In this document: one piece after another, positions 1 to 37,086 of the stretch
Numbering within the stretch: the first letter of the stretch is position 1
Layout of the letters: each line of letters opens with the position of its first letter
From: a virus
Taxonomy: Duplodnaviria > Heunggongvirae > Uroviricota > Caudoviricetes
DNA length: 37,086 nt
Reading direction: 5' to 3' (one strand)
Virus record (IMG/VR): IMGVR_UViG_2671180770_000020
Span: 1-37,086 of that record
Translations under genes and position numbers: made by a program
Notes under the pieces: generated by a model
Database searches by the model: none
Seen by the model: the letters and a program-made list of their open reading frames with translations, nothing else
What the model was told of the DNA's origin: nothing

Positions 1-243
1 ATGCGCCGTACAACCAGTACGTTGTTGCATGAGGCTGGTTATCCTTCAGACTGGATTGAAAAGGCTCTGGCACATGAGCAGAAAGGTGTGCGCGCCGTAT
101 ATAACAAAGCGGAATACGCCAGACAGCGCGCCTACATGTTGCAGCAGTGGGCCGATATGATTGATTCCTGGATTAACGGGGAGCATACGGATCTGATTCC
201 GTTCTCCCCGTCGAAGTTTGAGAAGTGGATGGCGGGGGAATAA
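1..243 (+). CDS. int: Tyrosine integrase, C-terminal fragment (5' part lies outside the window)
   Basis: ORF open from the window edge to TAA at 241-243; sequence ...HEAGYPSDWIEKALAHEQKGVRAVYNKAEY... resembles the C-terminal catalytic region (terminal Tyr) of P4/CP4-57-type integrases. Confidence 0.75.
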   Translation: MRRTTSTLLHEAGYPSDWIEKALAHEQKGVRAVYNKAEYARQRAYMLQQWADMIDSWINGEHTDLIPFSPSKFEKWMAGE

Positions 244-567
244 CGTTTCGCGATCCTTGCACGTTCAACATCACCAGAAGCAACATCCATACACTGAAGC
301 CAAAGGTGAGCGGCAATGCGGAACTGCCCTTTTTTCTCTCTTTCAATCGCGCGTTTTTCGATCTCTATCGCCGCAGGAGTAACGGCGACAATCTTTGACG
401 GACTACGCATTGAAACCTTATTCATGTGATATTTTTCAAGTCGGCTTAACTTTCTCACTTAATCCAACCCTCTCTTAAAATTAATGCCAGCAGATAAAGC
501 CATGCTGAAACAGAGGCCAGGAATAAGTACCATCCTGACCATTTGCTCCAGTGCCTTAGCAGCACAC

Positions 568-816
568 TCATGCAGCGTTGCTCACAGGACGATATACACG
601 TTGCTGAACAGGAGGCTTTTTACCCTGGAACTCTGCCGGGCTTGCTGCCTGACGTTCATCAAGCCAACGCTCAACTTCGTCACGGTTCCATGCGCAGCGT
701 TTGTCAGTGATATACCAGCGTTTAGGAAATTCACCTGCGCGCTCCATACGGTCGATAGTGCTCCATGACAGTGGCACCACCGCCAGGAGTTCCTTCTTAC
801 CTAATGCACCTTTCAT
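568..816 (-). CDS. AlpA/Xis-like excisionase or small DNA-binding regulator
   Basis: 82-aa ORF, ATG at 816 preceded by AGAGGT; sequence ...WSTIDRMERAGEFPKRWYI...WNRDEVERWL... fits the AlpA/MerR-like excisionase fold; sits next to int. Confidence 0.65.
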   Translation of the reverse strand: MKGALGKKELLAVVPLSWSTIDRMERAGEFPKRWYITDKRCAWNRDEVERWLDERQAASPAEFQGKKPPVQQRVYRPVSNAA

Positions 817-865
817 AAATACCTCTCTTGGTTGCAGTGCGGCGCGCGTGTCGCCGCGGTGGTGG

Positions 866-1807
866 TTACATAGATGTTTCGTTTAATTCTTCCCGACGAA
901 CGCTGTAAACGTCGGTGGCTTTTGCCAGCAGTTCGTCATCATCTGAAAGTTTTTGTGCAATGTATTTGTAAGCCTTATCCAGTTCGGAGACAGTGCTGTA
1001 ATTCATCGCTGCGCTGGTAAAGGCCATCAGCATTTCTTCTGGCTCACGGCTATCCGCTTTACGCGTTTGCTCATCAGGCTTTTTCACTGATTTAGCGTTG
1101 ATCAGACTGTTCATTCCCGCAGCAGTGGTCGTTTGCGGAGTAATGTCTCGCTCAACGCGCGGTGCCGTTTCCTGTAATTCGTCTGGTGTGTAGACGCCCA
1201 TGATTACGTCAGGACAGTGCAAGCGAGACCAGCGTTTTGTCGCAAGGTATGCGAGTTGTTGTTTCGGATCACTGGCCCAAAGTGTGGAGTTTCTTACCTG
1301 TGCTTGAGACAGCATTAACTCAAGCACTCGAGGTTGCTCCTCGCCCTTCATGGTTGCCCATACGCGAACACCGCAGCCTTCTTCGTCTTTTAGAGTCCAG
1401 CCTGGTGCGATATATGGATTGCCGTTTTTGGATGTTTTCTCAACAAACTTACCGATCACGCGTTCCCACGGCCCGAACCACTCGTAGTTGATGCGATCTT
1501 TTGTTGGCGACATCGTTGAGATAACTGCGTTTACTAATTGGGCTTCATAACCTAGCGTGCCGTTCACAACATGGGTTTTCTGAGCCACGGCAAACGGGTT
1601 CATTCCCCACTGCGCAGCCTGCATTGCCACGGCCATGCAATCAGCTGGTTTCCCGGCGAGGTGCGCCGGTACCGTTACGCGGCTTTGCGCCATTACCTCG
1701 GCGAATTTCATCAGTTGGTTCAAGCCGTCTGGGCTGAAAATAGTTGCAGCAGTTCCAGCGATTGCTGTGTCTACTGGTGCGTTGATGTTTGCGATGTCGT
1801 TGCTCAT
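866..1807 (-). CDS. Bet/RecT-family single-strand annealing recombinase
   Basis: ATG at 1807 overlaps the upstream stop (ATGA); C-terminal ...ERDITP... and central region resemble lambda Bet. An alternative GTG start at 1834 is possible. Confidence 0.65.
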   Translation of the reverse strand: MSNDIANINAPVDTAIAGTAATIFSPDGLNQLMKFAEVMAQSRVTVPAHLAGKPADCMAVAMQAAQWGMNPFAVAQKTHVVNGTLGYEAQLVNAVISTMSPTKDRINYEWFGPWERVIGKFVEKTSKNGNPYIAPGWTLKDEEGCGVRVWATMKGEEQPRVLELMLSQAQVRNSTLWASDPKQQLAYLATKRWSRLHCPDVIMGVYTPDELQETAPRVERDITPQTTTAAGMNSLINAKSVKKPDEQTRKADSREPEEMLMAFTSAAMNYSTVSELDKAYKYIAQKLSDDDELLAKATDVYSVRREELNETSM

Positions 1808-2625
1808 ATGTACATATCCTGTTTGCGTGCCCACTCAGGGCGTTTAATGATTTCCACACCGCCCCATTCATCGTTGATGCGGCATTCGTGATAGGTATTC
1901 AGATCCCGGCGGAACAGAGCGTGCCCGGCATCGACATCCGGCGCATCCAGCTCGAACACGCGTACCGGATACCGACCACAATCAATGCTTTCGCTCACGG
2001 CAAGAAAGAAAAAACCATGCGGCTGACCAGTAACTCTCATTGCGCCTTCGCGGTACATTGCGTCCTGCACGTGGTAGCGGAATTCCTCGATGTGACGTGC
2101 AAAACGGTCCATATCTGCAACCTTTTTCACGTCGACGATCACGTTGTGCTCGTTCAGCCATTTGTCTGGACGAATTCGGCACAACTCACCCGTATCTTCA
2201 TCGTTCCAGTACATTGATGCTTCGCAGTAACCAGGTGCTTCCAACATCCAGCGTGCCGCCGGATGAGCCATTGCGCTATCACGCATCAGCTCCAGTTTTC
2301 GCCACTGCTCGACATCAAGTACCGTAATACCCATATCCGCCACATCACGAAGAAATGCTTCTTCGTCAGCTTTACCTTGTTTTGTCCGACGATCGAATTT
2401 CGGTGAAACGATGAAGCGTTTGTCGAATTCTCCAGGTTCCAGAAGCAGGCAGTGCAATGCGGTTCCCATATCCAGTGCAGACTTTTTCTCTTCGTCTTCT
2501 GGTGCTGCCTGAACCCATTTAAGAAGCGCCGGATTCTTGGCAACCATGTCCAGTTGCGACTTACTCACGCCGTCACCGGCGTGGTAGTCCTCATTGCTGA
2601 TGTCGAAATAGATGCCAGTATTCAT
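1804..2625 (-). CDS. Phage recombination exonuclease (PD-(D/E)XK, YqaJ/lambda-Exo-like)
   Basis: 273-aa ORF immediately upstream of and translationally coupled to the Bet/RecT-like gene; contains D...E.K-type motifs (e.g. DVKKV). Confidence 0.6.
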   Translation of the reverse strand: MNTGIYFDISNEDYHAGDGVSKSQLDMVAKNPALLKWVQAAPEDEEKKSALDMGTALHCLLLEPGEFDKRFIVSPKFDRRTKQGKADEEAFLRDVADMGITVLDVEQWRKLELMRDSAMAHPAARWMLEAPGYCEASMYWNDEDTGELCRIRPDKWLNEHNVIVDVKKVADMDRFARHIEEFRYHVQDAMYREGAMRVTGQPHGFFFLAVSESIDCGRYPVRVFELDAPDVDAGHALFRRDLNTYHECRINDEWGGVEIIKRPEWARKQDMYI

Positions 2626-2828
2626 AACTTAACCTTGTATTCGTTCTGCTTGTTGGAACGGGTTCCATCGTGGAAATATATTGCGCTCCTGGTTACCTCT
2701 ACCCATTTGCGACGTTCAAGCTCAGCGATGAACCAAGAAACCTTCGATCTTGAGATACCAAGAATCTTTGCCATATCTCGGATGCTGTGTTTTCCACCTC
2801 GCAGCAATGAGAGGAGTGTTGGTTTCAT
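2622..2828 (-). CDS. Small HTH DNA-binding protein
   Basis: 68-aa ORF, ATGA overlaps on both sides; helix-turn-helix-like segment ...IRDMAKILGISRSKVSWFI... Confidence 0.5.
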   Translation of the reverse strand: MKPTLLSLLRGGKHSIRDMAKILGISRSKVSWFIAELERRKWVEVTRSAIYFHDGTRSNKQNEYKVKL

Positions 2829-3124
2829 GCCGCGTCCCTCTGCCCATCAAGCTGATCAGCCAGATCCCAGCGGGCGATAATTGCCATTGCCTCGCGCCGG
2901 TAGGCATCCATTAGTTCTTCGAACTCAGGGCTGTCTTTAGCGGCCTCCAGTACTTCCTGGCGAACGCCTTTAACTGTTACAACGTCGAAAGTTGATGCCA
3001 GTTGATGAAGCCGGATACTCTCAATCAGTTCAACTTGTCGGTCATATAGCTGTTCTGACAGACGGTAGTCCTTGTCGAATGCCAGCATGATTTTTTGAAG
3101 ATTTTTCTGCTGATTAACGTTCAT
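2825..3124 (-). CDS. Hypothetical early protein
   Basis: ORF in the leftward operon; start chosen at ATG 3124 (GGGAGGG 7 nt upstream, and the upstream small ORF stops 2 nt before it). An in-frame ATG at 3139 is the alternative. Confidence 0.5.
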   Translation of the reverse strand: MNVNQQKNLQKIMLAFDKDYRLSEQLYDRQVELIESIRLHQLASTFDVVTVKGVRQEVLEAAKDSPEFEELMDAYRREAMAIIARWDLADQLDGQRDAA

Positions 3125-3126
3125 TA

Positions 3127-3279
3127 TCAGCCCTCCCATATCTCGTTATCGTTGGCCACATCGCGAGCTTCTTTGCTGACGAAAGCCCACTTAATGCCTT
3201 CCTGTAAGGTGCGGAACTTCCAGCTCATGAATCCGCATGCAGTAACGCAGTACCAACCGTTGATGATTTTCCACTGCAT
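3127..3279 (-). CDS. Small hypothetical protein (50 aa), first ORF of the leftward early operon
   Basis: Hand-translated ORF MQWKIINGWYCVTACGF...NEIWEG, stop TGA at 3127-3129 two nt before the next start; not in the ORF track because it is under 60 aa. Confidence 0.3.
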   Translation of the reverse strand: MQWKIINGWYCVTACGFMSWKFRTLQEGIKWAFVSKEARDVANDNEIWEG

Positions 3280-3298
3280 AACTTGTTACCTCGGTCTG

Positions 3299-3375
3299 TT
3301 ACCGTTGAGGTAATAATTATGCTTATTTGGTTTGGTGTCAATAGATATGAGTTAAAAAAATTACCCGTAAGGTAA
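3299..3375. promoter_or_regulatory. Left operator/promoter region: two perfect TTACC-N5-GGTAA palindromes (3299-3313, 3361-3375) bracketing a putative leftward promoter
   Basis: Minus-strand TTGACA at 3336-3341 with a TAATTA/AATTAT -10 candidate at about 3313-3319; one palindrome overlaps the -10, the other lies upstream of the -35. Confidence 0.55.
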
Positions 3376-3386
3376 TCTATCTGGCA

Positions 3387-3410
3387 ATAAAAAAGCCGCC
3401 ATGAGGCGGC
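3387..3410 (-). terminator. Intrinsic terminator after the repressor gene
   Basis: Minus-strand hairpin GCCGCC-loop-GGCGGC followed by a T-run (A-run 3387-3394 on the plus strand), 23 nt past the repressor stop. Confidence 0.6.
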
Positions 3411-3432
3411 TTACTTACTGAAAAATATAGTT

Positions 3433-4017
3433 TTATTGTTTGCTTTTTTCGTTCTGGTTGATGACAAATTCAATGTAACTTTCGATCTTTGCTTTCTCGG
3501 TTTCGGGTAACAATGCGTAGCGTGAGCGGTCATAGTTGATAGTCGCAGGGTCGTGCGGGTGAATCAGTAGTTCATATCCGTGACGCCCGAATGCGGATGC
3601 AACATTCTCCAGGGTGGAAATGGAAACGCTGACCTCATTGTTTAACAGGCGACTGATTGTCACCTGGGCGACGCCGGATGCGCGGTGAAGTTTTCCCTGC
3701 GTTGAAAGGTCGCGGCTTTCGCTCATCCAGCGTTCCAGGTTGTGAGCCGCCAGCTGACCAATGTCGCTTGGGCCGACAGGCTGAAAACCTTCCTGAGAAA
3801 GCGAGCGATCGATATCAAGCCAGTTACGGGGTTTATTGGCGGCAGCTTCAATTTTTCGCGCAACCTGGTCGCCGATAACCTTCTTGCCAAGAGCCCAGCG
3901 GTTTACCAGATTTGCCTGAGTTCCAAGTTTTTCTGCCATCCGCGTCTGAACACCATTGAATTCACGGTCGATCAAGTCGTTGAGATTTTGCCTGCGGACG
4001 TCCTGGATACTTTTCAT
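3433..4017 (-). CDS. Prophage repressor (CI-like) with HTH_XRE domain(s) and no S24/LexA-type peptidase domain
   Basis: 194 aa; N-terminal Cro/CI-type HTH (...QTRMAEKLGTQANLVNRWALGKK...); a second HTH-like segment (...VTISRLLNNEVSVSISTLENVASAFG...); no Ala-Gly cleavage site or Ser/Lys peptidase motif seen; divergent from the cro-like gene. Confidence 0.7.
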   Translation of the reverse strand: MKSIQDVRRQNLNDLIDREFNGVQTRMAEKLGTQANLVNRWALGKKVIGDQVARKIEAAANKPRNWLDIDRSLSQEGFQPVGPSDIGQLAAHNLERWMSESRDLSTQGKLHRASGVAQVTISRLLNNEVSVSISTLENVASAFGRHGYELLIHPHDPATINYDRSRYALLPETEKAKIESYIEFVINQNEKSKQ

Positions 4018-4072
4018 TTTCTGGAAAATCGCCTCATATATGAATCAGTAGATGATTCAATTTAAAGCAATA

Positions 4073-4135
4073 TTACCCAACAGGTAAATGCACCCCACAG
4101 GTAACTATCCTTGATTTTTGTTACCTTATGGGTGA
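4073..4135. promoter_or_regulatory. Right operator/promoter region: TTACC-N5-GGTAA at 4073-4087, GGTAA half-site at 4100-4104, near-palindrome TTACCttatgGGTgA at 4121-4135
   Basis: Putative rightward promoter TTGATT (4111-4116), 17-nt spacer, GAATAT (4134-4139); the 4121-4135 site sits between -35 and -10. Confidence 0.55.
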
Positions 4136-4171
4136 ATATTTATTATCTGAAATAAATATCAGGCAATAGCT

Positions 4172-4402
4172 ATGAGCGATAACGGACATTTCGATTTCAA
4201 AAAGCACTGGCTTGCACTTACTCCGGATGAGCGTGAAGCCTTCGCACAGGAAGCCGGAACGACGAGTCACTATATCCAGACTCACTTAACAGGTAAGCGC
4301 AAAATGCCAGGTAAGGTATTGATGAATGGGCTTTTTAAAGCCTGTAAAACAAGACAATGGCTGCGCTCAAAAGCAGAATTGGCATACTTCTTCTACTCAT
4401 GA
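4172..4402 (+). CDS. Cro-like small DNA-binding protein (first rightward early gene)
   Basis: 76-aa ORF divergent from the repressor; HTH-like ...REAFAQEAGTTSHYIQTHLTGKRK... Confidence 0.5.
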   Translation: MSDNGHFDFKKHWLALTPDEREAFAQEAGTTSHYIQTHLTGKRKMPGKVLMNGLFKACKTRQWLRSKAELAYFFYS

Positions 4403-4424
4403 TATCCAGCCACAACCCTCTGTA

Positions 4425-4448
4425 GACCGCCATCCGGCGGTCTTTTCA
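4425..4448 (+). terminator. Intrinsic terminator just downstream of the cro-like gene (tR1-like position)
   Basis: GACCGCC-atcc-GGCGGTC followed by TTTTCAT. Confidence 0.55.
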
Positions 4449-4457
4449 TATCTATTC

Positions 4458-4472
4458 GTACCTCAAAGGTAA
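4458..4472. promoter_or_regulatory. Near-perfect copy of the palindrome (gTACCtcaaaGGTAA)
   Basis: Directly downstream of the 4425-4448 terminator and upstream of the 4553 gene. Confidence 0.4.
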
Positions 4473-4552
4473 TAAAAAACCAAATCTGGTTGATCTTTTT
4501 TTTGTGTCAGCACAAAATGACCGTAATCCCAATACTAATAACAGGGCTTACC

Positions 4553-4753
4553 ATGGAAATCATTACACGTATTGATGCCGCAAAGCGCGGACTTAAACGC
4601 TACTACACCGGAAAAACATGTAAGCACGGACATGACAGTGAACGCTGGGTTTACAACGGACACTGTGTTGAGTGCACCATGGAATCAAACCGTCGTATCA
4701 GGGCAGAGATTAAGCAGATCATGATTAATTCCTCCCCACAACATTCAAGCTGA
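4553..4753 (+). CDS. Small Cys/His-rich (zinc-finger-like) protein
   Basis: 66 aa from ATG 4553; CKHGHDSERWVYNGHCVEC motif. Alternative starts at 4517 or 4490. Confidence 0.4.
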   Translation: MEIITRIDAAKRGLKRYYTGKTCKHGHDSERWVYNGHCVECTMESNRRIRAEIKQIMINSSPQHSS

Positions 4754-4768
4754 TAGCGGAGATTAATC

Positions 4769-5584
4769 ATGAGCAGACATGCAACAGATTGGGCCTGGGA
4801 GACAGATCCAGGTAGCTCATCATTAAAGCTCATACTGCTCTCGATGGCTGACAGAGCCGATGAATATAACCTCTGCTACCCCAGCATAGAACGCCTCGTT
4901 AAAGACACTTGCCTGAATAAAAAAACCGTGCAGGCCGGGCTTATATCGCTCATGAAAATGGGGCTTATTTCAGATACCGGAGAGAGAAAGGGAGCGACAA
5001 AAAGAGTGCGGGTTTTCTCTCTTAATATAACCAAAAACGGGAACATTAAAGGCAACCGGGAGGGGGGCAATGAACCCGAAAACGGTAATGTTACCGAAAA
5101 CGGGAATATACCCAAAAACGGGATGTTGAATGATCCCAAAAACGGGATGTTGAATGATCCCAAAAACGGGATCCAGAACCAGTCATATAACCAGTCATTT
5201 AACCAAGAGAGGGAGAGCAGGACAAAAAGCGGGGATTCTGTGCCTCATGACCCCGGAGCAAACAACGCCGTGATGAATAACTTTGTTCCTCCTGGTGGGC
5301 CAGGGCAATTAGGCAAATTTGTCATGCATGAACAATGGCAGCCATCAGATGACTTTCTTCGGAAAAGCTCATTGCAGGGGATCTACCTGGACAGTCTGCC
5401 AACGGCACAGGAACTTGCAGAGTTCAGAATTTACTGGATGGCTGAGGGTAAGGCATACCATCAGGCACAGTGGGAGCAGAAGCTGGCAAGGCGGCTGCAG
5501 ATTAGCAGACAGAAGCAATCAACATTACCTGATAACAACGTTCCGCACTGGAACAGCCCTGAAGCATGGGAGGATTTCTTGTGA
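4769..5584 (+). CDS. Replication initiator (lambda O-like; iterons lie inside the gene)
   Basis: 271 aa, GGAG before ATG 4769; coding sequence contains the iteron array and is followed by the P-like gene, as in lambdoid ori/O/P modules. Confidence 0.6.
   Translation: MSRHATDWAWETDPGSSSLKLILLSMADRADEYNLCYPSIERLVKDTCLNKKTVQAGLISLMKMGLISDTGERKGATKRVRVFSLNITKNGNIKGNREGGNEPENGNVTENGNIPKNGMLNDPKNGMLNDPKNGIQNQSYNQSFNQERESRTKSGDSVPHDPGANNAVMNNFVPPGGPGQLGKFVMHEQWQPSDDFLRKSSLQGIYLDSLPTAQELAEFRIYWMAEGKAYHQAQWEQKLARRLQISRQKQSTLPDNNVPHWNSPEAWEDFL
5031..5170. repeat. Iteron array (putative origin of replication)
   Basis: Six copies of CC(C/G)AAAACGG(G/T) at about 5031, 5076, 5094, 5111, 5135, 5159; the last three have 24-bp periodicity (cccaaaaacgggatgttgaatgat x2), followed by an A/T-richer stretch. 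Confidence 0.6.
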
Positions 5585-6366
5585 ACAACGTTTTTACCGC
5601 GATACAAAACCGTGACGGAGAAGCCCTTTCTCGCATGTCAGGTTATGAGCATCAGTACGTCAACAATGACAATGTGGTGAACATGTCAGCAGAGAGGCTT
5701 GTTGATGCCCTTTTCAAACAGCTGAAACAGCTGTTTCCGGCGGCAGTGGTAACCAACCTGAAGACGCCAGAGCAGGAAGTTGCTGCAAAACAGCAGTGGA
5801 TTGCTGCGTTTGCCGAAGGTGGGATCCGAACCCGTGAACAGGTTTCTGCTGGTATGCGCCACGCCCGCGCCAGTGAATCTCCGTTCTGGCCGTCGCCTGG
5901 GCAATTCATCAAGTGGTGTAAAGACAGCAAGATGGTTCTTGGCGTCACCATTGACGATGTGATGGCGGAGTTTCACCGGTACAGCAAGGAAAAAAGTTTA
6001 TATCCTGGTGGTCCCGAAAGATTCCCGTGGCGACATCCGGTTATGTACTGGGTCGTATGTGATACCCGCCGTGCAATGTATCAGCGCCAGCTTAGCGAGA
6101 TTGAGGTTGAGAAACACGCGCGCAGGCTGCTCGATGATTGGGCGAAAAAGGTAGCTTCCGGACAGCAGATACCCGATCCGGTGATCAGCATACAGGCAAA
6201 GCCAGAGCCCATGAGTACACCTCCGGACACAGGGAGAGACGTTTACCATCCACCAGGGCGAAGTTTCGGGTGCATGCCTAACGCCGCCACCCTTGGGGGA
6301 ATAACACCGGCGCAGTGGCTGATGGAGGAATACAGGCGGGGAAAGGCGGCAGGATTTATCAAGTAA
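5581..6366 (+). CDS. Replication protein P-like (DnaB helicase loader)
   Basis: Central region ...QWIAAFAEGGIRTREQVSAGMRHARASESPFWPSPGQFIKWCK... matches remembered lambda P (...QWVLAFRENGITTMEQVNAGMRVARRQNRPFLPSPGQFVAWCR...). Start set at GTG 5581 (GGGAGGA upstream, GTGA overlap); ATG 5566 is the alternative. Confidence 0.75.
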   Translation: MNNVFTAIQNRDGEALSRMSGYEHQYVNNDNVVNMSAERLVDALFKQLKQLFPAAVVTNLKTPEQEVAAKQQWIAAFAEGGIRTREQVSAGMRHARASESPFWPSPGQFIKWCKDSKMVLGVTIDDVMAEFHRYSKEKSLYPGGPERFPWRHPVMYWVVCDTRRAMYQRQLSEIEVEKHARRLLDDWAKKVASGQQIPDPVISIQAKPEPMSTPPDTGRDVYHPPGRSFGCMPNAATLGGITPAQWLMEEYRRGKAAGFIK

Positions 6367-6371
6367 TACCA

Positions 6372-6391
6372 GCGCGATAGCGCATTTTTTT
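6372..6391 (+). terminator. Weak intrinsic terminator after the P-like gene
   Basis: GCGC-gata-GCGC followed by ATTTTTTT; the stem is only 4 bp. Confidence 0.35.
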
Positions 6392-6403
6392 ACGTCTATA
6401 TGA

Positions 6404-6480
6404 TTACCTTATAGGTAATAAAATATTCTAATTTCTATTGATTTCATGTCTTATGTGGTTTTTAATTACCTAAGGGGTAA
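6404..6480. promoter_or_regulatory. Two perfect TTACC-N5-GGTAA palindromes (6404-6418, 6466-6480) upstream of the 6484 gene
   Basis: The second copy ends 3 nt before the ATG and overlaps the ribosome-binding region. Confidence 0.5.
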
Positions 6481-6483
6481 ATC

Positions 6484-6828
6484 ATGAGAAAACAGATACA
6501 GGCTCTTGGTCGACTCAAAACAGGCCAGATGAACAAAACAGAATCTGCGTATTGCCAGCACCTTGAGCTGCGTAAACGTGCAGGAGAAATCGTCTGGTAT
6601 CGATTTGAGGGTATCAAGTTGCGGTTAGCTGACAACACGTTCTATACGCCAGATTTTGCTGTGATGCTCGCCACCGGTGAGATGGAACTGCACGAAGTGA
6701 AAGGTTTCTGGACCGACGACGCCAGGGTGAAAACCAAAGTCGCCGCAGATCAGTATCCGTTCCGAATCATCGGGGTAACGGTTAAACCAAAGAAAGCAGG
6801 TGGTGGCTGGAACATCGAAGAGTTCTGA
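6484..6828 (+). CDS. DUF1064-like phage protein with a PD-(D/E)XK-type motif (putative nuclease/resolvase)
   Basis: 114 aa; ...FYTPDFAVML...ELHEVKGF... gives a D-x(n)-E-x-K signature. Confidence 0.5.
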   Translation: MRKQIQALGRLKTGQMNKTESAYCQHLELRKRAGEIVWYRFEGIKLRLADNTFYTPDFAVMLATGEMELHEVKGFWTDDARVKTKVAADQYPFRIIGVTVKPKKAGGGWNIEEF

Positions 6829-6889
6829 ATCGACGATCTTTTTAGTTATCAATGTAATCAATAAGTTATGTGGATAAGCGAGGATAAAT

Positions 6890-7477
6890 ATGGACGGTAA
6901 TATCAAGGGGTTAGTTTCCGCCGGGCATGAGATGGCTTCGGAACTGAAAGCAGAATGTGGTGCCGTTGATATGCGCAGTGTGGCAAAGCTGATCAGCGAT
7001 TTGGCAACGCAACTGGAAGTGCAATTGGTGCGTGCTAATGCGCTGGCCGAAGACCAGCAGAAAGCGATTGAGTCAATTAAGCAGGCTGATGCGGCTGTTA
7101 AGTTGGCACACGAGAAGTTTTCGGCGCTGGCGGCGGAGAATGCGGGGCTGAAGTCTGATATTCCACTTGGTGCCATCGAGAATGGCAGAGCGTTTGCAGA
7201 CCGTTTAGAGAATTACCAGTTCGAGTGTGAAGGCGGAAATCTAAACATGTGCAGTGATTGGCAGGAGTTTCGCCGTTGCTTCGAGTACTTATCTGAATGG
7301 GCAATGCATAGCCAGACAGAGCACCCAGCCACCGACGCTTTCATGGCTGAAATTCGTGCGCAGGGCGTGGAGATGGCTATGGAGCATATGCAGTCGAGCG
7401 GTTCGTTAACATTTGGAGATTGCTACATATCACTTAACGAGTTCGCCGCCCAGCTTCGCAAAGGAGGCAACCAGTGA
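6890..7477 (+). CDS. Hypothetical early protein (Ead/Ea22-like by recollection)
   Basis: 195-aa acidic ORF, AGGA before ATG 6890. Confidence 0.45.
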   Translation: MDGNIKGLVSAGHEMASELKAECGAVDMRSVAKLISDLATQLEVQLVRANALAEDQQKAIESIKQADAAVKLAHEKFSALAAENAGLKSDIPLGAIENGRAFADRLENYQFECEGGNLNMCSDWQEFRRCFEYLSEWAMHSQTEHPATDAFMAEIRAQGVEMAMEHMQSSGSLTFGDCYISLNEFAAQLRKGGNQ

Positions 7478-8154
7478 GAGAAATTAATTACCAGGCACTG
7501 CGTGAGGCGGCAGAGCAGGCAATGCATGACGACTGGGGATTTGACGCAGACCTTTTCCATGAATTGGTAACACCATCGATTGTGCTGGAACTACTGGATG
7601 AACGGGAAAGAAACCAGCAATACATCAAACGCCGCGACCAGGAGAACGAGGATATTGCGCTAACGGTAGGGAAGCTGCGTGTTGAGCTTGAGGAAGTAAA
7701 ACAACACGCTGAAGAATTATCCGAAACCAAGGCTGTTCGTAACCAATGGCGGCCAGATATTTGCCCAATAACCGGACGTGCATTTTTCATGTGGATTGAG
7801 CATCCAACATTGGGAAATGTGCCGACATATGGTGGCCCATTAGATAGTTACACCATTCCAACAAAGGACGGTGACGGTGAGTTTTCATGTGAGCGTTACG
7901 ATCATGATTTTGGCGGTTGGGTAGAAAGCGAATGTCTTGGGTTATATCTGATTGATGATAGAGAACAATGCAGGGTCTACGAACTGGAGGAACGCGTTAA
8001 GGAACTGGATGCTCGGGAAATATCGCTCCCGGAACGTAGCAGCATGCTTCATCGAACAGATTTTCACGATGATTACCAAACGGTAATGGCATACAAAGTT
8101 TCTGAAGTCATCGCTGCAATCCGCGCCGCAGGCATTCGCATCAAAGGAGAGTGA
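7474..8154 (+). CDS. Hypothetical early protein (Ead/Ea22-like by recollection)
   Basis: 226 aa; GTG start 7474 with AAGGAGG 6 nt upstream, overlapping the previous stop. Confidence 0.45.
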   Translation: MREINYQALREAAEQAMHDDWGFDADLFHELVTPSIVLELLDERERNQQYIKRRDQENEDIALTVGKLRVELEEVKQHAEELSETKAVRNQWRPDICPITGRAFFMWIEHPTLGNVPTYGGPLDSYTIPTKDGDGEFSCERYDHDFGGWVESECLGLYLIDDREQCRVYELEERVKELDAREISLPERSSMLHRTDFHDDYQTVMAYKVSEVIAAIRAAGIRIKGE

Positions 8155-8155
8155 G

Positions 8156-8347
8156 ATGGACGGACAAATATCAATCGTTCGACCAGGAGCATGTGACGAT
8201 CGCGAAATACGAATAATTATTCGTCTGGCAATGGGGAGAGCAATAACTGCTCTCATTACCCCAGAAAATCTCGCATTAGCATTAACAGGAAAGTCAGACC
8301 TGCCAGTAGAGCTAAAGCTGCGAAATGTTGAGATTAAGGTGAAATAG
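8156..8347 (+). CDS. Small hypothetical protein
   Basis: 63-aa ORF tightly packed in the operon. Confidence 0.4.
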   Translation: MDGQISIVRPGACDDREIRIIIRLAMGRAITALITPENLALALTGKSDLPVELKLRNVEIKVK

Positions 8348-8349
8348 CT

Positions 8350-8892
8350 ATGACCACTATTACCAAAGAACGTATCAAATTATTCATTAAAAATCCGCTT
8401 GATAACGGACTTACTCGTGGCGAACAAATGGAACTGGCACGAATTGCACTGGCATCACTGGAAGCCGAACCTGTAAGCCAAGCTTACAACTTGCCAGAAT
8501 TAATCGAAGGCATGGAAGTTTCCATTGATGTAAGCACTTGTGATGCTGATTTCGGTAATCGCTATTTCGGCACCGTCACCGAGGCGTTAGAACTTGATAC
8601 AGCCAAGAATGGTTACATCCTCCTGGTTCAGGACGCAGAGCCAAACTTCGATGTAAATGGCAACTATCCGGTAACTCCGGATGGCTGGATAAGCTGTAGT
8701 GAGCGAATGCCGGATACCAAAACAGCCGTTCTTGTTGCCGTGGAGTTTGACAGGAAGGGTGACTGGCGAATGAAATGGGCTACTTACATCCCGGGGCATC
8801 CTGACGCTAATGATGGGTGGATAATTCCTGGTGCGTCGTGGAAACCGTCACACTGGATGCCGCTACCAGAACCGCCGCAGGAGGTTAAGTGA
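8350..8892 (+). CDS. Hypothetical protein with C-terminal DUF551-like region
   Basis: 180 aa; C-terminal W/P-rich segment (...GWIIPGASWKPSHWMPLPEPP...). Confidence 0.45.
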   Translation: MTTITKERIKLFIKNPLDNGLTRGEQMELARIALASLEAEPVSQAYNLPELIEGMEVSIDVSTCDADFGNRYFGTVTEALELDTAKNGYILLVQDAEPNFDVNGNYPVTPDGWISCSERMPDTKTAVLVAVEFDRKGDWRMKWATYIPGHPDANDGWIIPGASWKPSHWMPLPEPPQEVK

Positions 8893-9014
8893 TGAACAAG
8901 TGCAACGCTCTGCTTTATGCCATGGTGATTGGTTTCGGCCTGGCTGCTGGTATCCGGGTTTATATTACCTGGGAGTCATTAATCAATCTGGCGTGGAGTG
9001 CGATTCGTGGCTAA
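8892..9014 (+). CDS. Small hydrophobic protein (40 aa)
   Basis: Hand-translated MNKCNALLYAMVIGFGLAAGIRVYITWESLINLAWSAIRG; ATG overlaps the preceding stop. Confidence 0.3.
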   Translation: MNKCNALLYAMVIGFGLAAGIRVYITWESLINLAWSAIRG

Positions 9015-9345
9015 ATCCCCCGCAGAACGCAAAGCCGCGCAGCGCGCTCGGCAGTCCGCCGCCGGTGAGCGCAAAATTGAACTGGTGCTGGATAAGCAGG
9101 AGCAGGAAATGCTGGCGCGGAACTGCGCCGCCCGGCGCCCTGGTCGCGATCCCTATGAAATGGCCGAGTACATCGCGCTGCTGATCCGCCAGGATGATGC
9201 ACGTGTGCGCGGGCGTATAAAATCGATCAGCAGAAAACGTTGCGGTAAGTGCGGCGAGAGAGTTCCAGTTAATTCATGCCCGTGTAATGGTGACTCGCAA
9301 TGCTGGGTGACTAAAGGCTGGCATGAAACGAAATTAATAGTGTGA
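9007..9345 (+). CDS. Basic protein with C-terminal Cys-rich zinc-ribbon motif; candidate late-gene regulator
   Basis: About 112 aa from GTG 9007; ...CGKCGERVPVNSCPCNGDSQC...; last early-side gene before a terminator and the terminase genes. Confidence 0.4.
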   Translation: MAKSPAERKAAQRARQSAAGERKIELVLDKQEQEMLARNCAARRPGRDPYEMAEYIALLIRQDDARVRGRIKSISRKRCGKCGERVPVNSCPCNGDSQCWVTKGWHETKLIV

Positions 9346-9394
9346 CATGTCACGAGTGGATTATGCATGATGAATTTGACGGGTTTTGAATACT

Positions 9395-9420
9395 GCCGCC
9401 AACTATGGCGGCTTTATTTT
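9395..9420 (+). terminator. Intrinsic terminator upstream of the terminase genes
   Basis: GCCGCC-aactat-GGCGGC followed by TTTATTTT. Confidence 0.6.
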
Positions 9421-9431
9421 GCATGGTACTA

Positions 9432-9464
9432 TTACCACAACGGTAACTATTACCACGGTGGTTA
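9432..9464. promoter_or_regulatory. Tandem palindrome copies (TTACCacaacGGTAA 9432-9446; TTACCacggtGGTtA 9450-9464) directly upstream of the small terminase start
   Basis: Located between the 9395-9420 terminator and ATG 9464. Confidence 0.45.
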
Positions 9465-10060
9465 TGATGCCTGCTGAACCTAAAACCTATAAACGCAAAT
9501 CAACGCAATTTAAGCCGCTCACAGCAATGCAGGAGGCTTATTGCCAGTCATACATCAAAACGCCTGAAAACCAGACTCAGGCAGCGATTAACGCAGGATT
9601 CTCCCCAAATACAGCGGCAGTTAAAGCCAGTGTCATGATGCGCGATGAACGCATTCAAAAACGGATTGCCGAGTTGATGGAGGAGCGCAACAAACGAATG
9701 CGCGTCAGTGCTGATTACGTTCTCATGCGCCTGGTGGAGATCGACCAGATGGACGTGATCGACATCCTCAACGACGATGGGAGCCTTAAGCCAATCCGCG
9801 AGTGGCCGAAAATCTGGCGCACTACGCTTAGCGGCTTTGATCTGTCATCGACCATCATGAACATGAACGAGGATTCGATAGAGACAATCCTCAAAAAAAT
9901 TAAATGGCCTGACAAGGTGAAGAACCTCGAACTGATTGGTAAGCACGTCGACGTCAACGCGTTCAAAGAACGCCTGGATGTTAATGTGAATGTGACAATT
10001 GCTGATCGCATAGCGGCAGCCAGGAAGCGACTCAAAGAACGTCAGGATGGTAATCAGTGA
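9464..10060 (+). CDS. Terminase small subunit
   Basis: Directly upstream of and overlapping (GTGA) the large terminase; start set at ATG 9464 because the TTG start at 9386 in the ORF track would read through the terminator hairpin. Confidence 0.6.
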   Translation: MMPAEPKTYKRKSTQFKPLTAMQEAYCQSYIKTPENQTQAAINAGFSPNTAAVKASVMMRDERIQKRIAELMEERNKRMRVSADYVLMRLVEIDQMDVIDILNDDGSLKPIREWPKIWRTTLSGFDLSSTIMNMNEDSIETILKKIKWPDKVKNLELIGKHVDVNAFKERLDVNVNVTIADRIAAARKRLKERQDGNQ

Positions 10061-11526
10061 CAGATACAGCGTTATCTCCTGAAGAGCAGTTGATCGAGGA
10101 TATTGCAGGGTTCACTCACGATCCGCTTGGCTATGCCCTCTATGCGTTCCCGTGGGGGGAAGAGGGGACTGAACTGGCACATGCCACCGGCCCACGTCAG
10201 TGGCAAGCCGATGCGTTCCGAGAGATACGTGATCACCTGCAGAATCCAGAGACGCGCTATCAGCCGCTTATGCTGGCACGCGCTTCGGGGCACGGTATTG
10301 GTAAATCAGCATTCATCTCAATGCTGATCAACTGGGGCATGTCCACTTGCGAGGATTGTAAGGTCGTGGTGACCGCCAACACCGACAACCAGCTACGAAC
10401 GAAGACCTGGCCGGAAATTATCAAGTGGTCGAACCTTGCTATCACGAAAGACTGGTTTACCTGTACCGCTACCGCGATGTACAGCAATGACCCTGGGCAC
10501 GACAAACGGTGGCGGGCTGACGCAATACCCTGGTCTGAGCACAACACTGAGGCATTCGCCGGACTACACAACGAGCGCAAACGCATCATCGTGGTATTCG
10601 ATGAAGCGTCGAACATTGCGGATCTGGTGTGGGAAGTTGCTGAGGGTGCGCTTACGGACGAAGACACTGAGATTATCTGGGTGGCGTTCGGAAACCCTAC
10701 ACGTAATACCGGGCGTTTTCGCGAATGTTTCCGCAAATACAAACACCGCTGGAAAACTGCGCAGATTGACAGCCGGACGGTGGAAGGTACTAACAAACAG
10801 CAGTTGCAGAAATGGGTTGATGACTACGGGGAAGACAGCGACTTCGTTAAAATCCGTGTGCGCGGCATATTCCCTGATGCATCTGAATTGCAGTTTATCC
10901 CTACCGGTCTTACTGATGAGGCAATGAAACGGGTGGTAACCGCTGCGCAGGTGGCACATGCTCCGGTGATAATCGGTGTTGACCCGGCATATTCAGGCGT
11001 TGATGACGCGGTGATATACCTGCGGCAGGGGTTGCATAGTAAGGTGCTATGGACTGGCAACAAGACCACTGACGATCTGATTATGGCGAAGCGTATCGCT
11101 GACTTTGAAGACCAGTACCAGGCTGACGCAGTGTTCATCGACTTCGGTTACGGAACTGGTCTGAAGTCAATCGGTGACGGCTGGGGTCGTACATGGCAAC
11201 TTGTTCCGTTCGGTGGCGTGTCTACTGACCCGCAGATGCTCAACAAGCGTGGGGAGATGTTCAACTCATGTAAGACATGGCTGAGGCTGGGCGGGATGCT
11301 GGATGACCAGGAAACAGCGGACGATCTGTCTGCGGCAGAGTACAAAGTTCGCGTGGACGGTAAAATCGTTATCGAACCGAAGGAAGATATCAAAGAACGA
11401 CTTGGGCGTTCACCTGGTAAAGGCGATGCGCTACTGCTGACGTTTGCGTTCCCGGTAGCCAAGAAAACTAATGACCCACGGCAGCAGCAGGGCAGGGCTA
11501 TAACAGACTATGACCCATTTGAATGA
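10057..11526 (+). CDS. Terminase large subunit
   Basis: 489 aa; Walker A-like ...ARASGHGIGKSAF...; acidic nuclease-type C-terminal half; GTG start overlapping the small-subunit stop. Confidence 0.8.
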   Translation: MTDTALSPEEQLIEDIAGFTHDPLGYALYAFPWGEEGTELAHATGPRQWQADAFREIRDHLQNPETRYQPLMLARASGHGIGKSAFISMLINWGMSTCEDCKVVVTANTDNQLRTKTWPEIIKWSNLAITKDWFTCTATAMYSNDPGHDKRWRADAIPWSEHNTEAFAGLHNERKRIIVVFDEASNIADLVWEVAEGALTDEDTEIIWVAFGNPTRNTGRFRECFRKYKHRWKTAQIDSRTVEGTNKQQLQKWVDDYGEDSDFVKIRVRGIFPDASELQFIPTGLTDEAMKRVVTAAQVAHAPVIIGVDPAYSGVDDAVIYLRQGLHSKVLWTGNKTTDDLIMAKRIADFEDQYQADAVFIDFGYGTGLKSIGDGWGRTWQLVPFGGVSTDPQMLNKRGEMFNSCKTWLRLGGMLDDQETADDLSAAEYKVRVDGKIVIEPKEDIKERLGRSPGKGDALLLTFAFPVAKKTNDPRQQQGRAITDYDPFE

Positions 11527-11529
11527 TTT

Positions 11530-12378
11530 TTACTTTTGTGTTTTTGATTTTCTTTGATAGGTGGAATTTAAATCACCATTTATATTTACTAGAGGATTAT
11601 TCAATAATGTACTGATTTCTGGATTGTTAATTCCAGTAACGCCAAATTTCTTTACGGACTCATTAAGGTCTTGTAATGATTTTAGACCTACAAACCCATT
11701 AGCAATTGTATTATTTGTTGCCAAAGGAATGTTTTCCTTATAGGACTCATATTCGTTTTTTAAATTTTTGTGAGCTTTTTCTAGATTTTCTAGTTTAGAT
11801 GTTGTTTCATCAATAACCTTAGATAATTCTAAAATACGAGCTTGTGCTGCGCGCAGTTCTGTCTCCCTCTCTTTCAATTCAGATGTGAGTTGTCCCATTC
11901 TGTCTTTTGAAAGAATTATTTCCTCTTTCATGTCTTGAATGTTTTTTTCAGCGCCTGTTTTTACTTTTTCGTAAGTAATGTCTTTTTTAGCCAGCAATCT
12001 CTGTAGCCGTGTTTCACGTTGTATTTTTCTTGCCTTCCGGTGGTTTTCGATTGAGTCATTATTATCAAGAGGTTTTGCTTGCCATACGTTAATGATATTG
12101 TTTACCCATGGTAATAGGCAGCAGATAGTAATTACAGATAAGCATGGATAAAACATAACAGTTTTCCATGTGCTGTTATCTGAGATGTATGAAATTTTAT
12201 CTATTATATTTGATTTGCTAAAAAACAGATAAAGAAGTGATTTCCAGTTGAAGGCGCACCAGGACATAACAAAAGCACCAAGCACAGGGTTTTTGGCTCT
12301 ATGCACGGCAGTGTTTGCAGTAGATAAAAACAGCTCTTTGAACGATTCAAACATACTAATTACCTTAAAGTTTTTCAT
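11530..12378 (-). CDS. Moron: membrane-anchored coiled-coil protein of unknown function
   Basis: 282 aa from ATG 12378 (MKNFKVI...); markedly AT-rich relative to neighbours; opposite strand to the flanking late genes; two hydrophobic segments then a long Lys/Glu-rich coiled coil; own terminator and palindrome upstream. Confidence 0.55.
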   Translation of the reverse strand: MKNFKVISMFESFKELFLSTANTAVHRAKNPVLGAFVMSWCAFNWKSLLYLFFSKSNIIDKISYISDNSTWKTVMFYPCLSVITICCLLPWVNNIINVWQAKPLDNNDSIENHRKARKIQRETRLQRLLAKKDITYEKVKTGAEKNIQDMKEEIILSKDRMGQLTSELKERETELRAAQARILELSKVIDETTSKLENLEKAHKNLKNEYESYKENIPLATNNTIANGFVGLKSLQDLNESVKKFGVTGINNPEISTLLNNPLVNINGDLNSTYQRKSKTQK

Positions 12379-12382
12379 GATT

Positions 12383-12397
12383 ATACCTTTAAGGTAA
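12383..12397. promoter_or_regulatory. Near-perfect palindrome copy (aTACCtttaaGGTAA) abutting the moron start
   Basis: A minus-strand TATAAT overlaps the site just upstream of ATG 12378. Confidence 0.4.
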
Positions 12398-12410
12398 TTT
12401 GTGGTCATCA

Positions 12411-12436
12411 GGCAAAAAAATACCCGGCGAACCGGG
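12411..12436 (-). terminator. Intrinsic terminator between the tRNA and the moron
   Basis: Minus strand CCCGG-ttcg-CCGGG followed by TATTTTTTTG. Confidence 0.5.
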
Positions 12437-12515
12437 CGAACTGGAAGCAATGAGTTATGCCTTCCGTGGCTGTACTGGTTTACAGCATGAAGTCATCGCA
12501 ATGGCGTCCTGCTGT

Positions 12516-12557
12516 AAAAAGGGCGGTGATAGTCCTTCAAGGGAAACTATCACCGCC
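12516..12557 (-). terminator. Intrinsic terminator immediately downstream of the tRNA
   Basis: Minus strand 12-bp stem GGCGGTGATAGT / ACTATCACCGCC followed by CTTTTTT. Confidence 0.65.
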
Positions 12558-12600
12558 AAGCACCTGGAACTTCTGGCATCACGGTCCTTAGGCGTGATTC

Positions 12601-12677
12601 TGGCGTGGCATGCAGGATTCGAACCTGCGACCAACCGCTTAGAAGGCGGTTGCTCTGTCCAACTGAGCTAATGCCAC
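12601..12677 (-). tRNA. tRNA-Arg (anticodon UCU), 77 nt with encoded CCA
   Basis: Hand-folded cloverleaf: acceptor GUGGCAU/AUGCCAC, D-arm GCUC-AGUUGGACA-GAGC, anticodon arm ACCGC-CUUCUAA-GCGGU, variable loop UGGUC, T-arm GCAGG-UUCGAAU-CCUGC, discriminator G, CCA. Confidence 0.9.
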
Positions 12678-13000
12678 AACACTGAGAGCACTTAGCCTGT
12701 TAAGTGCGCCACACTTTGTCGCGGCTCCATAAATGCTCTCATCGTTGTACCCTCGTCTCTTCCGAGGCGTCACACCGAATCGCCGGGATGGTGAATCCCC
12801 GTGCGCGGAATAAAACCGCTCGACTTGCACATTCCGGCTACCTGGTTCGTTTGCCCGAGCAAGGGAGGGTGCCCCTTAAACGTATCCAGACCGCTATCGG
12901 CGCATGTGCCATACGCCGTACTGCTCAAAATAAAAGCTCACTCCACCTGTTCAATTTAACGATAAGCCAGTCAGGTTAATAACCGGAATGAACACTTTAC

Positions 13001-13015
13001 TTACCTGAAAGGTAA
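13001..13015. promoter_or_regulatory. Perfect palindrome TTACCtgaaaGGTAA upstream of the head gene cluster
   Basis: Lies in the non-coding interval between the tRNA and the first head-module gene (13106). Confidence 0.45.
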
Positions 13016-13105
13016 TAATTCGTGCGTTAAATGTCAACTATCTACGATAAATAAATCATATGTGGTTAAATTGGTAATAATTTAATTGCGTACGGAGTCA
13101 TTGAT

Positions 13106-13312
13106 ATGTGCATGGGTAGCTCACCGTCAGTGCCTGCAACACCAGAAGTTCAGGCAGCACCACAGGAGCAGGATGCCGCCGTTGTTGATGCCCGCGACGA
13201 AGAAACTCGTCGCCGTCGCGCTGCTGCTGGTCGTAGTTCTACGCTGCTTACCGGTTCTCAGGGCGACACATCAACCGCTAATACCAGCGGTAAAACGCTG
13301 CTTGGTCAGTAA
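13106..13312 (+). CDS. Small hypothetical protein preceding the portal gene
   Basis: 68 aa; shares the initiation context cGGAGTCATTGA-N-ATG with the portal gene. Confidence 0.45.
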   Translation: MCMGSSPSVPATPEVQAAPQEQDAAVVDARDEETRRRRAAAGRSSTLLTGSQGDTSTANTSGKTLLGQ

Positions 13313-13326
13313 CCGGAGTCATTGAA

Positions 13327-15006
13327 ATGGCGGAAACAACTAAAGAGCGATTGAACAAACAGTTCGCACAACTTGAAAGCGAGCGTCAGTCGTTCGAGCC
13401 GCACTGGCGCGAGTTGAGTGATTACATCAACCCGCGTGGTTCCCGCTTTCTGACTTCTGAGGTCAACCGTAACGATCGACGCAATACACGCATTATTGAT
13501 TCGACCGGGACTATGGCGGCGCGCACTCTCGCCAGCGGCATGATGTCAGGCATCACAAGCCCCGCGCGTCCGTGGTTTCGCCTGGCTACGCCAGATCCTG
13601 AAATGATGGATTATGGCCCTGTTAAGTTGTGGCTTGAGGCAGTGCAGAACCGCATGAACGATATGTTCAATAAGTCGAATCTCTATCAGTCGCTGCCGCA
13701 GTTATACGGAAGCCTCGGCACATACAGCACCGGTGCAATGGCGGTGATGGAGGATGACGAGGACATCATTCGTACAATGCCATTCCCGATAGGAAGTTAC
13801 TACCTGGCTAACTCACCTCGTGGCAGTGTGGACACCTGTTTTCGCAAGTTCTCTATGACTGTTCGTCAGCTTGTTCAGGAGTTCGGGCTAAATAACGTCA
13901 GCGAATCCGTAAAAAGCATGTGGGAAAGCGGCACCTACGAGAAGTGGATTGAAGTGATGCATTCGGTTTACCCGAACATTGACCGCGATACATCGAAGCT
14001 GGATAGCAAGAACAAGCCATTCAAATCGGTTTATTACGAGGTTGGTGGCGATAACGACAGGTTGTTGCGTGAGTCCGGATTCGATGAGTTTCCAATTATG
14101 GCTCCGCGCTGGGAAGTTAACGGCGAAGATGTTTATGGATCATCATGCCCGGGTATGCTGGCGCTTGGACCTGTTAAGGCATTGCAGCTTCTCCAGAAGC
14201 GCAAGTCGCAGTTGATTGATAAAGCCACCAATCCGCCGATGGTTGCTCCGACTTCCCTCAAGAATCAGCGCGCCTCCCTTCTTCCTGGCGACATCACGTA
14301 TATCGATCAGATTACTGGTCAGGATGGTTTCAGGCCTGCTTATCTGGTTAACCCCAGTACAGCAGATTTGGTGGCAGACATTCAGGACACTCGTCAAATC
14401 ATTAACAGCGCCTACTTTGTCGATCTGTTCATGATGTTGCAGAACATCAATACCCGCTCGATGCCTGTGGAAGCGGTGATCGAAATGAAAGAAGAAAAAC
14501 TTCTGATGTTGGGGCCGGTTCTGGAGCGTCTGAACGACGAATGTCTTAATCCTCTCATTGACCGCGCTTTCTCGATGATGGTGCGTAAAAACATGCTGCC
14601 GCCACCGCCTGACGCGATGGAAGGTATGCCCCTGAAGGTCGAATACATTTCCGTCATGGCTCAGGCGCAGAAGTCTATCGGCCTGTCCAGTCTGGCGTCT
14701 ACGGTCAACTTCATTGGTCAACTTGCGCAAGCGAAACCAGAAGCTCTCGACAAACTCAACGTTGATCAGGCGATCGATGCATTCGCTGATATGTCCGGAG
14801 TGTCTCCAACCGTCATTGTTCCGCAGGAACAGGTTGAGCAGGCTCGCCAGCAACGGGCACAGCAACAACAGCAGCAACAAATGATGGCGATGGGGATGGC
14901 GGCGGCACAGGGGGCCAAGACGCTAAGCGAAGCTAAAACTTCGGATCCGAGTGTGTTGTCAGCTATGGCGAATGCAGTTAGTGGTCAGGGTGGGCAATCA
15001 CAATGA
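13327..15006 (+). CDS. Portal protein (putative)
   Basis: 559 aa, first large gene after terminase; Gln-rich C-terminal tail. Assignment by size and position. Confidence 0.6.
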   Translation: MAETTKERLNKQFAQLESERQSFEPHWRELSDYINPRGSRFLTSEVNRNDRRNTRIIDSTGTMAARTLASGMMSGITSPARPWFRLATPDPEMMDYGPVKLWLEAVQNRMNDMFNKSNLYQSLPQLYGSLGTYSTGAMAVMEDDEDIIRTMPFPIGSYYLANSPRGSVDTCFRKFSMTVRQLVQEFGLNNVSESVKSMWESGTYEKWIEVMHSVYPNIDRDTSKLDSKNKPFKSVYYEVGGDNDRLLRESGFDEFPIMAPRWEVNGEDVYGSSCPGMLALGPVKALQLLQKRKSQLIDKATNPPMVAPTSLKNQRASLLPGDITYIDQITGQDGFRPAYLVNPSTADLVADIQDTRQIINSAYFVDLFMMLQNINTRSMPVEAVIEMKEEKLLMLGPVLERLNDECLNPLIDRAFSMMVRKNMLPPPPDAMEGMPLKVEYISVMAQAQKSIGLSSLASTVNFIGQLAQAKPEALDKLNVDQAIDAFADMSGVSPTVIVPQEQVEQARQQRAQQQQQQQMMAMGMAAAQGAKTLSEAKTSDPSVLSAMANAVSGQGGQSQ

Positions 15007-15299
15007 CAGATTACGAAGACGATCAACTGAAAGAAGAAAACGCCCGTAAGCAACGTGACATGGCGCAGCGTGAAATTGATGACATTCGCTTTGTCATGAG
15101 CAGTGAACAGGGGCGTCGCGTTGTCTGGTCGGTGCTGGAGAAAGGCCGTGTGTTTTCCGCTATCTCACCGATGGACGCTATGGCAATGGCATTTAATGAG
15201 GGGCAACGCAATCTGGCGCTGGAACTGTTTCAGCGCGTTATGGCGCATTGCCCTGAACAGTATTTGAAGATGGCCAAAGAGGCCAGTGAACAGGAGTGA
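15003..15299 (+). CDS. Hypothetical head-module protein
   Basis: 98-aa ORF, ATGA overlap with the portal stop. Confidence 0.45.
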   Translation: MTDYEDDQLKEENARKQRDMAQREIDDIRFVMSSEQGRRVVWSVLEKGRVFSAISPMDAMAMAFNEGQRNLALELFQRVMAHCPEQYLKMAKEASEQE

Positions 15300-15301
15300 T
15301 C

Positions 15302-15997
15302 ATGAATTTATTTGAGCGTTTGCTGTATCGCCGTCTTTGCAATGAGCAACCAGTCGATGGTGGAGCAGCTCCGGCTGCGTCAGAACCGTCAGCGCCTGCA
15401 GGTGATAACCCTGCTCCAGTTGGTGATCCATCACAACAGGAAGGTGATAAGCCACAACCTGTTGCTGATGGCGATAAACCTGCTGATGACAAAAAGTCTG
15501 AAAACGATAAGCAGGATGAAAAAAAGGACGGCGATAAACCAGAGGGTGCGCCTGAGAAGTACGAGTTTCAGGCTGCCGAAGGCGTAGAGCTGGATACAGA
15601 AGCGTTGAAGGAATTCGAGCCGGTGGCGCGAGAACTTAACCTGACCAACGAGCAAGCGCAAAAGCTGGTTGATGCTTATCCGAAGATTCTGGCAGGTGTG
15701 CAGCAGCGCCAGGCAGAAGCCTGGCAGAAAACAACCGAGCAGTGGGCTGCTGATGTAAAAGCTGACAAAGAAATCGGTGGCGACAAGTTGATTTCTAACC
15801 TTAGCGCCGCACAGCGTGCGCTTGACCAGTTCGGGACACCTGAACTCAAAGAATATCTGAACACCACCGGGCTGGGTAATCACCCTGATCTGGTCAAAAC
15901 GTTCGTGAAAATCGGAAAGGCGATGTCTGAAGATGGCATGGTCACCGGTGGTAATGAAGGCCAGCGTAGTGCGGCCGAAGTGCTCTATGGCAAATAA
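15302..15997 (+). CDS. Scaffolding protein (putative)
   Basis: 231 aa, acidic and Pro/Asp/Lys-rich, directly upstream of the major capsid gene; start at ATG 15302 (GGAG 5 nt upstream). Confidence 0.5.
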   Translation: MNLFERLLYRRLCNEQPVDGGAAPAASEPSAPAGDNPAPVGDPSQQEGDKPQPVADGDKPADDKKSENDKQDEKKDGDKPEGAPEKYEFQAAEGVELDTEALKEFEPVARELNLTNEQAQKLVDAYPKILAGVQQRQAEAWQKTTEQWAADVKADKEIGGDKLISNLSAAQRALDQFGTPELKEYLNTTGLGNHPDLVKTFVKIGKAMSEDGMVTGGNEGQRSAAEVLYGK

Positions 15998-16011
15998 GAG
16001 AGGAAATGACA

Positions 16012-16998
16012 ATGGCTGTTAAAGGCTTAACTGCGCTAACGCTGGCTGACTGGGGTAAGCGCGTCGATCCAAACGGGAAAGTCGATAAGATTATCGAGCT
16101 TCTCGGTCAAACTAACCCGATCCTTCAGGATATGCCTTTTGTCGAAGGGAACCTTCCTACCGGACACCGAACCACCATTCGTTCTGGTTTACCTTCAGCT
16201 ACCTGGCGTTTGCTGAACTATGGCGTACAGCCAAGCAAATCAACCACAGTACAGGTCACCGATTCCGTTGGCATGCTGGAAACCTATGCTGAAGTCGATA
16301 AGTCACTGGCTGATCTGAACGGTAATACCGCCGAATTCCGCCTGTCTGAAGACCGCGCATTTATTGAAGCGATGAATCAGCAGATGGCGCAGACGCTGTT
16401 TTATGGTGATTCCAGCGTTAACCCCCAGCAGTTTATGGGGCTGTCCTCCCGCTATTCCAGCCTGTCTGCGGGTAATGCTCAGAACATCATCGATGCTGGT
16501 GGCACGGGTACAGACAACACCTCAATCTGGTTAGTAGTGTGGGGGGAAAATACCGTGCATGGCATCTTCCCGAAAGGGAAGAAGGCTGGCATTCAGATGG
16601 AAGATAAAGGCCAGGTGACACTGGAAGATGCTAATGGCGGCAAGTACGAAGGCTATCGCACCCATTACAAATGGGACAACGGACTTGCTCTGCGTGACTG
16701 GCGTTATGTTGTTCGCATTGCAAACATCGATGTCAGCAATCTTTCAGAACCTTCCTCTGCCGCAAATATTGCGAAGTTGATGGTTAAAGCACTGCATCGC
16801 ATTCCAAACCGTGGCATGGGCCGCCCGGTGTTCTACATGAACCGCACTGTAGGCCAGGCTCTTGATCTGCAATCTCTGGAGAAAACATCTCTGGCGATCA
16901 GCGTAAAAGAGACAGAAGGCGAGTGGTGGACTTCATTCCGTGGTGTACCAATCCGTGAAACTGATGCGCTTCTGGAAACAGAAGCCCGCGTGGTGTAA
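16012..16998 (+). CDS. Major capsid protein (putative)
   Basis: 328 aa following the scaffold-like gene and followed by a hairpin; assigned by position and size. Confidence 0.55.
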   Translation: MAVKGLTALTLADWGKRVDPNGKVDKIIELLGQTNPILQDMPFVEGNLPTGHRTTIRSGLPSATWRLLNYGVQPSKSTTVQVTDSVGMLETYAEVDKSLADLNGNTAEFRLSEDRAFIEAMNQQMAQTLFYGDSSVNPQQFMGLSSRYSSLSAGNAQNIIDAGGTGTDNTSIWLVVWGENTVHGIFPKGKKAGIQMEDKGQVTLEDANGGKYEGYRTHYKWDNGLALRDWRYVVRIANIDVSNLSEPSSAANIAKLMVKALHRIPNRGMGRPVFYMNRTVGQALDLQSLEKTSLAISVKETEGEWWTSFRGVPIRETDALLETEARVV

Positions 16999-17049
16999 CG
17001 CCTGTTATTAACCTGTGGGTCGTAACAGACCCACTAATGGAGAAAGAAG

Positions 17050-17487
17050 ATGATCACCGACAAACTGTTGATGTTCTCCGAAGCACAGGCGGTAACTGAT
17101 ACCGCGGCTTCTACTGACGTAATCGATCTCGGCCCAATTGATGGAAACCGTCGCGATATCGGCGTGGGTTACCCGCTTGAGTTTTGGGCGCTGGTTAACG
17201 AAGCCGCCACGGCAAGTGGTGAGGCAACTGTAAACATCCAGTTGCAGACGAGTGAGAATAACAGCTCTTGGACCACTATTTATGATAGTGGCGCACTGGC
17301 AAAGGCCACCCTGACAGCAGGTAAACGAGTTGTTTCTGCAAAGGTGCCTGCCGGTGTTCAGCGATATTTGCGTGTTAACTACTCCGTCGCAACTGGCCCA
17401 CTAACGGCCGGCAAATTCACTGCGGGTATCAGTCTGGATGTTGATGCCAATACACCGTACCCGATCCGCTCAAAAATAACTGGTTAA
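17050..17487 (+). CDS. Hypothetical virion protein (possible capsid decoration protein)
   Basis: 145 aa, Thr/Ala/Gly-rich, directly after the capsid gene. Confidence 0.4.
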   Translation: MITDKLLMFSEAQAVTDTAASTDVIDLGPIDGNRRDIGVGYPLEFWALVNEAATASGEATVNIQLQTSENNSSWTTIYDSGALAKATLTAGKRVVSAKVPAGVQRYLRVNYSVATGPLTAGKFTAGISLDVDANTPYPIRSKITG

Positions 17488-17497
17488 GGTGATATCG

Positions 17498-17833
17498 ATG
17501 TCTGGTGATAAACCAAGATACCGCGTTCTGCGCCTCTCTCATATCCATAACACACTGTGGCCGGAGGGAGCAGAAATCGAATACGAAGGTGAGCCTGGTA
17601 GCGCACTGGAACCTGTTAACGATGCAGCCAGACAGGCAAAAGCAAAGGTAGCAGGAAAGGTGACTATGGCAGCAACCAGCACCAAAATCATCAACGATGT
17701 GTCAGATGATGGTGAACTGGATAAGCTCCGTGAAGAGTACGAATTGCTCTTTAACGAGAAGCCACACCATAACGCCAAAGCCGAAACGCTCCGCGAGAAG
17801 ATCGCAGATAAGCGTAAAGAACTGGGCGTGTAA
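17498..17833 (+). CDS. Hypothetical head-module protein
   Basis: 111 aa from ATG 17498 (AAGGTGA 5 nt upstream). Confidence 0.4.
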   Translation: MSGDKPRYRVLRLSHIHNTLWPEGAEIEYEGEPGSALEPVNDAARQAKAKVAGKVTMAATSTKIINDVSDDGELDKLREEYELLFNEKPHHNAKAETLREKIADKRKELGV

Positions 17834-17850
17834 GCCTCGCGAATCAGACA

Positions 17851-17871
17851 AGGGGCTTCGGCCCCTTTATT
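17851..17871 (+). terminator. Intrinsic terminator after the capsid gene block
   Basis: AGGGGC-ttcg-GCCCCT followed by TTATT. Confidence 0.6.
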
Positions 17872-17883
17872 GCAGGAGTGTAT

Positions 17884-18207
17884 ATGGAACTCGTAAACCT
17901 CAAAACCGGCACTGACAGCTACCAGGATGAGAGCGGAGAAACCAGAACTCGCGATGAATACCCGTGGGGGCTGTGCATCACTCTTAATAATGACACATTG
18001 AATAAGCTGAAGGCACAACCTCAGGGCGTCGGAACAGAAGTGATGATAACTGCAAAGGCTGTTATTCGAGGCCTGTCTGCCAGAGAAACTGACGATGGTG
18101 TTAATCGCAGCGCCGATCTGCAGATCACTGATATGGCGATCGCTCCTGTTTCCGGGGATGTAGAAAAATCAGCGGCTGAAACTCTGTACGGTAACGGAGG
18201 TGAGTGA
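17884..18207 (+). CDS. Hypothetical virion protein
   Basis: 107 aa from ATG 17884 (GGAG upstream). Confidence 0.4.
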   Translation: MELVNLKTGTDSYQDESGETRTRDEYPWGLCITLNNDTLNKLKAQPQGVGTEVMITAKAVIRGLSARETDDGVNRSADLQITDMAIAPVSGDVEKSAAETLYGNGGE

Positions 18208-18812
18208 TGGCCTCTGTAGTAGAGATCTGTAATCGTGCGCTGTCCAATATTGGCAATAGCCGCAGCATTAACAGCCTGACGGAAGCCAGCAAGGAAGCGG
18301 GGGAATGTTCGCTGCACTTTGAGGCCTGCCGTGATGCTGTGCTTTCTGATTTTGACTGGAACTTTGCTACCAAACGCGTGGCGCTTGCAGATACGAGCAA
18401 TCCACCGCCTGACTGGGAATATGCGTACCAGTACCCGTCCGATTGTCTGCGCATTACTGAAATTATGCTTCCTGGTGTACGCAATCCAACAGCAGCAATG
18501 CGCGTTCAGTACGAAGTTGGTGCAGACACCAACGGAACAGGAAAATTGATCTATACAGACCAGCCGCAGGCATGGCTCAAGTATGTCTCTCGCGTTTCAG
18601 ATGTGAACATGTTTGATGCCATTTTTATGGAGGCGCTGGCCTGGCGTCTTGCGGCAGCCATTAACATGGCGCTGACTGGGAATGCGGATCTCGGTACATT
18701 TGCTCTCAATATGTACAATCGCGTGATTCTTAGTGCTGGTTCGCATAGCCAGAATGAATCACAGGAACCACAGCCACCGGTTGACGAGTTTACCATTGCG
18801 AGGTTGTCCTGA
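18207..18812 (+). CDS. Hypothetical virion protein (possible head-tail connector/adaptor)
   Basis: 201 aa from ATG 18207 (GGAGGTGA upstream). Confidence 0.4.
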   Translation: MASVVEICNRALSNIGNSRSINSLTEASKEAGECSLHFEACRDAVLSDFDWNFATKRVALADTSNPPPDWEYAYQYPSDCLRITEIMLPGVRNPTAAMRVQYEVGADTNGTGKLIYTDQPQAWLKYVSRVSDVNMFDAIFMEALAWRLAAAINMALTGNADLGTFALNMYNRVILSAGSHSQNESQEPQPPVDEFTIARLS

Positions 18813-21283
18813 TGGCTATCAGTTGGATCCAGCCCAGCTTTGCCGGTGGTGAGATTGGACCGTCGTTGTACGGGCGTATCGACATGGCGAAGTACCAGGT
18901 AGCATTGCGCAAGTGCGATAACTTTATCGTGCGGCAGTATGGCGGCGTTGAGAATCGACCTGGTACGCGTTTTGTCGGTGCCGCCAAATACCCAAATCGG
19001 AAATGCCGCCTGATACCGTTCCAGTTCTCGACGGTTCAGACTTATGCTCTGGAGTTCGGACACCAGTACATGCGCGTTATCAAAGATGGTGCGTTGGTGC
19101 TGAACAGCAGCAATGTTATTTATGAAATTGCCACGCCATATACTGAAGCCGATCTGTTCCGAATTAAATTCACGCAAAGCGCAGACGTGCTTACGCTGGT
19201 TCATCCGGCATACCCGCCGAAAGAGTTGCGACGTTATGCGCATGACAACTGGCAACTGGTTGATGTGGTAACGAAGAACGGGCCATTTGAAGATATCAAT
19301 ATTGACGAGTCAGTGACGGTTTATGCCAGCTCCAGCACCGGGACAATTACGTTAACGGCAAGCGCCTCTATTTTTGGCGCGGAGCAGGTAGGCAAATTGT
19401 TCTATCTGGAACAGCCAGCAGTGGATTCAGTACCGGTATGGGAAACCAGTAAGAGTACGTCGATTGGCGATATTCGCCGTGCAGACAGTAACTACTATCG
19501 CGCCGTTACAGCAGGCAAAACAGGTACTTTGCGCCCTTCGCATACAGAAGGCACATCATGGGATGGCTGGGGCGGATCCGGTGATGATGATACTGGCATT
19601 GAGTGGGAATATCTGCACAGTGGTTTTGGCATTGCCCGTATCACTGCTGCAAATGGCACTACTGCAACTGCTGAGGTGATTTCCTATATCCCTTCGCAGG
19701 TCGTTGGCGAGGATAATGCCAGCTATAAATGGGCTAAATATGCCTGGAACAGTGTTAATGGTTATCCTGGCACTGTTGTTTATTATCAACAACGTCTTTA
19801 CTTCGCCGCATCGACTGCGTTCCCTCAGACTATCTGGGCCAGCCGTACCGGGGATTATAAGGATTTTGGCAAAAGCAATCCTACGCAGGATGACGACAGA
19901 ATTATCTACACCTATGCCGGGCGTCAGGTTAATGAGATCCGTCACCTGATTGATGTTGGTTCGCTGGTGGCGCTGACTTCCGGAGGTGAGTACGTCATCA
20001 CCGGCGACCAGAACAAAGTGTTAACCCCATCATCATTTGCATTCAGCTCTCAGGGATCAAATGGCTCAAGCAACGTCCCGCCAATTGCCGTGGCGAATAT
20101 TGCTCTGTTCGTCCAGGAGAAAGGCAGCGTTGTCCGTGATCTGGCCTACTCATTCGATGTTGACGGCTATCAGGGGAACGACCTGACCATCCTTGCCAAT
20201 CATCTTTTTCAGAAGCACAGCATTGTTGACTGGTGCTTCTCGATTGTCCCTTACTCCAGTGCCTTCTGCATTCGTGATGACGGTAAATTACTGGTGATGA
20301 CCTATTTGCGTGATCAGCAGGTTTTTGCATGGGCACCACAATCCAGTACCGGAAAATATGAAAGCACATGCAGTATCAGCGAAGGCAATGAAGATGCGGT
20401 GTATTTCGTCGTTAACAGAACCGTTAACGGGCAAACAGTGAGATACATCGAGAGACTGTCCAGCCGTTTATTTACCAGCGATGAAGATGCTTTCTTTGTT
20501 GATTCTGGCCTTAGCTATGATGGAAGAAATACGTCTGACAGAACGATGACCATCACTGGTGGTTCTGGTGAATGGGATTACCGTGCGGAATATACAATCA
20601 GTGTTTCTGGTGGCGCGTACTTCACCAGTAGTGATGTCGGCGCGCAACTACAGTTCCCTTATACCGGAACCGATCCTGGTATTGGCGATGAAGTGTCAAA
20701 AGAATTACGTTGCGACATTATTTCTGTAACCAGCAATACTGCTGTAGTGGTTCGTGCTAACAGGAACGTCCCGCCATCCCTCAGGAATACGGCCACCACG
20801 AACTGGCAGATGGCGCGCCGGACATTTGGCGGCTTGTCTCATCTTGAAGGCCAGACCGTAAACATTCTTTCTGATGCGAATGTTGAGCCACAGAAAGTTG
20901 TTTCCGGAGGTGCCGTCACACTGGAATCTCCGGGGGCTGTAGTGCACATCGGCCTGCCAATAACTGCTGAATTCGAAACACTGGATATCAACATTAACGG
21001 ACAGGAAACGCTGCTGGACAAAAAACAGGTGATCCCCTCCGTTACTCTGGTTGTGAATGCCAGTCGCGGCATCTGGGCGACTACGCCTGGCGGTAAATGG
21101 TACGAATATCCACAGCGTGAATTCGAGTTCTACGATGATCCTGTTGATGATGCTACCGGAAAAGTAGAAGTGAAACTGGACAGTAACTGGGGCAAAAACG
21201 GACGTGTAAAAATCCGTCAGCTTGATCCGTTGCCGCTGTCTGTTCTTGCCGTTATTCCTCGCCTTACTGTTGGGGGATTCTGA
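18812..21283 (+). CDS. Large virion structural protein (823 aa; possible tail hub or tube component)
   Basis: Long ORF in the late operon, translationally coupled on both sides; function assigned by size and context only. Confidence 0.5.
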   Translation: MAISWIQPSFAGGEIGPSLYGRIDMAKYQVALRKCDNFIVRQYGGVENRPGTRFVGAAKYPNRKCRLIPFQFSTVQTYALEFGHQYMRVIKDGALVLNSSNVIYEIATPYTEADLFRIKFTQSADVLTLVHPAYPPKELRRYAHDNWQLVDVVTKNGPFEDINIDESVTVYASSSTGTITLTASASIFGAEQVGKLFYLEQPAVDSVPVWETSKSTSIGDIRRADSNYYRAVTAGKTGTLRPSHTEGTSWDGWGGSGDDDTGIEWEYLHSGFGIARITAANGTTATAEVISYIPSQVVGEDNASYKWAKYAWNSVNGYPGTVVYYQQRLYFAASTAFPQTIWASRTGDYKDFGKSNPTQDDDRIIYTYAGRQVNEIRHLIDVGSLVALTSGGEYVITGDQNKVLTPSSFAFSSQGSNGSSNVPPIAVANIALFVQEKGSVVRDLAYSFDVDGYQGNDLTILANHLFQKHSIVDWCFSIVPYSSAFCIRDDGKLLVMTYLRDQQVFAWAPQSSTGKYESTCSISEGNEDAVYFVVNRTVNGQTVRYIERLSSRLFTSDEDAFFVDSGLSYDGRNTSDRTMTITGGSGEWDYRAEYTISVSGGAYFTSSDVGAQLQFPYTGTDPGIGDEVSKELRCDIISVTSNTAVVVRANRNVPPSLRNTATTNWQMARRTFGGLSHLEGQTVNILSDANVEPQKVVSGGAVTLESPGAVVHIGLPITAEFETLDININGQETLLDKKQVIPSVTLVVNASRGIWATTPGGKWYEYPQREFEFYDDPVDDATGKVEVKLDSNWGKNGRVKIRQLDPLPLSVLAVIPRLTVGGF

Positions 21284-21747
21284 TGATCGATGTTCAAATT
21301 ATTCCCGCAACCGAAGAGCATCTTCAGATGATTTTGCCGGATGTTCGTCAGGCTGATATTGACGAACTGTATGCGGTATCACTGATGACTACCGAAGATG
21401 CGCTGCGTGTTGGTCTGCGTACTGCGACTATGGCCTGGTCAGGATTTGCGAACGGAGAACTGGTAACCATGTTTGGCGTATCTCCGGCGTCAATGATCGG
21501 TGGCAATGGTACGCCATGGCTGGTCGGGACCAGCCGTATTGAAAAATATCAGAAGACATTTCTGCGCCACTGCCGCCCTGTATTGCAGCAGATGCTGGCA
21601 GTTTATCCGCGCCTGGAAAACTACGTCGACGAGCGAAACCATGTTGCCAAAGCATGGCTGCACTGGCTTGGATTCAGGCTTGAAGAAGCCGCGCCTTATG
21701 GTGCTCTTGGTCTTAATTTCCACAGATTTCACATGGAGAGAAAATAA
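21283..21747 (+). CDS. Hypothetical virion protein
   Basis: 154-aa ORF, overlapping start. Confidence 0.4.
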   Translation: MIDVQIIPATEEHLQMILPDVRQADIDELYAVSLMTTEDALRVGLRTATMAWSGFANGELVTMFGVSPASMIGGNGTPWLVGTSRIEKYQKTFLRHCRPVLQQMLAVYPRLENYVDERNHVAKAWLHWLGFRLEEAAPYGALGLNFHRFHMERK

Positions 21748-22292
21748 TGTGCGATCCGGTTATTGCTGGTGGCGCAATGCTCGCCATGAGTGGCATTCAG
21801 GCATACACCCAGTACCAACAGGGAAAGTATGCCTCGAAGGTTGCAGAAGCGAACGCAGATATAGCCACTGCTCAGGCAAATGATGCAATAAACAGAGGTA
21901 ACGCTGAAGCTGAGCAACGGCGCAGAGAGACCCGACAGCGGCTTGGTACACAAGCGGCGACAATGGGGGCGACCGGCGCCGATTTATCTACCGGTAACGC
22001 GCTGGATATATTTGGCGACACTGCCCAGTTTGGCGCTCTTGATTCGCTGACGACGGTGAATAACGCGCAACGCGAGGCTTACGGTTATCAGGTTCAGGCT
22101 GCCAACTATAAAGCAGAAGCCAGTTCAGCCCGTAAACAGGGGAATGTGGGAGCAGCAACAACATTGCTCACTGCGCCTCTGAAGGCATACGGTGCGTACC
22201 AGATGTTTGGTGGGACGTGGAGTCCGTTTACTCAAAGCACCCCCGCGCCAATCAGGGCAGCAGCAGGAACCAGATTACCCGGAGGATTATAA
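21747..22292 (+). CDS. Hypothetical virion protein
   Basis: 181 aa, Ala/Gln-rich. Confidence 0.4.
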   Translation: MCDPVIAGGAMLAMSGIQAYTQYQQGKYASKVAEANADIATAQANDAINRGNAEAEQRRRETRQRLGTQAATMGATGADLSTGNALDIFGDTAQFGALDSLTTVNNAQREAYGYQVQAANYKAEASSARKQGNVGAATTLLTAPLKAYGAYQMFGGTWSPFTQSTPAPIRAAAGTRLPGGL

Positions 22293-24805
22293 TGCCAGTC
22301 GTACCAACAGTATCCGGACGTCAGGTTGAGAGCCGTGGAGTTCAGTCAGCAGGCTTGCAGACGTTTTCTCAGCCAGGTATTGGTGATGCTTTTGTTCGGG
22401 CAGGGACAGAGGCAATTGATGTTCTGGGTCAGGCAAAACAGCGCGCCAATATTGCCTTGATTCAGGAGGCATCCCTTAAACTCAGTCAGACAGGCAGTGA
22501 TCTGCTGAATAATCCTGAAACAGGATTGCTTAACCTGAAAGGGAAAAATGCTATTGGAAAAGGTCAGGAGTATACGCAGCAGTTTGATGCCCAGGTCGAG
22601 CAACTGGCTATGTTGCTGCCGGATGAACAGGCTCGTAATGCTTTCATGCAGCAGGCGCAGCAGCAGCGCATTCAGTTCACTACGCAGGCCGGGCGGCACG
22701 AGATAGGGCAAATAAATGCCTACGAAGAAGGCCAGTTTCAGGCTACGCTGCTGAACAATGGTAAAAATGCCGCAGCATTGTATGGCGACAACGCCGCATA
22801 CGTATTGGCTAATAAGCAAACTTTCCAGCAAATTGAGGATTACGGCATTGCACATGGCTGGAGTGACGAGCAAATCCAGGCCAAGAAAATCGAGTTTAAA
22901 GAAGCAACAGCAAAAGCAACTGCTCAAAATGCTATTGGAGCAAACTATCTTCAGGTAAGACAGCAAAACGGCGAGTTAAGCGATACTGCTGCTGGATCTC
23001 GCCGTGCTGTAGCAGATAGTGGCTCTTCCGATCGTACCCGCGGTATACGCAACAATAACCCCGGCAATCTTGAATACAGCAAAACTAATCCGTGGGTTGG
23101 GCAGACTGGTGATGATGGTCGCTTTGCCAAATTCGAAACCCCTGAACACGGTATTCGTGCATTAGGGCGGAACCTGATGTCGTATCAGCGGCAGGGTATT
23201 GATACCGTCAGCGAGATAATTAATCGCTGGGCACCGCCTACTGATAAAAATGACACTATGTCGTATATCAAAGCAGTGTGCGAACAACTTGGCGTTTCTG
23301 CTGATGAGCCTCTCGATGCATCAAATCCTGATACCCTGAAGGCGCTTTGTGCAGCCATTATCCATCATGAAAACGGTAGCCAGCCATACAGTGATCAGCA
23401 GTTAACTGCAGGTGTTAGTGCTGCGCTGGGGCTTTCTCAGCTACCGACAAAAAATAAACGTTATACCGGTGTAGCCTGGTTCGATGCTTTAAGTGAATCA
23501 GATCAGGCCAGCGTGTTGCGACAGACTGATGCACTAGCCAGACAACAGCAGGCTGAATATAAAACGATGCTCGATAGCCGGGTTCGCGATGCGACGGCTG
23601 CGTATATGCGTGGCGTTGAATTTCCTAACCCACCTGGTGAGGATGATTTTATTGCAGCTTATGGAGTCAGAGAAGGAAACCTGCGATATACCGAGTTTAA
23701 GAATACGCAGATCGCCGGACAGTATATAGGCTCTTTCCGCAACATGCCGACAAGCAGCATTACAGCATATGTTGAGCAATTACGCCCGGATACTGGTGAG
23801 ACAGGGGAGGGTTATGCGGAACGAGCCGCTCTTTATGACAACGTTGTGTCGGCTGCAAGTCAGGTGATAAAGCAGCGACAGGCTGATCCTGTACAGTTCT
23901 CTCTTGCCGCCGGACAGGCAAAGCCTATCGACATGAGCAATAAGGATAACTTTGGACAGAGCGTTGCCTTGCGTGCTGCTCAGGTCAGTGACCTTGCTAA
24001 GTCATATGGCACTCCACTGACGTTCTTTTCCAAAGACGAGGCCAATCAGATCGGTGTTTTCTTTCGTGATGCGCCCGTTTCCCAACAGGCAGCATATCTC
24101 GATACCATCAGGCAGAGCACTGGTGGTGGGCAGGTGTATATGTCAGCACTACAGCAGATCAGTGCTAACGCTCCATCTGCTGCCGTTGCCGGGATACTGA
24201 TGGATAAGCCAGGTGGTATTTTGGCAGAAAAAAACTGGTTTAATCCGGATGTTTCCGTGTCTCCTGAAACCGCTGCGCAGACAATTCTTGCTGGCGCGGC
24301 GGCTCGTAAAGGTACTGATGACGCGAAAGGTATTCCGATGCCTAAAGATGCTGATCTTCGCCTTGAGTTTTCTGACATGGTGAAGGATGCATTTGCTGGT
24401 GATGCTCAGGGGGCATCAATGGCATACGAGATCGCAAAGGACTATTACGCTGGTGTGATGGCGAAAAAAGGCGTGGTATCAGGCGAAATTGACAATGATA
24501 TCTGGAAACAGGCTGTTAACGTAGCTACAGGTGGCGTGCATGACTATAACGGAATGGGGAGTGTTCTTTTGCCGTGGGGAATGTCTGCAGAGCAATTCGA
24601 TAAGCAGGTTAATCAGGCTTGGAATGAACAAGTTGTTGGCACAGGGATAAAAACACCGCCTGGTCAGTATGGTTTGCAAAGTTACGGCGATAGTCAGTAC
24701 CTGGTGAAACTTGGTACTGGTTATCTGCTGAAAGATGATGGTTCTCCCGTTGTTCTTAATCTGACACAGAAGCGTCAGAGATTCTCCGGAGATATTCCGC
24801 AATGA
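22292..24805 (+). CDS. Large virion protein (837 aa; putative internal/ejection protein)
   Basis: ATG 22292 with GGAGGA upstream; contains a compact conserved-looking segment ...GIRNNNPGNLEYSKTNPWVGQTGDDGRFAKFETPEHGIRALGRNL... Confidence 0.5.
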   Translation: MPVVPTVSGRQVESRGVQSAGLQTFSQPGIGDAFVRAGTEAIDVLGQAKQRANIALIQEASLKLSQTGSDLLNNPETGLLNLKGKNAIGKGQEYTQQFDAQVEQLAMLLPDEQARNAFMQQAQQQRIQFTTQAGRHEIGQINAYEEGQFQATLLNNGKNAAALYGDNAAYVLANKQTFQQIEDYGIAHGWSDEQIQAKKIEFKEATAKATAQNAIGANYLQVRQQNGELSDTAAGSRRAVADSGSSDRTRGIRNNNPGNLEYSKTNPWVGQTGDDGRFAKFETPEHGIRALGRNLMSYQRQGIDTVSEIINRWAPPTDKNDTMSYIKAVCEQLGVSADEPLDASNPDTLKALCAAIIHHENGSQPYSDQQLTAGVSAALGLSQLPTKNKRYTGVAWFDALSESDQASVLRQTDALARQQQAEYKTMLDSRVRDATAAYMRGVEFPNPPGEDDFIAAYGVREGNLRYTEFKNTQIAGQYIGSFRNMPTSSITAYVEQLRPDTGETGEGYAERAALYDNVVSAASQVIKQRQADPVQFSLAAGQAKPIDMSNKDNFGQSVALRAAQVSDLAKSYGTPLTFFSKDEANQIGVFFRDAPVSQQAAYLDTIRQSTGGGQVYMSALQQISANAPSAAVAGILMDKPGGILAEKNWFNPDVSVSPETAAQTILAGAAARKGTDDAKGIPMPKDADLRLEFSDMVKDAFAGDAQGASMAYEIAKDYYAGVMAKKGVVSGEIDNDIWKQAVNVATGGVHDYNGMGSVLLPWGMSAEQFDKQVNQAWNEQVVGTGIKTPPGQYGLQSYGDSQYLVKLGTGYLLKDDGSPVVLNLTQKRQRFSGDIPQ

Positions 24806-26604
24806 GTTACTTTGGCCTTAATCCAGTAAACCAGAATCAGCAGCTTGACGAAGCAGCATCAAATCCAGCTGGCTTTAACAGCGATGTTGGTTTTTTCGAC
24901 AATGCTGTAGGAGCGGCATTGTCTGGTTTGTACTCCGGGCTGGTGGCAAAGCCAGATCAGTTGCTATGGGCAGGGATGGATAAAATCGTATCCCCGATTG
25001 CTCAGTTTGTTAACGAAAACACCTCGCTCAATGACACTTCAGTTTCATACATTGCTGAGCAGAGAAAACTAGCAGAGCAGCAGGTTAAGCGGCTGACGCC
25101 TGATGCCGCGACAACCGGAACCGCCGGGCAGGTTCTTTATGGGTTGTTCGATATGGGCGGGCAGGCTGTTGTCGGTACAACGCTCGGTGGTCCTGTCGGA
25201 GGTGCAGCGGCGGTAACTTCGCTACAGGGTTTTTCTGAGTTTGAACGGCTGACAGCACAGGGTGTTGATTTCAGGACGGCGCAGGAAGCGGGATTAGTGC
25301 AGGGCATTACTGCTGGTGCCGGAACACTGATCCCTATGAGCCTCGGGTTACGTGCTGGTGGTGCGCTGGCGGAAGGTGTGGCGGCTCAGCTTGCGCGGAC
25401 GGGTGAGAGTTCAGTGCGACGCGCCGCAGCAACCGCAGTACGTGCAACGCCAGATATTGCCTATGCCGCAGGTACAAATATTGCGTTCGGTATGGCACAG
25501 CGTGGGCTTACTGCAAAAACGCTTCGTGATGGTGGCTATAGCGAAATGGCTAACCAGTATGATGTGTTGGATCGACAGGCAATTGCTATTGATGCTGTTC
25601 TTGGGGTGGCGTTTGGTGGTGTCGGCAGATTTATTAACTCTCGCGGCGAGTCTACAAACGCACCAAATTTTTCACCAGTTGATATCGATGCTGCACTGGC
25701 GGCGAATGCCGCTCATCATGCTGAAATTGATATTGCGCCCGGCGTGCCGATCAACGTGCTTTCGCGCAATTCTCACATTCAGGCTCTGCGAAAAGCTATG
25801 TCTGATGTTAGCCAGGGGAGACCTGTAGACGTTGCCAGCATTGTTGAGTCTGCATCTTTCAGTGAAATTCCTGGGCGCAAGAGTCTGCTGTCTCAGGCAG
25901 TTAATGAGGCTCTGTCATCTGTAGATGATGGAGTAACGGCGCGCGCTATAGAAAATCGGTTGCTTGAAGAACAGGCCGCGCAGCTTTTGCCGCGTGGAGA
26001 TAGACAGGTTTACCAGTCTGAAATCGCTAATAGCCAACGAATTATTGAAAATCTCACTGAACAGCGCGCACAAATTCTTGCAGAAGAGCCAACCGGTAGC
26101 GGTAAAGCTTTGTCTCGTGCTCGATCAGATAAACAGGTCAGACTTCGCGATATTGACCAACGAATCCGGCAGGCACAAGAACGCCTGGAATTTTCCCGTA
26201 ACGCGTTGGCACCGCATGAGCCTGGCGGTCAGTTTTTTGAAGCTCGAGCAGAACTGGCACGGCGACAGCAGGCTGAAAGTGAACTTAATGCTCAGGCTGT
26301 TTCATTCTATAAAACAGCAGAGGTCAGTACGCCAGACGAAGTAGCTCCTTTTGAGCCCGGTAAGATATTGCAACAGGCAGAACAAAAGATGATGGCAGAT
26401 CCGGCAGGAGATATTGATCTGCGCATAGCTGAAGATTCGCTGCTTGAATCACCGGACATGATAATAACCGTGCTGGATGATGATGGTAATCCACAATCGC
26501 GCAGCGCGCGTGAAGTGCTGGATGAAGCGAACAGGGAAAGTGAACAGGCAATACAGGATTCCAGCCTGTTTGATGTCGCTGTGGCGTGTTTCTTGAGAGG
26601 TTAA
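24802..26604 (+). CDS. Large virion protein (600 aa; putative internal/ejection protein)
   Basis: Ala/Gly-rich N-terminal half with hydrophobic stretches; ATGA overlap with the upstream gene. Confidence 0.45.
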   Translation: MSYFGLNPVNQNQQLDEAASNPAGFNSDVGFFDNAVGAALSGLYSGLVAKPDQLLWAGMDKIVSPIAQFVNENTSLNDTSVSYIAEQRKLAEQQVKRLTPDAATTGTAGQVLYGLFDMGGQAVVGTTLGGPVGGAAAVTSLQGFSEFERLTAQGVDFRTAQEAGLVQGITAGAGTLIPMSLGLRAGGALAEGVAAQLARTGESSVRRAAATAVRATPDIAYAAGTNIAFGMAQRGLTAKTLRDGGYSEMANQYDVLDRQAIAIDAVLGVAFGGVGRFINSRGESTNAPNFSPVDIDAALAANAAHHAEIDIAPGVPINVLSRNSHIQALRKAMSDVSQGRPVDVASIVESASFSEIPGRKSLLSQAVNEALSSVDDGVTARAIENRLLEEQAAQLLPRGDRQVYQSEIANSQRIIENLTEQRAQILAEEPTGSGKALSRARSDKQVRLRDIDQRIRQAQERLEFSRNALAPHEPGGQFFEARAELARRQQAESELNAQAVSFYKTAEVSTPDEVAPFEPGKILQQAEQKMMADPAGDIDLRIAEDSLLESPDMIITVLDDDGNPQSRSAREVLDEANRESEQAIQDSSLFDVAVACFLRG

Positions 26605-26609
26605 ATTAA

Positions 26610-29084
26610 ATGAGACAGGAATGTATACAAGCGGTCCAGCAGGCGGCGCAGCGCACGTTAACGGCGCGAGAAATACAGAACATTGAAGACCGCATTTATC
26701 GAAATATGCGCTCCATTGCTCGTGATGACCCGATGTCGTGGAGACAACTTTCCGAATCAGAGCGGCTATATCGTGCAGCACAATTGGCATCTGAAGAATT
26801 ACAGCGAGAAGCGGCATTAAAGAAACGTCGTGTGGCCCTCACTATAGCCGCACGTCAGAGATTGGATAAATTTATCAATAGCTATCAAGGGGCTGATGGG
26901 AAACTCGGCGCTCTTAACCGTACTATTGCTTTTAATGCAGACGGTAAATCGAATTTCCTCTCTGTTGAGTCCAGAACAAAAGCCACTCGTGATTATGCAT
27001 TGAGTCAATTGCAAGAGGCATTTGAAGCAGTTGATCCTCGCTTTTTTGGCCTGTTTGAAGATGAAGCTGGCGTGCGTGACCTAGTATATGAAATGCGAGG
27101 GCAAAATACTGGCAATGCTAAAGCAAGAAAAGGTGCTAAGGCGTGGAGAGAAGTGACAGATCTACTGCGCCGCCGGTTTAATGATGCTGGTGGGGACATT
27201 GGCTATCTCGAAAACTGGGGGATCCCTCAACATCATTCTATGGAAAAGGTTGGGGCGGTATCAAAGGATAAGTGGGTTAGCGATGTTATAGGTAAGCTGG
27301 ATCGCAAATATTATATCCGAGCCGATGGACAACTGATGAATGATGCCGAGTTGTCTGCATTTCTTGGAGAGGCTTATAACACGATCGCTACTGGTGGGCT
27401 GAATAAGCTTACTGATACCGGAATGCGAATTTCCAGCGCACGTGCTAACCGTGGTAATGCATCACGACAGATACATTTCAAAGATGCAGATTCCTATCTG
27501 CAATATCAGCAACTTTATGGCGATCGCTCTCTATGGGAAATCATGGTCGGTCACCTGGAAGGTATCAGTAAAGATATTGCACTGGTGGAAACATATGGCC
27601 CAAACCCCGATCATGTTTTCCGCTCTCTTCTTGATCAGGTGAAGGCAGAAACGGCAACAGCTAACCCGAGTAAAACCGGTAAAGTCGAGCGGCTGGCGAA
27701 CAACACAGAGAATCTGTACAACTTTATTTCCGGAAAGACACAGCCTGTAGCGAATCCGCACATCGCGCGATGGTCTGACAATATCCGCAACTGGCTGGTT
27801 GCCAGCAGACTCGGATCCGCGTTGCTATCATCGTTCTCTGATCTTGGAACCATGTATCTGTCTGCGAAGGTGACCAACCTTCCAATGAACCAGTTATTCC
27901 GCAACCAGCTTGAAGCTATGGACCCAACGAACCGTACTGAGCTTGCGCGGGCGCGCCGCGCTGGTCTGGCGATGGAATCTCTACTTGGCAGCGTTAACCG
28001 CTGGGCGATGGATAATATGGGGCCGTCTGTGTCTCGTTGGGCGGCAACGGCGGTAATGCGTGCCAGTGGACTTACAGCATGGTCAGATGCGCACAAGCGC
28101 GCCTATGGCGTAACAATGATGGGAAGCCTGGGAGAAGTAGTGTCACGGACACCAGACCTTCGTAGCCTCGATGGCTCTGATTTTCGTATCCTGAAAAGCA
28201 AAGGGATTACTGAAACAGACTGGAGCGTATGGAAGCTGGCGCAACAGGAGGACTGGGGGAACGGCAATAATACGATGCTGACACCGGAAAGCATTATGCG
28301 TATCCCTGATTCAGCAGTTAAACATCTTGGTGAGCCTGAACGTGTGAAATTTGAGGCAATGCGTAAACTGCTCGGTGCCGTAACTGAAGAAGTTGATATG
28401 GCTGTTATTACACCTGGCGCACGTGAACAGATGTTCGTAGGGTCTGGTCTTCAGCGTGGAACATGGAAAGGTGAATTAACGAGAAGTGTTTTCCTGTTTA
28501 AATCGTTCCCTATCTCGGTTGTTATGCGTCACTGGTCACGCGCTATGGGTATGCCGTCTGCTGGTGGGCGTGCGGCATATATTGCGACGTTTATTGCCAG
28601 TACGACCATTCTTGGCGCTTTGTCGCAGCAACTTAACGACCTTGCGTCTGGTCGTAATTCTCGAGAGATGACAGGAGAAGGTGCCGCAAAATTCTGGCTT
28701 GGTGCTCTACTGAAAGGTGGTGGCCTTGGCCTTTACGGTGACTTTTTATTGTCAGATCACACTAGGTACGGAAGCGGCGCGCTGGCGTCGATGCTTGGCC
28801 CGGTAGCTGGTCTGGTTGATGACGTAGTGAAGATTGCTCAGGGCATACCGTTAAATGCTGTGGAAGGGAAGAGTGAGCAGACTGGTGGTGATCTGGTGAA
28901 GCTGGGGAAAGGTTTGATGCCAGGTGCGAATCTCTGGTACTTAAAGGCGGCTCTCGATCATATGATCTTTAACCAGATGCAGGAGTATTTTTCACCAGGC
29001 TATTTGCGTAAAATGGAGCAACGTTCGAAGAAAGAGTTTAATCAGACATACTGGTGGCGACCTCAGGATGTCACTCCGCAATAA
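26610..29084 (+). CDS. Large virion protein (824 aa; putative internal/ejection protein)
   Basis: Last large gene of the late operon; Gly-rich hydrophobic segment near the C-terminus (...LGALLKGGGLGLYGDFLL...). Confidence 0.45.
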   Translation: MRQECIQAVQQAAQRTLTAREIQNIEDRIYRNMRSIARDDPMSWRQLSESERLYRAAQLASEELQREAALKKRRVALTIAARQRLDKFINSYQGADGKLGALNRTIAFNADGKSNFLSVESRTKATRDYALSQLQEAFEAVDPRFFGLFEDEAGVRDLVYEMRGQNTGNAKARKGAKAWREVTDLLRRRFNDAGGDIGYLENWGIPQHHSMEKVGAVSKDKWVSDVIGKLDRKYYIRADGQLMNDAELSAFLGEAYNTIATGGLNKLTDTGMRISSARANRGNASRQIHFKDADSYLQYQQLYGDRSLWEIMVGHLEGISKDIALVETYGPNPDHVFRSLLDQVKAETATANPSKTGKVERLANNTENLYNFISGKTQPVANPHIARWSDNIRNWLVASRLGSALLSSFSDLGTMYLSAKVTNLPMNQLFRNQLEAMDPTNRTELARARRAGLAMESLLGSVNRWAMDNMGPSVSRWAATAVMRASGLTAWSDAHKRAYGVTMMGSLGEVVSRTPDLRSLDGSDFRILKSKGITETDWSVWKLAQQEDWGNGNNTMLTPESIMRIPDSAVKHLGEPERVKFEAMRKLLGAVTEEVDMAVITPGAREQMFVGSGLQRGTWKGELTRSVFLFKSFPISVVMRHWSRAMGMPSAGGRAAYIATFIASTTILGALSQQLNDLASGRNSREMTGEGAAKFWLGALLKGGGLGLYGDFLLSDHTRYGSGALASMLGPVAGLVDDVVKIAQGIPLNAVEGKSEQTGGDLVKLGKGLMPGANLWYLKAALDHMIFNQMQEYFSPGYLRKMEQRSKKEFNQTYWWRPQDVTPQ

Positions 29085-29093
29085 GGAAGTGTT

Positions 29094-29267
29094 GTGTTTT
29101 TAATTATTTTGAGTGTGATAATTTCTGGTGGGTTGTTATTTATTGACCGCTACAAATATTTTCTTAACCCTCAGACTCAAGCTATTTGCTGGTTCATCTT
29201 TGTTGTGCAGGGAATAGTTCTTGTTGCAAGCCTTATTGAGGGGAGGCCTCTGATTTTTACTGGGTAA
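29094..29267 (+). CDS. Small hydrophobic protein (57 aa)
   Basis: Hand-translated from GTG 29094 (AAGGAAG upstream): VFLIILSVIISGGLLFIDRYKYFLNPQTQAICWFIFVVQGIVLVASLIEGRPLIFTG; missing from the ORF track because it is short. Confidence 0.3.
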   Translation: MFLIILSVIISGGLLFIDRYKYFLNPQTQAICWFIFVVQGIVLVASLIEGRPLIFTG

Positions 29268-29279
29268 ATAGGTGACTAC

Positions 29280-29576
29280 ATGCAAGCGATAGGATTCATT
29301 GTTTATATCGTCGTTGGCCTTTTTCAGTTGGCAGCAATTATGGCTGGGCTTGAATCATGGTGGGGATTGCACTGGATAATTGCAGCCCCCATTGCTTTCA
29401 TCGTGAGCTATATTCCATTTGTTGGAGCGATTGTTGGTATGGTTGGCGCTGTGGATGTATGGCGGTGGGAGTGGTGGCAGGCTGGCCTTCTCTTCTTTGG
29501 TGGGATCATCTTTGCTATTGTCTGCGGTGGAATGTCATCATTTTTCGAACGGCTATCATTCAGAAAAGGAACGTGA
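29280..29576 (+). CDS. Integral membrane protein (98 aa, about 3-4 predicted TM helices)
   Basis: AGGTGA upstream of ATG 29280; strongly hydrophobic with Trp-rich loops; followed by a terminator. Confidence 0.5.
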   Translation: MQAIGFIVYIVVGLFQLAAIMAGLESWWGLHWIIAAPIAFIVSYIPFVGAIVGMVGAVDVWRWEWWQAGLLFFGGIIFAIVCGGMSSFFERLSFRKGT

Positions 29577-29585
29577 CATGTCACA

Positions 29586-29609
29586 GGCCGCTTTCGCGGC
29601 CTTGTTTTT
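29586..29609 (+). terminator. Intrinsic terminator after the membrane-protein gene
   Basis: GGCCGC-tttc-GCGGCC followed by TTGTTTTT. Confidence 0.55.
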
Positions 29610-29648
29610 AACGAATGCCACCGCCGCCCGGGCGGGAATCCGCAGACA

Positions 29649-29671
29649 CAAAAAAGCCCGCGTCGCGGGCT
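29649..29671 (-). terminator. Intrinsic terminator after the minus-strand gene 29679-30314
   Basis: Minus strand AGCCCGC-gac-GCGGGCT followed by TTTTTT (A-run 29650-29655 on plus). Confidence 0.55.
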
Positions 29672-29678
29672 TAACGAA

Positions 29679-30314
29679 TTATTCTATTGGCAGCTTATGC
29701 TTTGAAATTATGGCCAATCTGTTTTGGAAGTTTTCCGCATCACCCCACAACCAGGTTTCACCTTTCTCAAGCTCTTCCTCGTTATTCATCTCTATCAGTT
29801 CGCATGTCATCATGTCGTAACCATAGAGGTGGAGGCCAAGTTCCAGTGCGTCATACATGCGAGCCTGCCAGAACGACATGCCTTCATGAGTCTGGTTGCG
29901 ATCAGACACGATGATATCGTACCGTTCCAAGAGGTAGTTCATGAAGATGATGCCGGCGAAATCATGAAGCACAGCACGATGCTTAGGCTTCTGGGTTCTC
30001 CATACCAATATCTGCGTGACAGGTCGGCAGTTAAGATAGCTGTCAGGCTGGATAATGACACGATTGTAATACACAACCTCTTCGGTGAGGTCATTTATCA
30101 GTGCCAGTTCAAAGTGCGCCTGTGGAATCTCGCCTTTCTTACGATCGTCTACACGGACAACGCGGTATCCAGGAGCCAGAGAAACGCCTTTGACATCAGA
30201 TGTGACATCGTTGCCGTTCACTAACTCTGAATACAGGGCGCGGTTGTCTGGAGTTTCGTTCAGATGAGCGAAAACCTCAGTTACCTTTGCCGGATTCAGC
30301 AGTTGTTGTGGCAT
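29679..30314 (-). CDS. Hypothetical cytoplasmic protein (211 aa) in the accessory island
   Basis: ATG 30314 with GAGGTGA upstream; no recognisable motif. Confidence 0.5.
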   Translation of the reverse strand: MPQQLLNPAKVTEVFAHLNETPDNRALYSELVNGNDVTSDVKGVSLAPGYRVVRVDDRKKGEIPQAHFELALINDLTEEVVYYNRVIIQPDSYLNCRPVTQILVWRTQKPKHRAVLHDFAGIIFMNYLLERYDIIVSDRNQTHEGMSFWQARMYDALELGLHLYGYDMMTCELIEMNNEEELEKGETWLWGDAENFQNRLAIISKHKLPIE

Positions 30315-30352
30315 ACATCACCTCATAATATAGAAACTTCATTAAACGGGAT

Positions 30353-30367
30353 TTACCCGTAAGGTAA
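30353..30367. promoter_or_regulatory. Perfect palindrome TTACCcgtaaGGTAA (identical 15-mer to the 3361-3375 copy)
   Basis: Between the antirepressor stop (with a downstream hairpin at 30409-30424) and the start of gene 29679-30314. Confidence 0.5.
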
Positions 30368-30432
30368 TAGTACGCTATTCACCTGCAATCTGTACAGAAT
30401 TATTTAAAGGCACATCCCTGTGCCGCCGCCCG

Positions 30433-31083
30433 TCAGAAGAACCCTGCCTTGTCGTTGATGTATTCCGCGTGAGTCTGGATATCACGCAGGCATTTGCTCA
30501 CACCGACGATGTAGCAGAACATGGTGGTCAGCTCCGCCGCCGCGCCCGATACATCGTGCCCGTCTTCCTGTAACTGGTTCAGCAGATTCATCAGCAGTGA
30601 GTTCTCCGTCAGGCCGAGAACACCAGATGGGGAATGAATCAGACTGCGGTAGCCGGGCTTCAGCGGTGCACTGTATTCTTTTTTGTCTTCCAGCTTGATC
30701 GCCTCCATAATGGCTGGCATGAAGCCTGACAAGACCTTCTCCACTTTTGTTTCTTGTTGTCTTAAACGTTTCTCGCATTCAATGAAGTAGCGTCGCACCT
30801 GGCGACCTTTTTCGTTACGCTCGACCATCGCCAGCTCTTTGGCTGTATCGAGGGTGAGGTGGTAGTCTTTTGCAGGACGGCCTCTGCCTATTTTTTCCCG
30901 AACTTGGGAAATAATCATAAAGTCTTGATTTTCAACGAAACCATATTCAGCAATTCGTTCGACAATCCACGAAGCAAATCGCTTACCCACATCGAGGAAA
31001 GTGTGTAAATCACGGGCATTAACGAGAAGAGCGGTTTCGTTGGATATAGTGCCGTTGAATACGGGGATGAGTTGAGCGTTCAT
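30433..31083 (-). CDS. Antirepressor (AntA-type N-terminal domain)
   Basis: 216 aa; N-terminal ...LIPVFNGT...NARDLHTFLDVGKRFASWIVERIAEYGFVENQDFMI... matches the remembered AntA/AntB antirepressor domain; GGAG upstream of ATG 31083. Confidence 0.7.
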   Translation of the reverse strand: MNAQLIPVFNGTISNETALLVNARDLHTFLDVGKRFASWIVERIAEYGFVENQDFMIISQVREKIGRGRPAKDYHLTLDTAKELAMVERNEKGRQVRRYFIECEKRLRQQETKVEKVLSGFMPAIMEAIKLEDKKEYSAPLKPGYRSLIHSPSGVLGLTENSLLMNLLNQLQEDGHDVSGAAAELTTMFCYIVGVSKCLRDIQTHAEYINDKAGFF

Positions 31084-31240
31084 TATGGCGTCTCCACTTA
31101 GCGAATTACATCACCACCGCTGAGACCAATCAGATGGTGGTGAACTGAACGGAGTTGGTCTTACCGGCCTAAGTGGTACCGGCGTCCTTTCGGACCCCCA
31201 TTCAGCCCACCATAATTCTGGCATGACTGTGCTATACGCA

Positions 31241-31263
31241 TAAAAAAACCACGTCTGGCGTGG
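31241..31263 (-). terminator. Intrinsic terminator between the small Ant-like gene and the antirepressor gene
   Basis: Minus strand CCACG-ccaga-CGTGG followed by TTTTTTTAT. Confidence 0.45.
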
Positions 31264-31354
31264 TATGCGCCACTTAGTAATCCGGGAGACCAATCCCGGC
31301 ACTGGATTTTGCCAGTGCCCGATTACTATGGCACAAGAGGAGTGCGATGTAAAT

Positions 31355-31369
31355 TTACCGCAAAGGTAA
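31355..31369. promoter_or_regulatory. Perfect palindrome TTACCgcaaaGGTAA in the leader upstream of the antirepressor gene
   Basis: Followed by the near-palindrome GGTAATTACA at about 31389-31398. Confidence 0.45.
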
Positions 31370-31400
31370 ATATAAGCACTCCGCTTGGTAATTACAAACC

Positions 31401-31658
31401 TTATCTGGTTTGTTTTCGTAATTGTTCGGCACAATAGTCGAGATGTGTTTGCAGATCCTGCATAGACATCTGTGAGCTGGTGACGTAGTTAATCAGTGCA
31501 GTCAGTTCGGCAAGTGGGCCATCGACATTAAATCCATCCTTATCGAGATCCCGGAGTAATTTCATCAAGTGCGATCCCTCCACCAGTGACCTGACGCCTC
31601 CCGGCGTGTGAATCCTTTCGGTAAATCCCTCTTCCAGTGGATAGTGATACTGCTGCAT
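31401..31658 (-). CDS. Small protein (85 aa) paralogous to the C-terminal domain of the adjacent antirepressor; LexA-box-associated
   Basis: MQQYHYPLEEGFTERIHTPGGVRSLVEGSHLMKLLRDLDKDGFNVDGPLAELTALINY...DLQTHLDY aligns by eye with antirepressor residues about 130-205 (...YSAPLKPGYRSLIHSPSGVLGLTENSLLMNLLNQLQEDGHDVSGAAAELTTMF...DIQTHAEY); GGAGAAG upstream of ATG 31658. Confidence 0.6.
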   Translation of the reverse strand: MQQYHYPLEEGFTERIHTPGGVRSLVEGSHLMKLLRDLDKDGFNVDGPLAELTALINYVTSSQMSMQDLQTHLDYCAEQLRKQTR

Positions 31659-31679
31659 CTTATCTTCTCCATGCAATAA

Positions 31680-31695
31680 CTGTATAAATATACAG
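31680..31695. promoter_or_regulatory. LexA (SOS) box CTGT-N8-ACAG
   Basis: aaCTGTATAAATATACAGta at 31678-31697, a near-consensus match to TACTGTATATATATACAGTA, 22-37 nt upstream of the small Ant-like gene start on the transcribed side. Confidence 0.7.
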
Positions 31696-31734
31696 TAGCA
31701 AATAATTTGTTTGCTATCCAGCACGTTTTGCGAA

Positions 31735-31749
31735 TCACCTGAAAGGTAA
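31735..31749. promoter_or_regulatory. Near-perfect palindrome copy (tCACCtgaaaGGTAA) upstream of the LexA box
   Basis: About 40 bp beyond the LexA box in the divergent intergenic region shared with the tail fiber gene. Confidence 0.4.
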
Positions 31750-31853
31750 TATCTGTTCGTATTTATGGGTTATCTATCCATATATGGTTTTTAAGGTAAT
31801 AGAATAACCGGATATGCGGCGCAACGGGTGCTGCGACTATCTGGAGATTTAAC

Positions 31854-33848
31854 ATGACGGTCTCAACCGAAGTTGACCACAACGAATATACAGGTAACGG
31901 TGTTACAACTACGTTCCCTTATACCTTTAGGATTTTCCAGAAATCTGATCTGGTGGTGCAGGTGATTGACCTTGACGAGAATATCACTGTGCTGGCTCTT
32001 GATACTGATTACGCAGTCACTGGTGCGGGAGGCTATAGAGGCGGTAATATAATACTGTCGAAGGCATTGGCCAACGGTTATCAGATCTCTATATCACGAG
32101 AGCTCCCGGTTACTCAGGAAACAGATCTGCGTAATCAGGGTAAATTCTTTGCAGAGGTGCATGAGGATGCGTTTGATAAGCTAACGATGCTGATTCAACA
32201 ATGTCGTAGCTTGTTTCGTCTTGCACTTTGCAAGCCATCAAGTATTGCAAACTGGTACGACGCTTTAAATAACAGGATTAGAAATCTTAAAGATCCAGAA
32301 AGCCCTCAGGATGCAGTAACTTTAAGTTATCTTGAAGGGTATATAGAAGGTGGTGATAGTACTTTGCGTCCAGATATTACAAGAACTGGAGCTGTAGGGA
32401 ATAATATACAGCAAGCCATAAACTTATCTATAGCCGGTCAAACTGTAATTACGATGAAAGATGATGAAATTGTATCTTCATTGTTAAATGAATATGGTGT
32501 TGAAATTGAGCAACGCAGGGGGCGTGTATTTAATACAGAAGGTGTTCAACTAACAACGTATTCTGACCCTCGTTCCCGTTTTGTAACTGGTGACCAATAT
32601 CTTAATTATGTTATTAGCAAGATGATAAAAGCAGATGGCGTGGATAAATCACAGAAAACATATATTTTGTGGTCTGGTGACTCCACGATTGTTGGTGTTA
32701 ACTCTGAATTATGGCCACCAGCAACTATTGCTGATTTTTATGCAAAAAGGTATGGAATTATTGATGTAAAAAATACATCGTTAGGTCATTCAGGTAAAAC
32801 TCTATACGAATGGGGTAATTGGTATATTGATCAGGAATGGTCTGTTTTTTCTGCTGCTGATTTGATTGTTTTACGCTGGGGAATTAACGATCCATATTAT
32901 GGTTATACATTGGATCAAGTAAAAGACGCATTAGATAGAGGCCTTTCCAAGTTACGAAATAACAAATCAGTTTCCCAGCAATCAATTATTATCATGTCCC
33001 CAAACTCAACATCAGACACACCAAACGGACGTGATGAAAAATGGTATGAACAGTTAACAGCCGTACTTAGAGCCAAAGCAAAACAATATAAGTGTATGTT
33101 TTTTGATACTTACGGTATGTGGCAGGATTCGCGAGGATCTGCTGGTAACTGGCTTGACGACCCTTATGGCGATGGCAGGGGAATACACCCAAACTCAACA
33201 TTTAGCGCACAGATACATAAATTATTATTTGAATATATTTATGGACCGTGTGCTGTTATAAATGGGAGTAGCAACCTTTTTTCTAACAATGGTTCTTCCA
33301 TACAATTCATCAATAGCTCATATCCGCCAAATACTTTTCACATGGGGACTTCATGGTGGAGAACAAACCCTGATGATGCTTCTTGGCCTCTTGACGGTGT
33401 TATTCAGGTTGATAGATTTGTTGACGGAATAGTAGTACAAAAAAATTATGGTTATTCTTCAGATAATGCTCGCGTTTGCTTAATGAGGATTGGAAGGATT
33501 AGTGAGAATACATGGAGTACATGGCGAGGTAATCAGTATGATATGAGTGGCATATTGCAAAATGGTTGGTCTGTAGGTGAGGCAAGAAGTGGAACATATC
33601 AGAAATCAGCCGAGGGCGTTGTTACTTTATCTGCTGTTTTAACAGGTGGAAATACATCTGTTGGCACAGTTATTATGGTATTGCCAGAAGGGTTTAGACC
33701 AAAGAATGATATTTCTTATATTCCATCAGGTACTGATTCATCGGTTGCCCTCATTAATATACTTTCAAACGGTAAAGTTACAATTCAGAGCTATCCGTCA
33801 GGAACAGTTCTTGTAATTAATACGACATTCCCTTCATTAGTTAATTAG
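31854..33848 (+). CDS. Tail fiber/tailspike with C-terminal SGNH/GDSL-type esterase domain
   Basis: 664 aa; N-terminal virion-anchoring-like segment (MTVSTEVDHNEYTGNGVTTTFPYTF...); GDS(L)-like motif ...ILWSGDSTIVG... and downstream ...DGRGIHPN... (Asp/His catalytic-type motif); C-terminal two-thirds is clearly more AT-rich than the N-terminus. Confidence 0.7.
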   Translation: MTVSTEVDHNEYTGNGVTTTFPYTFRIFQKSDLVVQVIDLDENITVLALDTDYAVTGAGGYRGGNIILSKALANGYQISISRELPVTQETDLRNQGKFFAEVHEDAFDKLTMLIQQCRSLFRLALCKPSSIANWYDALNNRIRNLKDPESPQDAVTLSYLEGYIEGGDSTLRPDITRTGAVGNNIQQAINLSIAGQTVITMKDDEIVSSLLNEYGVEIEQRRGRVFNTEGVQLTTYSDPRSRFVTGDQYLNYVISKMIKADGVDKSQKTYILWSGDSTIVGVNSELWPPATIADFYAKRYGIIDVKNTSLGHSGKTLYEWGNWYIDQEWSVFSAADLIVLRWGINDPYYGYTLDQVKDALDRGLSKLRNNKSVSQQSIIIMSPNSTSDTPNGRDEKWYEQLTAVLRAKAKQYKCMFFDTYGMWQDSRGSAGNWLDDPYGDGRGIHPNSTFSAQIHKLLFEYIYGPCAVINGSSNLFSNNGSSIQFINSSYPPNTFHMGTSWWRTNPDDASWPLDGVIQVDRFVDGIVVQKNYGYSSDNARVCLMRIGRISENTWSTWRGNQYDMSGILQNGWSVGEARSGTYQKSAEGVVTLSAVLTGGNTSVGTVIMVLPEGFRPKNDISYIPSGTDSSVALINILSNGKVTIQSYPSGTVLVINTTFPSLVN

Positions 33849-33999
33849 TTGTTTTTAGATTGCGACTAAAAATCGCAATCTAAAAAACACAAATGATGAT
33901 TTTGTTGTTTACTTATAACATAATAATTCATATATGGTTTGGTTTTGATGGTGTTCTACCAGAAACTGGAGATTTGATGAATGTTAAATGGTGGTTGAT

Positions 34000-34404
34000 A
34001 TGTCATTTCAAATAACTAATGATCATGTAAATCAGTATCTTACTGTTGGTTCTCTTGCTGCGGTTATTGGTGGGACTCCACCTGAAGTTGCTTTGGGTTC
34101 ACTTGCCGGAGCTGTGATTTTTGTTACCTCTGCTATCGAGTATCCAATCCGTCGTCGTGTTCTTCTGTCAGTGCTCAGCTTTATTTGCGGCCTTCTCTTT
34201 TACAAACCAGCAGCATCAATTCTTATTGGCATAGCCAGCCTGATCCCTACCATCACACAGGACTCTTTTGAGAAAGGGATTGTTTTCTCTGCTGGCGCAT
34301 TCGTGTCAGCAATTGTCGCTGTGCGTATTGGTATCTGGCTCTATCACCGTTCCGATAATCCACGCGAATTAATGCCGGGGAGAAAAGACGATGGTAACGC
34401 ATGA
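34000..34404 (+). CDS. Holin-like membrane protein
   Basis: 134 aa from ATG 34000 (GGTGG upstream); multiple TM segments; first gene of the lysis cassette. Confidence 0.5.
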   Translation: MSFQITNDHVNQYLTVGSLAAVIGGTPPEVALGSLAGAVIFVTSAIEYPIRRRVLLSVLSFICGLLFYKPAASILIGIASLIPTITQDSFEKGIVFSAGAFVSAIVAVRIGIWLYHRSDNPRELMPGRKDDGNA

Positions 34405-34699
34405 GCTTTTTTTACTTATCACCAATGCGGTTATTTGTACTGGCATAGCAATTCGCGTTGTCACTTTCCAGCGTAACGGATCTCAACATCGAAGATGGGG
34501 TGGGTGGATTGCTTATTTCCTGATTGTTGCTGCTGCGAGTATTCCAGTTCGTGTCGTTTATGCAATCTGGTTACGCACGCCAATGGCTGTGGATTTATCT
34601 GAGGTCATTATCAACGCTGTCATGCTTGCTGCGGTTCTTAAAACTCGCGGTAACGTCGTTCAGATTTTCAAAATAACGAGGTCTAAATATGGAGATTAA
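34391..34699 (+). CDS. Second small membrane protein (holin/antiholin-like)
   Basis: 102 aa, about 3 TM helices, overlapping its neighbours on both sides. Confidence 0.45.
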
Positions 34700-35318
34700 A
34701 CAATTCCAGCGAGCTGCTGGTATTAGCGAGGCGCTGGCCGCTCGCTGGTTCTCGCATATAACTTCTGCGATGAAAGAGTTTGGTATCAGCAAACCAGAAG
34801 ATCAGGCAATGTTTATTGCTCAGGTCGGGCATGAGTCTGGAGGCTTCACCCGGTTGCAGGAAAATTTCAACTACAGCGTAACCGGATTGGCTAACTTCGT
34901 TCAGGCTGGGCGTCTCACTCAGGGGCAGGCTAATGCACTTGGTCGCCGTGCTGGTGAACCACCATTGCCACTCGAGCGCCAGCGCGCGATCGCAAATCTG
35001 GTGTACAGCAAACGCATGGGGAACAATGCCCCTGGTGATGGCTGGAATTACCGTGGGCGCGGGCTTATCCAGATTACCGGTTTGAATAACTATCGTGACT
35101 GTGGAAACGGTCTGAAAGTTGACCTGCTGGAGAATCCTGAACTGTTGGCGCAGGACGAATACGCGGCTCGTAGCGCGGCGTGGTTCTTCTCCAGCAAAGG
35201 TTGCATGAAGTATACCGGCGATATTGCACGTGTAACTCTGATTATCAATGGTGGCAGGAATGGCATCGACGACCGGCGCGCGCGGTACGTCACTGCCAGT
35301 AAGGTGCTGGCTGTATGA
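34689..35318 (+). CDS. Endolysin, glycoside hydrolase family 19 (chitinase-like lysozyme)
   Basis: 209 aa; ...[12 protein letters not shown]...[17 protein letters not shown]... are the conserved catalytic-region motifs of GH19 endolysins. Confidence 0.8.
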
Positions 35319-35797
35319 TCTGGGTATTCGTAAAAGCATACTGGAAACAGATGCTTATCGTGTTGATGCTTGCTGCTCTGTTCATCGTCGGAGTGGTTGC
35401 TTGGAATATACACGGCAGCCGCCAGTACGATGCCGGGTATGCGCAGGCGGAAGAAGACCGCAAAGACGAAGAAGACAAAGTTCGTCAGTACTACGAACAG
35501 GAGAAAGTGACCAATGAACGTGAAGCTCAGCAGAGGATCGACCAGGCGCGCAATGATGCTCTTGATGCTGCCGCTCGCGCTGGCCGGTTGCAGCAACAAC
35601 TCTTTGCCATCCGTGAGCAGCTCAGGCAGTATAACGCCATTGTCGGCGCTGGGACGTCAGCCGCAGACACCGGAGTTTTGCTTGCCGACGTGCTCAGCAA
35701 ATCTCTCGAGAGAAACAGACAACTGGCAGAGTATGCTGACCGGGCAGCCGAAGCCGGAAGAGTCTGCGAAAAACAGTATGACACCCTGACCAGATAG
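35315..35797 (+). CDS. Rz-like inner-membrane spanin
   Basis: 160 aa; N-terminal TM helix then coiled coil; ATGA overlap with the endolysin; contains an embedded lipoprotein ORF. Confidence 0.6.
35514..35789 (+). CDS. Rz1-like outer-membrane lipoprotein spanin, embedded in the Rz frame
   Basis: Alternative-frame ORF wholly inside the Rz gene; lipobox ...LPLALAGC...; Pro/Ser-rich mature part. Confidence 0.55.
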   Translation: MNVKLSRGSTRRAMMLLMLPLALAGCSNNSLPSVSSSGSITPLSALGRQPQTPEFCLPTCSANLSRETDNWQSMLTGQPKPEESAKNSMTP

Positions 35798-35946
35798 CAT
35801 GGCATTTTTCATGGTACTGATTTCCTGTGACGGTATATAAAACGGTACGAGGAAAATTTAGTTTTGGAAAAATGTTATCACTCAATTGGTTATGGTATCC
35901 GTAAATAATTGAGTGGGAATGATTTGATCCCTGCACTATGAATGAA

Positions 35947-35978
35947 CAAAACCCTCTGTTACTACAGAGGGTTTTTTA
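35947..35978 (+). terminator. Intrinsic (possibly bidirectional) terminator after the lysis cassette
   Basis: AAAACCCTCTGT-tact-ACAGAGGGTTTTTT. Confidence 0.6.
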
Positions 35979-36015
35979 TACTCACGAATCATAGGCTTGA
36001 AGTTACTGACATCGC

Positions 36016-36555
36016 TTAGTTAAACCAGCTGTCCGATTTGTTCTCTTCTGCTTTGCCCACGCTTTTCATCAGATCGCGACCGCCTTCAGTCATATTCCTG
36101 TTTGCGTCAGCTTCAGATTGCACCACATCGGTTTGCGCAGCTTTGTGCTTCAGTTCCTGATCGATAAATTCGTTTTCTCGCTTAACGCGGGCTTCTTCTT
36201 TCGCCAGCGCCAGTTTTTGTTTCTGAATCTCTAAGCTGCGTAGCTCATCTTCATAACTTTGATCGCGTTTTTTGTCCGCAGTGGCTTCGGCGTCCAGTTT
36301 ATCCTGACGAGCTTTCTTATTCGCCGCTGCCGTTGCCGCTCTTTTATTAGCCGCGGCCTGGGCGTTTGCGCGACGTTGCTTCTCTTGCTGGATTTCCCTG
36401 TTGCGCTCCGCGACCCATTCGTCATGCTGCCTTTGCTCTTCATTTTTACCTTGCTGTTCCGCTTCTGCGACAGCAGAGAGTTGATCCTGCAATGATGAGG
36501 CGATAGCCGGATAGCTTAAGGAGGCTAAGATGGCGCAAAGAAAAACTTTCTTCAT
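36016..36555 (-). CDS. Secreted coiled-coil protein of unknown function (host-flanking gene or terminal moron)
   Basis: 179 aa; GGAGGA upstream of ATG 36555; N-terminal signal peptide MKKVFLCAILASLSYPAIASS; highly charged Gln/Lys/Ala-rich body. Confidence 0.55.
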   Translation of the reverse strand: MKKVFLCAILASLSYPAIASSLQDQLSAVAEAEQQGKNEEQRQHDEWVAERNREIQQEKQRRANAQAAANKRAATAAANKKARQDKLDAEATADKKRDQSYEDELRSLEIQKQKLALAKEEARVKRENEFIDQELKHKAAQTDVVQSEADANRNMTEGGRDLMKSVGKAEENKSDSWFN

Positions 36556-36570
36556 GACTCCTCCTGATCA

Positions 36571-37086
36571 TTAGCTCTTTTCAGGACATTTGGTATTTGG
36601 CTGAATACGCGTTTCGTTATACGTCGTGGTAATAACAACGGCTAAACCTGTCGTAAACTGGCACTCTTTACCCACCTGGGTGGAGGTATACACTTTGGTG
36701 CCTTCCTTATACGTTAGAGAAACACCTTCCACTAAGGTTTTATCATTCACCATAGAACCTGCTGCCGCGCCTACAGCTCCGCCGCCAACTGCACCTGCCG
36801 TCGTTCCGGAATTGCTGCCAGACCCCACGTTGTGGCCGATTACACCGCCAGCGCCTGCACCAATAAGCGCGCCGAAGGCTTGTGCGTTCCGTTTATTTCG
36901 GGAGTTGTCTACGGCAACTTTTGCGGGAAGAATGGAAATAATATTAACGGTTTTAGTTTCTTGTTTGGTATTCAGTTGATCGGTTTGATAAACATCGGCG
37001 GCATGATCATCAGCATTTGACTGGCATCCTGCCAGAGTAAATGACGCTAACATTGCCACAGGCAGAAGACATTTTTTAAATTTCAT
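36571..37086 (-). CDS. Lipoprotein with glycine-zipper (SlyB/Pcp-like) domain
   Basis: 171 aa with its start codon at the window edge; lipobox ...FTLAGC...; Gly/Ala-rich ...GALIGAGAGGVIGHNVGSG...GAVGGGAVGAAAGS... Confidence 0.55.
   Translation of the reverse strand: MKFKKCLLPVAMLASFTLAGCQSNADDHAADVYQTDQLNTKQETKTVNIISILPAKVAVDNSRNKRNAQAFGALIGAGAGGVIGHNVGSGSNSGTTAGAVGGGAVGAAAGSMVNDKTLVEGVSLTYKEGTKVYTSTQVGKECQFTTGLAVVITTTYNETRIQPNTKCPEKS

What the first reader, a model, noticed from the sequence alone, without database searches (positions are those of the whole stretch)
29094..30314. Cluster of small membrane proteins plus an unknown gene between the ejection-protein genes and the antirepressor
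Two hydrophobic ORFs (57 aa and 98 aa, each with its own ribosome-binding site) are terminated by a hairpin and faced by a convergent 211-aa ORF of unknown function that has its own palindrome copy upstream (30353-30367). Small prophage-encoded membrane proteins at this position are typical of lysogenic-conversion or superinfection-exclusion functions such as blocking DNA injection or modifying surface polysaccharide.
Basis: inference. Interest (0 to 1): 0.5.

Follow-up and report, generated by a model that had tools for sequence, protein, structure and literature searches.

The report
Swappable accessory cassettes in an epsilon15-like prophage
Two unrelated accessory cassettes of an epsilon15/phiV10-like E. 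coli prophage sit back to back here (two small membrane proteins ending the virion operon, and a repressor-controlled soluble protein with an acetyltransferase-like fold); all three genes are real and uncharacterised, but this kind of variable prophage region is ordinary.

Summary
All three ORFs, their ribosome-binding sites, the hairpin and the palindrome are real.

The window is an epsilon15/phiV10-like (Uetakevirus) prophage. The region holds two independent accessory cassettes separated by a pair of convergent terminators.

- **ORF57 and ORF98.** These are small inner-membrane proteins tacked onto the 3' end of the late ejection-protein operon, with no promoter of their own detected. In relatives this slot always encodes envelope proteins: small membrane proteins, lipoproteins or secreted proteins. 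The cassette is absent from viable relatives such as phiV10. Superinfection exclusion is the best guess. It is untested.

- **ORF211.** This is a soluble, acidic protein from a large family (about 920 clusters at 50% identity) with no Pfam or PADLOC model. Its predicted structure has a GNAT (acetyltransferase-like) fold. It lies downstream of the antirepressor gene, behind a conserved promoter whose -10 abuts the palindrome. The epsilon15 RefSeq record annotates that palindrome as the repressor operator, and it occurs 14 times in the window against 0.66 expected. ORF211 is therefore probably silent in stable lysogens and switched on at induction or infection.

Surface-polysaccharide conversion is not supported. 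Those genes lie after the tailspike in relatives, and ORF211 occurs with at least five tailspike types. Functions remain inferred; interest is moderate to low.

The parts
26610..29084 (+). Last large virion/ejection protein gene (824 aa, like phiV10 p20 and epsilon15 gp17). Context only: it is the end of the conserved late operon.
   Evidence: ORF list. phiV10 p20 is annotated 'virion structural protein' and matches at about 97% nucleotide identity at its 3' end.
29094..29267 (+). ORF57: small protein with two predicted transmembrane segments. GTG start, RBS AAGGAAG, 9 nt after the stop of the 824-aa gene.
   Evidence: Family of 56-58 aa proteins, 74-98% identical, in E. coli, Citrobacter, Klebsiella, Salmonella and Enterobacter. 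Frame and length are kept in Klebsiella phage BUCT711.
29280..29576 (+). ORF98: conserved small polytopic inner-membrane protein (phrog_3075, function unknown). Predicted helices at 2-28, 32-42, 46-59 and 65-97. Trp-rich motifs ESWWGLHW and VWxWEWWQAG.
   Evidence: 41 synonymous versus 9 non-synonymous codon changes against BUCT711. In Cronobacter prophages its start lies 1 nt after the ejection gene's stop.
29585..29610 (+). Rho-independent terminator ending the late operon (stem 29585-29602 plus TGTTTTT).
29654..29672 (-). Rho-independent terminator ending the leftward unit, directly after ORF211.
29679..30314 (-). ORF211: soluble acidic protein (phrog_1349, function unknown) with a predicted GNAT-like fold. 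It is the cargo of the variable slot downstream of ant.
30353..30367 (.). Repressor-operator palindrome TTACCCGTAAGGTAA.
   Evidence: Enrichment of 14 sites versus 0.66 expected. The same motif is annotated as protein_bind 'repressor' in the epsilon15 RefSeq record.
30367..30396 (-). Putative promoter of the cargo slot. The -10 TACTAT (30372->30367) ends on the first base of the operator. In relatives the -35 is TTGCAG with a 17-nt spacer. The window has a 7-nt deletion, which leaves TGTACA (30396->30391) at 18 nt.
   Evidence: Alignment A5 of eight relatives carrying different cargo. Coordinates read. Promoter function is inferred, not shown.
30409..30424 (-). 6-bp hairpin (GGCACA-GGGA-TGTGCC) followed by a U/A-rich tail, just after the ant stop. 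It may be a weak terminator or a stabiliser; it is conserved in E. coli relatives.
30433..31083 (-). AntA-family antirepressor gene (context).
   Evidence: Pfam PF08346 E = 8e-28; phrog_377.

Best explanation
The region is the accessory junction of an epsilon15/phiV10-like temperate podovirus. It holds two independent, exchangeable cassettes placed tail to tail, insulated by two convergent terminators.

**Cassette A (ORF57 + ORF98).**
- Two small inner-membrane proteins are appended to the 3' end of the late ejection-protein operon and transcribed by read-through.
- In relatives this slot always holds envelope-targeted proteins.
- The most likely job (inferred) is exclusion at the cell envelope: blocking genome entry by related phages into an infected cell, and possibly a lysogenic one. 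This would work in the manner of P22 SieA, T4 Imm or HK97 gp15.

**Cassette B (ORF211).**
- This is a cytoplasmic protein with a GNAT-like fold from a large uncharacterised family.
- It occupies the cargo slot at the distal end of the leftward gp19-like/ant unit. In relatives that slot holds YafO or HicAB toxin modules, or DUF4760/DUF2335 proteins.
- It is driven by a conserved promoter whose -10 abuts the phage repressor's operator.
- It should therefore be off in the stable lysogen and come on together with the antirepressor, at SOS induction or just after infection.
- It most likely binds an acyl-CoA or similar ligand and modifies or sequesters a cytoplasmic target, to the phage's advantage in conflict with the host or with rival phages.

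The gene anatomy, conservation, fold and slot variability are shown. The expression logic and both functions are inferred.
For: **Phage type and synteny**
-.

**Cassette A**
- The gaps before ORF57 and ORF98 are 9 and 12 nt. No terminator occurs before 29585 and no sigma-70-like site lies on the + strand in 26600-29300.
- The pair is present as a unit in 205 of 5426 E. coli genomes.
- It is absent from phiV10 and epsilon15, which carry unrelated two-transmembrane ORFs at the same place.
- In nine relatives the slot holds lipoproteins, signal-peptide proteins or small membrane proteins.
- ORF98 is under strong purifying selection.
- ORF98 accompanies ejection proteins only 24-28% identical to the window's.

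**Cassette B**
- The AF2 model has pLDDT 86 and pTM 0.83.
- Foldseek against the PDB and against viral models agrees.
- The family has 920 representatives at 50% clustering and no Pfam or PADLOC model.
- Purifying selection: 92 synonymous versus 23 non-synonymous codon changes.
- Family members sit at module junctions of several phage types:
  - next to the portal gene of a P2-like prophage;
  - beyond int in a 186-like prophage;
  - between the major tail protein and the tape measure gene;
  - after the lysis genes of phage LLS.
- Alleles only about 30% identical occupy the same Uetakevirus slot.

**Regulation**
- The conserved junction TTGCAG-17-TACTAT|TACC-N5-GGTAA is present whatever the cargo.
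- The operator annotation comes from the epsilon15 record.
- The Rep repressor of the epsilon15-like phage SPC32H binds palindromic sites as a tetramer, and Ant disassembles it (PMC9638917).
- A perfect LexA box lies at 31680-31695.
- SOS-driven antirepressor induction in such phages is reviewed in PMC7380047.
Against: **No functional data**
- No experiment bears on any of the three proteins.

**ORF211: only the fold links it to GNATs**
- No Pfam acetyltransferase hit was found for any of 119 family members scanned.
- hhalign against RimI gives probability 0.1%.
- The Q/R-x-x-G-x-G/A loop is not recognisable after strand 4 (R105-T-Q-K-P-K).
- The best structural match is a non-catalytic acetyl-CoA-sensing domain.

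**ORF211: regulation is uncertain**
- The window's promoter has a 7-nt deletion that spoils the TTGCAG spacing.
- Repression by Rep at this site is inferred from an annotation, not measured.
- Toxin-antitoxin cargo in the same slot would be pointless if it were fully repressed, so the promoter may be leaky or active in lysogens.

**ORF57/98**
- There is no homology to any known exclusion protein.
- There is no evidence of expression in lysogens.
Confidence: 0.5

Rival explanations
1. ORF211 is a prophage-encoded anti-phage defence gene. It would be a single-gene abortive-infection or exclusion effector, expressed in the lysogen and protecting it from other phages.
For: - It sits in places where prophages keep defence cargo: beside the portal gene at the edge of a P2-like prophage, at a prophage edge beyond int, and in a slot that otherwise holds YafO and HicAB toxin modules.
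- Highly divergent alleles occupy one slot.
Against: - No PADLOC model matches it or 64 family members.
- There is no adjacent antitoxin or partner gene.
- The repressor operator abuts the -10, which argues for silence in the lysogen.
- Structural relatives also occur in virulent phages such as Agrobacterium phage Atu_ph07.
Confidence: 0.25
2. ORF57 and ORF98 serve the phage's own lytic cycle. They would be holin/antiholin-like lysis-timing factors, or membrane helpers for ejection-protein handling.
For: - They lie in the late operon without a promoter of their own.
- ORF98 starts 1 nt after the ejection gene's stop in Cronobacter prophages.
- There are weak sub-threshold hits to the Hol44 holin family: E = 0.027, in 4 of 31 members.
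Against: - The holin hit scores 15 bits against a cut-off of 29. Equally weak hits go to DUF4112 and DUF4134, so this looks like hydrophobic composition.
- The phage has a complete lysis cassette (two holins, an endolysin and Rz) at 33988-35797.
- phiV10, ZX5 and PAS61 lack both ORFs; phiV10's ejection-protein gene is about 97% identical in nucleotides at its 3' end.
- ORF98 pairs with ejection proteins only 24-28% identical.
Confidence: 0.15
3. This is the first reader's reading: the island is a lysogenic-conversion module that alters the surface polysaccharide, matched to the phage's receptor specificity.
For: - epsilon15-like phages are classic serotype converters (PMC7380047).
- The tailspike here carries an SGNH/GDSL esterase domain.
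- A GNAT-fold protein could in principle acetylate a sugar precursor.
Against: - Conversion genes in this group lie after the tailspike.
- No hits were found to Gtr, acyltransferase_3, Wzy or glycosyltransferase families.
- ORF211 occurs with tailspikes annotated as SGNH, GH28-related, endosialidase, 'tail fiber domain' and 'putative tail protein'.
- ORF57/98 occur independently of ORF211: 205 versus 13 genomes.
Confidence: 0.06

Closest known systems
P22 immI region with sieA (gene order 7-20-16, sieA, mnt-arc-ant, tailspike 9)
   Same: The layout is the same: ejection-protein genes, then a small inner-membrane accessory gene, then an antirepressor module, then the tailspike. The P22 gene order is from my own knowledge; SieA as a P22 exclusion factor is listed in PMC7380047.
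   Different: ORF57/98 show no sequence similarity to SieA or to any named exclusion family. Here ant is controlled by a Rep operator, a LexA box and a C4/IsrK-type RNA rather than by Mnt/Arc. No exclusion phenotype is known.
epsilon15 gp18 (64 aa) and phiV10 p21 (46 aa, 'putative integral membrane protein')
   Same: The position is identical: directly after the last ejection gene and before the terminator. Both have two predicted transmembrane segments.
   Different: They are unrelated in sequence. The window carries two genes, and ORF98 is a larger four-helix protein conserved across genera.
GNAT (Gcn5-related N-acetyltransferase) superfamily, including the acetyl-CoA-binding C-terminal domain of M. 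tuberculosis ICL2/Rv1916
   Different: There is no sequence-profile match. The glycine-rich pyrophosphate loop is not recognisable. ORF211 has an extra N-terminal helical segment of about 45 residues. Activity is untested.
Prophage accessory/defence hotspots (for example the old/tin locus of P2 beside the portal gene; lambdoid morons)
   Same: ORF211-family genes sit at module junctions in at least five prophage architectures. In Uetakeviruses they share their slot with toxin-antitoxin cargo.
   Different: The family is not in PADLOC, and in this phage the cargo promoter carries the repressor operator.
P1/P7 immI (c4 antisense RNA, icd, ant) and Salmonella IsrK
   Same: The ant leader here matches Rfam C4 (61.2 bits) and isrK (67.7 bits), both above the gathering score.
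   Different: This concerns the neighbouring ant gene, not the finding itself. ORF211 lies downstream of ant with its own promoter-like element.

Membership tests
GNAT acyl-CoA N-acyltransferase superfamily (ORF211) | Mixed alpha/beta GNAT core fold | tested here: met
GNAT acyl-CoA N-acyltransferase superfamily (ORF211) | Sequence-profile match to an acetyltransferase family | tested here: not met
   No Pfam hit for ORF211 or for 119 family members scanned at permissive E-values. PDB profile searches were empty. hhalign against RimI gave probability 0.1%.
GNAT acyl-CoA N-acyltransferase superfamily (ORF211) | Q/R-x-x-G-x-G/A pyrophosphate-binding loop between strand 4 and helix 3 | tested here: inconclusive
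   By inspection the segment after strand 4 reads R105-T-Q-K-P-K-H, with no glycine. A conserved Gly (G121) lies later, inside helix 3. No structural superposition was available.
GNAT acyl-CoA N-acyltransferase superfamily (ORF211) | Acyl-CoA binding and transferase activity | not testable with these tools
   Needs biochemistry.
GNAT-type toxin of type II toxin-antitoxin systems (TacT/AtaT) | Adjacent small RHH/DUF1778 antitoxin gene in one operon | tested here: not met
   No ORF lies between the operator and the ATG, or between the stop codon and the terminator. Neighbouring small ORFs are not consistent across contexts.
Superinfection-exclusion membrane proteins (P22 SieA, T4 Imm, HK97 gp15) for ORF57/ORF98 | Small inner-membrane protein encoded in an accessory slot next to ejection or tail genes | tested here: met
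   Hydropathy and the AF2 model. The slot varies among relatives and always holds envelope proteins.
Superinfection-exclusion membrane proteins (P22 SieA, T4 Imm, HK97 gp15) for ORF57/ORF98 | Sequence homology to a characterised exclusion protein | tested here: not met
   No significant Pfam, PHROG-with-function, NCBIfam or PADLOC hit.
Superinfection-exclusion membrane proteins (P22 SieA, T4 Imm, HK97 gp15) for ORF57/ORF98 | Expression in the lysogen and an exclusion phenotype | not testable with these tools
   The only available check was a crude consensus scan. It found no + strand promoter in 26600-29300.
Holins (Hol44, superfamily V) for ORF98 | Score above the family's gathering threshold, and location in the lysis cassette | tested here: not met
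   15.1 bits against a cut-off of 29.2. The lysis cassette lies 4.4 kb away at 33988-35797.
O-antigen-modifying lysogenic-conversion modules (GtrABC, Oac, Wzy-beta plus inhibitor) | Homology to those enzymes, position after the tailspike, and linkage to tailspike type | tested here: not met
   No hits. In relatives such genes lie after the tailspike. ORF211 occurs with at least five tailspike types.
epsilon15-type repressor operator (palindrome 30353-30367) | TTACC-N5-GGTAA, clustered around the repressor gene and repeated at other promoters | tested here: met
   14 sites versus 0.66 expected, including clusters flanking the CI-like gene at 3433-4017. The identical motif is annotated as a 'repressor' binding site in NC_004775. 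Actual binding was not tested.

The most novel reading that the evidence does not exclude
The ORF211 family is a new class of single-gene effector in phage conflicts. It has about 920 clusters at 50% identity, no curated model and a GNAT-like fold. It would be carried as a mobile cassette together with its own repressor-responsive promoter and operator, and would modify a host or rival-phage target when the resident repressor is lifted. The same TTACC/GGTAA palindrome accompanies family members even in non-Uetakevirus phages, where it is the only copy in the genome or locus. That hints the switch is part of the cassette.
Probability: 0.25. Interest if true: 0.6.

Novelty: new member of a known kind. 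Interest (0 to 1): 0.35.

Why it matters
If the inferences hold, this junction offers two compact test cases.

- **Envelope slot.** The slot at the end of the ejection-protein operon swaps small envelope proteins. It may show how O-antigen-specific podoviruses exclude one another at the DNA-entry step.

- **ORF211 family.** This is a widespread, uncurated family of acetyltransferase-like proteins wired to the repressor/antirepressor switch. It is a candidate for a new defence or counter-defence activity.

In practical terms:
- The conserved promoter-operator junction is a good anchor for cataloguing cargo in the roughly 900 related E. coli prophage loci (919 of 5426 complete genomes matched the region).
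- The family deserves a curated model.

As it stands, this is a well-behaved variable accessory region with unknown functions, not a surprise.

Tried and rejected
**ORF211: searches that found nothing**
- Sequence searches against Pfam, NCBIfam, PADLOC and PDB sequences, as a single sequence and as profiles A1 and A2: nothing significant.
- Literature searches for WP_001136300 and phrog_1349: no papers.

**Tools or papers not available**
- The Foldseek afdb50 library was not available.
- The search for related loci with the diverse alignment A2 failed because it has no conserved stretch; A1 was used instead.
- The primary papers on epsilon15 (PMC2698709) and on SPC32H antirepression (PMC3807360) are not held. 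The operator assignment therefore rests on the epsilon15 RefSeq annotation and on secondary citations.

**Ideas considered and rejected**
- A LexA box upstream of ORF211: CTGTACAGATTGCAG has the wrong spacing. The only perfect box is at 31680-31695.
- ORF98 as a holin: sub-threshold hits of compositional type.
- Overlapping alternative-frame ORFs (29357-29611, 29419-29820, 29724-30224): rejected because third-position substitution patterns support the ORF98 and ORF211 frames.
- The Trp_leader hit at 29648-29755 is below threshold and is simply the terminator.
- tRNA scan of the region: none found.
Full report
**1. Observation.**
- ORF57 (29094-29267, GTG) follows AAGGAAG. ORF98 (29280-29576, ATG) follows TAGGTGA. 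Both are strongly hydrophobic: two segments in ORF57 and three to four in ORF98.
- The AF2 model of ORF98 is a confident four-helix protein: pLDDT 90, helices 2-28, 32-42, 46-59 and 65-97.
- A GC-rich hairpin with a T-tract at 29585-29610 ends the rightward unit. A second terminator at 29672-29654 on the other strand ends the convergent ORF211 (29679-30314).
- The palindrome TTACCCGTAAGGTAA is at 30353-30367, and an identical copy lies at 3361-3375.
- All three ORFs are genuine genes.
  - ORF98 differs from its Klebsiella phage BUCT711 homolog by 41 synonymous and 9 non-synonymous codons.
  - ORF211 differs from its Dickeya homolog by 92 and 23, with 103 of 134 nucleotide differences at third positions.
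  - ORF57 is less constrained against BUCT711 (12 versus 12). It keeps its frame and length and is called as a 56-58 aa protein in five enterobacterial genera.

**2. What the window is.**
- DNA matches and annotated relatives place it in the genus Uetakevirus, the epsilon15/phiV10-like temperate podoviruses: phiv142-3, HEMP4, phiV10 and TL-2011b.
- The local order is the conserved one:
  - three large virion/ejection proteins, the last of 824 aa at 26610-29084;
  - a small membrane ORF, then a terminator;
  - a leftward unit made of a gp19-like gene (31401-31658) and an antirepressor (30433-31083);
  - then the tailspike (31854-33848).
- epsilon15 itself shows the minimal form: gp17, gp18 (64 aa, two transmembrane segments), terminator, gp19, tailspike.
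- The lysis cassette lies elsewhere, at 33988-35797.

**3. Cassette A: ORF57 and ORF98.**
- The two genes follow the 824-aa gene with gaps of 9 and 12 nt. No terminator precedes them. A consensus scan finds no + strand promoter in 26600-29300. The simplest reading is that they are the last cistrons of the late operon.
- They are accessory.
  - The pair occurs as a unit in 205 of 5426 complete E. coli genomes, whereas the surrounding region matches 919 genomes.
  - The viable phages phiV10, ZX5 and PAS61 lack it; in phiV10 the 3' end of the ejection gene is about 97% identical in nucleotides.
- ORF57 and ORF98 can be separated. Cronobacter prophages have ORF98 alone, starting 1 nt after the ejection gene's stop. 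Dickeya has a different 51-aa membrane ORF, a 107-aa lipoprotein and ORF98.
- ORF98 travels with ejection proteins only 24-28% identical to the window's.
- What unites the slot is the destination of its products. In nine relatives inspected it encodes lipoproteins (137, 126 and 107 aa), signal-peptide proteins (118-212 aa) or small membrane proteins.
- No named family matches. The Hol44 holin hit (15 bits against a cut-off of 29) is no better than hits to DUF4112 and DUF4134, and looks compositional.

**4. Cassette B: the ORF211 protein.**
- ORF211 is soluble and acidic: 32 Asp+Glu against 21 Lys+Arg.
- Close homologs, all labelled 'hypothetical' or 'phage protein', are spread over Enterobacterales and Pseudomonas.
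- A profile search of 1.84 billion cluster representatives finds 920 with E <= 0.001.
- Neither ORF211 nor 119 family members scanned hit any Pfam family. ORF211 and the 64 members of alignment A2 hit no PADLOC model.
- The AF2 model built on 55 homologs is good: pLDDT 86, pTM 0.83.
  - NatD (8.4) and Hat1 (7.9);
- Foldseek on the PDB and on viral models agrees. It adds uncharacterised phage proteins of about 190-200 aa with TM-scores of 0.6-0.8.
- At sequence level the link cannot be shown; hhalign against RimI gives probability 0.1%.
- The glycine-rich CoA loop is not recognisable. The invariant block VSDxxQTxxGxxFW lies where GNATs contact the pantetheine arm (my inspection).
- I therefore file it as having a GNAT-like fold, with activity unknown.

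**5. Cassette B: where the ORF211 family sits.**
- In E. coli the gene is rare, present in 13 of 5426 genomes and always at this slot.
- In Dickeya it is at the same slot.
- Elsewhere it lies:
  - next to the portal gene at the edge of a P2-like Pseudomonas prophage;
  - beyond int of a 186-like Serratia prophage;
  - between the major tail protein and the tape measure gene of siphovirus prophages;
  - after the lysis genes of lambdoid phage LLS;
  - alone in Photorhabdus.
- Alleles only about 30% identical sit in the same Uetakevirus slot.
- In relatives the slot itself holds other cargo:
  - a YafO toxin with a small upstream ORF (TL-2011b);
  - HicA/HicB (Cronobacter);
  - DUF4760 or DUF2335 with a small 'transmembrane anchored protein';
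  - three small ORFs (phiv142-3);
  - almost nothing (phiV10, epsilon15).
- ORF211 co-occurs with tailspikes annotated in five different ways.

**6. Regulation.**
- TTACC-N5-GGTAA occurs 14 times at up to 1 mismatch against 0.66 expected. All sites are intergenic, and they cluster on both sides of the CI-like repressor gene at 3433-4017.
- The epsilon15 RefSeq record annotates exactly this motif as 'repressor' binding sites, at equivalent positions.
- The related SPC32H repressor binds palindromic sites as a tetramer that Ant disassembles (PMC9638917).
- An alignment of eight relatives shows a conserved junction downstream of ant: a hairpin, then TTGCAG-17-TACTAT, whose last T is the first base of the palindrome. 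This holds whatever cargo follows. In two cases the cargo's ribosome-binding site comes directly after the operator.
- The same geometry, with the -10 abutting the operator, is seen at the leftward early promoter (TTGACA-17-AATTAT, site 3299) and at the ant-leader promoter (TTGTAA-17-TATATT, site 31355).
- The window has a 7-nt deletion in the spacer, so its -35 is uncertain.
- Further upstream there is a perfect LexA box (31680-31695) before the gp19-like gene.
- Between that gene and ant there are above-threshold Rfam matches to isrK and to the C4 antisense RNA of the P1/P7 immI region.
- SOS-driven antirepressor synthesis in such phages is reviewed in PMC7380047.
- My inference is that the whole leftward unit, ORF211 included, is held down in the stable lysogen and released at induction or on infection.

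**7. Mechanism and rivals.**
- For ORF57/98 I favour envelope-level exclusion of incoming phage genomes. The arguments:
  - the slot is dedicated to envelope proteins;
  - it is dispensable;
  - it mirrors the sieA position of P22.
  
  A role in the phage's own lysis or ejection is less likely (0.15).
- For ORF211 I favour a ligand-binding or acyl-transferring cytoplasmic effector, made when the repressor is lifted, that helps the phage against host or rivals. A lysogen-expressed defence gene is the main rival (0.25). Its best support is the company the gene keeps. Its main weaknesses are the operator and the lack of any defence-model hit.
- Polysaccharide conversion is unlikely (0.06).
- None of these functions is shown.

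**8. Verdict.**
It is wrong to treat the three genes as one unit, and wrong about surface-polysaccharide modification.
- The region is a typical exchangeable prophage junction carrying uncharacterised members of known kinds.
- The ORF211 family, and the operator that travels with it, are the only parts that might repay experiments.

Noticed in passing
window 3299, 3361, 4073, 4121, 4458, 6404, 6466, 9432, 9450, 12383, 13001, 30353, 31355, 31735 (each site 15 nt): The repressor palindrome TTACC-N5-GGTAA is scattered over the whole genome in intergenic gaps, not only around the repressor gene: 14 sites against 0.66 expected. At several promoters the -10 hexamer ends on the first T of the site. 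This suggests one repressor silences many separate transcription units.
   Followed up: partly
window 31133-31331 (- strand): The leader of the antirepressor gene matches Rfam isrK (31318->31242, 67.7 bits) and C4 antisense RNA (31217->31133, 61.2 bits), both above the gathering score. There is also a sub-threshold c4-a1b1 target match. This points to a P1/P7 immI-type antisense-RNA control of ant in a podovirus.
   Followed up: partly
window 31680-31695: A perfect LexA box, CTGTATAAATATACAG, lies 22 nt upstream of the gp19-like gene's ATG (31658), next to a 1-mismatch repressor site at 31735-31749. The leftward gp19-like/ant unit looks SOS-controlled, as reported for SPC32H-type phages.
   Followed up: partly
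L074 (phage LLS) 42053-42067; L049 5926; L060 5794; L038 5925: In non-Uetakevirus phages the TTACC/GGTAA palindrome is the only copy in the locus (for LLS, in the whole 42.9-kb genome), and it lies 55-90 nt upstream of the ORF211-family gene. LLS gp57 is 89% identical to a Uetakevirus-slot allele, so the promoter and operator move with the cassette. Across the family, 77% of upstream regions carry a perfect palindrome with arms of 6 nt or more, against 12% of shuffles.
   Followed up: partly
window 30373-30390 versus L004, L001, L002: The window, like E. coli AMSHJX01, lacks 7 nt (ACTGGGG/ACTGTGG) in the spacer of the conserved cargo promoter. This shortens TTGCAG-17-TACTAT to a 10-nt spacer and may weaken or re-register the promoter.
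   Followed up: no
window 31854-33848: The tailspike carries a GDSL/SGNH esterase domain (Pfam E = 7e-15) behind a T7-tail-fibre-like N-terminus, which suggests a deacetylating receptor-binding protein. Relatives swap this for endosialidase, GH28-like and other heads.
   Followed up: no
L004 4556-4744 and L017 (E. coli E7, IAI39): In other ORF211 carriers a 10-codon mini-ORF (MRKFDEYEGV) and a second operator copy lie between the conserved junction and ORF211. The window looks like a deletion that fused the two operator copies, which hints that the palindromes act as recombination joints for cargo exchange.
   Followed up: no
L017 1-3800 (E. coli IAI39): The IAI39 copy of this prophage has IS3-family insertions that disrupt the ejection-protein genes, yet it keeps ORF211 and the neighbouring lipoprotein gene intact.
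   Followed up: no

Follow-up and report, generated by a model that had tools for sequence, protein, structure and literature searches.

The window, that is the whole stretch of 37,086 nt that was analysed, represents a near-complete epsilon15/phiV10-like (Uetakevirus) phage of E. coli. Its region 30433-31749 is the accessory immunity (antirepressor) region of a temperate podovirus and consists of two antirepressor units, both on the minus strand. The features of the first unit, together with the repressor gene, are as follows.

31735..31749, no strand: predicted Rep operator TCACCTGAAAGGTAA, differing at one position from TTACC-N5-GGTAA; the ant and tailspike promoters diverge on either side of it
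31692..31720, minus strand: predicted ant promoter, -35 TGGATA (31715-31720), 17-nt spacer, -10 TACTGT (31692-31697)
31678..31697, no strand: LexA (SOS) box AACTGTATAAATATACAGTA, the sole match to the consensus, kept in relatives
31658..31401, minus strand: small antirepressor Ant, SPC32H-type, 85 aa, with SD GGAG at 31664-31670
4017..3433, minus strand: the 194-aa repressor Rep, containing HTH domains but no peptidase, on which both antirepressors presumably act

An earlier note on this DNA pointed to a near-consensus SOS box ahead of the small gene, and the box is real. AACTGTATAAATATACAGTA has two mismatches to the E. coli LexA consensus TACTGTATATATATACAGTA, with 0.00 such matches expected from shuffles, and it is the only match in the window at three mismatches or fewer. 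The shorter form, CTGT-N8-ACAG, occurs three times in the window (0.44 expected), and the two other sites (12470, 17013) have GC-rich centres. Measured from the box core to the ATG at 31658, the distance of 22-37 nt given previously also holds. The predicted -10 of ant falls inside the box. The promoter hexamers are read from the sequence; they went undetected in a consensus promoter scan because they are weak, and the predicted promoter is conserved in an alignment of SPC32H, epsilon15, phiV10, phiv142-3, Tyrion and BUCT554.

Could the SOS box be a chance palindrome, and the small gene not be controlled by LexA at all? This is extremely improbable, given an expectation of zero and the history of the site. 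CTGT-N8-ACAG is retained in 77 of 78 IMG/VR loci among the best 80 matches listed; these are near-identical E. coli loci, and deeper divergence was taken from GenBank phage records rather than from IMG/VR. The position of the box is conserved across phages of E. coli, Salmonella and Enterobacter, and Klebsiella phages carry a one-mismatch form, ATGT-N8-ACAG. SPC32N, a virulent variant of SPC32H, differs from SPC32H at this locus by a C-to-A point mutation in the ACAG half of the homologous box, which fits the 2013 account by Kim and Ryu, in which mutation of the LexA box reportedly makes Ant constitutive.

The small Ant matches 5D50 chain E ('Anti-repressor protein') in PDB with E=1.6e-47 by phmmer, residues 2-84 aligning with 3-85, and matches phrog_450 at 1e-47; no Pfam family was found for it. 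5D50 is a co-crystal of the homologue, SPC32H Ant, with its repressor, and by tblastn the annotated SPC32H ant product is 89% identical to the protein of the window. The open reading frame extends in-frame to a GTG at 31724 (107 aa), but the crystallized homologue has 86 aa and the alignment starts at the ATG at 31658. A tblastn search of phage records with the small Ant (E<=1e-3) gives 35 records, all of them Uetakevirus-like.

Of interest is the relationship of this protein to the 216-aa product of the second unit. In a pairwise BLASTP comparison the small protein aligns with residues 135-212 of the large one, at 40% identity over 78 residues (E=3e-16), so the alignment with the C-terminal domain that was originally noticed stands. 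The note had offered two roles for the small protein, that it is itself the repressor-binding antirepressor or that it is a decoy for the large protein. The first is supported by the near-identity to a protein co-crystallized with its repressor. The second would make the large protein the true inducer and the small one a modulator, acting for example by way of mixed oligomers. These are conceivable, as the two proteins have a domain in common and SPC32H Ant is a tetramer (PMC9638917). Against the decoy role, the small gene occurs alone, without the large gene, in many relatives, among them SPC32H, epsilon15, BUCT554 and PAS61, and SPC32H is the phage in which the switch was worked out; the homologue binds Rep in the crystal, and the two paralogue clades are only 37-44% identical. 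A decoy role is very improbable. The same distribution reverses another statement, that a stand-alone small protein is unusual: it is as a stand-alone protein that this domain is canonical, and the fused copy in the 216-aa protein is the less described.

Rep matches 5D50 chain A ('Repressor') over residues 1-190 with E=3.5e-42. Pfam gives HTH_3 plus an N-terminal match of YdaS type that is weaker and below threshold, and neither a Peptidase_S24 nor another autocleavage domain was found in the Pfam search, in agreement with the earlier description of a repressor that is not self-cleaving. The repressor of ZX5, a related Uetakevirus, is 99.5% identical to Rep. Its overexpression blocks lytic growth, and mitomycin C raises the ZX5 titre from 1e7 to 1e9 PFU/mL (PMC9782041). 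Sites of the TTACC-N5-GGTAA family number 14 in the window against 0.66 expected. The near-palindrome at 31735-31749, which had been proposed as a second regulatory input, is one of these. The likely -35 of ant follows 14 nt downstream of it, a position from which it may or may not act on ant. It is kept in 77 of 78 IMG/VR loci (again among the best 80 matches listed) and is conserved across four host genera; the GenBank record of epsilon15 annotates the same motif at the same position as 'protein_bind repressor lysogeny'. To judge by its sequence and placement, the palindrome is an operator of the phage repressor.

A mechanism for unit 1 (31401-31720) can be proposed from these features. LexA, bound to the box that overlaps the -10, would hold ant off. 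DNA damage would remove LexA and allow the 85-aa Ant to be made; Ant would then bind the non-cleavable Rep and free it from its ATTACC-N5-GGTAAT operators, so that the prophage would be induced. The features are present in the window, and the biochemistry is presumed to be that of the SPC32H homologues, where LexA binds the box, and Ant binds Rep and frees it from DNA (PDB 5D50; PMC9638917). LexA binding and Ant-Rep binding in the window phage, as well as the C4 action described below, are transferred from homologues.

Alignment with SPC32H is base for base over the SOS box, the promoter and the ribosome-binding site, and operator, -35, SOS box, SD and ATG are collinear in the window, SPC32H and epsilon15. 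The order operator, promoter, SOS box and SD is common to the window and SPC32H, as are the position of ant, flanked by the ejection-protein genes on one side and the divergent tailspike gene on the other, and a homologous Rep without a peptidase domain. Induction by LexA derepression of an antirepressor, the route suggested previously, is borne out by this closely homologous switch with its aligned regulatory region; antirepression of this kind by the small Ant is already known from the Rep-Ant switch of the Salmonella podovirus SPC32H (Kim & Ryu 2013, J Virol 87:11775; Kim et al. 2016, PNAS), with structures PDB 5D50 and 5D4Z. Differences are also seen. In SPC32H the small ant stands alone and is followed by a terminator hairpin, whereas the window carries, downstream, the IsrK-C4-large Ant cassette and one more gene. 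The two Reps are only 42.7% identical.

More distant parallels are GfoA, GfhA and GftA of the Gifsy phages, Tum of 186 and AntC of N15, where, as in the window, the repressor is non-cleavable and the antirepressor gene lies outside the immunity region under direct LexA control (PMC3121763). The Gifsy operon differs in content (dinI-gfoA-irsA). Homology of the small Ant to GfoA, GftA or Tum was considered and rejected, as the tblastn matches are Uetakevirus-like only, in a collection that may miss some Gifsy records.

The second unit has the following features.

31355..31369, no strand: predicted Rep operator TTACCGCAAAGGTAA, from a motif scan, separated by 1 nt from the isrK promoter -35, which lies downstream
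31325..31353, minus strand: predicted isrK promoter, from a promoter scan, TTTACA, 17-nt spacer, TG-CATAGT
31242..31318, minus strand: IsrK sRNA, Rfam RF01394, 67.7 bits (gathering score 50)
31217..31133, minus strand: C4 antisense RNA, Rfam RF01695, 61.2 bits (gathering score 45)
31084..31132, minus strand: leader of the large antirepressor gene, with C4 target sites a2 (31123-31129) and b2 (31094-31101)
31083..30433, minus strand: large antirepressor, 216 aa, AntA N-terminal domain at 30814-31023 and SPC32H-Ant-like C-domain at 30451-30681

The two antirepressor genes had been called adjacent. They are neighbours, but 317 nt lie between them, and this gap holds a predicted promoter, the IsrK RNA with its terminator, and the C4 RNA. 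The earlier reading had overlooked both RNAs as well as the large gene's own promoter. Transcription of isrK is predicted to begin at about 31318, where the Rfam match has its model position 1, and IsrK ends in a predicted intrinsic (rho-independent) terminator, a stem at 31264-31248 followed by a T-run. An isrJ sequence was searched for in the window with Rfam, and no match was found.

C4 lies 50 nt upstream of the AntA-domain gene. Its loops b' CCACUUAG (31169-31176; 8 nt) and a' AGACCAA (31155-31161; 7 nt) have perfect complements both in IsrK, at the decoy sites a1 (31287-31293) and b1 (31270-31277), and in the large-ant leader, where b2 overlaps the SD GGAG (31090-31095). Across 32 distinct modules, IsrK, C4 and leader show a three-way covariation, in which four b-types and four a-types change together. 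The loops were extracted by anchors; MAFFT columns shifted the register of these short loops between module types. A conserved coupled upstream open reading frame, as in Gifsy-1 orf45 or P1 icd, was not found in the cassette: the only open reading frame over C4 ends 27 nt before the large-ant ATG and its frame is not conserved between module types, and there is no stop/start overlap of the AUGA type at the large-ant start.

How might this unit (30433-31369) work? From its own promoter, with a Rep operator abutting the -35, transcription would yield IsrK and mostly end at the IsrK terminator. Read-through would give the C4 RNA and the mRNA of the 216-aa antirepressor. By pairing with a2 and b2 of the leader through its a' and b' loops, C4 would block translation of the large Ant, because b2 covers the ribosome-binding site; IsrK, having identical sites a1 and b1, would compete for C4 and relieve the block. 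The complementarity and the covariation are observed in the sequences, and the direction of regulation is suggested by analogy with P1 and Gifsy-1.

Among the closest known systems is immI of P1 and P7 (c4, icd, ant; Citron & Schuster 1990, as cited in PMC7313666). There, too, the C4 loops a' and b' are complementary to upstream sites a1/b1 and downstream sites a2/b2, an antirepressor gene is preceded by a ribosome-binding site that the downstream sites overlie, and the specificity types co-vary. The window differs in that the ribosome-binding site targeted is that of ant itself rather than of an icd-like open reading frame, and in that the sRNA with the upstream sites, IsrK, has a terminator of its own. 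Neither the antirepressor nor the repressor of the window is related to P1 Ant and C1. For APSE phages, PMC7313666 describes a'/b' pairing of c4 ahead of a BRO-N gene.

The other precedent is the isrK-orf45-anrP-isrJ locus of Gifsy-1 (Hershko-Shalev et al. 2016, PMC4825925), where, as here, IsrK has its own promoter and a leaky terminator, is followed by a processed stable RNA of about 80 nt and by an antirepressor gene, and can pair with the region downstream of it. Supplied in trans, the Gifsy-1 IsrK raises translation of AnrP 139-fold (PMC4825925). The window departs from Gifsy-1 in several ways: an orf45 whose stop overlaps the start of ant is not conserved, isrJ is without a match, the antirepressor has another C-terminal domain, and the cassette comes directly after a LexA-controlled ant gene.

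The large protein was correctly described as AntA-type: PF08346 is matched at 97.2 bits (cut-off 27) over residues 21-90. Residues 135-211 match 5D50 chain E (E=5.4e-14). The fused C-domains constitute their own clade, 53-76% identical mutually and 37-44% identical to the small Ants, and the C-domain is, by sequence comparison, an old paralogue of the small Ant. Does it also bind the repressor? Most likely it targets Rep as well, and would thereby provide a second, RNA-gated route of antirepression. Among 50,697 phage records the large-Ant C-domain is present only in phages with the window-type Rep family; Rep, small Ant and fused C-domain are found in the same approximately 35 records. Relatives exchange the N-terminal domain among AntA, BRO-N and ORF6N and retain the C-domain, which keeps all residues that are invariant in the small Ant family. 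The BRO-N version in ZX5 has a C-domain 96% identical to that of the window, and when overexpressed it lowers lysogeny approximately 1000-fold (PMC9782041), an effect on ZX5 itself.

The C-domain could, on the other hand, serve only oligomerization. The large antirepressor might act at infection or against other resident prophages, with the N-domain selecting the target and the C-domain only tetramerizing, P22 Ant and Fels-1 FsoA being the analogues named. In many Stx phages and other lambdoid phages the AntA part recurs at approximately 80% nucleotide identity, and the swapping of N-domains can be read in the same sense. The cassette is driven from a separate promoter and regulated by RNA, without LexA; in some relatives a gene on the opposite strand stands between it and the small ant, and it is dispensable in SPC32H, epsilon15, PAS61 and BUCT554. 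Trans-acting antirepressors are documented in Salmonella (PMC3121763). A point against Rep as the target is that the small Ants of the E. coli and Salmonella phages are 89% identical and their Reps only approximately 43%; the sequence of Ant does not simply follow that of Rep, and the case for Rep specificity residing in the C-domain is the weaker for it. Set against the infection or cross-prophage reading are the restriction of the C-domain to Rep-family phages while N-domains change, its full set of invariant residues and the shift of ZX5 itself away from lysogeny. We regard action solely at infection or on other prophages as an unlikely but serious candidate. We consider it quite probable that the region as a whole consists of an SPC32H-type LexA switch (unit 1) and an IsrK/C4-gated cassette (unit 2), both acting on Rep. 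Two known systems are joined here, with one repressor-targeting domain common to both, and the less described part is the second, fused copy of the repressor-binding domain under antisense-RNA (IsrK/C4) control.

The operator at the isrK promoter raises a further question. Its half-sites are conserved, and the N5 variable, in the window, phiV10, Tyrion and the Klebsiella phage ST512phi13.3. It lies just upstream of the -35, at approximately -37 to -51, unlike the Rep operators of the early promoters, which overlap core promoter elements. Repression, activation or no effect of Rep at this site are all possible.

Do both units form one feed-forward switch? No terminator is predicted between the small ant and isrK in the window, so SOS transcripts would run into IsrK, carrying a1 and b1, and might titrate C4 and unlock the second antirepressor. 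We hold this to be doubtful. If it were true, a burst from the isrK promoter after Rep inactivation would also soak up C4; damage would lead to the small Ant first, and then, by way of an RNA sponge, to the fused paralogue, which would commit the phage and could perhaps form joint assemblies with the small Ant. With so many a/b specificity types, the second lock would be specific to each phage.

The position of the region has a counterpart in P22, also a temperate podovirus, whose immI (mnt, arc, ant and the sar RNA) is an antisense-controlled antirepressor region between the ejection-protein and tailspike genes. The two are analogous in position and function, but P22 relies on the Mnt and Arc proteins and on sar RNA for regulation, lacks LexA control and has an unrelated Ant protein.

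The LexA-Ant-Rep switch is nothing new in itself and extends a solved Salmonella system to a group of E. coli prophages. What adds modestly to its significance is that one repressor family is apparently targeted by two paralogous antirepressor domains with different inputs, host SOS on the one hand and, on the other, an antisense-RNA lock of the phage whose several specificity types co-vary. The region offers a compact natural system for looking into the way prophage induction integrates signals from DNA damage and from RNA-based immunity, into the shuffling of antirepressor domains, and into cross-induction between related prophages in one cell.

A PADLOC scan for defence systems gave nothing for either antirepressor or for the neighbouring open reading frames. 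Tandem cassettes were suspected where isrK lies approximately 830 nt further downstream; the intervening sequence instead holds an unrelated 242-aa open reading frame on the opposite strand. Matches to this prophage group are present in 898 of 5,426 complete E. coli genomes, and 74 of these cover at least 80% of the region.

Two antirepressor units stand side by side in this phage, and no description of their juxtaposition, or of one lineage-restricted domain common to stand-alone and fused antirepressors, was found in the searchable literature. The closest BLAST match of the region is Escherichia phage phiv142-3 (97% coverage, 93% identity), with partial matches in phiV10, TL-2011b, vB_EcoP_ZX5 and other members of Uetakevirus, the genus of epsilon15-like temperate podoviruses. 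The minus-strand module is flanked by the ejection-protein operon (end ~29,600) and the divergent tailspike gene (31854-33848). Its protein genes, the SOS box and the repressor gene are:

31401-31658, minus strand: small ant (85 aa), ATG at 31658, GGAG upstream
31678-31697: SOS box, AACTGTATAAATATACAGTA
30433-31083, minus strand: large ant (216 aa)
4017..3433, minus strand: repressor gene, rep (194 aa)

The earlier note had proposed, from an SOS box before the small gene and a repressor without autocleavage domain, that induction proceeds by LexA derepression of an antirepressor. Nothing else in the 37 kb fits the E. coli LexA consensus with three mismatches or fewer, and no such match is expected by chance; the looser pattern CTGT-N8-ACAG has two more matches in the window, both with GC-rich centres and regarded as chance. 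The rep product consists of helix-turn-helix domains and has no S24 peptidase. Is the small gene itself an antirepressor? Its product matches PDB 5D50 chain E, 'Anti-repressor protein' (86 aa, E=1.6e-47), and the window repressor matches chain A, 'Repressor' (E=3.5e-42), of this entry, a structure of Rep bound to Ant from the Salmonella phage SPC32H, a Uetakevirus. The homologous gene in the SPC32H GenBank record, at the same position, is annotated ant. By homology, the small gene is a known antirepressor, Ant of the SPC32H type. In the work of Kim & Ryu 2013 and Kim et al. 2016, Rep reportedly stays uncleaved during SOS and is inactivated by Ant, the ant promoter is said to overlap the LexA site, and the virulence of SPC32N is attributed to a point mutation in that site. 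Over the 5.2-kb locus, SPC32H and SPC32N show two base differences only (locus positions 2284 and 2471). One falls 13 nt into the coding sequence of the tailspike gene; the other, before ant, is a C-to-A change in the ACAG half-site of the SOS box.

The layout before the small gene (operator ATTACC-N5-GGTAAT, 14 nt, TGGATA, 17 nt, TACTGT, GGAG, ATG), whose TACTGT hexamer falls inside the SOS box, is collinear in the window, phiV10, phiv142-3, PAS61, SPC32H, epsilon15, Tyrion and BUCT554. Klebsiella relatives keep it, with one mismatch in the box. Among the matches listed, CTGT-N8-ACAG and the operator upstream of small ant are each kept in 77 of 78 related IMG/VR loci. Because this regulatory region is conserved across related phages, the proposed induction is well supported; it is not new, the LexA-controlled Ant/Rep switch being already known. 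In the Klebsiella phages (L168, L169, L170) the box reads ATGT-N8-ACAG, not CTGT-N8-ACAG, ~30-45 nt upstream of small ant.

A near-palindrome at 31735-31749 had been taken for a second regulatory input. The site is a predicted Rep operator, since the same motif is annotated as a repressor site in epsilon15: seven sites in that GenBank record are labelled 'repressor, lysogeny', one of them preceding the small ant homologue gp19. The window has 14 copies of TTACC-N5-GGTAA vs 0.66 expected, as 15-mers starting at:

3299, 3361, 4073, 4121, 4458, 6404, 6466
9432, 9450, 12383, 13001, 30353, 31355, 31735

As these sites precede most operons, Rep control is scattered over the genome, in the manner of P1 C1 operators; the early promoters next to rep have sites that overlap their -35 or -10. 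Pairs lie 62 bp (3299/3361, 6404/6466), 48 bp (4073/4121) or 18 bp (9432/9450) apart, which may be related to Rep binding as a tetramer. The predicted operator at 31735-31749 is upstream of both the ant -35 and the probable tailspike promoter, so it may or may not act on ant. A second, at 31355-31369, ends one base upstream of the isrK promoter -35, and its half-sites are kept, with differing spacers, in four lineages.

The 317-nt gap between the two ant genes holds an RNA cassette:

predicted isrK promoter: TTTACA, 17-nt spacer, TG-CATAGT, predicted start precisely on isrK position 1
31318..31242, minus strand: isrK, Rfam match above gathering score (67.7 bits)
31217..31133, minus strand: C4 antisense RNA, Rfam match above gathering score (61.2 bits)

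The 3' end of IsrK is a predicted intrinsic terminator. The C4 stretches CCACUUAG and AGACCAA have perfect complements in IsrK and in the large-gene leader, where the site complementary to CCACUUAG overlaps the Shine-Dalgarno sequence. The 32 distinct module versions from phage records and IMG/VR contigs comprise four b-types and four a-types, combined in at least eight ways, and all 32 have exact leader complements to the C4 stretches. The IsrK sites are also complementary to C4, except that the CUACAGAGG variant of IsrK site b1 forms one G-U wobble with the C4 loop b'. The logic is that of the c4-ant immunity region in phages P1 and P7 (summary in PMC7313666). A further match is the Gifsy-1 isrK-orf45-anrP locus: there, antirepressor translation goes up 139-fold with IsrK in trans, and processing of the sequence downstream of IsrK yields a stable ~80-nt RNA (PMC4825925). 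The short coupling ORF of the P1/P7 and Gifsy-1 systems is not conserved in the window cassette. The second unit belongs to a known kind of antirepressor cassette under RNA control.

The large protein does carry the AntA domain ascribed to it, and pairwise alignment places the 85-aa protein on its residues 135-212 (40% identity, E=3e-16). Residues 135-211 match crystallised Ant (E=5.4e-14), and this C-domain keeps all invariant positions of the small-Ant family. By tblastn against 50,697 phage records it is found in 34 only, the same Uetakevirus-like set that has small Ant (in 35) and Rep (in 36). It is 93-100% identical among E. coli phages with differing N-terminal domains:

AntA: window, phiv142-3
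BRO-N: phiV10, ZX5, TL-2011b
ORF6N: further E. coli variants

Small Ants (58-89% identity within the clade) and fused C-domains (53-76% within) form two clades, with 37-44% identity between them, so the fusion is old and both copies have been retained. The large protein is presumably brought to Rep by its C-domain, a reading weakened by the unequal conservation of the two partners: from Salmonella to E. coli phages small Ant keeps 89% identity, Rep only 43%. In ZX5, overexpression of the BRO-N version lowers lysogens ~1000-fold and mitomycin C raises the titre from 1e7 to 1e9; the study is silent on the small gene, the SOS box and the RNAs (PMC9782041). The phiV10 annotation (L002, 3012-3691) divides the large antirepressor into two ORFs (PhiV10p23, p22), and its match to the C-domain is split in two, which suggests either an error in sequencing or a frameshift that cuts the Ant-like domain short. 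The annotated large Ant of the Klebsiella phage ST512-KPC3phi13.3 has just 151 aa, with an N-domain that looks truncated.

How might the two units work together? In the lysogen, LexA would keep small ant off; large ant would be silent because of the Rep operator at its promoter, the ending of most transcripts at the IsrK terminator and the masking of the ribosome-binding site by C4. Upon DNA damage and loss of LexA, small Ant would build up and strip Rep off its operators, and the lytic promoters would fire. The second unit could then reinforce induction, or have a role at infection. In the window, the stretch from the small gene to isrK has no predicted terminator, so SOS transcripts may run on into IsrK, providing C4-decoy sites; relatives without the cassette have a GC-rich hairpin directly 3' of ant. 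Such coupling cannot be general, because some relatives carry an opposite-strand gene between small ant and isrK. This inserted ORF, in a minority of E. coli relatives, encodes 242 aa (locus L045, 2781-3509, minus strand; similar inserts in IMG/VR loci L037, L042, L051, L055, L060 and L084), with a cysteine-rich C-terminus and a weak Stc1 match below cut-off. ST512-KPC3phi13.3 has an unrelated 85-aa ORF at this place.

The arrangement of the two units is common, as parts of the region are matched in 898 of 5,426 complete E. coli genomes. The module slot is a hotspot of exchange, for cargo as well as domains. Variants in complete E. coli genomes (e.g. NZ_CP196255.1, NZ_CP098870.1, NZ_CP117008.1) have an ORF6N N-terminus on the large protein, or an inserted YafO-family toxin gene in the region. 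Just downstream of large ant, a 211-aa ORF (29679-30314, minus strand; phrog_1349), without match in Pfam and PADLOC searches, has its own operator upstream (30353-30367) and its own terminator (29672-29654). It resembles a moron that occupies a variable slot; phiv142-3 lacks it and has three small ORFs at the same place. Elsewhere, a tRNA-Arg(tct) gene (12601-12677, minus strand) adjoins a 306-aa minus-strand ORF with no Pfam match. In phiv142-3 this tRNA gene follows the terminase genes, on their strand, and the window segment 11530-12677 therefore appears to be inverted or replaced relative to that phage.

What the first reader, a model, noticed from the sequence alone, without database searches (positions are those of the whole stretch)
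31084..31400. Highly structured 317-bp leader between the small Ant-like gene and the antirepressor gene
The only ORF here (31111-31434, minus) looks spurious. The interval has an intrinsic terminator (31241-31263), several GC dyads (CCGGGAGACCAATCCCGG; GCACTGG-attttg-CCAGTGC), the motif CCACTTAG in two direct copies (about 31092 and 31270) and one inverted copy (about 31171), and a palindrome copy at 31355-31369. This suggests attenuation or an RNA-based control step on read-through from the SOS promoter into the antirepressor gene, or a separate small RNA.
Basis: seen in the sequence. Interest (0 to 1): 0.4.

Follow-up and report, generated by a model that had tools for sequence, protein, structure and literature searches.

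The report
P1-type C4/IsrK antisense immunity cassette
The "structured leader" is a copy of a known phage RNA switch: a small antisense RNA (C4) predicted to block translation of the antirepressor gene just downstream, preceded by a decoy small RNA (IsrK-like), so it is a new member of a known kind.

Summary
Together they form one known unit. Rfam places an IsrK-family sRNA at 31318..31242 (67.7 bits, cut-off 50) and a C4 antisense RNA at 31217..31133 (61.2 bits, cut-off 45).

- **CCACTTAG triple:** these are the b elements. b1 lies in the IsrK-like RNA, b' in a C4 loop, and b2 on the Shine-Dalgarno of the AntA-type antirepressor gene.
TTGGTCT/AGACCAA gives a1, a' and a2.
- **Dyads and terminator:** the two GC dyads and the terminator are the three IsrK hairpins.
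- **Palindrome:** it abuts the -35 of the cassette's own promoter and is one of nine TTACC-N5-GGTAA copies, probably prophage repressor operators.

In 21 related loci, a' and b' change (5 and 13 types) and both target copies change with them. The C4 stems show 11 compensatory pairs. Phage P1 immI and the Gifsy-1 isrK-anrP locus have the same order, spacing and promoter position.

Some loci carry the cassette with a 100% identical ant gene but no SOS gene upstream. It is therefore autonomous, not merely a leader for SOS read-through. The window is an epsilon15/phiV10-like E. coli prophage.

Verdict: new member of a known kind, low interest. The mechanism is inferred by homology, not shown here.

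The parts
31680..31695 (.). LexA-box-like palindrome CTGTATAAATATACAG, 22 nt upstream of the small gene's ATG (context, not part of the cassette proper).
   Evidence: one of 3 CTGT-N8-ACAG sites in the window; a CTGT-N8-ACAG box sits at a fixed distance in six of the loci examined, five at -374 to -377 from IsrK +1 (window, phiV10, L078, HEMP4, ZX5, Phi05_1387) and Tyrion at -380. It is absent from the non-Uetakevirus loci.
31401..31658 (-). Small 85-aa gene. It is a stand-alone paralog of the antirepressor's C-terminal domain (context).
   Evidence: 40% identity to Ant residues 135-212, E 3e-16; phrog_450 matches both proteins (1e-47 and 3e-36).
31355..31369 (.). TTACC-N5-GGTAA palindrome abutting the -35 hexamer. 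Probably an operator for the prophage repressor.
   Evidence: 9 copies against 0.01 expected; present at -51 (phiV10 -48) from IsrK +1 in all 13 phiV10/Uetakevirus-type loci with the TTTACA/CATAGT promoter, with conserved arms and a variable N5, and absent from the 8 other loci examined there (APSE, Yersinia, phiP27 and others); copies flank the 194-aa HTH_3 repressor-like gene at 3433-4017.
31325..31353 (-). Cassette promoter: -35 TTTACA (31353..31348), 17-nt spacer, TGn-CATAGT (-10 at 31330..31325). Predicted start at G31318.
   Evidence: promoter scan; the same geometry in 22 of 23 loci, including P1's annotated P1c4 promoter and the Gifsy-1 locus, whose isrK promoter was shown functional.
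31242..31318 (-). IsrK-family sRNA, equivalent to the a1/b1 element of P1. Hairpin 1 is 31318..31299. Hairpin 2 is 31298..31283 and shows a1 (UUGGUCU, 31293..31287) in its loop. b1 (CUAAGUGG) is 31277..31270. The terminator stem is 31264..31248 plus a U run to 31242.
   Evidence: RF01394, 67.7 bits (cut-off 50). RF03163 c4-a1b1 scores 39.9 bits (below its cut-off of 46.7).: -29.4 kcal/mol, z -2.9; hairpins 97.5% paired, with 5 pairs showing compensatory changes.
31133..31217 (-). C4-family antisense RNA. It has a 17-bp closing stem and two internal hairpins. b' (CCACUUAG, 31176..31169) is in the hairpin-2 loop. a' (AGACCAA, 31161..31155) is in the 3' bulge. By homology to P1's 77-nt C4, the mature form is predicted at about 31211..31136.
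   Evidence: RF01695, 61.2 bits (cut-off 45).: -41.2 kcal/mol, z -5.5, 0 of 200 shuffles as stable; 100% of cells paired, 11 of 27 pairs with compensatory changes, 0 of 500 shuffles as good.
31123..31129 (-). a2 target (UUGGUCU) on the ant mRNA leader, 3 nt after the C4 model's end.
   Evidence: A perfect 7-nt complement to a' is found in 21 of 21 loci and follows the 5 a' types.
31111..31118 (-). Conserved GGUGGUGA between a2 and b2. It is complementary to the 3' strand (UCACCACC) of the C4 closing stem and may form an alternative hairpin that presents a2.
   Evidence: 96% paired but almost invariant, so covariation is inconclusive.
31092..31101 (-). b2 target (CUAAGUGG, 31101..31094) overlapping the ant Shine-Dalgarno GGAG (31095..31092). 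The ant AUG (31083..31081) lies 10 nt after b2.
   Evidence: The b2-to-start spacing of 10 nt is the same as b2 to icd in P1.
30433..31083 (-). Antirepressor gene (216 aa, AntA/AntB N-terminal domain), the regulated target.
   Evidence: PF08346, 8.2e-28; phrog_377 'anti-repressor Ant', 2.5e-65.

Best explanation
The interval is an autonomous antisense-RNA immunity cassette of the phage P1 immI / Gifsy-1 isrK type, sitting in an epsilon15/phiV10-like E. coli prophage. Everything is read on the minus strand.

1. A promoter at 31353..31325, flanked by a probable repressor operator, starts transcription at about 31318.
2. Most transcripts stop at the terminator (31264..31242). This gives a 77-nt IsrK-like sRNA that displays a1 and b1.
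3. Transcripts that read through contain the C4 RNA (31217..31133), which by homology to P1 is probably cut out as a roughly 76-nt species. They then contain a2, b2 and ant.
4. The two single-stranded elements of C4, a' (AGACCAA) and b' (CCACUUAG), pair with a2 and b2. Because b2 overlaps the ant Shine-Dalgarno, Ant is not translated and the prophage repressor stays active.
5. The a1/b1 copies compete for the same C4 elements, both in cis within the read-through RNA and in trans as the short sRNA. The ratio of IsrK-like RNA to C4 therefore sets Ant translation. The a/b sequences define the immunity specificity.

**Shown here:** the RNAs' family membership, their structure with covariation, three-way co-variation of a'/b' with both target sets, the conserved promoter position, and the cassette's portability.

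**Inferred by homology:** translational repression of ant, processing of C4, activation by the IsrK-like RNA, and control of the promoter by the repressor.
For: **Family matches**
- Both RNAs score above Rfam's curated cut-offs, and they are the only such hits in the window apart from one tRNA.

**Structure**
- The C4 fold is far more stable than shuffled sequence (z -5.5) and the IsrK-like fold is at z -2.9.
- C4 stems: 100% paired, 11 compensatory pairs, 0 of 500 shuffles as good. IsrK hairpins: 97.5% paired, 5 compensatory pairs.

**Conserved arrangement**
- Tandem isrK-C4 hits upstream of an ant-type gene occur in all 20 related loci scanned.

**Target co-variation**
- a' has a perfect 7-nt complement in both a1 and a2 in 21 of 21 loci, across 5 a types.
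- There are 13 b' loop types. Mean cognate b'-b1 and b'-b2 duplex energies are -12.0 and -11.5 kcal/mol, against -4.7 and -6.2 for non-cognate pairs. Only 0.5-1.2% of non-cognate pairs bind as well.

**Comparison with characterised systems**
- P1's annotated immI has the same order: operator, promoter, a1, b1, c4, a2, b2, then the first ORF 10 nt after b2. It is hit by the same three Rfam models.
- Gifsy-1 has isrK followed by a C4 hit, a2, b2 and anrP.
- The published IsrK mutations G28A and G31A fall in a1, and their compensating C162U and C159U fall in a'. Supplying IsrK in trans raised anrP translation 139-fold (PMC4825925).
- The full read-through RNA of the window folds with a1/b1 paired to a'/b' in cis, matching that paper's inactive structure.

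**Autonomy**
- The promoter position is conserved in 22 of 23 loci.
- The cassette occurs with a 100% identical ant gene but without the SOS gene upstream.

**Downstream gene**
- In the related phage ZX5, overexpressing the Ant protein that lies downstream of the same cassette lowered lysogeny (PMC9782041; cassette in locus L084).
Against: - No transcript, 3'-end, processing or translation data exist for this prophage. All functional steps rest on homology to P1 and Gifsy-1.
- The two reference systems are described differently in the literature. In P1, C4 acts as a repressor. In Gifsy-1, IsrK acts as an activator through an 'orf45'. Here no icd-like or orf45-like reading frame is conserved.
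- The c4-a1b1 model itself scores below its cut-off (39.9 against 46.7).
- Whether the palindrome represses or activates the promoter cannot be told from its position (-51..-37).
- The role of a1/b1 in P1 is annotated only as 'putative'.
Confidence: 0.8

Rival explanations
1. Leader or attenuator for the SOS transcript. The interval has no promoter of its own. The terminator and dyads modulate how much transcription from the LexA-controlled promoter at about 31700 reaches ant.
For: - A perfect LexA-type box lies at 31680-31695 and is conserved at a fixed distance in six of the loci examined.
- No terminator-like site lies between the small gene's stop and the cassette on the minus strand, so read-through into the cassette is physically possible.
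Against: - The promoter is conserved in position in 22 of 23 loci, including the functionally studied P1 and Gifsy-1 promoters.
- In a 15-locus cluster of viral contigs, homology starts at or just upstream of the palindrome. In L003, the one upstream flank I read, the nearest ORF is divergent and there is no SOS box, yet ant is 100% identical.
- The family occurs in APSE, Yersinia, Klebsiella, Hafnia and P1 phages without any LexA box.
Confidence: 0.1
2. P4-like termination control as an added layer. C4 pairs with b1 on the nascent IsrK-like RNA and switches it from an anti-terminator hairpin (UGGCG/CGCCA) to the terminator. C4 would thereby limit read-through into itself and into ant.
For: - In the window's RNA, the terminator hairpin has an equilibrium probability of 0.02 when b1 is free and 0.996 when b1 is blocked.
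- The same holds for L082 and L095. HEMP4 and L026 carry the same terminator sequence as the window, but the script picked the wrong helix for them, so they were not scored.
- P4's CI RNA, which the literature says the C4 Rfam profile detects, acts by causing termination through seqA and seqC (PMC10111431; discussed for IsrK in PMC4825925).
Against: - It is not conserved. In most relatives, in Gifsy-1 and in P1, the terminator is predicted to form at 0.74 or higher without any blocking.
- The calculation is at equilibrium. Part of the competing structure uses the U tract, which is made only after the terminator itself.
- No experiment supports it.
Confidence: 0.15
3. A small protein-coding gene. 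Either the 107-aa ORF 31434..31111 or the 37-aa ORF 31224..31111 (the analogue of Gifsy-1 'orf45' or P1 icd) is translated and coupled to ant.
For: - ORFs exist on the minus strand.
- In Gifsy-1, mutations of the orf45 start codons lowered anrP activation.
- Some records annotate a CDS over this stretch: 'ash family protein' in ZX5 and 'similar to SF0880' in phiV10.
Against: - Across 21 loci the ORFs over the C4 region differ in start, frame and length, and 8 loci have no ATG-initiated ORF of 20 aa or more.
- Starting from the conserved AUGGUGGG, the window's frame stops after 3 codons (read directly).
- Pfam finds nothing in the 37-aa product.
- The nucleotide conservation follows RNA pairing instead.
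- The window's 37-aa ORF ends 27 nt before the ant AUG.
Confidence: 0.05

Closest known systems
Phage P1/P7 immI operon: C4 antisense RNA with a1/b1 and a2/b2 targets (Citron & Schuster 1990; Rfam RF01695 and RF03163)
   Same: - Same order on one strand: repressor operator, sigma-70 promoter with a (C/T)ATAGT -10 ending 6 nt before the a1/b1 element, a1 in a hairpin loop, b1, a terminator-like hairpin, C4, a2 3 nt after the C4 (mature C4 in P1, Rfam model end in the window), b2, and a start codon 10 nt after b2.
- The C4 fold is the same: a closing stem plus two hairpins, with b' in a loop and a' in the 3' bulge.
- The target gene is an antirepressor.
   Different: - There is no icd-like ORF. 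Here b2 sits directly on the ant Shine-Dalgarno.
- The Ant protein is AntA/AntB-type (216 aa), not Ant1/Ant2.
- The a and b sequences differ: P1 uses UUGACAG and GUUAGUG, the window uses UUGGUCU and CUAAGUGG.
- The operator is TTACC-N5-GGTAA rather than a C1 site.
- The a1/b1 element here has a stronger terminator and matches isrK above its cut-off (67.7 bits, against 35.1 for P1).
- The host element is an integrated podovirus-type prophage, not a plasmid prophage.
- A LexA-controlled paralog gene lies upstream.
Gifsy-1 isrK-orf45-anrP locus of Salmonella (Hershko-Shalev et al. 2016, PMC4825925; Rfam RF01394)
   Same: - A 77-nt IsrK-type sRNA with three hairpins and a leaky terminator, followed about 24 nt later by a C4-family RNA (the stretch that paper calls orf45/STnc1160), then a2, GGUGGUGA, b2 and an antirepressor gene.
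- The promoter geometry is the same.
- a1/b1 pair in cis with a'/b' in the read-through RNA (against the paper's structure A).
   Different: - The 45-codon reading frame is not conserved here.
- The a/b specificity differs.
- The upstream neighbour is an SOS-box gene rather than antQ, and there is no isrJ downstream.
- The prophage type differs (lambdoid Gifsy-1 against epsilon15-like).
Satellite phage P4 immunity: CI RNA with seqA and seqC
   Same: A processed small RNA encoded in the operon it controls, with complementary target copies both upstream and downstream. According to PMC10111431, the C4 and isrK Rfam profiles detect CI and seqA relatives.
   Different: P4's output is premature transcription termination of the replication operon, not occlusion of an antirepressor's ribosome-binding site.
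Phage P22 immI: sar antisense RNA on ant
   Same: A small RNA holds down antirepressor synthesis in a region next to the tail-spike gene of a short-tailed temperate phage (my own knowledge, not tested here).
   Different: sar is transcribed from the opposite strand of its target. Here the regulator and its target are on the same strand and pair through two short loop elements. No Rfam sar-type hit was found.

Membership tests
C4 antisense RNA (P1/P7 immI type; Rfam RF01695) | Sequence and structure match to the curated covariance model above its gathering score | tested here: met
   61.2 bits against a cut-off of 45, covering the full model 1-87.
C4 antisense RNA (P1/P7 immI type; Rfam RF01695) | Long closing stem enclosing two hairpins, supported by compensatory changes in relatives | tested here: met
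   MFE -41.2 kcal/mol, z -5.5. 27 pairs, 100% paired, 11 with changes on both sides, 0 of 500 shuffles as good.
C4 antisense RNA (P1/P7 immI type; Rfam RF01695) | Two unpaired elements (a', b') complementary to a2 and b2 downstream on the same transcript, with b2 covering the ribosome-binding site of the first downstream ORF | tested here: met
   a' AGACCAA pairs with a2 UUGGUCU. b' CCACUUAG pairs with b2 CUAAGUGG, which overlaps GGAG 10 nt before the AUG. The elements co-vary across 21 loci.
C4 antisense RNA (P1/P7 immI type; Rfam RF01695) | Second set of target copies (a1, b1) upstream of c4, with a1 in a hairpin loop (c4-a1b1 motif) | tested here: met
   a1 is at 31293..31287 in the hairpin-2 loop and b1 at 31277..31270. 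The RF03163 model itself scores 39.9, below its cut-off of 46.7, while the overlapping isrK model passes.
C4 antisense RNA (P1/P7 immI type; Rfam RF01695) | Regulator and target transcribed from one promoter that carries a prophage-repressor operator | tested here: inconclusive
   The promoter position is conserved in 22 of 23 loci. The palindrome next to the -35 is one of 9 copies and flanks the HTH repressor gene. Neither binding nor its effect was tested.
C4 antisense RNA (P1/P7 immI type; Rfam RF01695) | An icd-like ORF between b2 and ant, translationally coupled to ant | tested here: not met
   b2 lies directly before the ant start, and no conserved ORF is present. This is a feature of P1's operon rather than of the RNA family. 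Most relatives examined here also lack it.
C4 antisense RNA (P1/P7 immI type; Rfam RF01695) | Processing of the primary transcript to a roughly 77-nt RNA (RNase P at the 5' end) and repression of Ant synthesis that gives immunity | not testable with these tools
   Only the conserved AUGGUGGG...CACCACC ends are visible. This needs RNA mapping and genetics.
IsrK sRNA (Gifsy-1 type; Rfam RF01394) | Match to the curated model above its gathering score, with three hairpins, the last being a Rho-independent terminator | tested here: met
   67.7 bits against a cut-off of 50, covering the full model 1-77. The terminator is found independently. The hairpins show covariation.
IsrK sRNA (Gifsy-1 type; Rfam RF01394) | Followed on the same strand by a read-through target containing a complementary stretch and an antirepressor gene | tested here: met
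   C4 lies 24 nt downstream, followed by ant. Pairing of a1/b1 with a'/b' in cis appears in the MFE fold of the full RNA. Gifsy-1 has the same arrangement.
IsrK sRNA (Gifsy-1 type; Rfam RF01394) | An upstream ORF ('orf45') whose translation is coupled to the antirepressor | tested here: not met
   The frames are not conserved. From the conserved AUG, the window's frame closes after 3 codons.
IsrK sRNA (Gifsy-1 type; Rfam RF01394) | Hfq binding, and activation of antirepressor translation by the short RNA in trans | not testable with these tools
   Known only from experiments in Salmonella (PMC4825925).
P4 CI RNA / seqA-seqC termination immunity | Pairing of the small RNA with its flanking targets causes premature transcription termination | tested here: inconclusive
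   Blocking b1 shifts the window's IsrK-like RNA from 0.02 to 0.996 terminator probability.

The most novel reading that the evidence does not exclude
In this prophage lineage the cassette may couple three inputs.

1. C4 occludes the ant ribosome-binding site, as in P1.
2. Pairing of C4 with b1 flips an anti-terminator into the IsrK terminator, giving P4-like negative feedback on read-through. This is seen only for the window-type terminator.
3. SOS-induced read-through from the LexA-box promoter upstream floods the cell with a1/b1 decoy RNA, because most transcripts still stop at the terminator. The decoy titrates C4 and makes the large Ant SOS-inducible through an RNA sponge. In parallel, the SOS-induced 85-aa protein, which corresponds to the Ant C-terminal domain alone, would act on its own.
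Probability: 0.2. Interest if true: 0.5.

Novelty: new member of a known kind. Interest (0 to 1): 0.22.

Why it matters
**Annotation.** It explains an unannotated 317-bp gap. A match to the wider 691-bp query (31070-31760) occurs in about 10% of complete E. coli genomes (543 of 5426). In the top records listed, RefSeq annotates only a 'hypothetical protein' and an Ant gene under the match. Some phage records place doubtful CDSs over the C4 RNA.

**Biology.** It identifies what sets antirepressor expression, and probably heteroimmunity, among epsilon15/phiV10-like prophages. These include phages used for O157 typing and detection.

**Link between two literatures.** The comparison shows in sequence terms that Gifsy-1 'orf45/STnc1160' is a C4 homolog and that IsrK is the a1/b1 element. 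None of this is a new kind of mechanism.

Tried and rejected
- **MAFFT alignments for pair counting.** The C4 alignment put hairpins 1 and 2 out of register in some rows, so I realigned with a covariance model. The IsrK alignment put the terminator out of register, so I counted only hairpins 1-2 there.
- **Alternative a2-presenting hairpin (UCACCACC with GGUGGUGA).** It is 96% paired but almost invariant, with only 1 compensatory pair, and 111 of 500 shuffles reach that count. This is inconclusive.
- **Anti-terminator switch.** The first script picked the wrong helix for the window and for the two other loci with the same terminator sequence (L083, L026). I recomputed by hand. It is not conserved in the family, so I kept it only as a low-confidence rival.
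- **Protein-coding reading of the interval.** Rejected.
- **Other C4 targets in the window.** There are no further CCACTTAG or CTAAGTGG sites. The extra AGACCAA sites are at chance level.
- **Primary P1 papers** (PMC312442, PMC196329, PMC523184). They are not held. P1 facts therefore come from the annotated P1 record, from reviews and from my own knowledge.
- **Trp_leader hit at 29648-29755.** It scores 21.9 bits against a cut-off of 41, so I treated it as chance.
- **BLAST against the 80 ant-related loci.** Most gave no hit to the cassette. Rfam then showed that they carry an sRNA-Xcc1-type RNA instead.
Full report
**1. Observation**

- CCACTTAG lies at 31094 and 31270 on the + strand and inverted at 31169. 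These are the only three copies in the 37-kb window, against 0.75 expected.
- The dyads lie at 31282-31299 and 31299-31318.
- The intrinsic terminator is on the minus strand: stem 31264..31248, then a T run to 31242.
- TTACCGCAAAGGTAA lies at 31355-31369.

One is a second triple, AGACCAA, at 31123 and 31287 with an inverted copy at 31155. The other is a sigma-70-like promoter on the minus strand at 31353..31325.

The flanking genes are on the minus strand.
- The antirepressor (AntA domain, 216 aa) is at 31083..30433.
- An 85-aa gene is at 31658..31401. It is a paralog of the Ant C-terminal domain (40% identity, E 3e-16; phrog_450).
- A perfect LexA-type box precedes it at 31680-31695.

**2. 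What it is**

A scan against Rfam gives two full-length hits on the minus strand, both above the curated cut-offs.
- isrK (RF01394) at 31318..31242: 67.7 bits, cut-off 50.
- C4 antisense RNA (RF01695) at 31217..31133: 61.2 bits, cut-off 45.
- A sub-threshold c4-a1b1 hit (RF03163, 39.9 against 46.7) overlaps isrK.

Over the whole window these two and one tRNA are the only hits above cut-off.

- The two GC dyads are IsrK hairpins 1 and 2.
- The terminator is the IsrK 3' hairpin.
- The inverted CCACTTAG is the loop (b') of C4 hairpin 2.
- The two direct copies are b1 (in IsrK) and b2. On the RNA, b2 reads CUAAGUGGAG and so includes the ant Shine-Dalgarno, 10 nt before the AUG.
- The second triple gives a' (the 3' bulge of C4), a1 (the loop of IsrK hairpin 2) and a2 (3 nt after the C4 model's end).

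The folds are stable. C4 folds at -41.2 kcal/mol (z -5.5) and IsrK at -29.4 kcal/mol (z -2.9).

**3. Host element and relatives**

The region is 93-99% identical to Escherichia phage phiv142-3. It is related to phiV10, TL-2011b, ZX5 and Tyrion (Uetakevirus, epsilon15-like).

All 20 related loci that I scanned carry isrK, a gap of about 24 nt, C4, a gap of about 45 nt, and then an ant-type gene. These loci come from E. coli, Enterobacter, Klebsiella, Hafnia, Yersinia, Salmonella and the aphid-symbiont phages APSE-2 and APSE-7.

The APSE-7 record already annotates both RNAs and the a'/b' elements. The APSE paper discusses them (PMC7313666).

**4. Comparative tests**

- **C4 structure.** I realigned 23 C4 copies (20 distinct) with a covariance model. 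100% of cells pair, and 11 of 27 pairs show changes on both sides. No shuffle out of 500 does as well, and the slid-register controls fall to 30-50% paired.
- **IsrK structure.** Hairpins 1-2 are 97.5% paired, with 5 compensatory pairs.
- **Three-way target matching, the strongest test.**
  - Across 21 loci there are 5 a' types and 13 b' loop types, forming 16 combinations.
  - a' has a perfect 7-nt complement in both a1 and a2 in 21 of 21 loci.
  - Mean cognate b'-b1 and b'-b2 duplexes are -12.0 and -11.5 kcal/mol, against -4.7 and -6.2 for non-cognate pairs.
  - Only 0.5-1.2% of non-cognate pairs are as good.
- **Specificity.** The window combines the a type of Tyrion and a Klebsiella phage with the b type of HEMP4. 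That combination is unique in this set.
- **Coding potential.** ORFs across the C4 stretch differ in start, frame and length, and 8 loci have none. The 107-aa and 37-aa ORFs are therefore spurious.

**5. Own promoter and autonomy**

In 22 of 23 loci, a -35/-10 pair has its -10 ending exactly 6 nt before the IsrK +1. This includes P1's annotated P1c4 promoter and the Gifsy-1 locus, where the IsrK paper showed that the isrK promoter drives anrP transcription.

In a 15-locus cluster of viral contigs (two more loci share the same homology start), the cassette matches the window at about 98-99%. Homology to the window there begins at about 31370-31380, at or just upstream of the palindrome. I read one of these upstream flanks, L003. 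There ant is 100% identical, the nearest upstream ORF is divergent, and there is no SOS box.

The cassette is therefore a portable unit and not just a leader of the SOS transcript. In this window, read-through from the SOS promoter is still possible, because no terminator lies between 31401 and 31331 on the minus strand.

**6. The palindrome**

TTACC-N5-GGTAA occurs 9 times in the window, against 0.01 expected. Copies flank a 194-aa HTH_3 repressor-like gene at 3433-4017, on the minus strand.

In all 13 phiV10/Uetakevirus-type loci with the TTTACA/CATAGT promoter it abuts the cassette's -35 hexamer, with conserved arms and a variable centre. It is absent from the 8 other loci examined there.

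It is most simply the prophage repressor's operator, analogous to Oc4/Op51 in P1. Whether binding at -51..-37 represses or activates the promoter cannot be decided here.

**7. Comparison with the characterised systems**

*P1 immI.* It reads: C1 operator, promoters, a1, b1, c4 (77 nt), a2 3 nt after the mature C4, b2, and icd starting 10 nt after b2, then ant. The same three Rfam models hit it. isrK scores 35.1 bits there and includes a terminator-like hairpin.

*Gifsy-1.* It has isrK (79.3 bits), C4 (69 bits), a2, GGUGGUGA, b2 and anrP.

I numbered the Gifsy-1 RNA from the Rfam isrK start.
- The published up-mutations G28A and G31A fall in a1.
- Their compensating changes C162U and C159U fall in a'.

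The paper's inactive helix b-I is therefore a1:a' pairing. Its 'orf45/STnc1160' is the C4 homolog.

In that system, short IsrK supplied in trans raised anrP translation 139-fold. The window's full read-through RNA also folds with a1/b1 paired to a'/b'.

**8. Mechanism**

*Shown here:* family membership, structure, target co-variation, promoter conservation and portability.

*Inferred by homology:*
- C4 pairs with a2 and b2 and blocks the ant ribosome-binding site.
- The IsrK-like RNA competes for a' and b', in cis and in trans, and so relieves the block.
- The a/b sequences set immunity specificity.
- C4 is processed to about 76 nt.

The Ant protein downstream of the same cassette in phage ZX5 lowered lysogeny when overexpressed (PMC9782041).

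*A possible extra layer.* In the window-type IsrK RNA, the terminator hairpin is predicted at probability 0.02 when b1 is free and 0.996 when b1 is occupied. That would let C4 favour termination, as in P4. The effect is not conserved in most relatives, in Gifsy-1 or in P1, so I rate it low.

**9. Verdict**

This is a new member of a known kind, the P1 immI C4 / Gifsy-1 IsrK antisense immunity cassette, in an epsilon15/phiV10-like E. coli prophage.

- Interest is low for the finding itself.

The side observations are worth a note: the sRNA-Xcc1-type cassettes that replace C4 before the same ant gene, and the SOS-controlled gene for the Ant C-terminal domain alone.

Noticed in passing
Loci L005 1110-1520, L008, L048, L069, L038, L056 and others (IMG/VR contigs fetched): The C4/IsrK cassette is replaced by an sRNA-Xcc1 family RNA (RF02221) about 40 nt before the ATG. 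This happens in front of ant genes related to the window's, some 98-99% identical (L005, L008). The RNA's hairpin loop is complementary to about 8 nt abutting the ant Shine-Dalgarno. It is also complementary to a copy in an upstream hairpin that is followed by a terminator. There are 13 loop types, with cognate runs of 7.7 nt against 4.6 nt for non-cognate. This looks like a second, structurally different C4-like immunity cassette. Rfam does not link sRNA-Xcc1 to the C4 clan.
   Followed up: partly
window 3299, 3361, 4073, 6404, 6466, 9432, 13001, 30353, 31355 (15 bp each): There are nine copies of TTACC-N5-GGTAA, against 0.01 expected. Two pairs are spaced 62 bp apart. Copies flank a 194-aa HTH_3 repressor-like gene (3433-4017, minus) and precede the 211-aa gene at 30314. 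These are probably the prophage repressor's operators.
   Followed up: partly
window 31401-31695 (minus strand); imperfect palindrome TCACCTGAAAGGTAA at 31735-31749: The 85-aa gene behind a perfect LexA box encodes only the Ant C-terminal domain (phrog_450). The box is conserved at a fixed distance in six of the loci examined, at -374 to -377 from IsrK +1 in five and -380 in Tyrion. Some relatives have a perfect TTACC-N5-GGTAA about 50 nt upstream of the box, where the window has a one-mismatch copy. This may be the SOS-inducible antirepressor of these phages. Its function is unknown.
   Followed up: partly
L100 (Gifsy-1, NC_010392) 34316..34076, minus strand: The published 'orf45/STnc1160' of the isrK locus coincides with a C4-family RNA (69 bits). 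The published compensatory pairs G28-C162 and G31-C159 are a1:a' pairs. The IsrK paper compares the locus with P4 CI/seqA but does not name c4.
   Followed up: yes
L084 (phage ZX5) 707-820; L002 (phiV10) 2297-2364: Deposited annotations place a CDS ('ash family protein') or a 'similar to SF0880' feature over the C4 RNA. In the top E. coli RefSeq records listed for the wider 691-bp match (found in 543 of 5426 complete genomes), no ncRNA is annotated under it. These are likely mis-annotations or omissions.
   Followed up: no
window 31111-31118 (GGUGGUGA on the minus strand) and relatives: An almost invariant GGUGGUGA lies between a2 and b2. It is complementary to the 3' strand of the C4 closing stem. 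It could form an alternative hairpin that presents a2 in its loop, which would mirror how a1 is presented. Covariation is too sparse to judge.
   Followed up: partly
window 31155-31176, compared with L083, L026, L086 and L088: The window's immunity specificity is a mosaic. Its a type (AGACCAA) is shared with Tyrion and a Klebsiella phage. Its b type (CCACUUAG) is shared with HEMP4 and L026. This suggests recombination within the cassette that creates new specificities.
   Followed up: no
window 12601-12677 (minus): A tRNA-Arg (anticodon tct) gene lies inside the prophage.
   Followed up: no
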